Part shown: one piece after another, positions 1 through 64,000 of the stretch | Numbering within the stretch: position 1 is the stretch's first letter | How the letters are laid out: the number at the start of each line of letters is the position of its first letter | Assembly: GCA_001655205.1 (NCBI GenBank) | Contig: LPNZ01008880.1 | Coordinates: 1 to 64,000, forward strand | Length of the DNA: 64,000 bases | Source: Lenisia limosa | Lineage: Eukaryota > Protista > Breviatea | Reading direction: 5' to 3' | Position numbers and translations under genes: made by a program | The notes under the pieces: model-generated | The model's input: the letters and a program-made list of their open reading frames with translations, nothing else | What the model was told of the DNA's origin: nothing | The model's database searches: none

Positions 1-2812
1 GGACATAATCGGGTCTCTTTTTTTCATTTCATCACCCCACCTTTCTTTCTTGCGGCTGTATATTTAGTAACAATAACAAGGATCTGAAAAAGGATACGAC
101 AGAAAGGCAAATTGACAAGCTTGATGTACCAAATTTAACTGCCCCTACTCAGATCAACTGTGAAGCATCTCCATTCCTCCCTCCACCATGCAGGCAGATA
201 AGGGTTGGTATTGTTAACTTTTGTGTCCCTTATTATTTAGCCACCAAGCTATTTTCTGAATACCTGACAACACTGGAGGAAGGTAGGAGGGTGCATTATT
301 CTAGGCTGGTCTTTAATTGTTGTTGTTATTTGTTTATTAATCCAGCAACTGTTTCATCTTTCAATGAAGTGGCAAGTCTTAGCAACTTGAAGAGCAGTTT
401 CTTGACCTTCAACTTTCCAGAAGAGAATTTCCACATTTTTGGTCCTAGAATAATGGAGTGAGTGGGTTGTATAAACGCAATTGAACAAACGGGTTGGATA
501 ACGGTTTCAGTCCCGCAACAGCAGAGTGCGCAATAAAACTTCTTCATAAACTCATCATAAACCGAAAAGATGACTCAGAACTTGGCGTTTGTGCTAGTTC
601 GCTGGGCACTGCGGCTTTGTACCAGTGTATTCCTGCTCATGCTAAAGATGAAGGTAACGGTGGTGTGGTGTTTTTTTTATTGTTTAGATCTTCTTATAAT
701 GATCTTGGAAATGATTATTGAGCTTGTCAGTACCAAGGCCTCGTTGAATAAATATTTAACCCTTGATGCACTTCAAGTGATGATTTCGTTGATAACAGAG
801 GTCAACCCAAAAGATGTTGAAGTGGGATTGTCTAGAGGAAGCTAGTAGCAGCCCCTTTATTAACTGCTCTAGGCACCACACCTCGCAGTTTTCGCTATAC
901 AGGCCCTTTTTGTTTCTCTAAGAGACATTGATTTCCTACATCCCTCGATTGATTTTAACAGTACTTATGCTAATTGCATTGGGTATACTCCAGGTTTGTT
1001 GAACCTCTTTGCTTTCATTCTTCATGAGAATACATATAACTCGTGTTTCAGTTGCTTCAGATGAGAGTCTATCTTCTCTTGTTATTAATGGGAAGATACA
1101 TGATCGTATTTTAAAAAAGACCTCGTCCATATTGACACAGTCATCTTCAGGCTTTTGGTTTGTAAAGCCATGTTCCTTGTATTACTCTTCAGGGTTCCGG
1201 AGTTTATCCATAACTGTTTTGTTCTGATTGATCGTATCTTTGAAAGCAGTGCTATTGGTAAAGACTTTTTAACTGGTCCTAAAACGGGTTTCCTTCAGCT
1301 TCTCTCCCACTATTTCTCTAAGTATGTTATTCCACTGCTTTCACCATGTAGCCCTCTCTCCACTGCTACTTCTCGAATAGCAATCAATCTTTTGGATAAC
1401 TCCTGTAAATACTCAGAGCAGTCACTGATTCTTGTTTGTTTTTACTTTTTCGTCATTTGATTAGATCCGAAAAATCTGCTCCACCAATCCCAATATCCTG
1501 AAGTTTATTAGGGAAGCGACTTACTCGGTTCCCTTTGAGAATGGAAAGGAAATTGCTGCATCAGTACCGTTCTCTTCAAGTGAATATACGGTTGGTGAGT
1601 ACTTCCAAATTATATGATATAATGTTCAATTTTCACATCTCGTAGCATATCTGCACGCTGTTTTCTGTCATTTCCCTGGTTGTAAACCCCGATCTTGATT
1701 TTGTGAAGGTATGTTACGAAGAAACATACCTTCTGAATTTGTTTCTTGATAATCTTTGGGCTGTAAATTTTCTTTGATGTAATCACCTCCCCTCCCTCCC
1801 ACCCACCCACCTAGCAATGCCCTGTCATGAAGCTTTTTAATGAACCAATTGGCCAACAGAAAGTTACAATCAAAACAGTGAGTACGATGAAAGAGGTTTT
1901 CCACTAATGTAACAGGTTATAAAACATGTTCTTGGCAGGCTACACCTCAGACTGCCTTCCAAGGAAATCAGTAAGGGTTTCGGGTTCTTGTTTGACCATT
2001 AGAGGCCCCAGCCCATTGGGAGGACGCGAAGTCGGTGATTGAGAGCATTTCAGCGTGTGTTTGGAACATGGCCATCCCTGAGGACGGCCGATTAGAGTTC
2101 TATTCAATGCATCATCCTATTCAGGTTGGTACTTCTCTTCCAAAGTCATGGTGGTGATGTTTTCATCTCTTCAGAGTGTTGTGGATGACATTTTGACTTT
2201 TGAGCCGAACAATCACTTTGCTCTCGTGGAGTGTGAAAAGTTGTTAAACGTATGGTAATGGTTGCCTTTTGAGTTGCTTGACATTTAATGAGACTATGTT
2301 GGATTACAGTTAATTGTGTAGCGTTTAGCAGCAGTACAGCCGCGGAAGGTGGAAGAGCTTCATCAAACCGTCAAAGAAACTCAGGCCGAGCTGAAAACTC
2401 TGAAGAATGAATTTAAAAAACTCCAAAATACTCTTATCCAGGAGGTATGCTGGGTACTGTTGTTTATCGATGATATGCCTTGGCTGATAGCCCAGAACTC
2501 AGCGCACTTCCAAGAGCTCAGAACAGACATCATTAGAATTGTGGCAGCATATGCAAGAGGGAAGGAATCTCAGGTGAGTCCATTGATGACTTGTGCAAGA
2601 TGTAGTTCCCTCTGACACTTCAGAATGAGATGGACAGCTCAGTTGGCGAAAGAGAACCTCGCCAGCCGCAGTTGGAGACTCAGCGAATGCTCGATTCCGT
2701 GTACTCATCAACGGTTGCAATTCAAGGCATTGATGAGCCCGTTACGGAGCCTCCTGTCAAACGAAAGAACGAGAAACTGTCGCAAAGGGGGAGAAAGAAA
2801 AAGAAGGAATAG
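1..2812 (+). CDS. Hypothetical multi-exon protein, 5' end outside window; helical repeats and C-terminal coiled coil with basic tail
   Basis: Successive GT-AG-flanked open segments, e.g. VPEFIHNCFVLIDRIFESSAIGKDFLTGPKTGFLQLLSHYFSK, EELHQTVKETQAELKTLKNEFKKLQNTLIQE, ending PPVKRKNEKLSQRGRKKKKE-TAG at 2812. No family recognised. Confidence 0.55.
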
Positions 2813-2899
2813 GTTGCTGTAGGTATTGTAGGATTTAATTGTGTTGTAATAATAGAATTTTGGTATTGCATGTTCCCAGGGTTTTAATTTTCCTGATAT

Positions 2900-3957
2900 C
2901 TATTTTCCTTTCCTCTCTTGCAAATCGATTAGTCTAAGGTTTTCACACGCCTGGGCAAACTGGACAACATTTAGAACTAAAAAAGTAAGTTAATGCGATA
3001 AGTATCACAGAGTGACATGATACGACAATGTTCTGCTCTCACCTTGCTTGATAAACATTCCAGGGAAAGATATCACCGTGCACCAGTACCAAGCAGAAAT
3101 TTCTGAAACCAATGAACCCAGTGAATACTGTCAAAGCATTGAGAACGTACATAGGTTGCAAACCCATCCTTCACTAACCTGGCATCATTGTGGCAAGGTA
3201 GAGAGCAATGAAAAACGATTCATTGAACATGCATGCTAAAAAGAGAGCCTGAAGAAGTCATTTCTCCATATCACAACCCCTCATCCATTGTCACTATTGG
3301 TTCCCCCCCCCCCCNNNNNNNNNNNNNNNNNNNNNNNNNNNNNNNNNNNNNNNNNNNNNNNNNNNNNNNNNNNNNNNNNNNNNNNNNNNNNNNNGTACTG
3401 GCTGTCGTCAAGTACCTGGAGGTAATAAATAAATCTCAATCGAAAATATCCAACAGTCCAAGGTTGCCCAGTATACCAACCTTATGTGAGTTTGATGACC
3501 TCAGAAGAGAGGCGTTCATATGGGTGTAATGTGAGAAGAAATCAACAGTGATGAGGAAAGGGAACTGGAAGGTGAGTAAACCATAACAATATTCATACCC
3601 AGAAGAAATACTCAGGCAGTAATTGGGCAAGAACAACTTGGAGAGCCGCAGTACTGCATCTATCTGTGATCATGTCCAGGACAGCCCCGAACTTTGTGCC
3701 TGAACTGTGAGGCATGTAATTTTACAAATGACTGGGCACCACTCACATTGATTAAAGTAACGCGCAGCATGTCCATCGAGAGCATCAAGAAGGGCAGAAA
3801 CGCTGTAGAGAACAAGGAAGAGAAGCGGCTGGTTAAACGCAATAGCAATTGCCCAGAAACCTGTTATAATCCGAAGGTATCCTGGTAGGTGAGTTAGTTG
3901 CATAAAGGCTGACGAAATACCTATAATATTTGGAACAAAGAAGTAGATCGAGACCAT
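2900..3957 (-). CDS. PIS1: CDP-diacylglycerol--inositol 3-phosphatidyltransferase (phosphatidylinositol synthase)
   Basis: Spliced translation MVSIYFFVPNIIG/YLRI...SALLDALDGHAARYFNQC/SKFGAVLDMITDRCSTA contains the CDP-alcohol phosphotransferase motif DxxDGxxAR...GxxLDxxxD. Last exon VLNVVQFAQACENLRLIDLQERKGK-TAG. One N-gap inside. Confidence 0.92.
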
Positions 3958-4297
3958 CTTAGAGACTGATATTTTTTAGGGGAACAGATTTGTGATAAAT
4001 TGTCTTTTGTCAATATAAATCTAATTACAAAACCATGAAATACTGAGAAATACACACACCACAAGCAGCAAGTTGAACCAAACCTTTTGGACAACAAGCA
4101 ACTCGGGGGGTCTATATGACTTTGTTTTTGCGTTTCTTTTTCATTTCCATATCTTTTTCCACTCTATTGAAAAAAAAACAAACATATAAAATCGATCTAG
4201 CGGAGAAATTTGCACATCCCCATTCTTAGCTAAGAAAAGCGTGTCTTATATTTGTGTAATGTAACAAGTACCGCCGTCTAAATCGATTACACACATT

Positions 4298-7200
4298 ATG
4301 ACTGATGATAATGTTTGTTCAAAGAATTCCATTTATCTCTTACCCCTGTAGCCTTGTATCGTTACAATCCGTCAAATCCTAGAGTAGGTTATTCCATCAA
4401 GGGTTTTTGGCGCGTTGACTTAACTCTTTAGGGAAGGGGCAGATTATGTTGACGTCGAAGAAATCGGATTGATGGTCATCAAATACCTTTCAGTTCTGAA
4501 GCATGAGCATGTTCAGGACGTGGTATGCTGGAATGCTAGGTGACGCTCTAGGCACTTGTGACTGAAGCGATTTTTAACAACTATGATTGTGATCTAAATG
4601 TGATAATCAAATTGGTGGGGACTTTGCTCCCAGTGAAATTGGTTTGATAGTTTCTTCAAGTAAAAGTTTAGAAAACTTTGGTCCTCAATAATACCACTGA
4701 GTTACTATGTACCCTTTTCAGGATTCTCTTTGAGCAGAACTCGAGGAAATCATTTTCTCTCTCATTTCCTTGGATTCAGGCCGTTCTCAAAACCATCCTG
4801 GGTAAGGTGGCGCCTTCAGTGACCGTATAGAACTCTGTGAGCTTGTAGTGGACCATATTGAAACAAGGTCAAAAGATGGTGTTTGTGTTCCCCTCCTCGC
4901 GGGGCTTTTCTCAAGTCCCATTCTTTCAAACGGCATCGGTGTTTCTGACCCGCCATTTGTTTGTTGAAAATGGTTTTTACTTTTTAGGAGCCAGTTAACT
5001 TTATTTTTTCCCTTGAGGAGGCCACATTGCTAATTACTTTCTTCAGTGCACACTTGACTGAAATAATGTTGGCTTATACTGGATCTTTGACACGTTAAGG
5101 TTAATGACAGGGCGGTCATTCTCATCTCTCCTTGACGGAAGTATCCCATCTTTGGCTTCTGGGGTTCAGTTCAGTTACTACTTTCCTCAGCATTCCTCTG
5201 TAGGCATAATCCAGTAGTAGTATTAAATAGTATATATTATGATATAGTATATCATACTATATGTATAAGCCCACAATTCGTTGTTCTTATTATCAGTATG
5301 TTCTACGCGCTTTGACCGAGGTGGTTCGTCAATGCTGTACTCCGGTCCCTCCCCCAGTAACATTATCTCAAAAGGTTGACCGGGTGTAAACAGTAAACCT
5401 GTTTGATATTCCATTGACACTTCAGAACACAGTGGTGCCACCTCTGTTCAAGGAGTATGTTGAAAGCAGCCAATCATCAAACTCTGCGCCAAAAGGAATT
5501 GTTCCGTTGACTCGACAAATGGACTTAGTAGGAATGGCTGTTTTAGGTAACTTCCTAGGCTTGTCCCCATGCCGACATTTTATCAGCGTTCCTACCCGCT
5601 CTTCTTGATGTGCTTGACTTTTCACCACCTTTGAGATGGAATATTCTTTCAATTGGTCAGCTGATATGGTCAATTGAATCGGTTTTGTTCAACTGGCCAA
5701 ACGAAGCATCTAAGGTTTGAAACTATTTCACCTTGTCATCTTGAGGGGCTTTTTTTGTTTTTTTCAACATTGACATGTGTCTTTTAGGTATTCGAGCCAA
5801 TGGAGCTTGCACAACGCTTGCTGGCTGCTTTGAAGTTTTTTTCATCCGCCAAGTTTGCTGAGCCACAAATGTAAGTGGGGGTTATGGAGGATACCCCTTA
5901 ATAATGGTTGCTCTGTTTGCCCTTGAACGGTTCAAATTACCGAGGTGTGGCTGGAAAAAAATAATATTTTAAACAATCAAACACCTTCTAAGAGATACTT
6001 GATCATGGACCTCATAATATCAAAACATAGGGCTCTTTTTACATTACAACACAGGGCTCTCTTTGGCAGACAGACTTCTCCGTTGGACCAACAGAAATCC
6101 GCGCTCGCTCAGACATTCCCCACGCAGACTGATCGTCTAGTGGCTCGGCTCTCGGGTATGATCTCTGTGGCCGTGGCGGCGTGCTCCAATTGCTACCCTT
6201 CAGGCGAATCTTTGGGACAGACGGTGTTGGTCGAAGTTCTGAAGTTTGAACGGTTTTCTGGACTCCTTTCTTCAGAAATCCGGTAAGTCCTGCCCTTTCT
6301 TAGTTGCTTGTTCGTCTCCAAGCTAATATTTTAGTGTTGTTCGTATGGCAGTTGGTGATGTGATCTCTCGGCTTATGGAATACTTTTCGGTTTGCTCAAG
6401 CGCTATCCATTCGGATTAATATTCAGGATCAGAACCCAAGAGTAACGCCAAATCATGATGAGCCCGACGACGAGGACATTGGTGACCCGTATCCAATTGA
6501 GACCGAGCTTTATTCAAGAGTTTGGTCGAACTCCTCCATTCCTTCACTGACTTTGTAGCTGACAATGATCAAGGACCAGATATCAAACGGTTTGCGGAAC
6601 CAACAAAGTGTGAAGTTTAATGCCCCTTAGGTCAAGCATGCACCCTATTACGGCAACTTGAAACGATCAGTCGCGTAGTGTCGGGACTGTGGAAACCGTC
6701 AAATGGGCTGCTTTTCATGCTGTCTTCCGTCTACAACCAGATCTTCTTGTCTTCTTCTTCGGAGACAGAGAGTCCCGAGGCGCTATCTCTTCTTTTTGGC
6801 GGGCTCGAAATGCTGCTCCAAGGACAACCGTCTATCTTTGAGTACCCCCAAACAGTTTGCTTGGGCTAATCCAATCATATCATTATCATTTTTTTTTACT
6901 TTATGGAGCGAAAGTCACGATTCAGAGTGTATCTCCGCTTTTTTGCGCAACAGAGAGGAAAAGACCTGTGATACTCTCAGAAAGCTATGAGGTTGGCTAT
7001 TACACATGTTCTGTCAATTTGATACTGCCTCTCGACAACTGACTTGTAGGTCTCTTCAAGCTTTACAGATGTGATCAAGAAGGCGTGGCAACTCGTGACC
7101 GCGGTCATTTGTGACCCGCATGTTGGTGGTGGACTTTAAGGGCACGAAATTGGATGGGAGGCCTTTATTATTATTTAGATGGGGCCTTTCCGCAACATTC

Positions 7201-10200
7201 TGTCAAATATAGAAGCTGATCACTTTTTTGAAGAATGGATGCAGCACCCCCCAGGTGAGACTGTTTTTTTGAAGTCACATTCTCAGAAAAGCCGGTCCTC
7301 CAAAAGCTGCTTTTAGCCTCCTTCCGGCTTCTTTCAGTTCTGCCATCACGGCACAATGACTTCTCTGGGCTCCTCTCGCAGGAGCCGGGAATGCAGGAAG
7401 GAATGTGCCAAGCCTCCCGTGAACGGTTTGATTTGTCTGCCATCTTACATCTAGACAAGTTCTTTTTGAACCTTTTCTTCAAACACCCCTTGACGAACCG
7501 GTTTTATCTGCTGCAACTGTAAGACCGCTACCCTTACTGGTTACGTTTTAGCTCGCACTTGCACGGTCATCTTTATTGGCCCCGAAAGAGTCCTTTGATA
7601 TCAACTATGAATTGTTCTCTAGTGTTGCCAAAGTACTTAATGCAGTTCTCCCCGAGGTCAACACTGTTCTTATCACCCTCAAATCCAAAAAAAGTTAGAT
7701 GCTGCCTATAGTGATAGTTTAGATTCAAGAGGTGAGCAGTCTTCACGGGCGTCTATCAGGCAGATGGACGGGGTTGTTTCAGCCTTGGAGTTCTTGATTT
7801 TCAAGTCAGTTTTATTTTGGGGTATCAAAACATTTACACTGTATTAAGATAGCATTTTTATTAGCTATATGATATTTTGATGTTATATGATATGCGGCCG
7901 TTCATAATTTTGGTTTTTTTTTCTTCTTTATTTTTGAATTATTGTATTTCATTTTTTTTTGTTATTTAGAATATCTCCTTAGATTAATCAACAAATAGGC
8001 TTCAAACGGGATTTAAGTTAAAAATTTGGGCTTCTTAGTTAGAGCTCTATGTATCCTAAATATTTTACTTTGACAAGAATTTGAAACCGACTTTTGAAAA
8101 GAAGTAGAAAACAAATAACCCCGAAAATGAAGGGTGACCGAAATAAACACAATATAGGTACAATAATATATACTACATATCGATATCATATACTATATGA
8201 TATGTATAATACTATCATATAAATATTAATATATACTACATGATATGATATCGTATACATTAGTTTGTTATAATATACTTTTTTTTACAGATATTGAATT
8301 CTCTTTATATTTTTGTTGTTTTGCAGAAAAAGTGATGTTTTGCATGACCAGGTAAATACTGCGACCAGAGTGCCTTTCTCACACTGCAGATCCTCAAGCT
8401 TCGATCCTTCTGACCTACAGTTCGCTGAGCTCTTTTCGGACGCGGCAATGTTGGGCTCTTCCCCATCCTCCTCCTTTATCATCACCGTTGTAGTCTTTCC
8501 GAATTTAGCCCTCTGCTCGAAACTCTCGGTCATTTCGTTGACATTCTCCTCAACCACAACAATATTGCAAACTACCGCGTGTACTTTCTCATCCTGAGAC
8601 GGCTCTTCCTGGTCACTTCTTCGCTCCTCGCCTTGACACCGCAAGAGGAGCTCAAAACGGCCGCAGCAAGGGAATACATTCGCATCCTGACTAAGTAAGC
8701 TGGTTTAGCTTCAAGGTTGCTTGTGAGATCGTGTCTGGTGTTGACCATGATGTAGGTATCTTGTCACTTCATGGACCCCGCTGGTCAAAGAAATTGCACA
8801 GTGGGACATGTTTATTGCAACTTTTTTGTCATCATCATGTCTCTATGCTCCGACTGAATTTCCCAATTACCCACAGCGAACATGTGTGGTCCTTTTGACA
8901 ATACAGGGCAATCTCAACACTCCGCGTGTGCATGCAATGTCTCTCGAGAGCAGATTGTGCTGCTATGAAAGACGTGGGGGAGGGGGGTCATTGAATGTTC
9001 TGTTCTGGTGACGGCAGGACCTGACTCTCAAGGAGCCAATAACACTGGTGACTCGCTTGGAGAAGTTCCAAACCGATCCGTTTGACTACGACGATGTTTG
9101 GCTTGTTGTCAGCGCGCTCACTGCTGCTGCCTCAAAAACCCAAGTTGGCTTATTGTCAATATCACAGCACAGGGCAAACCATTGTTTGAGATCATTTGGA
9201 TTATACACGAAGTCATGGTGAAGGCTGAAATTGTGTCATTCGACTCTTTGGTGAGTTCTCAGAATTCCTATACCATGGGATAGGATTTCTTTATCCATTA
9301 TTGACCGTTCCAGTTACGAAATGTCCTTTGTAATTTGGCACAAATGCAGTGGGGGGGGGGGTAGTCTCTTTTATTCTGGGTTATTTGACTTCACCATTTA
9401 GTTTGTTGGGGCTTGAGCCGAGAGGGCTCTTTGCTTTGATCCAAGAAGATCTGGCATTACAGCTTTTGAACAATATTTTGGGTGCCAAAACGGAGGAGGA
9501 GAAAGTTAAAGGAAAACAAGCTTACAAACATGTTTGTCTGCTTGGCGTTTGCTGATGTTTTAGTTTCAACGAATCTTATTACCTAATGACGAAGCGTCTA
9601 AGAAAGTCAAATACATTGAGGTTTGGGGTCAGGCCTAAGGGTATACTTGTGTACTCACGCGTCTAGCCCCACCAAGAGAATTTCCTCTCTGTTCTGTCAG
9701 ACAGTTTGTTCGAACATGCCGTCCTGAAAGACTGCGATAGTAGGACTCTCTATTTTTCTTTGTATTTCATGCAACACGTTGGTCCAGTTTATCGGTAGCT
9801 CATTGATACTTGCACACTTTCACAGTGTTTGTCGAATCAAAGTCACCCCCAACTTGCAATCGAAGTTGTTTTCTAATCCTTGGCAGTCCCAACATTGAGG
9901 AATACTCTGCGTTTCATCAACGAGGTGTCAGACAAGGAAGAGCTCTCGTTTTTTGATGTTTGTTCTAAGTTACCTTGTTCGCCCTGACCGCTTAGTTTAT
10001 GTCACGCCGCATGGGGCTTTTGGTAATCACGGTGTTGAAGACTTGGGACATGGCCGAGGCCGAGGACGTTGTCAAAGACTTCGTGACGCGGATCTGTCAT
10101 GAATGTGAGTCCGAGGATGTCCGTGACATCTCTAGTGAGAGTTGAGGAAGCCATATTGATGGAATCGAGCCAGAAGCTTGACCCCGTTCTACTGACACCA

Positions 10201-13200
10201 CTTTGCCTTGCACATGGCTACCTTGGGCCCTATTCCAATAAGGCCGCGCAACATACCGCTCTTCGACTGACACAGGAAGATGGTGGGAGGGAAAGTCAGG
10301 AAGATGGTGGGAGGGCAAGTCCAAACGCATGGTTACTGTGGTCACAGCACTGGCTGGATGTTTATATCTAACAACATCATGCCGGATATCTAACATCCAG
10401 GACAACATCATGCTGGATATCAATTTCCAGGATAACATCATGCCGGATATCTAACATCCAGGACAACATCATGCCGGATATCTAACATCCAGGACAACAT
10501 CATGCCAGATATTTAACATTCAAGACAACATCATGCCGGATACAGTTCGTCAGAAGATAAGCGCCGAATTCCATCGCATTGCACATATCACTTCTGACCC
10601 AATCTCGAAAATGGGAGTATGTTGTCCAATGGGTGGAACACTTTCTGACTGACCAGGCTGGCCTCTATGCAATGGCCCAGGCCAGACACGCCGTCCTTGC
10701 CCTCGGCCACCTCACTTTGTATTTTGTGGACAACATTCAGGCCTTCACCCCGCGTCTCCTGGCAACGATTGGTGATGTGGGCGCTTGTTGTTTGATCACC
10801 CTTTAGGCGTTCAGCTTCTATGAACTATCGCTTCCGGCAGCCTTGTCCCTGGAGCTCTTGGCAACTTTTATTGCCCAGTGCGCCAAAGACAACAAGCGTA
10901 CGTTCACTCTCGCCTAACTTTTCAGAGTACCTTCTCTCTTGCTTGAATCTTGTTATTTCCATTGCCGACCCCTATATCAATGTAAGTCATGTTTTTGCAC
11001 TTTTACCATTGTTACCCCCACCTCTATCGGCAATAATAGTTTCAGGACAAGAAGCCAACAACCAGCCAGCAGGAGAGGCTAGATTCGACAGATCCGCTGA
11101 TCGCGGGCTCCATTCTAGCCGGCGGCTTGGTTCTGGATTTCGACCCAGTGGAGGAGAGCGAACTCGTCTCGTTCGTAAGCTGAATGCTGAGGGTGACGTT
11201 GTCTAGGTCCTGCAACGCATGTATAAGACGCTATTGAGGACACTGAACTCCTTCGCCTCGTGGGACAGCTGCCTCAAGAAATGCATGGTCCTCATACCGG
11301 ACTCGGGGTTCTTTGCCACGCCCCTCCTCAAAAGCAAGTCCATAGCCTCTGTAAGTCGGGACAGGTAATGTGGACAAGGGTCAATGGATGGAGGTTTTAG
11401 AAGCATTTAACCTGGCTGACTCCCCAGGTCTGTGAGGCGAAGATCCCTGAAAAGGCCCATTTGCAGCGGCATTTGGAGCTTTTAGCCCTTCAATTGGAAA
11501 GCAAATCCTCAGCCGTCCTGGCGTGCGCCTCCATGCGCATCAAACAACTTCTTATCAGTAAAAGCCCGGAACTGCGCCGAATGCTCCTGAACCAAGAAAT
11601 CCTGTCTTTGCAGTTTCTGGTGGCACCCCTTGTTCGCCTCCTTGCACACCAGGGATTTGTGTGCCAACAAAGTGAGCCCGTTAACGAGGTAACAGTTCAG
11701 ATGCAATTGAATCACTGAAGCTCATTGGAGCGCCGGACCCCGACCTGTACCTTGATGACTCCTGCAAAGAGGACTTCAAGAAATATGTCACAAAACTTGT
11801 TTGTTGCATTGAGACTTACTCCTCCAGCCCGACGAAAAGGAAGCGTATGCGCCACTTATCTACTTGCTGTCGTACCTAATGGAAGCCATGCTTTGTGGGC
11901 GGATGCATAATGGACACAGTCAACAAACGAAAAAGACTTCCCTCACAGTTCAGCGGAATCCTCTTCAAGCATTCAGACAAGGCTGGCTTTTGCTGCTCAA
12001 GAAACCATCAGCTCCCTTGTTGTAGGCTTGGTTCCTCACGATGCCCTCACCACCTTGTAGTCGCAGCTTTCTCCGTCGAAGCAAAAAGAGTATCTCAATG
12101 CTCGTGTGCATCCCATTCACCAATCTCTTGAGTCAAGCAGGGTTCGTGGGGCTCTTTACTGGGATTCGCCCACTTGGTTTCCATGGGGACTGACCCTTGG
12201 CAGTACCGCATAAGAAGACAGCACAAAGTGATGGAAGGCCAGATCTACACGTCCGCTAAGATCACAGGGCTTCACACATGGCAAATGGAGCTCAACTTCC
12301 AACTCACCGACATGCTGTCTGATGAATGTGTTGTCAAGAAGGGGCTTGTTACTACCTCCTTTGTTCTCAACTCCTGTCCACAAATAGGTGTGCGAATAAA
12401 ACAGAACACGCAAACATGATTCAGTTATGTGATATTGCATTGGTATCCTTTTCACGCGTTGGAGCTGACCGTTCCATTCACGTCTTTTATTCAATTGTCG
12501 ACTTTGCAGTTCTTACCTTCAGCGCCTTTCTGCATGGCTCTTGTGACAGAAGCGGTCATCGAGTCTGCTCTCGACAAGGGCTCCACCAAAGTCAACTGGG
12601 TCAGGTTGGGGGTGGGGGGGTAACGTCAAGTGCCGTCTCTTGGCTTCTTATTGAGTGGTCAGGCTGCGACTGGATAAGATGAAGGACATCCCTGAAAACG
12701 ACGCCGACTCGAAACCCTTCCTCCGACTTGTTGACGAAATCAAAACGGTTGCCGCCTGCACCTTAGAGGAAATGTGAGTAGAAAAGCGAGATGCATCTGA
12801 ATGGAGACTCTTTGCACCGTTTTCACAACACAGAACACTCCCCAACAACACCATGATTGTAACGGCCAACATCTGTCGCGTCTGTCTTGACTGCTGGATG
12901 GACCTCTATCGGTGGGCCGCGTGTGAAATGTCCGACAATTTCCATCTCTGTCTTTGTCCATTGAAGTCATGTGAATTGTTGACTACTCCTGCCCCCATCT
13001 GACGGTTCCAGAATCCTTGGCAATCGGCTGAGTATTGACAAGCGAAAAATTACATTTTCCCTGATTGAGAAGGCTCTGACCCTTGTAAGCCAACCCCGTC
13101 CACCTCCTGATGACGCCCTAGATGAACACACTGCTGAAAGTCGCGCCGCCACGGTTCATGGCCCAAGCAGCTCTAAAAATCAACCTTCCAGAAGTAGGAA

Positions 13201-16200
13201 ATACTTGGTATGACTGACCTTTAAGCGTGCCCTGCAACTCTTCGAAATTAGTCAGTTCAATTTCTGGAATCCTGTGGTGCTCCACAGTAGTACTTACATT
13301 GACTGCGTGAGCAATAGGTTTCTTTCAAATATCATCTTTAGATTTGCTTCTCTTTAGATTGACCTCGCAGGTTTCATTCCAATCCCCTACATTGGCTGAT
13401 ATTCCGATTATCAAAGAAATGCTTGACTGTCAAGACTCCAAAGATGTAAGTACACGATGCTACGAGGGTGACTAATTCCATCAGGGTGAGTCCAACTACC
13501 TTGTCAAGAAGCTGACCCATGCGAGCAGCGATGCCCAGAGAGGTTTGCCACGAGTTGTTGTCCTTTTGTGGCCACTATTACCTTTTGGAGAGTAGCTTCC
13601 TCATGTTTGTAACTCCACAGCGGTACAGCAGGATCGAGACGCACTATACACTCCTGACCTCAACCTTTTAGTTCTATCATCACATGGGGGGTGAGAGGTG
13701 TTAGGTGTAAGCCTTGAATACTACACCAATGTTCAAAATTCGTGTTTTCCGCCAATGTTGTGTCTTGAAATCTGAATACTTATTGTTTAGTGGAAAGCTC
13801 CTCCCAGCCCTCATGAGCCGATATGCCTCGGATACCAGCCTTTCCGATGGTGAGTACCTAGCACTGCCGGTGTTCAGATAAGGAACACTCCTCTCAGACA
13901 AATAACTCCAGATACACTGCAAGGCGTAGTTAACTATTCAGGCCTCAGGTTCCACCAGGCTACTGAGTTGAAACACCACTCCCTTAAAGCAGGTGCGTGG
14001 CACTGACTACTGCTGGTCACTTATCTTAAGCCTCTATTTAAGTACTCTTCTCACCCCGCAGGCCAGTCGCACTTGACCCTCGCGTGGATGGAGCGTCTTT
14101 CGTCCAATACCGAATGGGCGTCCTCCCCCGGGGCCAACATCCACACCGAATCTCTCCAGTGTAGGCGTCAAAACAACGACCAAATAAATTAATGTTCTTT
14201 TTGGGAACTGAAGTGAATAATATCTTTCTTCAATCCAACGTTTAACTTCGGCAGTGGCGGTGGAAATGGGTGATTGGGACTCAGCCAGGAGTAACATCAA
14301 AAAGTGTGAGCCGACGGCACAAACGCAGCTCACGTCGGCCTTCGTCAGCATCAAGGGTAGGCATCGCATCTGCCATCTAGATTTCACCTACCAGATGGCC
14401 TCATCCCGGATGCTATTCGGAACCTCTCAACGGCAACAAGCTTGATTGCACCTGAAATTTCAGCATGGTGGGTATTGATATCAGGAACCGCGTCTAACCT
14501 GAACGTAGTGACGGCAACTTGAAGCATGCATACAGTTACTTGACACAGTTACACTGCGGCTCAGAGGTTTGTACCCTTGTTTGGACGTTGACTGAAAATC
14601 AAGGTTGAAGACTACCTGCATACAATGGTGCAAACAGATCTCGCGACAACTGACAGGTTCAAGGCCCTACTCGCTCGTTGGGACTCTCAGCTCAAAATAA
14701 CCAAGGTCGGAATATCTTTGCCGTCGCATGGTTACTCCAGGACTGGGATAAGATACATATATTACTATTTCGTAGTAGTATATTGAAAGTAACCCCCCCT
14801 CACAGCCCTCACCCTCACTGCGCACTACGATTCTAACCCAACGCTCCTCGCTCCTCTCTATTCAGCTCGACCAACAAATGGAGACTGAAATGGAAAAAAT
14901 GGTGGTCAACGCGGCTGTAGAGAACAAGCTGCTCATTTCCGAGGTTTGTGAGGCTGCTCTTGACCAGTTTAGGAGTTGATGAAAGAAGGGTCATATGGCG
15001 GGGCCTACGCTGCCGTAGTAGATGCTGACACCATCCGCTTCAATTACGCCAAAAAAACTGGCACACTTCAGCTGTACCAAAAGATGTAGGAAGGCTAATG
15101 AGAAGGCTGAGATAACGCTCAAGATGGTCAGAGAGGAAACTGCTGGATGTTGGAAGTGTCATTGCAACTGCAAGGATTCTCTTCAAATGTGGAATTGTTG
15201 ACATGGTTTGTGAGCTTCGAGTCACTTCATTTTCCAGCCCTTGAAGATCATCAGTGACTGTCTGGAGAGGGACGACTTCAAAACGGTAGGGGACTGTGGC
15301 ACTGATCAAGCTCACGATTCAGGTCAAAGGAGAGAAGCCAGACCCGAAACTTATCAAGCTTCACGTTCTGAGAGTAAGAGCACCTTTGTACAGTTAACGT
15401 CCAGATTGAACATTCCCTCAACTACGACCAAGTGTCAGTCACAGGGTACTGCAGAACATTTACAGAGTCAATGAACCACTACTCCGAAACCCACTTCACT
15501 GTTGCAAGGTGGGACTATGTTAACATCATGGTATACTCTCCATTTTCCTTTCTATTCAGCTTGTGTAATTAATACAGGGCTTATGATGCGCTGCTTCAGG
15601 AGTTTGAAAGCCAGATCACGATAGCTGATGAAGCGATCAAAAAGGGCCATAGAGTTCCGTAAGTTGCTCTTTTCTCCTTATCACTTGCTCAGCAATATGC
15701 CTGACCTTGCAAAGCACTATAACCTTCTCTTGCCCCGCGCATTGGACGCCTACTGTAGGGTCCTTATCTGGTACTTGACAGTTCAGTTGACACTCTTATC
15801 ATGGGATGTGAGAATACGACACTTGCAGTTACGCGGTACTGTCACATCATGTTTGCCTCAAGGGAGGTCAAAGCTTCAGTCCGCAAGCACCAACCCGCCA
15901 ACCTCTCGGTAAGCTGGTAGTGTTGCATTCATTTGGCCCCTTCAGCCCTATCTCAAGGCTGGCATGGAAAAGTGTTTCTCTTCAATCAGTGCGCTGCCAG
16001 CGGCTTATTTGATCATTGTCACTCAGCAGCTGGCGGAGTGGTTGGCTGTTTTCCTGTTAGTTATCCCCTAGTGCCACACAGGAGAAGAATGGTGCCATCA
16101 TGGAGTTTGCCAAGCTTTTTGCACGGGTTTGGGGGTGCTGTTTTTGCACGGGTTTGGGGGTGCTGTTATTTGCACTTTACTGTTTTCCTGTGACCGGATA

Positions 16201-18478
16201 GGTCTTCAGCAACTTCCCCCAAGTCTTTTGGCTGTTCTGTACAGCTGCTCTCAAAACCGAGATTTCAAAATCCGAATCACATCGACACGTGAAGCTTACT
16301 ACCCTTGGTCATAAGGTACCTCGTTTTTCTTGAGGCTTATGTCTTTAGATTCGGGACTCCTTAGACACTGAGACAAAGCAAAAGCTCTACATGAACTATG
16401 TTCAAACCGTGTTGCACTTCTTTAACGTCCGGGTATGCGGTGAGTTCGTCTTATTGTTCTAGAACTGTGTTCTCACTGACATTGTGGAGATGCCAAGTCT
16501 CATTGAAGGTCCCCCTGTCTCAGCAAGGTTGGTGTTTTCAAGAAAGGGCAAAGAGAAGAGTGAACTGTTGAGGAGTTGTGGAGGGAGCAAAGCTGGCAGA
16601 CTGTTTTGATGAACGCAGGGATTCGCGGGAGGCAACACACGTACAAGCGTATCGCCGGAAGAGGTACAGTAAAATAGTAGCGCTGGGTACAGTGCCGCCC
16701 CTCAGAGTTTGCAATGCACACCATTGCTCATCTCACCGTTGTAGAAGTACCTCTCGCCAACGACGCCGAAGTTTGATGAGAAACTAGAGGCGTTTTCAAG
16801 CCATCACGTTGGAACATTCCAGGCTCAGACGTCAGAAAAAGTGTTCCACAGCAAAGCCCAGCCCATTGGTGTCAACTTCCGTGCTTCTGACGGCGAAGAG
16901 TTCAGACTGCTCATTAAAGATGGAGACAACCTCAATAAGGNNNNNNNNNNNNNNNNNNNNNNNNNNNNNNNNNNNNNNNNNNNNNNNNNNNNNNNNNNNN
17001 NNNNNNNNNNNNNNNNNNNNNNNNNNNNNNNNNNNNNNNNNNNNNNNNNNNNNNNNNNNNNNNNNNNNNNNNNNNNNNNNNNNNNNNNNNNNNNNNNNGA
17101 ATCATCTCAGGTCGGTCCCGTTATTGCTTCAGTGACAACAAGTGCGTTACGTTTCAGAGGGACATCCTGTGAAGTCTTGCCTCCGAATGTTCCAGGCCGT
17201 TCCATTGGACAGCTTATGCGGTATCATTGAAATGGTATGCCAACCGCCCCCCCCCCTGACGTTCAGGTTGATCACTCCACTACGGTCAATGATGCCTACG
17301 ATACTGTGACAAGGAAGCATGTCGTTGTATGTTTCTCTACCCCATTTATATTCCTCAGAGCTGATTTTTGAATCGCATTCTATCATACTTCTAAGTTTAC
17401 TTTTTGCAGAGAGGCTCTTCTAACTCTCCACGAAACCAGTTCAGGCTCATCATGAGCGCTTTTGAGGACTCAAAGGCGCTAAAGGAGGTACAGATCAATT
17501 TCAAGAAGAAGAAAATGGAGGCATTTCAGGAGTTCTGCTCAAAGTGCCCGCCTTATTTTCGATTGCATTTCAGCGACAACGTTGGTCTTCTTCGTCACAT
17601 ACATATTTAATCCATCCTTTATTGACCCTTCAGTTTTTGGATGCGAGCAAATGGTTCACAGCGCGTCAGATGTACATGAGAACCCTTGGTATGTGCATTT
17701 GTTGCTAACCCTCGTAGCAACCGTCAGTGTGGCCTGCTTGGCCGTTGGGCTTGGCGACAGACATCTGGATAACATCATGATCCTACCGGATGGGAGGCTG
17801 CTGCTCATCGATTTCGACTGTATCTTCTGGAGGGGCAAGACATTACCCATCCCTGAAATCGTGAGTTGAGGCCTTTGATAATTGACACAATCTCACAATT
17901 TTGTCTTGTTTGGTCTCTTTTTGACATGCAAGGTTCCGTTGCGATTGACACGCAACATTATTGATGCTCTCGGCTGTATGGGTGTTGATGGCGGCTTTTC
18001 TGTGGTACGTTCTTGACCAAATTACTTTGCCCTTGAGAAAAGATAACGTATCAGACAATGGAGCGAATGCTCGAAACGCTCCGACTTGAACGAGACACCA
18101 TTGTTCCCATTCTTCAGGTATTGCCAAGGGGATATCAACCCTGGTTGGGTTTCTTGGAGGTTTTGGGCTCGGTTTACATATCGTTTCCAAGAACTCACAT
18201 TGCAGACTTTCCCCATGACCCCAAGAGATAATAAACAGTTCAAAATTATTCGCGAGTTCTTACGTGGGGGGTCCTTCAAATTACATTAATGCGCTTCTTT
18301 ACTTTTCAATGTCTGGAATATCCATTTGACCAATAGAGTTTCTGTTTTACAATTCCAATTTGACCCCCTCCTAGAGAGCACAAAGTCCGTGGGTGAGGTT
18401 GTGAAAGAAGTCATTTCAGATGCACGAAACCCGGAGCTTCTGTCACAGATGTTCTCTGGCTGGTGTTCTCAGTCGTAA
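4298..18478 (+). CDS. ATR: PIKK-family protein kinase, most similar to ATR/Mec1 (long helical N-terminus, kinase domain, FATC); 5' boundary approximate
   Basis: C-terminal exons read SKAQPIGVNFRASDGEEFRLLIKDGDNLNK, VGLGDRHLDNIMILPDGRLLLIDFDCIFWRGKTLPIPEIVPFRLTRNIIDALGCMGVDG and FATC-like SVGEVVKEVISDARNPELLSQMFSGWCSQS-TAA (18476-18478). Upstream + strand exons appear continuous from about 4.3 kb; that they form one gene is inferred. The PIKK call is secure, the ATR subfamily less so. Confidence 0.7.
10365..10542. repeat. Tandem array of about 6 copies of a 30-31 bp unit (GACAACATCATGCCGGATATCTAACATCCAG) at an intron 3' end of the PIKK gene
   Basis: Read directly. Most units contain CTAAC...CCAG plus the first ~18 nt of the following exon. 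Confidence 0.9.
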
Positions 18479-19213
18479 TCCTGCATGGTAATGGTATTTC
18501 AATATGTTCATTCTTGTTGTGTTGTATCATATTATGTCTCTTTTCTTCTTTTCTAGTTTTTTTTAATGTAAATTATTCAGGTAAACGGTTATTCGAGTGT
18601 GTGGTTACATTGTTGCAGCGCTGAGCAGTAATTGCTCTTCGCGCACGTGGGGGAAGGATGCAATTTCGAGGTGCAACACCGAAGTGGTCAAGTTTTCTGA
18701 AGTTGAATTGAAGTTGAACGCAGGGTGCCTCCACTCATTGGAAACCGAGTTTCGGAGAGTGGTGGATGCTGGAAACTCTTGCCAGTTGTTTTTTTTTTTG
18801 TTTTGTTTGTTTTTCAGAAAAACAAGCAAAATTGGCGGTAGTAGGACATTGAGTCCCTTAGATTGACAGTTGAGTCATTGAGTAGTAAACAGTTTCAGTT
18901 ATGTGTAGTTATGTAATTCAAATGTAATTAGGTTCTTATTAGTACAAATTAGGTCTAATTATTAAATACAACGATTATGTCAAAAACAGTGGATGGTGGA
19001 AACCGGGTTTTGGAGAGTGGAGTACAAATTTTCATGAGTGGAAGCCCTTGGTTGAACGAGAAATTTGATTGAAATACAACGGTGTTATTACAGTGTGATA
19101 ATTATGCTCAAAATCCATTTCTGACAGACCCTCAACGAAATACAAAAAAAAGTTCTCCATCCAAAACAATAAACTTCAAGTTTTGCCCTCTTTTGTGCCT
19201 CTTCTCTGCTTCT

Positions 19214-20273
19214 ATGTCTTTTCTAGCTTTTCCCGTTTGTGCTAGTTAGTCGGGTGGTGTTAGTAGGTAAGTAGTTCTTGCAATTAAAGGTTTGTTCTAA
19301 CCCACCTTTGCCTAATACCCCCCCCCCCNNNNNNNNNNNNNNNNNNNNNNNNNNNNNNNNNNNNNNNNNNNNNNNNNNNNNNNNNNNNNNNNNNNNNNNN
19401 NNNNNNNNNNNNNNNNNNNNNNNNNNNNNNNAGTAAGCTTCCCTCAGAAAGGTGGGAGTTTTGTAGTATTAGCGAATGTACAAATGTATTTCTGAATTCA
19501 ATTTGGATACTTATGGTTCAGTGAAGCGAAGAGAGCTAAGCAATGTTCTGACAAGAGTAACTCCCAGTGTATCGCCCAGGACAACACTGAGTTGACTGAG
19601 CGAGTACTCACTCTCGAGGCCCTTCTTGACCAGCAAAGATGTGAACATGCATTGCATGTGAGGCAAACCATTTCTTTTGGATGTGAAAAAACGGAATTAT
19701 ATTCGTTCATCGCGGTTTCATATATCTGAATCTCATGAATCACAGCTGATTGCGATGAAGAAGGAGCATAAACTTGAAGTGTTAAGTCTTGAAACGAGGC
19801 TGCGCACTACCATCTTCGAGGCCAACCAGAGAATTTTCGAGTCTGAACAGGTTGGAAGATTCAATGCTGTTGCTTCCAGTTGGACACTCTAAGACATGGA
19901 GTTTCTCCTATTTGAAATATCTTACAAGAAATACTTTTTTGAACAAAAGGCCATAATAAGAGGTAAAGGTACCCCCAAAGAAGCCCCATTTTCTCAGATT
20001 ATTCTTGATTCTTGGAAGGGTGCAAGTTATCCACTGTGTGTTGGCTTCCTTACGGTCCGAATAAGACTGGTCAAATATCGAGATTCATCGAGAAATTCAG
20101 TCTTTTTTGAGAACCGTAGGGAAGCCCTAGTTATTGGCGTTGGTGATCAACTCAATTTTGCCGTAGTTAATTCGCTAATTTACCAGATTGAAGAACTTTA
20201 CGAGCAACTTGAAGAAAAGTACGAAGACGCCAAAAAGCGAATACTTGAGCTTGAGAGAAACGCAGTGACATAG
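19214..20273 (+). CDS. Hypothetical coiled-coil protein (start uncertain, N-gap inside)
   Basis: Exons ELTERVLTLEALLDQQRCEHALH, ESQLIAMKKEHKLEVLSLETRLRTTIFEANQRIFESEQ and IEELYEQLEEKYEDAKKRILELERNAVT-TAG show heptad character and GT-AG borders. Confidence 0.55.
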
Positions 20274-20540
20274 AGGCCTCTTTCATTTGGTTTGCCCCAC
20301 ACATTTACTGACACAATAGTTCAAAGGAAAGCAGCTTGGAAAGCACCTTGATATACTCATAAGTGCAGTTCTTAATCAGGTAAGAATGCTCTTGAATCTC
20401 ACTTGTCAGATGAAGAATACAATACAATACATTACGAACAAGAATAATTGGAAACATAAGAACAAAAAAAAAGAACAAGAAACAGTTAAAGAATTGTTTG
20501 TGAAGAAAGAAAAATACAGATGTCAAAACTCAAAAAAGTA

Positions 20541-23028
20541 TCACGTCCACGTGACCGGTTTTCGCTGAGTGGCTGTGATCCGAATATGGTCATCGCTTGG
20601 CTTCGCGGTACGGGTGATTGGTGTGGCGGGCGTCAAGGAGCCCATACTAGGAAAAGGCAGGCCAGGCTGCTCTTTGATGTCGAACGTCAAATGGCCCTGT
20701 GAGGTGGTAGCGTTGGCGTTGAGAGGCGTCGGAGATGAGCGTGAGGCGGGAAGTCGGCTCTGGGACGTCTGAAGGCTTCGAAAGTTCGGAATCTCGGCTT
20801 GGTCCGGGGTGCGGGCGAAAGTTGCACCAAGTGACGCGAAGGCCGAGGCGTTGCGCGCCATGGTTTTCGGGGAGGCAGATCGTGTGTCTCGTTTTGTGGT
20901 CAGAGCATCAGGGTTAAGAAGGGAGCTGGACGACGCCTGTGCCGGGCTTGAGAGCGGAAGGTTCATCCGGGACAATTCACTCCGTCGGAGGTTTCGTCGG
21001 CTACTTTGTAGGCTCGGAGCGGCCTTGGAGAGGCTGCGCTCCCCTGTGTCGGGAGGCTGGAAGAGAATCATACTTCAGTGAGCAAGATTTCTTAATCGAT
21101 GGGGTTTATCACATTTAACAATCCAAAGTATATCACAGTGTGTAGTTCAATCATGCAGTATCAACACAGTGAAGTTGTTTTTGCCACCATGAACTAACTA
21201 CAATATACAGAACTAAGTAGGTTAATTCCGCAACCCTGGCTTACCGGGGCAGTTATGAGTGGGGGAAGGTCAGCCACCGTTCCATTTGAAGGGGTTAGGG
21301 CAAGGTTGGCCTACATTATCAAAAGCCTGTATTGCAACTCACAAGAATCTCAATATGGCAACTAAGATTCGAGCAATAAATCAGGTTAAGTAATAGATAA
21401 ACGCCTAGGAAGTCATATTTTCAGCCAACACACGAGTTCCTTGACATGGTCACACAACGGCGCGCCTTTCTTCTTGGCCTTCTTAGAATGACACACCATC
21501 AAACAACACAGGCAAATAATGAGGATGGCAACAAGACAACCAGCAATAATCTCAGAAGATGGAGCTGACATGTCCTCTGAACAGTAAAAGGCTGGCTTTT
21601 GCGAAAGAAAACTAAGTTGAATACCTTCATACAATTATTGCCCCAGTAAGTGTATACTCGAAGTTTATAACAATCACCCAAAAGACAATAAATTCATAAA
21701 TAGAAAACAAGACCCACTTATGAAAGCAAAAGGCTCGGAGGAAGATGAGTCATCAACTATGTCGGAAACTGAAGGTTTGGGAGAGCCTAGAAAATAAGAA
21801 CGGATACCTCCTAACCGAAAACGTTTCAAAAGAGAAAAAAACAATCAAGAATACGTACATGGTAGAATTCCGCTTGAGTACTGACTTGCATAGCCACTAA
21901 TACAGTCGCCACATGTCTCGTTGCCTGCAGTGGCCCGGAATACACTCCGGCACTCTAACAGGTCAGCTTTAGGGAGGCATGATGACCAAAGTAAATATTA
22001 AAAATCGAGTTTGATTGAAACTTGGCCGTCCAAACCTTGACAAAGAGAGTCCATTGTCAGACTACAGGATTCTTGAAGAAATAAACCAGAAGAACACTCT
22101 GAGCACTCTAAACTGTTACTCATTTTCATGGAACTGTAAACATCCAGTGATTGTTAAGTTAATATCAATATAGCATTGTCATGTATCCCTAGCCTACCTG
22201 TGCAGTTGAGGGAATCATTGTTGGAAAAGTGGTTTGGAAGGCATGATGAGCACTTCCCTACTTCTCCTTCTTGACGATTGGCCAGGCTACAATCTAGGGG
22301 TCAAAGACGACTGACAAAAGCAAAAACCACAACAAGCAATACAGGAAAACAGACCCATAGGAAACCATAGTGAAGAGCGACCTACTGTAATTGACGCAGC
22401 TTGACAGAATCAAATGATCGGATCTGCCGCATTCGGTGCACTCGTCAATGAGAAGACAGTCTTGGCACGGGCTGATGCACGTTTCTGCTACATCAATCCT
22501 GCACAGAAAACTGACCCCACGCAAAAGGCTTTTTATCTCCTAATGAAAACTAACCACAAGTAGTAAGGGTGACATTAGCAACTCCTTGACCAACAGGACA
22601 CTCCTTTACACACGTCCCTTCATGGCTGGTGAAACCCGCAGCACATTCGGTACAGCAAGAGGGCCCAAGGCCTGAGCAACCCACTGCACATGCCGTGTCA
22701 CAAGCAACTGTAATGGGTCAAAGAAGTGGAGGAGCGAAAGAGGGACTGTGTCTTCCCAAGTGGCCAAAAACTATCAAACACAACTCATCATCGACCCTGG
22801 CTTTTAGGCAAAATTATTACTTCAACTACATTATTGCAATTTAATTCTGCTTACCACATCCAGATTCACCCTCAAAGAAGAGCTCAGGGCAGGCTAAATT
22901 AGGTAAAACAGCGATCTATTCACAATCGTTCCAAAGAGCAAACATTATTGTCAAAATTGATCTTTCATACCTCCCAAAACTCCACGAAGCAGCAGAAGAA
23001 TGAGAGTGAGCAAAAACACTCGCCTCAT
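20541..23028 (-). CDS. Type I membrane protein with signal peptide, furin-like/CXXC cysteine-rich ectodomain, one TM helix and S/T/P-rich cytoplasmic tail
   Basis: N-terminus MRRVFLLTLILLLLRG. Exon CDTACAVGCSGLGPSCCTECAAGFTSHEGTCVKECPVG is a furin-like repeat, followed by CISPCQDCLLIDECTECG. TM IIAGCLVAILIICLCCLMVC then basic HSKKAKKK. Low-complexity tail in ORF 20541-21071. Confidence 0.7.
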
Positions 23029-23502
23029 TATGTACTAATATCCTTTCTGCGGTCTATAATATAAACAATAGGCATATTGTGTTATATACGCAGAATTTAA
23101 TCAAGATTTGCTCTTGAATAAAATATCACGAATCACACAGTACTATTATGCGTATATTTTCCTGATAAACACACAATATAAAAAATACAACTGAATTACA
23201 ACACTCCTTTTCTCCTTTTACACTCTCTGGCAGAAGATGATGATAATATGATGAGAATGAGAAAATTTCAGATTGAAGATCTGCGATCTGTGGCTACTAC
23301 CTGCTACTACCATCTCTATAAACAACCAACTGACAACCAAATAACAACTAGCTAACAGTTGGATTTTGAAACCTTGAAACAAACTTCGGCCAACCACCAA
23401 GATTGCGATTGCATCGATTACATTTCAATTTGCATGTGCATTACAACTGATCAGGCACGCAAGCAAAACTCTGCCCAAGTGTCAAAACTATGTAGTTACA
23501 TA

Positions 23503-24161
23503 CAGTGGCGGGCAAAAGTATAAAGACAAAGGGTTTTGGCCCTAACTTTTCGCCATTTTGGTCGCTTTAAATTTTTTTTTGCATCAATGAGCTCCTATGA
23601 GTCTCAGAACTCTTTTTGGGTGTTTTTCAAAAATATGTGGTTGCAACAGTCACAATTACTGAAAAAAAGTGAAAAACCCCAAAACGGCTTATGGGTTATA
23701 TGTAAGATTTTTTGGGGGGAAATTTCTAATTTGTTAATTGATTGAACTGAACTGAAAATAATGGGTGAGGTAAAGAAATTTCACCCGAAATTAGAGGCCA
23801 AATAGAAATGTTGCACCGAAGAGGGTTCTCTAACTCCAAGATTAAAACCTGGATCACACAAGATCTTCCAACAGGATCTATTGCCACAATTGTCAGCAAG
23901 TTGAAGATTAAAGGAACTATTAAAGTTGAGAAGCGTTCTGGAAGGCCACATGCTTTGACGAAGTCCAACGAACTGCACCTCCTCCGATCGATTCAAGAAT
24001 CTCTCAAGCGCCTTATGTCAGTCCATGCTGCTGTTGTATCCCAGAAACTTGGTATGACCCTCTCGCGTTATACTCTTCGTCGTGTTGCTCAGAAATATGG
24101 TTTATATTGTCGAAGGGTCAGAAAGAAGCCTAATTATCTTCTTGAATGGTTTTGTTCATAT
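23503..24161 (+). mobile_element. Tc1/mariner element, left part (about 200 bp TIR plus HTH half of transposase), cut by a 10-N gap
   Basis: TA then CAGTGGCGGGCAAAAGTATAAAGACAAAG. ORF MLHRRGFSNSKIK...KRSGRPHALT...TLRRVAQKYGLYCRRVRKKP is a Tc1-type paired HTH with GRP motif. The 5' coding frame is disrupted relative to the copy at 28771. Confidence 0.9.
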
Positions 24162-24171
24162 NNNNNNNNNN

Positions 24172-25873
24172 CTTGGGTCAGCATGCTGCTCCGGGGCAGC
24201 TAACGGGGCGACCGGAGGGAAGTGCGACTTCAAGACGTGTCCTGCAGCGTGATGCCATGCCATTGCTACGGATGATTTGTGAAAGCATTCAACCCCTCTC
24301 ACGCATTTTGAGCAGAAAAGGCACGATCAAATTTGGTAGCATATATCTGGAGAGTCAATGGAAGGCGGAAGGAAGCGGTTCCATACCTTGGCTTTGCAGT
24401 TGTGAGCACAACGTCGTCCAATGATAACCCGCCGTGACACACCCCATGGGTATGAAGAAAGGACAAGACTAGAAGATCAGACTCGCATTGCTACGACCGT
24501 AGGAGATTGCTCTCTTATCCGTCCTCACAATGCCGCCATCTCCACCCACTTGAAATGAGCTCTTGGCACAGTTTGCGAGCCTGGTTGGGCCGGTCAGCAG
24601 GGGGAATCTTCGGAATCAGCGACTTCAGACGAACTGTGGCAGATAAGGCAATGGAGCATTGGTAACTCTTTGAGTAATAGCAACATGCTCTCTCCTTTGG
24701 CAAGAATTCGATCAATCTATCTGCACTTTTTCGTAACCTCGTGTGAAAGGTTCCACCACCAACCTCCTTGCACTTGTGTGAACGCGAACAGTGTTTCCTT
24801 GGGCGTTGCGGCAACCTGAAATACTCAATGAGGCATTCGGATGAACGTCACTAAGCAGCCTTGCCCTCGAACCTCGAGGAGTCGTGGCAGCCCTGGGTGC
24901 TGGTGGCCTAACTTGGTCCACCACTCTATCTCTGCTGTCACCACAGATGTCAAGTGCTCGCCTTGAGGGTTGCGAAATATCTGCCGTGGGTAAAGCACAA
25001 AAAGAAGAGTCTAATGTGACGATCATAAGGGATCTTCACCTTCACTAATGAAGATTAACAACGGCTCGACAAACTTTTAAACTGACAACTTGATCAGTTG
25101 GGAAGTGAACCCCTTGATGCGTTCGAATTTGCGCTGTGTGCTTATCTATGGTTTGGGAGGGTGAATGTCTGCACACAATCGCTAGCTAAAAACCCAACTA
25201 ATTACATAAGAAGATACAATAAAACTTTCACCAATCCACCCACAAGAAGTCTTCCCTATGAAATAGTCCTGAATGGACCGGTTCAGTCGAAGCGAAGCGT
25301 GTTTGCTGGTGTCAGCCTACGTGGGATTAACCCAACTTCACAACGGCAGTCAACTATCATTACAAGATATTGCTATTTTTGTAGCCTACCAGCTGGAGGG
25401 CGAATTAAAACTCTTTGCCAAGTGCATTACAAGAACTACAGTCATATATATTGCTCATTTATCGACGGAGATGTATGGAAAGCTAACTCAGAGAGAACTG
25501 TATCTTGCGTATCAACAGGCAATCCTAAGTAATTCTCTTTTTTTTATAAAAATAATGCAGTTTTCAAAGAGGCTTGGTATGATTTCAAAAGAGAGAACAA
25601 TGAGTGAAATAACCAAGTCATAGTAAAGGTGTCGAGATTTTTACTCAAATAATATTGCTCCAACGTAAGGAAACCATTTATCCCACCTGCAGTGACGTGA
25701 GAGACGTTTTTGTAACCTTTGGAGACTCTAAAGAAGGTTATGCTGGAGGAGAGAGGGGTAGGCGAACTCTTAGGTTTGGCTTGACCAAGGCTACTCCATA
25801 AATCGTTGAGATTTTTAGGTCGTTCATTCTTATCGTCTTTGGAAACGTCCCCAAAAGACGAATCGCTGCCCAT
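24172..25873 (-). CDS. Hypothetical multi-exon protein, 3' end lost in gap
   Basis: Starts MGSDSSFGDVSKDDKNERPKNLNDLWSSLG. Further GT-AG-bounded segments include HASLRLNRSIQDYFIGKT, TQRKFERIKGFTSQLIK, YATKFDRAFSAQNA and AMAWHHAAGHVLKSHFP. No family recognised. Confidence 0.5.
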
Positions 25874-26423
25874 GGGGGAAAATTAATGAGAAGGCATTAT
25901 TCCTTTCCACTTTTTCATGATAGTATAATAAAAAAATTTATCATCATTGGTTAAATCTACCAGCTGCATCCTCAAATCCTGAAAAATATTTTTCACATAA
26001 ATGCTACCGGTCCGGGCAAGTTTTTGCTTGTTTCTGTGTTTTTGTTGTCTTGTTGTCTTTGCACTCTCTCTAAGATAGTTATATAAGTTTATCTGTTAGA
26101 AACGGACAATTTCAGTGGACAGTCCCGAAACTAAAACAAGTCTCGTTGTAGTAGAGCCCGTGCTGAGCGTCCCCCCCTGAATGTAGTCACCCAAGTGGTG
26201 TAAAATGTCACATAAACCGTCACAGAAACTCGGTAGGTCCCACCCTTCCCTTGATCTCTTTGGCTTTTTCTTGTATCATTTGAGGTGTTAAAGTTTTTTG
26301 ATTATAACCAGAGACTAAGTTGAGTCCATGTTGAATTCTGTTTTCATAGTTCGGTATTAGTAGCACCTATTACTTCCTAAAATCATTTCTTTCATCAAAC
26401 AGTTCCTCTTATTCTTGTAAACC

Positions 26424-29400
26424 ATGTCGCTGAATAATGGGTTCAGTACTGAAGTAAAGGGGCTTTGTTTTCTTCCCCATTCATGCATTCACCTCTTTAG
26501 CGGAGGTGACAGCCCACTCGTCAGCAGTGACATGCGCGTCATTTGGCCGCAAGTCGGGCCGTGTGGCTATCTCGGGTGGTGATGACAACAGGGTCGCCGT
26601 GTGGGCGGTCGGCAAGTCTTCAGCTATTATGGTGGGCGATGCTTGCTAATGGGAATATTGATTTATATATTTACACTAGGGGCCCTTTTTTTGTGTCGTT
26701 ATCCTTGAAATATGTGCAGCTTTCGCTCTCTTTCGCCTGTCATGTCCTTTAGACGCTCCCCGGTCATTTAAACAGTGTTCGTGCAGTTACCTTCGATCAC
26801 AGCGAGGAATATGTGAGCCCCAACATTTGGGTCATTGTGAACCCTTCCTATTTGACAATACCTGGTTGTAATTTTTTAGGCTGTTTCTGGATGTATATCA
26901 GGGTCTCTCAAATTCTGGGATCTTGGTACCGGTAAATGTGAGTGGATTCATAGGAGACAGTAATTGAGGATCGAACCATTCTCTAATGCTCCAGGCACTC
27001 GCACTCTCCAGGGCCACAGGGCTGAGGTGTCCACAGTGGACTTCCATCCCTACGGCGAGTTCTTCGCTTCGGGTGGGTGGAACATCAATTTCCTACTTTC
27101 AGTGGCAACAATGGCTCACCTTGCAGGGTCGTGTGACAGTTCTATGAAAGTTTGGGACGTGAGGCGTAAAGGCTGCATCCAGACCTACAAAGATAGGGAC
27201 CCCGGGGTACAAGTATGCAAAGCCTCATGGTGGTTTAGTCTAACCCCCTAGATCAAGTCATTGATTTTTAGCCCAGATGGCAGGTGGCTGGTTTCTGGAG
27301 GATCGGACGGCAAAGTCAAAGTATGAACAATTGGGTAATTATTTGACGTGTATTTATGCCCTGATGCCATCATATGGAAATTATCGTATCCCCACTTATT
27401 ACGGACCATTAATTTGTGTTGTAACCCCCCCCCCCCCNNNNNNNNNNNNNNNNNNNNNNNNNNNNNNNNNNNNNNNNNNNNNNNNNNNNNNNNNNNNNNN
27501 NNNNNNNNNNNNNNNNNNNNNNNNNNNNNNNNNNNNNNNNNGGCGGCGCAGTCACCGATCTTGTCTTCCATCCCCACGAGTTCCTTTTAGCTTCGGTTGG
27601 CTCGGCAGGGTCCATTGATGGTTACCAGGCTGATATTTGATTGCGAAACTTACCACGCAGAGCGGACTGGACAAAGTGGTCCGGTTCTGGGACGTGGACT
27701 CCATGCAGCCGGTGGCGTCGTCAGTGGTGGAGGCGTCTCCGCAGAAGTGCCTGGCTTTCGAGCCCGAGGGTGAAGCTATTTTGTCGGCTTCCTCGGGCAG
27801 TTTGAGGGTATGATGGGGAGGCGTTTTATCAATGGTATTGTAACTTCCTTGTGCTTTTTGCTACTATCTGTGTTACTATTATTATGTTATTTACTTTGCT
27901 CTTCATTTTGATGCTTTTATGGTTTATGTATTTGGAATAAGGTATTACATCTCCGATATCATTCTTATTCTTATTTCTTCACCCAATTTGGTATTGTTAG
28001 CCCAGCTTGGTCCCAGTCACCCCACCCCCCACCCCAGTCAATGACATGGGAGCCGAGTCGAACATGTGACGTGGTTCCGATGAGCTGGTCCAAGCCTGTC
28101 GACTTGATCACTGTCGAGGACAAGGCTTTCACCCTGGCGACTTCGGGTAGGCACCCATTCTGTCACTGTTGTCTCGCCTGTTTACAAAGACTGTTCTAAC
28201 TCTCAGGAACATCACTCTCTTTTTGGGTAATTGATCTCTCCAAAATTGCGCCCATGGGCGCAGGCTTCAGGTCCCAAGGTATTCAGAGTGAATTTATTGT
28301 CAAAGCATTAATTTCATCTTTATTTTCGGCAATCCTCACCTTTTAGTTTTGCCACAAACCCCCTCGGGTGTTGACAGTGACTATCACCAAAACTACACTC
28401 CTCCGTGTTAGCCTTATAAGAATTACACATATTAAGAGGCTATCCTTTTTATTTAATTAAACAAACAACTTAATGAAATATACATGTACACGCCATTTTG
28501 GTCTCTTTTTTTTTGCATCAATGAGCTCCTATGAGTCTCAGAATGATGCCCAAACACTTTTTGGGTGTTTTTCAAAAATATGTGGTTGCAACAGTCACAA
28601 TTACTGAAAAAAAGTGAAAACCCCCAAAACGGTTTATGGGTAATATGTAAGATTTTTTGGAGGAAATTTCTAATTTGTTAATTATTTTTGATTGAACTGA
28701 ACTGAAAGTACCTAGCTACCTTTTAAAATGCTTTTTTTTTAATCTCTCCACCTTTTTTACACGTTATACTATGGGAGGTAAAGAAATTTCACCTGAAATT
28801 AGAGGCCAAATAGAAATGTTGCACAGAAGAGGGTTCTTCAACTCCAAGATTAAAACCTGGATCACACAAGATCTTCCAACAGGATCTATTGCCACAATTG
28901 TCAGCAAGTTGAAGATTAAAGGAACTATTAAAGTTGAGAAGCGTTCTGGAAGGCCACGTGCTTTGACGAAGTCCAACGAACTGCACCTCCTCCGATAGAT
29001 TCGAGAACCTCCCAAGCGCCCTATGTCAGTCCATGCTGCTGTTGTATCCCAGAAACTTGGTAAGACCGTCTCGCGTTATACTCTTCGTCGTGTTGCTAAG
29101 AAATATGATATGGTTATATCAGAAAGAAGCCTAATTATCTTCTTGAATGGTTTTGTTCATATTTGTTAATTAGGATTGCCCAATCCCCGATTTCAATCCA
29201 ATTGAGCATGTTTGGGAAATTTTGAACAGAAGAGTAAGGGCACGTGGAATATTTTCCAATGTCAACGTATTATTTGATGCACTGAAGGAAGAATGGGAGG
29301 CTATTCCAGTCTATGATTCAAAATTTAATTTCGTCAATGCCAAGAAGATGCCAAGCTGTAATTGACAATGGCGGTCTATTTACTAAGTATTAATGCATTT

Positions 29401-31985
29401 TTCATTCAATTACAAGTAAAAACATAGAAAAGACGAACTATTACCCATAAACCGTTTTGGGGGTTTTTACTTTTTTTTTCAGTAATTTTGACTGTTGCAA
29501 CCACATATTTTTGAAAAACACCTAAAGANNNNNNNNNNNNNNNNNNNNNNNNNNNNNNNNNNNNNNNNNNNNNNNNNNNNNNNNNNNNNNNNNNNNNNNN
29601 NNNNNNNNNNNNNNNNNNNNNNNNNNNNAAAACGCGGGAGAAAACTCACACAGCAAGTCAATTTTGGGATCAAAAAAGTTTACATAAGGTGACCTGAATG
29701 GTATACTATGAGACAAACCTCAAAAATATAACCTAAAAATTCAGAGTAATTTGACAATTAGGTAATCATATGAATATCTACTACCCCCCTTCTCATATCC
29801 CAGCAACAGGCCGGCGGAGAGAAGAACTCGCAAAACCAAGACCTGCTACTTCAGCCATTCCTTGTGGGCTTTTTTCTTAGAACATTTACCTTTTGTGTGA
29901 ATGAAATGCAGTGCAGAATGGACTACAATAGCCTGCGTTTTTATTATTCAAACCCGTGTGTGGGCCTTATATTTCCATTTACCCCCCCCCCCCTCCAGCC
30001 TCACTTGAACAAGACCGTCAAAGTAAACTGGCCGAAGCCAAACGAAGAGGACGAGAATTGAAGAAGCAAGAATCGCAGCAAAACGTTTCAGTGAGGGGTG
30101 TGGTATTACCAGGAAAGAGCCGGAAATTGGTCAAACTGGTCACCTTATCTCGATTACCCTCTAGGACGACCCTAAGTCCCCTTTTGCCCCTTCCGCTGAA
30201 ATTCCGAGAGGAAACACTTCTGCTGGAGGTCGAAGTGAGGGGTGTTCGTAGTGCTTTGTATAAGAAGACAACTTTGACGGTTTAGCCCCTAACACTCGCC
30301 CCACCCGCCCCGCAACTTCNNNNNNNNNNNNNNNNNNNNNNNNNNNNNNNNNNNNNNNNNNNNNNNNNNNNNNNNNNNNNNNNNNNNNNNNNNNNNNNNN
30401 NNNNNNNNNNNNNNNNNNNNNNNNNNNNNNNNGTTGAGGACAATCTCACTGCTGACCCTTCAATGTCTCCTCTTCCCGGCCAACACTACCCTCAGGTTGG
30501 ACTCTAGCTTTGTTCCACGACATTATTTTTTATACACAACTTGTACAAAAATGGTGAGTTATCTCTGATGCCCTGTGGATATAAGAACCACATTTTTGTC
30601 CAAGGTAGTGATAGCAAGCGAGGAGTCAGAGCTGTTTCTTTTCCACTATTCACTATAGTTACAATTNNNNNNNNNNNNNNNNNNNNNNNNNNNNNNNNNN
30701 NNNNNNNNNNNNNNNNNNNNNNNNNNNNNNNNNNNNNNNNNNNNNNNNNNNNNNNNNNNNNNNNNNNNNNNNNNNNGTGTTTCTCGTTCTGCATATTTTG
30801 TAGAAGTTGGTGCAGTTTTTGAATTAATTTTTTTAATTATAATTATTATTATTTTTTTTGGAGAAATTAATAATTAATACGAAATTAATTTAAAATTAAT
30901 TTATAATTATTTAATTCATTTTCAACAATATTGTCGTTATTGGTTAACTTTCATCATTTGTCCGAAACAAAAAAATCAAGTCAAAAAAATCTAGTCAAAA
31001 AAAAAAAGCAAAAATACAGAACTTTTATCTTATTTTTGTTTGAAAAAAAATCAACTCGAAAATGTTCTGGAAGTTTCTGGAATTTATTNNNNNNNNNNNN
31101 NNNNNNNNNNNNNNNNNNNNNNAACAATCCAAAAGAACTTTGTTTCTGAGATTTTTTTTGGAAAATATTAATTGACAAAATTAATTAGGAATGAATTCAT
31201 AACTAATTTAAAATTAATTTAGAGAAATTATTGGTCCAAAAAAGTAATTGAAATTAATTTTTTTACAATTAATTTCGAATTAATTTCAAAATTAATTGCA
31301 CCGACTTCTCATATTTTGACCGTTTTTTCTTTATCCTTGCCAATTTTTCTTTTTTTTGTAGTTTAATTTCTCTTATTGCGTAGGGCAACTTGGACGATTC
31401 AAAAACTCCCTCTTCGTAAGCGCTGAGTGCTTTTTCACATATTGAGATATAGTTTATTTTTCAAACACAAGCTATTTGCATTTACTGTGTTAGACAAGCG
31501 CTTCACCCTGTACCTGCCATTGCCAACCAAATCATCTCTACCATGGAAGAGGTGGGCTGCATAAATTGGCTAGATTCCTAGATTGCACAATAAGCTCACC
31601 GCCTCTAGGTTCTCGAGATAGCTCTGGACCCGCACCAACGCTCAATGGCCTTTATGACCAAGAGGTTGCAGGATCTTGATGCGGTGGCGGAAACTTTCAG
31701 AAGGGGACAAACTAAAAGTGGGAGGGTTGCTTGATTGTTGAATAGTCCCGTAGTCAATCTCACTTGTTTGGAGTTTCAGTTTATTCGGTTCGTGATTAGT
31801 ACCATTATGCCATCGAAATTTCCTTTGTTTTACTCCCTCCAGTTGGCATCCGGCGCGTGATCGACTCCGACGACATCGGCCTGACTGCTGACGTTTTGTC
31901 GTCCCTCCCTCTCAAGCTCCTGGACCTCGAGTCGTGTGTCATGGTCGCCTCAGCGCTGCCGGACCTCTTCAAAAGCAGCATCAGA
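26424..31985 (+). CDS. KATNB1: Katanin p80 WD40 subunit B1; 3' end lost at gap 32054
   Basis: WD40 exons [87 protein letters not shown] and [12 protein letters not shown]. Con80-like C-terminal exons [12 protein letters not shown] and [36 protein letters not shown]. Confidence 0.9.
28491..29528 (+). mobile_element. Degenerate, internally deleted Tc1/mariner copy inside a KATNB1 intron
   Basis: Near-identical to 23550-24161 and 32064-32540. It has a premature TAG (about 28996), frameshifts and a ~60 bp insertion before the ATG, and goes directly from RKKP to NYLLEW, so most of the DDE domain is missing. Confidence 0.9.
30801..31309. mobile_element. AT-rich MITE with 13-bp TIRs and 9-bp TSD (Mutator-like) in a KATNB1 intron
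   Basis: Left AGAAGTTGGTGCA (30802-30814), right TGCACCGACTTCT (31297-31309), flanked by direct CATATTTTG at 30792-30800 and 31310-31318. Interior has AATTAATT-rich imperfect inverted arms. Confidence 0.75.
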
Positions 31986-32063
31986 GAGTGTGTTGGTGTT
32001 ATGGGCTTCTGATCTACCTTGCTATTGATGGTGTTATGGGCTTCTGGTCTACCNNNNNNNNNN

Positions 32064-32540
32064 TTTGCCCAATCCCCCGATTTAAATCCAATTGAGCATG
32101 TTTGGGAAATTCTGAACAGAAGGGTAAGGGCACATGGAAAATTTTCCAATGTCAACGTATTATTTGATGCACTGAAGGAAGAATGGGAGGCTATTCCCCA
32201 GTCTATGATTCAAAATTTAATTTCGTCAATGCCAAGAAGATGCCAAGCTGTAATTGACAATGGCGGTCTATTTACTAAGTATTAATGCATTTTTCATTCA
32301 ATTACAAGTAAAAACATAGAAAAGACGAACTATTACCCATAAACCGGTTGGGGGTTTTCACTTTTTTTTTCAGTAATTTTGACTGTTGCAACCACATATT
32401 TTTGAAAAACACCTAAAGAATGTTTGGGCATCATTCTGAGACTCATAGGAGTTCATTGATGCAAAAAAAAATAAAAAAAGACCAAAATGGCGAAAAGCTA
32501 GGACCAAAACACTTTGTCTTTATACTTTTGCCCGCCACTG
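32064..32540 (+). mobile_element. Tc1/mariner element, right part (transposase C-terminus plus right TIR)
   Basis: [21 protein letters not shown]...[40 protein letters not shown] is the Tc1 SPDLNPIE motif region. Ends ...TTTTGCCCGCCACTG, the reverse complement of the 23503 terminus. Confidence 0.92.
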
Positions 32541-32630
32541 ATTATATTCTACAAACACGGATTGTGATGAATTGAACAGTTACATAATATCATTATACTA
32601 AAAGGGAATTCTAATCCTAAAACAGCAAGT

Positions 32631-35583
32631 TTACTTAGTCCACCCCTGGAAGAGGTCGTTGCCCTTGTCATCGCAAATAATGAAGGCAGGGAAGTTTTCT
32701 ACGTCTATCTTCCACACAGCTTCCATTCCAAGCTACTCAGTGAAGATTGTTTACCCATTATTTCAAACCCATTTCCAGCTACCTCAGGATACTCAAGGAC
32801 TTCAACGTTTTTGATGCAGTCCTGGGCCAAGCGAGCAGCTGGTCCACCAATAGAACCTTGGAAGTTACAATTCAACTTTATGTCACACTGGCCTAAGAAT
32901 CAAGGTCTAATAATTTGTTGAGTGAGATAACTTACCAAGATAGAATCCTCCATATTTCTTGCATGATTGACGAACCTAAATATATCAAGCAAAAGGTAAA
33001 TATGATATCTCATTCAAAAAGGTAGTAGGCATACCACGGGGGACCGGTTTCCCTTGGCCAAAGTGATGAGAGAGCCACCCTCAGGCATCAAATCGGGAAG
33101 ATAGCTGTCCATTCGGGCGGCAGTGGTGGGTCCAAATGAACCTGAAATTGTTGTCAGACACCACTGAATTTCCACATTATTTGTAGCGCATTTCTCTGAC
33201 CATCCGTAGCACCCATCCCACCAGAAGGCATTCCATCGGGCTGCTTTGCTGGGCCGGCGTAATAAATAACATGGTTCTTAATGTACCTATGATATCAGTT
33301 GAAAACTATAGAAACCTTAAATGTATCACTATGTGGTATTATATGATAGAATACATTCTGAGATTTTGGTATTGCATTGTAATACTGTTCAAGAGACACT
33401 AAAAGAAAAATCCAGGCCTACTCTGGGATTTTCCCAGTTTGGGTGAGTTGGTCTTTGAATTTGGCATGGGCAATATCTCTAAAAAAGTCAATTGAGTAAA
33501 AGCCAAACCTTGCAACAACAATTGTTCCATTGAGACTGAGACGCGAGCCAATCGGGAGTCTTAAACGTTAACATAGAGAATTAATAACAAATACCAACTG
33601 AGATAACTTGTTTCGAATGGAAATCATCGGTTGATTGAGATTAATGTCCACTACTTCAGCATCTGAAATCTTTTCCCTATGATAAGACAAGTTAGTGAGT
33701 TGAGAAGGACAAACTGAATAGCGGCTTCGGGAAGGAATTGCCCGGGGTCCTTCTCAAGCTTTTCAAGGTAGACTCCAGTCCTGCAGTTGTCAAACTTAAA
33801 CCACACTAAATGTAACTTTTTTACGCCTGAAAATGAACCACCCCAATATTACACGTAGAAGATTTAGAAACAGGTTTTTAATTATTCCAAATTATTTTAC
33901 CACAATGTAACTAAGAAAAAAATAATATGCCATTTCTGGCAACAAAGAAAAACCACAAAGTTATACTTCATCATCTTAGAGGGACTATTGGACTCACTTA
34001 TCAGCATAGGCCTTGATTTGTCTGTCAGCACTACACGAAACTCCAAGTCCAACTGGGCATGAGGCGCCATGTCTGAAGGCATGGCTCAAAAGAAAGGAAC
34101 CATGGTGTAAATAACAGGATTTCTTTAGTGACGTAGCTCCCTGACAAACCTTGGAAGACGGATAACACGTGCATCATGAGCGAAGTATTTTCCTCCAAAC
34201 TGAGCTCCAATTTCAGTCTGCTGACACATCTCAAGAACCATCTTCTCAGCTTCGAGGTCTCTAAAGCCCCTTCCGCCTTTACTTCCTTCCGTTGGGAGGG
34301 TGTCCAGAGCCTTACAGCTAGCGAGCTTAACTGTTTTCAGGCATGTTTCGGCAGATGTTCCTCCAACAACCAATGCGATATGGTAGGGTGGACATGCGGC
34401 TGTGCCAAGAAGACGGACCTAGAATCATCAATATCATGACTGTTTCTCACTTTGGTGTCAATGAACTCACGAAAACTGTTGGGGTTGAGGAGGGCCTTTG
34501 TTTCCTGGGTGTCATTGGAAAATTGTAATGAGAACATACCTGGAACAAGAAAGTCTTATTTGCAGATCCGCCGCCTTTGGCAACGAAGAGCATGTCGTAA
34601 CGAGACTCTTCTCCTAAAGAACAATTATAACATGTTTATCCTCCACAATAGGAAAAATAAGTAGTAAGTATTATATTAGGTGTGAATGTTTATCAAAAAA
34701 TAGTCCTGACAAATAAAGATAAAGCTCAATATCCCATCCATGACTTATTGTGGTCAGTTTATATGATATGATGTTAATATATATATGATATGATATACTA
34801 ATACCCATGTCTAAAACAGATCCTCAAAACCTCTCCCAACCTGCATAAAGGTCAATTTGGGCGGGGAGGTTGGTTTTGGTGTTCACTTCATCGTACATAT
34901 TCAAAGGTGCGTTTTGAGAATATCTGAATGTCAAATTTCTAACTACAACGTACCTCAAGTTCAGCTTTGTATATGCGTCATAGACTCCGTGTGAGAATTG
35001 CTCTTTATCAGAGCCGTCTGTCCAAACATTTTGCCCACGAGTTGCAGTAATAATGGCCGTGCCTAGTGAATGGTTAAATATTATTAATAATTAAGATCAA
35101 AATTCAGAGAATCAATAAAAAAGAATTGGGGACATACCTGTGTCTTGACAAGAAGGTAAAACACCAGCAGAGGCAACAACAGCATTTTTAAGAAGATCAA
35201 GTGCAACAAATCTGAATGTTGATTCCTCGTTATAACTTGAAGCATGCATACCTGTCATTAGCAGTGGCTTCAGGGTCATCAAATATAGAGCTCAACTGCT
35301 TCAAATGTGCTGTTCGGTAGTAGTGGTTAATATTTCTAAAGTGTCAGAGTCACCAGAAATCCCACTTGAATGCCTCAAATGTTGTGAGTCGCAGCGCCTC
35401 AGAGTCGACATTCAAAACCTCCCGACCGTTGACGTTGGTCACCTCCACTGCATCAGAAATCTACAGTGTTGGTAAATGAGAAGGGAAAATGCATGTCCTC
35501 AAGCTGCACAAACCTTTTCAAATTCAGTTTCCGTGTCAGGGCTCAGCTGAAACATGGCTTCATACTTGAACTCTGGTGCTCCT
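32631..35583 (-). CDS. fumA: Class I (4Fe-4S) fumarate hydratase, FumA/FumB type; first exon/start not located
   Basis: Spliced translation includes [91 protein letters not shown] and [25 protein letters not shown], all matching class I fumarase. Confidence 0.95.
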
Positions 35584-36193
35584 AGAATAAGATTATTAAG
35601 TTGAAAAAATAAGAAAGTTCTTATAAGAAGTTGTTTTTGCGGTTTTTTTGCGAGAGAAAAAAAAGCTGAAGTAGATTGGAAGTAGAAGCAGACGGAATCA
35701 GGTAGGTGGAATACAAATTATTTCACATTTTTTGTCGACATCTCTAGATGCCCATATGCGGCATTCAGTCCGGTTTTTTTTTCAAAAATTTTGAAGAAAA
35801 TGGCTTTGTGGCTTGAATTTGCAATATAGGAATATAGGGGCGACACCAATGTTAAAATAAAATAAAGGCAAAATTTAACATTTTTCGAAAAATTCAAAAC
35901 CCGCCAAAAATGACCCCATCAACCGACCATCTTTACAATATAACACAAATTTATTTACGTGGTGTTGGATGTCAGAAGACAGGTGACGTTCTCTCATGTA
36001 TGTCATGTATCAGTAATATTTTTTAATATATAGTCTGCCTTTTTTAAGGTAATATGTATACCAGTGGTCGCCCATGTTGGCAATAAGTATTAAAAAAATT
36101 CTGCCTGGAGTGTACGACCATTATTGAGACACTGTATACCGTACACCGCTATTCAACCGCCACTTTTTTCGGCAAGATCTTTCTCGATATAAA

Positions 36194-36846
36194 GAGGGGA
36201 GGGGGGCCTCCTCACAATATGACACAATTTTTTGCTATTTTGGGTTTTTGTTGTTTTGGATATAAACTGGTCCAGCTACACCACAGATCCCAAGTTTATG
36301 TTTTTAAACTTATTTTCCAAAAAAATGAAGTGAACTGAACTGAACTTTCTTAGGAATTTTACAATTTCGTATCTATTTTTTACAAATGATTATAAATGTC
36401 TTATTATGAACAAGAAAGATTATGAAAATAACACCAGAAATTCATTGTTAAGATTTGGTAAAAACTTCATAAAAGCACGAATAACAGCTCACATCTACGA
36501 GCATGGACTTGATTAGGTTCATCACGTCATCTCGGTATTGGAATTCCAGGCAGATTTCAAATTGTGCACCAAAATTTCAAATTGAAGAAGTCCCAAAAAT
36601 TGGTACGAAATTCTAAAATTTCCTAATTTAGAAAGCTCAGTTCAGTTCAGTTCATTTTTGGTAAGTTTAAAAAGGTTTTTTCTTGGGTTTCTCTGGCTGT
36701 GGCAAAAAAAAAACAAGCGTATTAAAATAATGCGACCATGCCAGCTGTATACCGTACGCCACCACTGAAAACACACTGTACACTGTCACTTTTATCAACC
36801 ACCAGAGTGGTAGTAAACATATTATGAGGAGCCCCCCACCCCCTTG
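36194..36846. mobile_element. Foldback/MITE-like element with nested inverted repeats and candidate 8-bp TSD (hAT-like)
   Basis: Outer arms GAGGGGAGGGGGGCCTCCTCACAATATG and CATATTATGAGGAGCCCCCCACCCCCTTG. Inner ~90 bp arms at about 36280-36371 and 36604-36702 contain (GAACT)n/(AGTTC)n. Direct GATATAAA at 36186-36193 and 36847-36854. Confidence 0.6.
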
Positions 36847-37079
36847 GATATAAAATAATAAAATATAAAAAAATTCGGTTTTGTCATTGAGATCACCCAA
36901 TAGTTTGGGATCAGACTGTGTGATACTTATGGAGATCGGAGATCGTCACTTTATCGAGTTCGGTTGTCCTGATCAGCCCTAAGTACATCTTCATTAGTAA
37001 TAAGAAGGTATGTTGTGTATGCGTGTATATATTATATTGTATGTTTCGTTCGTTTCTCACCCCATTTAGATCTTTGAAG

Positions 37080-38111
37080 ATGACTCAAGCCTCAGGAGTA
37101 GGTTAAAGACCCTTTATATTTAAATAATTGGTCATATATTATATTTTACGTCCTTTAAGGATCCTGAGGCGGCCAGAATGAATCGGCCTCCAAACTTTGA
37201 CTTCCCTACTCCACCTACTCCCCCCACAAGGAAATGGCTTAACGCTAAGAAGTGGTACCAATGGCCCAATCCTATTGGTATGTGGGATTCTCATCCTTCC
37301 GTGTCAACTTTTGATTTGCTAAGGGGCTTCTTCTTCTCCTCTCCTTCGTATTAGAAAGTCTAAACATAATAGCAGAAACTCCTGTGTTTTTTTTCATCTT
37401 ATAGACAACCGCCTTGTTCGATTGATCTCCTTCTTTGTGTTTCTTTCGGCATTGACTATCTTAATCTTTGGTGTCATTGGAGACAATGATGAGGTGTGGT
37501 ACCTTGTCCCCTTTCTCTTCTTTGACTTTTTTGTCCGCACCATTTTTGGCCCCGTTCCTTTCAGGTAAGAGCTGTTTGTTGGATTTCTATTTCTTCGGGC
37601 ATTTACATTTACCTGATCAGTCCACTTGGTGTTCTTTCTACCATTATTTTGAAGATCTTCCGCATCAAGACCATCATGGTTCCTTCTCCTGCAAAAAGGT
37701 TTGTTCTTTGAGAAGGTAATACCTTAGGTTCTCTGCCTTCCTGGGTATTGTGCTCAACACTGTCCTCTTCAACCTAAGGTTTACCCTTGACTCTGAGCTC
37801 CAAAGAGTGAGCCTTGAGATATTTATTACCCCCCCCCCCCCCNNNNNNNNNNNNNNNNNNNNNNNNNNNNNNNNNNNNNNNNNNNNNNNNNNNNNNNNNN
37901 NNNNNNNNNNNNNNNNNNNNNNNNNNNNNNNNNNCCGTTTTGGGCTTCTGTGTTGGCTGCTGGATTTTCGGAGCTTTCTTCAGATGGCGGTATGCAGTCG
38001 GTTTCACTGGCGCTGACATTGCAGTGACGCACGGGAGCTGAAAGGCTGCAAAAAGAAGCTGATCCCTCCGCCCGGTCCTGCAAAGAAGGGTGGAAACCTG
38101 GTTCGTGATAG
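37080..38111 (+). CDS. DUF4395-like multi-pass membrane domain (apparent N-terminal part of the TrxR gene)
   Basis: Spliced in frame: MTQASGDPEAARM...WYQWPNPIG...NRLVRLISFFVFLSALTILIFGVIG...LFFDFFVRTIFGPVPFSPLGVLSTIILKIFRIKTIMVPSPAKRFSAFLGIVLNTVLF...[gap]...VLGFCVGCWIFGAFFRW. The R..., DF..R...SP, P.KRF...G and GFCVGC pattern fits DUF4395 (PF14340) as recalled, not searched. Confidence 0.7.
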
Positions 38112-38181
38112 GTTTGCGCTTGGGTTAAAAAGTAATCAAGACTGTATTAGACCTAGAGTTCATAATAATACCAACCCTTAG

Positions 38182-40649
<2,468 letters not shown>

Positions 40650-40650
40650 G

Positions 40651-40737
40651 CCGCCCATCAGCTGCCGGCACCTTTATCCACCCAACAAACAACTTCTCAC
40701 TGTTGGGCTTCGGGATGGTGTTGGCAACTCTGGGCGG
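40651..40737 (+). other. GC-rich long hairpin immediately after the TrxR stop codon
   Basis: CCGCCCA/TGGGCGG, TGCCGGCACC/GGTGTTGGCA, ATCC/GGAT and CCCAACA/TGTTGGG stacked helices. No GA/GA core. Confidence 0.6.
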
Positions 40738-40793
40738 CGAGCGGCCTGTTTGGATACTTAGCATTTAAATGGGCTTCCTGTGATTTGGGTACC

Positions 40794-40856
40794 TTTTGTC
40801 AATTTGTGACGTCTGGGGGGCCACTGTTTACAACTCCTTAGATTGAGATGACAAAA
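40794..40856 (+). promoter_or_regulatory. Candidate SECIS element (non-canonical GUGA core, CC apical motif) in the TrxR 3' UTR
   Basis: Helix I TTTTGTCA/TGACAAAA, core GTGAC/TGAG, helix II GTCTGGGGGG/CTCCTTAGAT, unpaired CC 11 nt after the UGA core, small apical mini-stem; about 150 nt downstream of the Sec UGA. Confidence 0.72.
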
Positions 40857-42250
40857 CCATGTTTCGTGTTTACCCTCTTCAAATGTATAATTATGGATTT
40901 TCAAAAGGGATTTGCGTGAATATGTTACTTTTTGAAAGTGTTAAAATGCCGCTATTTTCTATGAGAAACGATATAAGTAACATACCGTTGAAGAGAGGTG
41001 CCGAGGTTCGGAGGCTACGCAATCCTAAGAAGGTCAAACAAAATGTTTTTTATTATAACATTTCAATACTAGATGCATTAAGCTCCTTTTGCACAAAGCT
41101 ATTTTTGGGGTGTTTTGGAGCTAAATACAAGCGTACTATATTTGCTTTGTAGAAAGAGATAAAGAGAGGCAAAAGTCTCTTAGTTGAAAAGAAAAACAGC
41201 ATTTAGCTCAATCCACCTCCCGAGCAGGATCAGAGTATAAAAATAGTATTCAGCTATATTTTGCTGAGTATAAAATGAGCTGCTGAGTAGAAACGTTACG
41301 GGCTCCAGGTATCCTTAGATCGCAAAGAACTTGCATGAAAGTGACGTATATTGCTTGAAATCAACTACACAAATCTCTGAAATACGTGAGATTTGAGACA
41401 TCCAAAATGCAAGTAGCTTTGCTGACAAGAGGGAAAAGTTGTTTGACAATTTTAATATGTAAAGTTACTTTGAAACACCATCATATAGAAGCACCACGCT
41501 GAAAAACAGAGGCCCGATGAAAGCTTATTATTTCATCAGACAATGAGTCTGAAGAGCACTACCCTCCACATTTCTTTAACTTGAAGTACTGCTACCTAAT
41601 CAGCATAGGTAGCGTTCATAATCAGATTTTGTATCCGGCCCTATCTGTCACCTAGAACTTACCATAACTGAATTTTTATGAACCAATTAGGGAGTTGACA
41701 CGTTTACTTCTGTATTTATTGTTTCTTACAGCATCATGCAATAAATACCAACAACTATGTGTAAAGAGGGTATTAGAGACCGAATATTCTTTGTCAACAA
41801 TGACGTATCATATTCTCTTTTTTCAAAATCCAAAATATTTGTCAAAACAAGCAAGAACCAATTCCTACCATCAATCACATAATACGGATTTGAAAAAATT
41901 ATGGTTCCTCTTACCAAGAGTTGCGGGACGAAAAGTAAAGCCACAATGTGGAATTCCTGTTTTGTCATTAGTGGAGTGGAAAATAAGAAACTTCAAATTC
42001 TTTTGAATCTTTCAAATCCAAATGTTTAACTATGCAAAACCTTAAACCAGCATACGCAAAGCTTGCCTCAGCAGTAACATTTGATGTTAGATGGGAGAAA
42101 TTGCTTGTTTGGGTATTGTTTAGTCAACCCTATCTTGAGTCATAAATAAGTTGTACCAGTGTATTTACAACTCTCTTGATAACATTCAGCAGCAGATTAC
42201 TCCTTGAAGCACTCAGTTACTCAGATACAGCTCAGTTACATAGTTATATA

Positions 42251-42710
42251 ATGGCTCTCCGTCTGATTAGCTCGAGAGTGAGCCAACTAGTTCGACCATG
42301 TGTCAGAGTGAGTATTGCAGCTTCACATCTGGTGTATTTATGTCATTTAGGCGTTTTCTACAATGACTAATGATAAACCATTGATCAGAACAAACATTGG
42401 AATTTTTGGTTGGGTTTAATTTCGTTGCTTGCCTCTTCTTACCCCCTGCAGGTGCAATGAATGTTGGAAAATCAACTTTAATGAATGCCCTCACACAACA
42501 AGTATGAACTGCATCTTGGATGCTGTTGATCCCTTCATCATTCGAATACACACATTCCTGGCCTGATACACAAGGGGTGAATCTTTTTTTATGACCCTCT
42601 CTCTTCAAGCAGTGTATTATCTTATTTATTACAGGAAACTTCCATTGTTGATAGTACTCCTGGAACAACTGCAGATGCAAAAATTGCTTTCATGGGTAAC
42701 CGACTTTTTT

Positions 42711-42741
<31 letters not shown>

Positions 42742-45390
42742 CTTTCAAGAACTCCATGAAGTTGGTCCAACCAAACTTTTCGACACTCCTGGCATTGATG
42801 AGACCGGATTACTTGGCGATAAGAAGAGAACTAAGGTTGGCAAGTCACTTCCAAGTGACGCTAACACTTCAGGTATCAGGAATCATGCAGGAGACTGACG
42901 TCTCTGTCATTGTCGTAGATCCCTACAGGTATGCGTTGGGTGGTGAAAGCCTCATTATAATAGTGAGAGAACCATTGTTGCCGCTGAGGGACTCCTTGAA
43001 GAAGCTCGCAAGGTCATGAAGGCGGTGGGTGGGAATTTTTTTGCAAAGGGTTGTCAGCAGAGTTATTTGTTAACGAACTTTCGATAGGATATCCTTTAAC
43101 GTAGTGTTTATTGACTACTCATTTCACCTTTATTGTACCATTTCCACATATTTATCCGATTATACATGTTTGCACCTCACCCCACAGGCTCCCGAAAAGA
43201 AAACTTACATGGTCTACAATCTGATTGACAAATCAGTCAAGTCCTGGGAGTCTGACTACCAAAGGTTTGTAATGCGGGAGTTCTCACCACTTAGATACAA
43301 CATTTCTGTAAACGAAATTCTGGATGGGCTTGAAGAGCGTTTTGGCTTTACCGAGGTTTGAGGGTTCTCTGATTTGGCAGTGTGCATGGGTAAAGATGAC
43401 CGTTTAGACCGACAGTCTTCCTTCTTTGACTGTGAATATGGCTTCTGGTGAGGCTCCTTCACGCATTACTGAGTTTATCTCTACCAATGTAAGCAACCTT
43501 TGCAATAAAAATACGGCGACGTATGGTGTAAGCTACTATTTTGTTGAACAATTCACTGAATGTCAGGATCAATGCCCCCCCCCCTCCCTCATGTTCCCAA
43601 ATGCTATTTCTGGGTTTTTTATTGTTACTACCCCATCCCGCACGTCCTTACGCATCAGACAAAGCGACATGTTGCAAACGTTCAGCTTCTCCCAGGCATG
43701 CTTTCTGAAGAGGTACAGTCATAGCCTTTGTCTCATTCTGTTAGGACAAGGACGGGATTGTTTTGCTGAATATTCCGATGGACGGTGAGACTCCTTCTGG
43801 TCGTCTTCTCAGACCTCAGGTAGGCCCATATACAGGATTTGTTTTTACTCTTTAGTCTATTTCTCTTGAAGCCCTTCTTAGAAACTTTGGTAGGTTACTG
43901 TCCTTTAATGCGCATGCCTATGAACATGGTGGCTGAGGCTCATTCAATAGTCACCACAGTTGCCTACCGTATGGACCTCGGAGCCGGCAGATCAAGCGAT
44001 CTTGATGCGAAACTGAGAGAGGAGGTTTGCTTGCTATGTACGAGATGAAAAATTGTAGTGACACCTAATTTGTTGATATACCATTGGTTGATATACCGGC
44101 ACCAGTGTTTTGACAGAAATGTTCCTTAGCCTCTCTTTTACCTAAATTGGATTCTTCCAATCCATTGTTATTGAATACATAGGAACGCTGGCGTAACACC
44201 ATTGACTCCCTTGGTGACCGTCTTCGTCTTGTTATCACCGACAGGTTGGCTAACTTGCTTATTGCTCTGACTGTCAGCCAAGCCATGGACTGTGTTGCCC
44301 CCTGGACAATGGCCGACAACACTCCCACTGCGCCCATTACTACGTTCTCCATCATGATGGTATGCAATAGTGATATTAATTTACTGCGTAGATCAATTAT
44401 TTGACCGGTGGCCGCCTCACCAATTTCATTGAAGGACTCCGCAAGTTCGACAACCTTAAGGTGTGGATGGGGGAGGGGGGGGGGGGNNNNNNNNNNNNNN
44501 NNNNNNNNNNNNNNNNNNNNNNNNNNNNNNNNNNNNNNNNNNNNNNNNNNNNNNNNNNNNNNNNNNNNNNNNNNNNNNTTTCAAATTTTTACAAAAATCA
44601 TTCATTTTTAGTAAAAAGCAGAAAAAGATGACATTACTGACAGTATATTAGAGTATCCGCAAATAGTTGGTTTGTCACCCTCATTTGGGATGAAGATATT
44701 AGGTAGACCTCTCTGGAGACGAGATGTCAGGTTTACTGTATAGGATGGAGATCGAGTACTCATCTGCGAGGCCTGTAACCATGACCGTATTATTGATGAC
44801 ATTGGAACTGACCAGGTGAGCGATAGGCTCGAGGTTATCCTATTTCTCGAGATCACTGAACAGGGTCCTTATTCATGCAGATTCCCAAGAAGATCACTGA
44901 ACGCTTCGGTGATGGCGTTGGTTACGACTGGGCGTTCGGCCGCGAATACCAAAGCAAGGTCCGTCTTGGTACCGAACACAACTACCGCAGCATGCATACT
45001 GCTTTCCACTGATGTTGAACAGGATATGAATGACTACGATCTTGTGATCCATTGTGGCGGCTGCATGATTGATCAGCAGAAGATGACTGCTCGTCTTGCA
45101 GATATTGAGGTAAGTCACTTGCCTCATATGGCCATTCTCATTTATGTAGTCCACCGGAGTTCCCATCACCAACTACGGACTTGTCCTCTCTCTCTTCCAA
45201 GTGGGAATTGTGATATTGGCTAGTTTCTCTCCAATATTATCAAACCTCTTTCAAAGATTGGTGTTTTGATGGTGTAGGATTGATACTAGCTTTGTTTACT
45301 ACACATTCCTGTCTGTTATTTATTACCCCACAGAGCCCCCAGGCCCTTAACCGTGTTCTCGCCCCCTGGGGACTTTCGGCTAAGTTTTAG
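42251..45390 (+). CDS. hydF: [FeFe]-hydrogenase H-cluster maturation GTPase HydF with N-terminal organellar presequence
   Basis: MALRLISSRVSQLVRPCVR/AFSTMTNDKPLIRTNIGIFG/AMNVGKSTLMNALTQQ, DSTPGTTADAK, LFDTPGIDE, IPMDGETPSGRLLRPQ, LVITD, PITTFSIMM, RVLICEACNHDRI, DLVIHCGGCMIDQQKM, VPITNYG and SPQALNRVLAPWGLSAKF-TAG. Confidence 0.95.
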
Positions 45391-45634
45391 GTATATCATG
45401 TTTCCTTTTCTTATATATTATGAGGGTTTTTCGCCACTATTATAATATCAACACCAGTATTTATTACCCCACAGAGCCCCCAGGCCCTTAACCGTGTTCT
45501 CGCCCCCTGGGGACTTTCGGCTAAGTTTTAGGTATATCATGTTTCCTTTCTTATATATTTCTTGAATTCATTATTCGTGACCATCAGACCAAGTATGAGG
45601 GTTTTTCGCCACTATTATAATATCGACACCAGTT
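45318..45634. repeat. About 141-bp tandem duplication covering the HydF last acceptor, last exon, stop and 3' UTR
   Basis: 45318-45458 is repeated from 45459. The second copy has a ~35 bp insertion before ATGAGGGTTTTTCGCCAC. Confidence 0.9.
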
Positions 45635-45682
45635 CAACAAAATATCTACATAAAATACATAATATCAAGTCAAACATACAGT

Positions 45683-46666
45683 CTAGTCCTCGGACTTGGG
45701 AGGCTCTTCTTCGTCCCCCTTGTTTGCCTCAAGGGCTTTGGGAGCTTCAGAAGATGGGAAGAATTCATCAAATCTAAATGATTAAAAAGGAAGTACCCAC
45801 GCGAAACACAGAGAACAGAACATCCATCAGCAAACCTTGACATGAAGGAATCCCTCTCCGCACCGTCCTCAATACCGGACCAGATCTCCTCTTCAGATGA
45901 CTCGTCACTTCCGTCCTAAAATATCACAACCGCTTATAACAAAAAGAGAATGTACTGAATAACAGTAATTCACCGACCTTATGGGAGCGGACTCTTTTTA
46001 ATGACACGTCACCAATGGCTCGGATTTCTTCGTCAGTTTTTAATCCTAAAAAGGTCAACACGGGATGTTACAAGCGCTTAGTGCCAGAAATGCAAGTTTC
46101 AATATTACAATCCACAGCCAATCACCTGTGTCGCTGTTGTAGGATGACATAACACTATGAACCACATCACCCTTGCGAGAAATGTGTCGCCTGGATGAAG
46201 CAACATGAGACTACATGATGAGAAGAGATCAAGATCACACATATATTTAGCCAATAAGTCACAAATATAACCGACCTTAGTCACTGGCTTGGGGGAACGG
46301 GGGGATGTAGGGCGAGAATGATGCTCCTTCTGGGAAGTGAACCATGAAAATGGCAAAATAAAAACCAGTTAAAACCACTTTACTTACCTTCTTAGCAGGC
46401 TTTTGTTTGATTGTCTTCGGCTCATCTTCACGGTCATCCTCATCACGGTTCCAGACAAAGCCGAGAAGTCCGTCAACCGTCATGTCTTCAAGGTCGGCAA
46501 AGAAAGCTGGGTGTCGGCGGTAACGGTTGCGCCTGGCCCGCGGATAATAGAACAAGGGATCATCTTCAAGCAAGTCAGTCATGGAAAAGGGGTCCATGAA
46601 GGATCTTCTGGGGGCGAAGAAAGATCTTCTTGGGGAGCAGTTGTAGTGGGGGATGAAAGACAACAT
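45683..46666 (-). CDS. Myeloid leukemia factor (MLF)-like protein
   Basis: N-terminus SFMDPFSMTDLLEDDPLF. Exons SHVASSRRHISRKGDVVHSVMSSYNSDT/GLKTDEEIRAIGDVSLKRVRSHK/DGSDESSEEEIWSGIEDGAERDSFMSR resemble the MLF core (DSDSGLEKMAIGHHIHDRAH...). Ends EEEPPKSED-TAG. The similarity is by eye only. Confidence 0.45.
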
Positions 46667-47051
46667 TGTTGTTGTTAAGCGGTGGAAAGACTTGAATTAG
46701 GATTGCTTGAAACAAAGTTCTTATTACTAGAGATTAACTATGAATTGATAGGAAACTCCCTTCTGCTCACTTTTATAGTTGACTTGTCGCCATGCCCAAG
46801 ATTCACAGAATTGTTCAAAGAATTGGGGCGTGAGATCACAGGGGGGACACACATATTGATCTATTTCTCAATGAAAACTACTTTAGTATTACAATAATAA
46901 CAAAAATAAGGCTAAAAAGAAAGGCAGGTGGCGGCAACTGGGCGGCAAGGCGGAACGGTCGACCAAGGCTAATACTGGTCCAAGCCTATTATATAGAGCA
47001 AACACTTCAATGAAAAAAAGGAAAAAAAGAAGTTGAAGTTGAATAGTGGTT

Positions 47052-50000
47052 ATGGAAGTAGATGAACTCATTACCTCAGCTCTTGGCGGAATCGGATGGT
47101 TTGTGATGATTCCCTCTTGCTTATTTCTTCAGCTCCTTGCCTTCTTCAGGAGATATTGGAAGCCTGGATAGCAATGGGCTTGTTCAATGCTGCGGAAAAT
47201 GCTTGAAAGTAATTTTCGACTCCCGCGATGACAGCAGAGGTGGGCAGTCTCTTTCTTCGGTTTCTCTTTCTTAAATAATTTATCTGCGCCTTTTTTAAAC
47301 ATTAAACACTGAAATGGAATAATTTAATGGAACCTTTCAGACTTCCCCACGTCCCTTCCCTCCTCCACTGCCGCCAAGTTCAGGGTTGGAACCACCCTTG
47401 CCAAGGGTGTTGAGGTGAGGGGTACAACGAGCCAACTCAACTGGAAACATTAAAAAAATATATATCGGTTATTGTTCCTTCAATGTATCCCTTGATAAAA
47501 TGTCCCGTAAATATTTACAATCCTAGGAGCTTGGATTTAGTGACCCAATTGGATACAATGCCTTCCTCTACCCCAGCGCTTCTGATACCAAAAAGGTGAG
47601 GGGTTTGCAAATAGCTGCATTTAATAAATGGAAAATAAATCTTCTACTGGGCTGTTTGTTTACACGTGGTTCGTGTAATAGCTCTTCACTGTATGATTTG
47701 CAAATACATTTTTCAGCTCAACTCATCACAAAACAGCTTCTATCCTTTTTGGTTGAGCAGCTTCCCCGCGAAGACAGCGACGACAAGGCTTTTGGAGGTA
47801 TTTCTCTGGCCTTATAGATAATTTAGAGAAGTGTGTTGTTGTTTAAACGATTTTTGTAATAGGAAGTATACCCCCAAACATCACTACCACACACATCCGT
47901 TTTCACTTTTATCAAATCACCTTTCTCTCAAACACATCAAAATACTAACATCTTCAGGTGGTGCCGTGATATCTCAGGGATTACGTGACACTGTCATTTC
48001 CATGTTGAACAAGACCAAACAGGTAGGCCTTTTTGTTTGTCTTATGTTGGCTCTTCTGTTTGTGTTGTATTGGGTCATGGGTAGTGTTTGTTTACCAAAT
48101 ATCTCAATGTACGATGATGTGTTAATCCAATATAACTGATATTTAAGCATTTGAAATCATCTATTCTGTTTTGAGTGACACTTCATTGCTAGCAGTATCC
48201 ATTCTGCTAACAGACACAGGGAATGCGGGCTAAGGTCAAGCCTGAAGTGGATATGAACTTCAATAAGCCCTACAGCCCCGTACGTCTGCTGATCCCTCGC
48301 CCTGGACCATACGTCTCAAAAAGTTGGCCGCTGGGCTGGATTGGGGTGTTTGTTTCTCAGGCAATAATGGGATATAACCACATTTTCTGACACACCAGTT
48401 GATAAGAAGTTTCAAGAAACACACTTAACAACAGTGTCCGTTCAAGCTGGACCCAACCTTCTTGCCAGTCTTTTGGAGTATAATGACGTAGGTTCATCCC
48501 TCACTCGATCTCCCGTTTTTTTTTTGCGTTACACAATGGGGTTCTCTGTGTGTATATAATACATTGTTTCCAGTTTTTCTATNNNNNNNNNNNNNNNNNN
48601 NNNNNNNNNNNNNNNNNNNNNNNNNNNNNNNNNNNNNNNNNNNNNNNNNNNNNNNNNNNNNNNNNNNNNNNNNNNNNNNNNNNNNNNNNNNNNNNNNNNN
48701 NNNNNNNNNNNNNNNNNNNNNNNNGAAGAGTTCTACATCAAACACCAAAACAAGGTTGGATATTGCCCTTGAAACTGTTCTTTCAGCTGTTTTTCTTTCC
48801 TCTGGCTTTACAGTCCTCCAGGATCGAGCTGATGCTATGAAGACCATTATGGCCGCCGCCCGTGCCGCCCCCCTCAAAAAGGCTGTTCTTGACAATGATG
48901 AACCATCAAGTGAGCCGCAAAGTCTAGTTATCTGGATAAAGCCTCTTGGTCTTTTCGGACCCGAAGGAGCAGACACGTTTCACACATCACTCATGAACGC
49001 AGACGCCCCCCTCTCTAAGCTTGAGATGGAGGCCGAATTTGCCAAGGACAAGCCTGAGACCCTTGGACCTGTCCAGACCAAGCCCGTTGACGAGGATGAA
49101 GAAGATGAGAAGGTCTGTTCATTTGATCCAATTTGATTTACCTCTCAGGTTGATGAAGAGACCCGCAGAGCAGAAGAGATCGCAGCTCTTGATGCTCAGG
49201 TTGACAAATTGGCTGATCTCCTGGCTAAGCTCCAGCGCGAAACCGAGGAATGCAGTCGCGCCTCGCGCCAAGTATTTTGGGCCTTTTGTCACTGGGTGAA
49301 GTATTGGTTTCTTTCTTTAAATATTTTATTATCATTTTGTTATTATGTATTCAGGCCGAAGCAACCCTTGCTGAAGTGGAAGCACAGATACCTGATATGG
49401 AAGTTGAGTATAAGGTAGGCTCATGCTCCTATTTGTTCTTTACCCTGGTGTAACTAGGCTCTGTATTCAGCTCTCTCGATTCCTATCCATATTAACGCGT
49501 CATTCTTAATATTCTAGGCCAAGAAGAAGACTCTTGGACTCCTTGACGATGTCCCGGGAAATACGAAGAAAGTCGGTCTGGGTTGATGGTGTTTGGCAAA
49601 TCAATGCGATATCAACTAATGCTTGCACGTCTGATGTTTTCAAAATGCCCCAATTACAAGGTACAAATCCCAACTTTCAGTTGACAAAGCTTGGTCAAGA
49701 AGCCGCCCTGTCGCTGCAGGAGCGAGTTGAGCAATGGGAGACTGAACGGACTGCCCTTGTGGATCAGCATAGAACAGCGAAGAAGAACTCTGAGAAGAGA
49801 AGGGTGGGTTGGTGGGCGAAGAAGAACTCTGGGAAGAGAAGGGTGGGTTGGTGGGCGAAGAAGAACTCTGGGAAGAGAAGCTTGGGTTGGGTGGGTTTTC
49901 CAAGGTCACCCTTTTGCTTCACCACATCGTGTCCTCTTGACTAACACGTGCAGGAAGAACTTCGTATGATGAAGGACAGTGTGAAGACAATCCGACAAGA

Positions 50001-51176
50001 CGCCCGCGATGCCGAGGCTGAAGCCGCGGCCGCCAATGACACAATCGAACACCTCAAAAATGAGTCGAAGAAAATCTCAAAGGTGGCTGGGTTGGTTTTT
50101 GGTCACACTGCAGGATATTGCCAGGTTTTTTTTAGCTTGCCCCACTGTTCGAGATTACTGTTCAATCTGATGCTTTAGGATGTCAGCCGCTCAAGCTACA
50201 CTAAAAGAATTATGGACATCATTAAACAGATCAGAAAGCAGAAACTCGATATTGAGAAGGTAGCTTTTGTTTACCTCGCCTTTGTCTGACCACCCATACC
50301 GTTTTCCTCACCTTGACTCTGTAGATTTTGGCGGACACGAGAACAGTCAACCGCGAGCTGAACGAAGCGACTGCAGCTTTGACCGCCACTTATGGAGATG
50401 TGGAAGAGGTGGGGGGGGGGGGGCTNNNNNNNNNNNNNNNNNNNNNNNNNNNNNNNNNNNNNNNNNNNNNNNNNNNNNNNNNNNNNNNNNNNNNNNNNNN
50501 NNNNNNNNNNNNNNNNNGGTAGTGTACCAGTCATGCACCCCTGTTTCAGTTAACACGGAGCCCTGTTGTTGAACATAGTTCACCGTTCTAGGAAGTCTTC
50601 AAGGTCACCAAGCTGAAGTCCAAGGCCGGCAACATGGCCAAAGAGGCATACCAGACCATTGTCAGTCTTCATGGCGTCTTCGACCAACTTAACAATGTGG
50701 GTGTTCATCCTTTGGCATTCCAAATCAATGTTACTGAATTGCCCTTATACTGCCGTTACAATGCAGAGCGTGGTGGAGATTGGCGAAGTGTCGAACACTG
50801 CACGTGACCTTGAGGCAAGAGCAACTCAGCTCGAAACTTCCGGTGGCCGGAAGGATAAGATGCTGAAGAATAGACTGAGTTTTTTTTATTTTTGTTTTTT
50901 TATTTCATAACTGAGGTGTTTTATCAGTAGATTTGATAGCTTGTTTGTATTGTTTCAGCTACAAATGATTACGTTTCCATTTACCCCCATTTAGGTGTGG
51001 CTCTTCAACTCAATCGCATCCAATCGGACTTGAAGAAGATCACACAGGAGAATCAGGCTCTTGAGGGCAAAACGCCCAAGAAGGAGAAGAAAGACAAGAA
51101 GGACGACAAGAAAGAAGAAAAGAAGGAGAAAAAGGAAAAGAAAGAAAAGAAAGAGAAGAAGGAAAAGAAGGAGTAA
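47052..51176 (+). CDS. CCDC22: Coiled-coil domain-containing protein 22 (CCC/Commander complex)
   Basis: MEVDELITSALGGIG, ELGFSDPIGYNAFLYPSASDTKK/LLSFLVEQLPRE, and C-terminal SRSSYTKRIMDIIKQIRKQKLDIEKILADTRTVNRELN, AKEAYQTIVSLH, LNRIQSDLKKITQENQAL, then a KE-rich tail and TAA. Confidence 0.88.
49777..49893. repeat. 3 x 39-bp tandem repeat spanning a CCDC22 exon end and 5' splice site
   Basis: GCGAAGAAGAACTCTG(A/G)GAAGAGAAGGGTGGGTTGGTGG with period 39 (49777, 49816, 49855). Confidence 0.9.
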
Positions 51177-51215
51177 GTGGTTTTTATAATGTATTTCAGT
51201 TGAAAAAAAAAGGAT

Positions 51216-54200
51216 TTATTCTACCATACCATACCAATGGGCTAAATGATAACAAGGTAGACATGGCTGGTGTTTTCCGATATTCTCAATGCGAGGGGGG
51301 CGATTCGAGTCGTTGGGAGGCATGGAGGAAGATGGTTGACCGACTAAAGCGTTAATTGAAGCTGGGAACGGGGGGGAACGCTTTAGTGCCCCACACACTA
51401 GTTTATTGACAAATGGAGAAGGACTTGCAATGACCGATGAGCATCGCACGTTCATTTGTTTGAGAACTTCAAAGACAGTCAAGTCGCTTGGTGCAAAAGC
51501 CTTCGAGGGTTACAACGATTGACGAGAGAGAATGTTGACACAATTGAAGTGTAAACCCACCTCCATGACACCATGTCTGCTGATTAAATGGACTTTCAAG
51601 AGCGCGGGCGGAGATGGGAGCTGAAGTAGAAAATATCGTTAAACACTGGCAAAAGTGATTCATAAGAAACAGATGCCGCTTTATGCCCTTAATAAGAGAC
51701 AATAGCAGCATTCAATTCGCTCCAGCAAGGATCCATGATCACCTTGTACTGAGCAGAGACCGGCGGACGTGTCGCCATACACGGGATTGTGGACAGAAAT
51801 GTTACGCAGGCTTGCGTGGACTGTCGAAATGTTAGATATCGCAGCGTTAATAGAACCAGGGCCTATGACCTCACTTTTTGCGGCTGTATGTGCGGCGGCG
51901 TGTGAGAAGGAAGGGAAAAGAGTCCACCAGGTCGAGCTGTTGTGAAAAACGGTGGTACTAAGAGGTAAGGTGCATATGAGCGTTCAAATTTCACAATCAC
52001 TTAAAACTTGATCAGTCCCAGCAAACCAGGAACGGGAAGGGGAGTCATCTGATTCCATGAAAGGAGTATGAAACATTAGCATAAACAACATAAGAAAAAC
52101 CCTGACCTGTTGAGCTATTCTATCGGGTCGGAAAGCAACCGGCCGTGTGGGGTAGGGCGCAGTAACCACGGGTGTAGGATTCTGAATCGGACGCGGAACT
52201 GGGGGTGACGAGTTAAATATTCGGGTCTGCGGCTGCGGCTTTGGGGACTCAACGGGCTGGAGGGAGACGGCCGGAGGAGTCACTGTTCTCTCCCGTTCCG
52301 GGGCGACTACTTCTAGTTTGGGTTGAGGCTGCGGCACCGGGGGCTTTGGCTCGGACTTGGCAACTTCAAATATGAGGAATGTAAAATTTATCCGACTGTG
52401 GACAGCTTCGACCAGATACCAATTTCATTTCTCATCTCTACGTCCCCCCCCCCNNNNNNNNNNNNNNNNNNNNNNNNNNNNNNNNNNNNNNNNNNNNNNN
52501 NNNNNNNNNNNNNNNNNNNNNNNNNNNNNNNNNNNNNNNNNNNNNAGGTATCGGAGAACGAAATTATCTGAAGAAGTAAGCGGCTTGGCAATTATGGAGT
52601 ATATCCTCTGCCCAAGCCTACTTTGCGGCACCTTCTGGTCGTGCCTCATGATGCGAATGGAGGCATGGTTGGGCTGCGGGTTCGATACTTTGGAAGTCAG
52701 GTACGTTCCAGGAACATCTGTGGGGGAGGTGAGGGAGCAAAATTCATGAAACAAACAAAACAAACAAAGCCCAGGCCAGTGGGAGGGGTAAAAACAACTT
52801 TTTGGGTAGATATTAGCCAGGGAAGAAAAAAAACCAAAGTAAAACGGGCACAATCAAGAGTGTGTGCCTACTTTGAAGGACTTCTTCCTTAGAGCCGAAG
52901 CCATAGTCCTTGGCCTTGCTGACTAGTGGTAGCAGGGTCGGTAGCTTGACTCCCTAAAGATATAATAAAACACGGCACGGGTATGGCATGTCAAAGATAA
53001 GAGGAAAACGTAGCCTACCTCAACGTATTTCTTATTAATTTCTTTTCGAACTTCAATTGTCAGTCTAAAGCCGTCAGAAAGCCACAAATAGGGCTTCCCT
53101 GGTCCGACCGGTAAAATATCGATAGTTATCGAGGATTTTCAGAGAAATTTAGTCTTTTTTGGGACCGTAAGCCAGCCACAAGTGATGAAACAGGGTTCCT
53201 ACCCCCATTATCAAATTAACAATTACTAGTGCCCACTTTATGAACTTGGTTTTCTGAGGGGTCGTGAGGGGCAGCCAGGGGTCATATAGCACTGGACCTG
53301 CAGACAACTCAGCCTCGGGCGGCCTGAACAGTGTGAAAAGAACAATAATCCTATTAAACAGCTGCTGTTGTCGAGAATGAAGAACATATTTTCAAGCCTA
53401 CTCAGCTAGTCCAAACAGTCTGTGCTTTGGGAGGAAGCCAGTGTCATTTTCAACCATCCACGGGATTGCTATGAGATCAAAAAGAGCTGAAGCACAGCGA
53501 AGAAACCCCAGGAGGAAGAGAAATGAAAAGGCTGATATTTGAAGGGGGGGNNNNNNNNNNNNNNNNNNNNNNNNNNNNNNNNNNNNNNNNNNNNNNNNNN
53601 NNNNNNNNNNNNNNNNNNNNNNNNNNNNNNNNNNNNNNNNNNNNNNNNNNNNNNNNNNNNNNNGTTGCTGCTGAAGCTGTACTTCTCACAGTCAAAAGGA
53701 CCCAATCGGTTCAAGATTAAACAAATTCCTTCAAGTGGCAGCGGCTACAGGATCAAATCAGAATTATGGAAGAGGAATAAAAGATAAAAACACCCACATG
53801 GTTGGAAAGCAAAGCAAATAATGAGACCAACACCATACAATGGGGACAAAACAACAAAAAAAGGAATGGGGGTATTTGTTGGTGTAGCCTCACCTCTCTG
53901 ATAGCACTCATTTGTTTGAGAAGTTCAATGGAGAAGTCACAGGCAATACGTTGCGACGTTTTATTGGGGATGCGTGAAGCATTTGGAACAGCAAATAGGG
54001 CTGGGAGGATAAATTTCTTCTCAAAAAGGCTTTTCTTGATACAAATAAAAATGAACATGTTATACATACAGTATCTAGGTTTTTCAGTCCATTCTTACGG
54101 TTAGACGTCAAGACCATTGGGGGTGTGGTTTGAAACATACAGTAGACGTCTTCACTCGGCATAAAACATATCTAAAGAGTCAGCACCTCAAAACAGCTTG

Positions 54201-57200
54201 TCCTCTTGTTTCTGTCATATCCTGTGGTTCCGGCTTGATACCGGATGGCCTGTCCCGGAAAACACAAAGAGAAACACTGCGAAAAGGAGGAGAATGACTT
54301 GACAAAAGCAACACCCAGCTCACAGAAGATGGATTTGATTTGGGGTGGCTAAAAATACCAGGAATTGTGAGCATCAGGTGTAAACATTCTTTTTTGCTCC
54401 ACTTTTGGTAGATGCTTTTCTGGGAAAGTAAAACAAGAAAGACAACAATAAAGAGTGAGAGTCAAATAAGCCCATCAACAAACCAGGGAATCCGGAATTT
54501 TGAACGTAGCATCGTTGATTGGGAACATTTGTGATGGCTTTTGGCTCTTCTTTCTCTGTATAATCAGGTTACAGCATTCAACCAGGCATCCAGTTTACTC
54601 CTTCCCGAGGGCCTACCTGCTTCATAACGGCATGCGCAATATTCGCTTGGGCAGATCTCAGGTGCCGCACTATGGTGTCTTGCTCCACAATCTGAGGGTC
54701 AGAAATGTTCTTTTCCGAAATTGTCCAAAAGGTGGGAGAGCGACACGCAAAATAGAAAAACATGGCCTTGTGCTCATATTCCTATCATAAATATACAAGT
54801 TCATCAGATAAAGGGGTCTTCACCCAACTAACAGGGCTGTTTTCTTCCTCTCCTCGACCTTCCGGAACAGCAAATAAGTGGTCAGCCACCCATGTTCGTC
54901 TAAGAAAGTTAAGACGGGAATATCAAACGAAACTCAAAGGGGGTAGTGATTTTTGAGATGCTGAGACACCAAATACACATTGGAGTCCCCAATACCCGTT
55001 TAATGTGGCCAAGCCCGCAACCCAAATGCCAGGGTGGATGACCATAGTGTTAAGTCGCGACCGTGTGTGGACATTGATCTTCACAAACTCCGTCCCTATA
55101 GATCATGAAGAAGCTGATTGATTTCGCTAAAATGTGTTTTGTGTTATCAGCATAATATTCAATGAGCAAGAACCAGTAGTAGTAATAGTGCCCCATGAGA
55201 GCCCTTCAAACCTCCGTCAGAGAACTCGACCTTGACCCTTGCCTCTCCCTTAGCTCCATCTGTGCTCACAATGTGCCCGAAAAATAGCATCTCATCTTCC
55301 CGTCTCGCCTGACCAATAAGAACAAGTCGTCACTCAGAAAAATAATTTGACAATACCATGGTGTTAGAAAGAGCCTTTAAAACAAAACAAAAACAAAATC
55401 TGTCTCATGAACCCCTTCTTCGCCAACATTGATAAATCTGTCTCATGAACCCCTTCTTCGCCAACATTGATAAATACTCTTGCAATGTCAATATTGAGTC
55501 CAGCAATGCAAATGTTTGGTACGCGCTTTAGCCACGAAGCACCCTGAAGGAGTCACAGATAAAACAACGTGAAACAAAAATATTCCGCAAAAGCCAGCTA
55601 AGACTTGACAGGAGCAATAGACATGGAATGCAACGAGATAGAGAAGCCGCATACTGGACTGTACTTCGGATAAGTCTTTCGGAAGTTGTTAACCAGTTTC
55701 ATAGCTCGGAGCCCTTGCCCGCCAGAATACAAACTTTCTTTCACAAAGGAAACAAAAATGGTCTGTGCAGGGTTCTGAATACATAATGGAAAGATAATGA
55801 CAGCTTCCAATGTTATTCCAAAGAATCCATGATTAATGAGAGGGGGGTTTTCCCACCAAAGAAGAAGAGGATTTTTTCGTGGTGAAGGGGCTGCTCTCGG
55901 GCCGGGTAAAGAAGTATTTGATGATGAAGTCCTCTCCCTCCTGCGGCTGCCGAGGGGCAACCCTTCACTGTAAGAAGGCTTGGAGGCTCCAAATAGGCTA
56001 ACAAAGGACACTCCCACCCCACTTTTCTGTTTTTTTCTCTGTTTCGACTTTAGCTTCTTCTTTGATGATATCCATATTCTAAAGGTTGGTAAAAACAGCA
56101 CATTATTCGGGAGGGAACAAGAGAAACAAAAGCAAAGTTCCAGCTTTACTTTGATGAGTGAAGGAGACTCTATGAAGGGAGCATCATTTCCACAGGCAGC
56201 CGCAATAATAGGCAAACTAGCAGCATTTGGGACAAACACCTGGTTCGAATGAAAGGAATACAGGAATATACCGACCCCAGCATAACTATATCATAACTCT
56301 CATCACTATTGCATTGTCCATTCTCAAATGATAATCCCATAAATCAGCTGACCTGGCTGTCGTTGATGATTTCGTCTTCTTCATCACTGGATATGTAGAG
56401 GTCTTCAACACTGTAGCCCAATGACAGCAGCTTCATGTTCTTCTCCGCAATTGAGGCTATGGATGTGAATATACCACCTTTCTCTCACCTATCATTTTCA
56501 ACAACAGTTTCTCAGAAACAGCTCCAACCGTCTGTCTACTTGGAATCAGACGCAGGGGGATCAGATCATTGTGACTATCTTCCTGAATCACATCTCACAC
56601 ATAAAATAAAAAATAAAAAACAATGACTTCCCGCGCGAAAGAGGCAAATGCAAAAAAAGGGAGAAGAAATGGAAGAAAAGTTCCCCGGTCCAAAGTCTTG
56701 GACTGGACCGACGGTTGGACCTTCCATGAAGGGCCCGGCTCGGGGAAGAAAACATTTCAGCCCGGTCGCGGTGAAGGATTAGTAACTCTTTTGGTACTCT
56801 TTTGAGATCACTCTATAGTTGCTCTACGGCTGTTGTGTAAAAATTAAACCCTTTTAACATTTCAAATGAGGCTCCAATGTTAATCAACTCACGACATTCC
56901 AGTGTTACTTTATAGTATCACTTCCAAGCCCTCTTAGCCGCCTCGGGGCAAACTTAATGGACCTAAATTAGTTAAAGATACCTAAAGAAGGTTAGTGTTT
57001 TGAATCCGACTCAGCGGACCCCCTAAGGGTCCACCTGTCAACACGTATGAGGCAGAACCTGAGCCTCAACCTCGATGGGATTAGGAAGAATGATCTTGAG
57101 GTCATTTCTGAGGGTACCACGCCGACACCTCTCTTTGAGAAGTCTACAAAGCCAAAAACAAAGTAGGAATTTCTCTGGTTGAATCCGTATTGCCTCTTTT

Positions 57201-57399
57201 CCGCGGAGTTTTTCCTGACTTTTTCAGGCCATCTGATGCTCTTCCTTCCTCAATGTCACTTTCTGGTGCAGCAGGCATATCGGTAGGTGGGAAACTATCA
57301 CACTGATACTTGGCATAAATATCACGAGGAAGATGTGGCGGATATGTCGTAGCTTATGTCGGGAATGGTGGATCCAAGGTAATCAAGCTTGAAATTCAT
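51216..57399 (-). CDS. Long hypothetical multi-exon gene (possibly two genes) with Pro-rich linker
   Basis: Probable start MNFKLDYLGSTIPDISYDISATSS. Many GT-AG-bounded open segments, e.g. EKNMKLLSLGYSVEDLYISSDEEDE, ORF 55598-56239 and Pro-rich ORF 51984-52337. No family recognised; the boundaries are uncertain. Confidence 0.4.
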
Positions 57400-57677
57400 G
57401 AATAATCACCTGTGGTACTCTGGAGTGTTTTATAAGGTGAGGAAGATAGCCCTGAGAAGAGTGTGTTGTTGCAAGATTGATTGGAGGCTCGGATTTGGTT
57501 GACCAATTGAATGTTTGTAGCAGGGTTATTCTTTCTTAGACAATGGTGTTGCTCTGTTAATGGTATTTTGTAAAATTATTAATCCATTTGTCAGTTTTAA
57601 AACTTATTTATGAGTGTCATTTAATGATTTCTAGTTGTTATTATTTATCCGTAGGTATTACTAACATTTTAAACGTG

Positions 57678-60600
57678 ATGGAGATAACTTCGGCAAGATC
57701 AAATTTAATTGTTTCTCATACATAAAACCTCTCTCTGAAATCACTGGGTTCGTTCAAATATAGAGAAATTTACGCATGATCACAGTCCCGCCTGTTAGTC
57801 TTGTTTTTTTTTTATTATTTGCCATTGACTCCACCAGTCCCCTGAAGAAACCCTGTTTGAGGAATCGAAGTCATTCGGTCGACGTGTGTCCATCCTCCAC
57901 ATTGGGATGACTTTGGCTATGGTTGGGGAGGGGGGAATCACGATACACACACTTTGGCCTTTCTTGGGACTGACCCAATTTTTAGGTTGCATCTGATAGT
58001 ATGACCTTGAAAGAGGAATTTGGGGAAGTGACAGATCAAATTCTCCCATCTTCCATTCTTCGTGCTGGCCAGATCTTGGCAATGCTCATTCTCTGTGTCA
58101 TTTCCTTCTTCTCGAAGTTCCCTTCTTCATACTTTGTAAGCGGTTCCTTTATTTTAGCCGTTTTCTCACCATTAGACTTCGTCCAAGGTTCTTTGGAGCA
58201 TATACGTTGCTTTGGCTGCTGTTTGTCTTGCATTTGGTACGGCACTCAATTCTCCTGGCGGAATTCTTGGTTTTGTTTTGTTTGATTATTTGCTTGTCAT
58301 TTTTTGCGCAACTGAGGTAATAACTAATTTTCTTAGTTCCCAATAATTCATTTTGGTCGGACCAAGCAAGCGGAGTAGCGTGTTCAGTGTTTTCAGCCAT
58401 CTTCTCTTCCTCAGGGCTCCTGTATTCCCAAGCTGAGGTTTGCTTTTTTCCATGCTTCGTGAAGGTGTTCATTGAACATTTAATGCCACTTCATTACAAC
58501 TTCTTCTTCAATTATACTCTTGTAGTTCACAATGCGGGTGATGACTGTGGTGCTTGGACTGACGGGTTATGTGCTGGTCGTCTTCATGCCGTGGCAAGTC
58601 CCTCGTAGGGCACATGCTGATTGAATATGTCATTTGCGCGTTAATATTAACATTCCGCTGATATCCATACAATCGTTTCTGCTTTACACCTCCAGCTGGT
58701 GCCACATTCACCCTTGTGGTGGGAATGCATTTAATTGTCAACTGGGCACACGGACGCTGGTAATGGGGATATCCGTGGACTGATGCCGAAAGAGATGCGT
58801 TTTCCAAAGTCGTCCATCTTCTTGCCACTGACCGATCCAGGCTGGCGCGACAGAAGGAACGAATGGCGATAGCCTCGATCTATGAAAGAGGCCGTACTCT
58901 CATTGAACAGGAGAGAATTGACCTTTTTGTTGGGAGCGCTTTTCCAGAACATACCATTTTGGCCCTCAAGGATGTGAGTGCAGTTACTTCTTGCCGCGTC
59001 GTCGTACTTGTACCATGACTAATAACACCGCCAGGCTGGAGGTAACGTGTCGGCCGCCACTGAGTCGTACCATCAAGCTGCGATTCTCTTTGTCTACTTG
59101 GACGGTTTCGAGAACATTGCCAGAAACCAGGAGGCTAAAAATGTGGCGGGGGGCTGCTGTTTGTTTGCATTACTTTCTTCTCCCTTCCTTAACTATTTTG
59201 ACTCTCAAAAGGTAACTGAAGTTCTTGAAATGCTCTTTGGCAAGTTTGATGATGAGGTTGACCTTCATCCTGATGTTCTGAAGGTCCGAGGGAACTAATT
59301 GAATTCAGCCATGCTTAAGGTCTTCTCTCTGTGTTTTAAGTATATTTTTTGCATGCAGGATATATAATCTTGTAGATTGAGCACCTTGCAGATTGTTATG
59401 TCTGTGCAGTCGGCATCCCCCAGCCCACTTACCTCCCGGGTAAAAGGGCAATGCTGGCCGGATTGGCGCTAATCCGGCACGCCCCTTCCAGTTGGCCGTG
59501 TAAGGCTGGCGTTCACATTGGCCCCTGTGTTGCTGGTGGGGGGGGGGGTATTATGCTTCGCTGATATTCAGGCCATTGAAATGGTCGGGGAAATAGGTGT
59601 TGATGATTCATCAGAAATTCCATATTGATGCAAACACCGTGACCATTGCGTTGAATTTCCGTCTTCAAGTGACTATTCAGGAATTACTGGCTCCACAACC
59701 TTCCAATACTCCGTCCTGGGTAACGTAATGAACACAACGTCAAGAGTCGCCTCCCATTCGCCTCCAACCAAACTCGCCATTTCAAGGTTTGTTGCACCCA
59801 GCTCTTCCGTGTGTTCTTGCTTTCTGTCGTTTGACCATTTCAGCCAAGTTTTCAGCAGCCTTATTCACCCCAACCTTGACACCCCGTCTCTTCCCGCTCC
59901 CCCTGCTCTCCCCAAAGGTAGGGCTTGACTTGCTTGTACTTTTCAATACAATTGGCGCTATTTCTGCATGTTATATATGGTATATATATATTGTCAAAGC
60001 TCCGGACATCATTCAAAATCTCCGGACACATCAAAACTCCCGGACAGCTTGAATTTTCCCTATAAAAGTACTATAAACTTCATTTTCATGTTATTTTCGA
60101 AAGTAATTTCAGTCATAATCACAGGATTGAATGCGGTTTTTACATATTCTTGGCTCAAACCCAAATTAAGTCACTTGGCTACCCGTTTGCGGCCCTTAAA
60201 CTGCCACAAACAACCAAAACCGTTATAATCGGCCACATTCAAGGAATAAATGGCAACTATCCAGGAAAGTTTAAATTCACGGTTTTTTGACACTTGCTCA
60301 AAATTAAAAAAAAAAGTTGGGGAGCATTAAGAGGTCATTTTCTCTATATATTTGTATTAAACACTACCGTTGACCCATACAAGGGGTCAACTTCAAGCTG
60401 TCCGGGAGTTTTTATGTGTCCGGTGAATTTTGAATGCTGTCCGGAGCTTTGAGGACCCACATACTATTATATATATACCGATATTCTATATCGATATATA
60501 AATTTATAAATATGCATATTATATGATATATAATATGAGCTTTTTTCGCTTCATTGATTGGATTGTGTCATATTTGCAGATGGGCAGGCGGCCTTTGCAG

Positions 60601-63600
60601 CAGGCTTCAAACTTGAGCCAATCGACCCGGTGTGGCTGAAGGGGCTCGGATGGGCTCAGCTTCTCGTCGCGTCAGTTGACGAGAACGCAGGTACGGACCG
60701 GGTGTTTGTTTTGGCTTGTTCTNNNNNNNNNNNNNNNNNNNNNNNNNNNNNNNNNNNNNNNNNNNNNNNNNNNNNNNNNNNNNNNNNNNNNNNNNNNNNN
60801 NNNNNNNNNNNNNNNNNNNNNNNNNNNNNNNNNNNNNNNNNNNNNNNNNNNNNNNNACGCAACTATGAACCACAACCAGAGCTTTGCAAGCGAAATCACT
60901 GAAGGTATTGCCACAATATGACAGGCCCATTTCGGAATCCTCGTTTTCCCTCGATTAACAGAGCAGCGAGATCCGCTGTCGCCTTGGATATGATCAGTGT
61001 CCCCGGTACTCCGCATTCCGACCGACGGAGCTCAGGCTTTCACGACTACAATGCGAACCGCAGAGAGTCAACCTCTTCCGGCCGCCGCACTCACTGTAAG
61101 AACGGTCCTTTTTGATTTTGTTGCTGTAAAAACGGTCCTTTTCGTCTTGTGTTGCTGACTTTGAGCAAAGTAACCTTTCAGACTCAGCAGAAGTATCGCC
61201 CTCTCTCTCGGCTTCTCCCGCACCCGCCCTGAGCCCCGTCTCTAGTAAGCCTCCCTTCCCTGACGACTGACTTACCCCCAGACGCCTTCCTGCCACCGTC
61301 CCTTGCGAAGTACCGGCCACGCGCCCAGTCGAGTGGCGCTATGTCCGCTCAATCTGGTGGGCTACCTGCTCATTTGCAGCTTAAAAAGGCGCCCTTACGC
61401 TTCAGACATGTCGGCGTGCTCTTCCCTGTCGTCGGTGGCATCCTACAACTCTCAGATGCCGATTGGAACGCAGAAACCTAAGGTCATTTCTTCCGCCTGG
61501 TACAGCAGCGACTCTTTGGTGGGTATTGCCCCTCTTTATTATGGAGTTGTATGGAGTTGAAGGACTGATCCTTTTCGTACCGCGTGAAGCCCTATTGTTT
61601 TGCATTACCCTTTCAGGCCTCAGCAGTGATCAACAAGATCAAGCTTCACAGAGTGACACAGTCGTATCAGCTGTCACTTGATTCTACCTTACTGTAAGTG
61701 AGATTGATAGTGAAATGTTAGTCCATCTTGAACGACTCATTGAATAGAAACGTGACCAAATCCAAAGAAAAGAAATCGCAAAGCAATGTCAAGAAAGGAG
61801 GTTGGTGTGGAACCTGGAATTCTCGTGATTCTTTTTATCTTTTGCCGTTAGCTCATTACTTCACGCATTCTTTTTATCATTACTTCACGCATTCTTTGAC
61901 CGGCCAGGATCCTCCCTTCTCAGTCCGTGTTCCTCGCACCACGGCACAGAACATTCCTATCTGCAGTCGCCAAAGTCCAACGCCAGTCATCTGCGATCCA
62001 GATCCACCACCGGTGGGCCATGCCTTCGGACTGCAATAGTGAATATCCAAGCCGGGCATTGGAAGTTCTGACCTCCCCCAGGTATATCACAGGAGCCCGA
62101 TACTGAAAAGGAGGTGCTGACCCTGGAGGAGGGATTTATGGCAGAGTCTGGAATCGCAGGAGTGAAGTATGTTTCAAGTTCTTCCTCATTTTGAGTTGTC
62201 AAGTGTTGTGACTTTTCAGGCTTCTCCAACGGGTATCTCTGTCCATTGCTATCTGCGCCTTTTTATATGCTCTTTTTAGCTTTAGCATAGGAGGGTAGGC
62301 ATTAAGCTGATTGTTTCAAGTGTCAACTTATCTTTCCAGACATAGAGCGTGGACAGGACTAGTTATGATGGCAAACTCGTTGTGGATGTGTTACATCTAC
62401 TTGGCCATCCGCTTTGCAACCAAGTGGATGCTGAAGCACTACCATCTCAGTTGGCGGGCCTCAAGTAGTCGACATCTAATATGACCTGATCAGGCCCCTC
62501 AGCCTTCATCGCGTTTATTCACCGTTCAGACATCTTCCTGACAAACCTCTGGTTTCTTATTTGGAACCTGAGTCTGACATACTACGGCATTCGCTTCACT
62601 GGATATGTTGGCGGATGAGCCCTTGCATTGTTTTTGTTTTGATCCAATCTCTTGACTCACACTCTAGGATGGTTCATACAATCTGATTGTTGTCATAACC
62701 GGTTAGTCTCCAAGGTTTTTGTTTCTAAAAAGCGATCAAAGTCCTCACGGGACCAATATGACTATGAATCTGGCGCATACCCTTTTAACACCGCAGGGGC
62801 GAACGTTTTAATGTCAGCTGCACGAACGCCAGTGTACCGAATAGCCAGCATGTACTTCATGTACTGGTGGATTAGTCTGTTCTACACGTACCATTTCGAC
62901 ATGCCAATCAGCATTACTTGTGGGCTAGTAACACTCTTTCAAGCGCTTCCCGCCAACAATCTTGTATAACCCTTGTAGTGAAACGACAAGGCATCCTTGG
63001 CATTTCATTTCTGGCATCTACGATGTCAGCCTACTCATTAGAAAAGCGGCTACGCATTAGATACCTCACGCAGGCACAGGTATGCGACTTTCCCTTCCAG
63101 GCTTGTTGATACCAACCTCTCACAATGCAGCTTATTTTGGACTTCACTGCGTCGCAATCTCTTCTCAACTCCATGCTCCCGACTCACGTGGTGAGTAAGC
63201 TGCTTGGCCATGCGGATAATGAAGAGTCCACCACCTCGAGATCCACGAACGAGAGCTCCAATGGAGTCACAATGACTGGACGTTTCAGTGGGTGTTGAGA
63301 TGCTAAATGTTCTATCGTGTTCTTGATTTCCATTCTCAGTTGTGGATCTTTCCAACAGCAACATTGACGATCCAGCCTCGCTGCACACTCAACACACCAC
63401 CATCCGAACCGGCAGTGTGAGTGCTATGCAGACCGAGCGGAAGCTGTCCGTTTTGGACAACAACAGAGTCAGTCTTGCTGCTATCATGAGCCAACTCAAG
63501 GTTAGCTCCAGAGGGGATTTGATGAGATGTTGCGCCCATTTCTGCGACCTTGACAGGATAGATCGGTAGTGACGAGTCATCTGTACGTACGGAAGTGGTT

Positions 63601-64000
63601 GACTCCTTGAAGGACGTTTCCGTGTTCCAAGTTAGTTCCCATCAATTTATAACAGCAAACAGTCTACGGATAACACGTGGTAATGACTCTGTAGACCGAC
63701 CTTGTGGGCTTCACCAACACTGTGTCAAAAGAAACCCCACAAAGAACATTGATGCTCGTCAATTCTGTTTTCACTCTTCTTGATAAGTGAGCAGGTTCTC
63801 CACCATCCGTTGACGTTATCATCCTTTAGGCGTCTGGCGAAGTACCCGTCGTTGTTCAAATGGGGCACCATTGGGGACTGTTTTGTCTGCATCGGCGGCC
63901 TCCCCGGCTTCCAAGGCAAACATGAGGAGGACATCCTGAACTTTGCAATGCGGGTCACTGAGGTTGCCGGGGTATTATGGCTAACTGCTATGGAGCTATT
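57678..64000 (+). CDS. Membrane-bound class III nucleotide cyclase, TM-cyclase-TM-cyclase architecture, probably guanylyl cyclase; 3' end outside window
   Basis: TM exons at 58.0-58.7 kb. Domain 1: AILFVYLDGFENIA, LEMLFGKFDDEVDLHPDVLK/IEHLADCYVCAVG, KAGVHIGPCVAG/ITGSTTFQYSVLGNVMNTTSRVAS. TM exons at 62.3-62.6 kb. Domain 2: VSVFQ/TDLVGFTNTVSKETPQRTLMLVNSVFTLLD, FKWGTIGDCFVCIGGLP. Confidence 0.85.
59994..60452. mobile_element. MITE-like element with about 60-bp TIRs built of three CCGGACA subrepeats, in a cyclase intron
   Basis: Left TCAAAGCTCCGGACATCATTCAAAATCTCCGGACACATCAAAACTCCCGGACAGCTTGAA is the inverted match of right TTCAAGCTGTCCGGGAGTTTTTATGTGTCCGGTGAATTTTGAATGCTGTCCGGAGCTTTGA. No clear TSD. 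Confidence 0.7.

Follow-up and report, generated by a model that had tools for sequence, protein, structure and literature searches.

A 3'UTR hairpin with a GUGA core and an apical CC is probably the SECIS element of a Lenisia limosa thioredoxin reductase

Can a hairpin that carries GUGA in its core, and CC where most eukaryotic SECIS elements carry AA, direct the reading of an upstream in-frame UGA as selenocysteine? We addressed this question in a 64-kb stretch of Lenisia limosa DNA (contig LPNZ01008880.1, positions 1 to 64,000 of the forward strand; hereafter the window), in which such a hairpin occupies positions 40794-40856. We conclude, with a probability of about 0.9, that it functions as a eukaryotic SECIS element and serves a thioredoxin reductase (TrxR) gene whose product contains selenocysteine. 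The case is well supported by the position of the hairpin, transcript evidence, its uniqueness and compensatory changes.

The identity of the gene was examined exon by exon. The C-terminus reads ...KTGC-UGA-GGT-TAA, with the UGA at 40641-40643 and the TAA at 40647-40649. The penultimate exon matched the terminal part of Pfam Pyr_redox_dim, and its best match in the PDB was residues 451-482 of the 499-residue mammalian TrxR1. A match ending at residue 482 of 499 leaves just enough room for a last exon carrying GCUG. The exon-wise Pfam matches to Pyr_redox_2 and Pyr_redox_dim were below threshold because the exons encode only about 33 amino acids. Together, the Pfam and PDB matches and the sequence reveal the two features of a high-Mr selenoprotein thioredoxin reductase, namely the pyridine nucleotide-disulfide oxidoreductase fold and a predicted C-terminal Gly-Cys-Sec-Gly extension. 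The gene product is a DUF4395-TrxR fusion, membrane-domain part included. A run of N (an assembly gap, approximately 37850-37950) falls in the membrane-domain portion of the gene. The introns between 38278 and 40599 are very short, mostly 29-53 nt with one of 110 nt. No tRNA gene was found in the window.

RNA evidence came from a poly(A) library made in the same study, whose contigs were placed on 38000-42600. One 1828-nt poly(A) RNA contig was found on this region, from which at least 14 GT..AG introns of 29-110 nt had been removed, and it connects 40561/40563 with 40597/40599 by splicing. Its final piece (40597-40877) is contiguous and spans the hairpin. Since this piece is unbroken, the hairpin lies inside the mature 3'UTR of the TrxR mRNA. 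Polyadenylation upstream of 40794, which would have removed the hairpin from the message, is thereby excluded for the transcript represented by the RNA contig, and for that transcript only. RNA depth was zero over 41080-41850. A weak RNA contig (40926-41079, depth 0.9) lies shortly beyond the end of the transcript and has a loose end at 40985.

The hairpin starts 151 nt downstream of the UGA, and its parts are listed in Table 1. Helix I consists of eight perfect pairs, and helix II of 10 bp including four G-U wobbles. The CC stands exactly 11 nt past the A of GUGA, and 22 nt separate it from the GA of the return strand. The pair adjoining the tandem G.A/A.G is U.G, instead of the usual U.U or U.A. 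A type II reading of the apical region is also possible, in which a CCAC bulge is combined with a ministem of 2 bp (UG/CA) and a loop of 4 nt, leaving one A unpaired. The initial annotation had described an 8-bp helix I, a GTGAC...TGAG core, a 10-bp helix II, CC at 11 nt and an upstream in-frame UGA, and all of these are present in the sequence. RNAfold likewise returned the described structure for the isolated hairpin at -18.7 kcal/mol, a stability not above that of shuffled sequences (z = -0.41). Folding energy alone thus says nothing for or against the hairpin, and the case for more than chance rests on motif, position and conservation instead.

Table 1. Coordinates of the last TrxR exon, the predicted SECIS element and neighboring 3'UTR structures in the window.
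Feature	Positions	Strand	Basis or remark
Last coding exon of TrxR	40599..40649	+	Sequence; spliced RNA contig; PDB and Pfam matches of the preceding exon
Long hairpin, a separate 3'UTR domain outside the SECIS	40650..40738	+	Whole-UTR fold; begins 7 nt past the UGA
Second, shorter 3'UTR hairpin, separating the long hairpin from the SECIS	40743..40775	+	Whole-UTR fold
SECIS helix I, 5' strand (TTTTGTCA / UUUUGUCA)	40794..40801	+	Sequence; fold; pairs with 40849-40856
5' internal loop AUUU and core G-UGA-C	40802..40810	+	GUGA at 40806-40809; G-UGA-C at 40806-40810
Helix II, 5' strand (10 nt)	40811..40820	+	Fold; comparison with L001
Apical region (13 nt), opening with CC at the usual AA site	40821..40833	+	CC at 40821-40822; fold; comparison with L001
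Helix II, 3' strand	40834..40843	+	Fold; comparison with L001
3' core U-GA-G-A	40844..40848	+	GA at 40845-40846; sequence; pattern scan
SECIS helix I, 3' strand (TGACAAAA / UGACAAAA)	40849..40856	+	Sequence; fold
Remainder of the 3'UTR within the poly(A) RNA contig	40857..40877	+	Contig ends at 40877

Two other registers were considered and rejected. Placing the core on the second GA (40847-40848) breaks helix II. A SECIS starting from the AUGA of the 3' strand (40848-40851) has neither AA or CC at 10-13 nt nor a helix, and it overruns the end of the transcript contig. The hairpin occurs once in the window, and a reading of it as a repeat was rejected for this reason.

How often such a hairpin arises by chance was estimated with a SECISearch-like pattern that requires [AG]UGA followed by one base and helix II, with AA or CC 10-13 nt away from the core, and a return-strand GA and helix I. 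The pattern gave a single match, the hairpin itself, on both strands of the 64-kb window (128 kb). In random sequence with the dinucleotide content of the window, 0.26 matches per 128 kb were obtained at the loosest setting, and 0.007 when the helices had to be as long as those observed. For a 230-nt UTR, this corresponds to approximately 5e-4 to 1e-5 expected chance matches. When the rules were made very loose, allowing any NUGA, any letters in the loop, two mismatches and a helix I of only 3 bp, the hairpin was still the sole candidate from the stop codon to the next gene (40641-42250). A better canonical SECIS elsewhere in the UTR, which would have spoken against the initial reading, is therefore not found by the very loose pattern in this interval.

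A relative was found through a stop-free 95-residue frame over one exon, which led to the protein P0001 (82% identity over the exon). P0001 is borne by a 29-kb ENA metagenome contig (L001). A tblastn comparison of the single exons showed L001 and the window gene to be collinear from the DUF4395/membrane-domain part via the linker to ...NPRKTGC-UGA-G-TAA. Intron positions are common to both genes, and the introns of L001 measure 100-700 nt. The L001 gene either comes from another organism as an orthologue of the window gene or is a close paralogue of it. Synonymous sites are strongly diverged between the two. Both genes retain the Gly codon that follows the UGA, and the TAA directly after it. 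The other protein matches were unrelated TrxRs, two of them without a reachable GCUG end. In JGI metagenomes, a two-row exon alignment returned 153 pattern sites, none of which was confirmed as a relative, and a SECIS-shaped DNA pattern returned five matches, which were rejected as chance matches because none had a complementary helix II.

The 3'UTRs of the window and L001 cannot be aligned except for an island at about L001 7475-7520. Here, UUGUGACG with the 5' core GUGAC, GGCCACUG with the loop start CCACUG, the loop-closing AA and the 3' UGAGAU are identical. Helix II is paired at 10/10 positions in both, and nine of the ten pairs differ (six by two-sided and three by one-sided changes), a covariation drawn from these two sequences only. 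The probability that ten random position pairs are all pairable is approximately 5e-5. Judging from the sequence comparison, such conservation is what would be expected if selection acted on the structure and its unpaired letters, among them CC, were important.

Other parts of the hairpin differ between the two sequences. The apical ministem is 3 bp (UGC/GCA) in L001 versus the possible 2 bp in the window, and the type II reading with a CCAC bulge fits both. Helix I of L001 is built differently, with 4 bp, a 6-nt bulge and 6 bp. The unconstrained fold of L001 favors pairing of GUGAC with a downstream GUCAC, the SECIS form being 4 kcal/mol costlier; the energy model gives no credit to G.A pairs. 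An unpaired AA is kept at the 3' end of the apical region (40832-40833 in the window; ...CAA before helix II), on the opposite side from the canonical AA. Two UUCG-tetraloop hairpins, CCUC-UUCG-GAGG (7467-7478) and GCC-UUCG-GGC (7531-7540), flank the L001 SECIS, and the one at 7467-7478 overlaps its helix I and internal loop.

When the whole UTR (40641-40877) was folded, the MFE and centroid structures alike showed the hairpin as a domain of its own. The whole UTR was more structured than shuffled sequences, with z = -3.4 for the window and z = -7.1 for L001. The two hairpins upstream of the SECIS have counterparts in L001 at 7262-7386 and 7387-7431, of which the long one is similar in position and size and different in sequence. 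The window and L001 show the same UTR order without sequence similarity, i.e., a hairpin of approximately 90-125 nt starting 7-10 nt past the UGA, a second hairpin and the SECIS. From the modeled folds, this shared layout may represent a Sec-redefinition-like structure or a structure of the stop-codon context.

Compared with the eukaryotic SECIS (RF00031; SECISaln), the hairpin is alike in its 3'UTR position, helix I, internal loop, UGA/GA tandem core and 10-bp helix II, as well as in the unpaired dinucleotide 11 nt from the core, the G:Y first pair of helix II and the optional type II ministem. The mRNA that carries it in its 3'UTR has an in-frame UGA where Sec is known to occur. The UGA (40807-40809) and the GA of the return strand are placed for tandem G.A/A.G pairs at the base of helix II, the geometry of this pairing being predicted. 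The SECISaln consensus contains R-UGAN/KGAW and a run of M (A or C), and its helix II opens with a G:Y pair; only UGA/GA is invariable, and its figure shows a nucleotide class if it is found in at least 70% of sequences (PMC2647825). The hairpin has the purine upstream of UGA (G at 40806). Its CC falls within the expected distances (10-13 nt past the core and 15-39 nt before the 3' GA), although it is not the majority form AA. Helix II shows covariation between the window and L001. The hairpin differs from the eukaryotic SECIS in having G for A before UGA, CC for AA and no RF00031 score. Of the SECISaln consensus, it fails to match only the W of the 3' core KGAW, reading UGAG with G rather than A or U at 40847, which places a U.G beside the G.A pairs; L001 shares this letter.

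The initial annotation had proposed that GUGA cores and CC loops are each known separately, and the literature bears this out. GUGA is common among green algae, sponges and protists. It is nearly universal in Ostreococcus SECIS elements and is also found in zebrafish and nematode genes (PMC2375036), and it is present in 12 of 21 sponge SECIS elements (PMC3473315). CC was described for mammalian SelM and SelO (PMC3316567) and is further found in human Trxr3, a thioredoxin reductase family member (PMC2761289). As both unusual letters are known from other organisms, the hairpin is fairly ordinary and the claim of novelty is weaker. We found no paper describing GUGA and CC together, text searches for this combination being poor, and a text search yielded no paper mentioning both Lenisia and selenoproteins.

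The hairpin combines features of two groups of known elements. It shares the unpaired CC at the AA site with the SelM, SelO and Trxr3 elements, and Trxr3 likewise serves a gene of the TrxR family. In contrast, the papers describe CC as the sole consensus deviation of the mammalian elements, whereas the CC of the hairpin lies within a conserved CCACUG. The mammalian CC-type elements arose within mammals, indicating that the CC of the hairpin has an independent origin. With the GUGA-core elements of Ostreococcus, Chlamydomonas, sponges, some nematode and zebrafish genes and the contigs L002-L005, the hairpin has in common the G before UGA and an origin in a protist or early-branching lineage. 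However, these elements keep the apical AA/AAA, and those of Ostreococcus have long ministems. Among the contigs of unrelated TrxRs, the ciliate-type L002-L005 carry GUGA with AAA/AAAA and L006 carries AUGA with AA. At their 3' ends, L002 and L003 terminate in GGGGTTTT repeats, like the telomeres of spirotrich ciliate nanochromosomes, and both contigs carry a GUGA_AAA SECIS unmatched by RF00031.

The claim that standard searches could miss such an element holds for one search model and not for the other. RF00031 gave no SECIS match in the window, in a 2-kb piece or in a 131-nt piece, neither at the gathering score (35 bits, which the hairpin does not reach) nor at E<=10, and it gave no match on L001. 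The Rfam matches that did appear, HULC and snoZ101, were at chance level and were rejected. In contrast, the published primary pattern of SECISearch includes NTGA__CC__GA with spacings of 10-13 and 15-39 nt (PMC2375036), and the hairpin fits this pattern at 11 and 22 nt. As a control, the canonical AUGA_AA element of L006 scored 29.2 bits with RF00031, below the 35-bit threshold, and the ciliate GUGA_AAA elements were unmatched. Since these control elements were also missed or under-scored, the failure of RF00031 reflects the animal bias of the model more than any oddity of the hairpin.

Regarding how the element would work, the 10-bp helix II is predicted to rest on a kink-turn-like core made by the tandem sheared pairs G40808.A40846 and A40809.G40845. 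Next to this core, U.G and possibly G.A would lie toward helix I, and C.U toward helix II. Given the G before UGA and the GAGA of the return strand, the core may be a stack of four non-Watson-Crick or wobble pairs (G.A, U.G, G.A and A.G), so that the G replacing the usual A before UGA may be paired rather than free. A SECIS-binding protein (SBP2-type, with an L7Ae fold) would bind the core. With eEFSec and Sec-tRNA(Sec), the ribosome would then read the penultimate UGA (40641) as selenocysteine, resulting in the GCUG redox end. The place of the unpaired AA would be taken by CC, or more fully by the CCAC bulge, CC standing there in mammalian SelM, SelO and Trxr3 as well.

Two other explanations of the hairpin have to be weighed against a functional SECIS. 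It might be conserved for a different role in the 3'UTR, for example in mRNA stability, localization or 3'-end formation, its likeness to a SECIS being coincidental and the real SECIS lying elsewhere or being absent. Such a role would agree with the lack of recognition by RF00031, with the presence of further conserved hairpins in the UTR and with the end of the hairpin lying only about 20 nt from the end of the RNA contig. Yet the letters shared with L001 are exactly those that define a SECIS (UGA, GA and the apical CC 11 nt away), whereas the helix tolerates changes in sequence. Moreover, a TrxR with a GC-UGA-G-stop end requires a SECIS, and even very loose rules yield no second candidate between the stop codon and the next gene. 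We consider this explanation very unlikely.

Alternatively, the UGA might be a plain stop that ends a truncated TrxR at ...TGC, leaving the hairpin as a decaying relic of a SECIS. Decay might account for the deviations from the consensus, namely G before UGA, CC, and U.G beside the G.A pairs, and in reporter assays the human CC-type elements of SelO and Trxr3 ranked among the weakest (PMC2761289). But decay would not preserve 10/10 helix pairs through nine substitution events, and every core letter is identical in L001 despite an otherwise unalignable UTR. The retention of the Gly codon after the UGA and of the immediate TAA in both genes also speaks against a relic, and each deviation is known in functional SECIS elements (PMC2375036, PMC3316567). 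A relic is, in our judgment, the least probable of the explanations considered here, slightly behind a structure with another job. The functional SECIS element remains our preferred reading.

Whether GUGA and CC together define a class is a separate matter. We found the GUGA/CC form in one gene family and two genomes. It is conceivable, but doubtful, that selection maintains the GUGA/GAGA core together with the CCACUG bulge as a SECIS subclass specific to the gene of the membrane-anchored DUF4395-TrxR. Such a subclass would tune the efficiency with which the penultimate UGA is recoded, or engage the SECIS-binding protein in another way than canonical elements do. The initial annotation had suggested that the two deviations may define the SECIS of this lineage. 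On this reading, GUGA/CC would be the general form, present in all selenoprotein mRNAs because the SECIS-binding protein co-evolved with it. Selection on GUGA/CC in two diverged genomes is consistent with such a form, and organism-wide core preferences are known from Ostreococcus and from sponges, with GUGA in 12/21 elements of the latter (PMC2375036, PMC3473315). Against it, CC in mammals is gene-specific rather than genome-wide (PMC3316567), and with one gene family covered, GUGA may be lineage-wide while CC is gene-specific. We regard a lineage-wide form as improbable, though less so than the two explanations that deny the hairpin a SECIS function.

The hairpin leaves the understanding of how SECIS elements work unchanged. 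It has a direct consequence for annotation. As the UGA at 40641 is the predicted Sec codon, automatic annotation would truncate the TrxR gene, and the hairpin provides a concrete case missed by the Rfam SECIS model that is useful for annotating protist selenoproteins. Taken together, a well-supported SECIS element is now available for a little-studied protist lineage, and it shows that outside mammals, too, a CC-type apical motif has arisen and been retained, together with a GUGA core.
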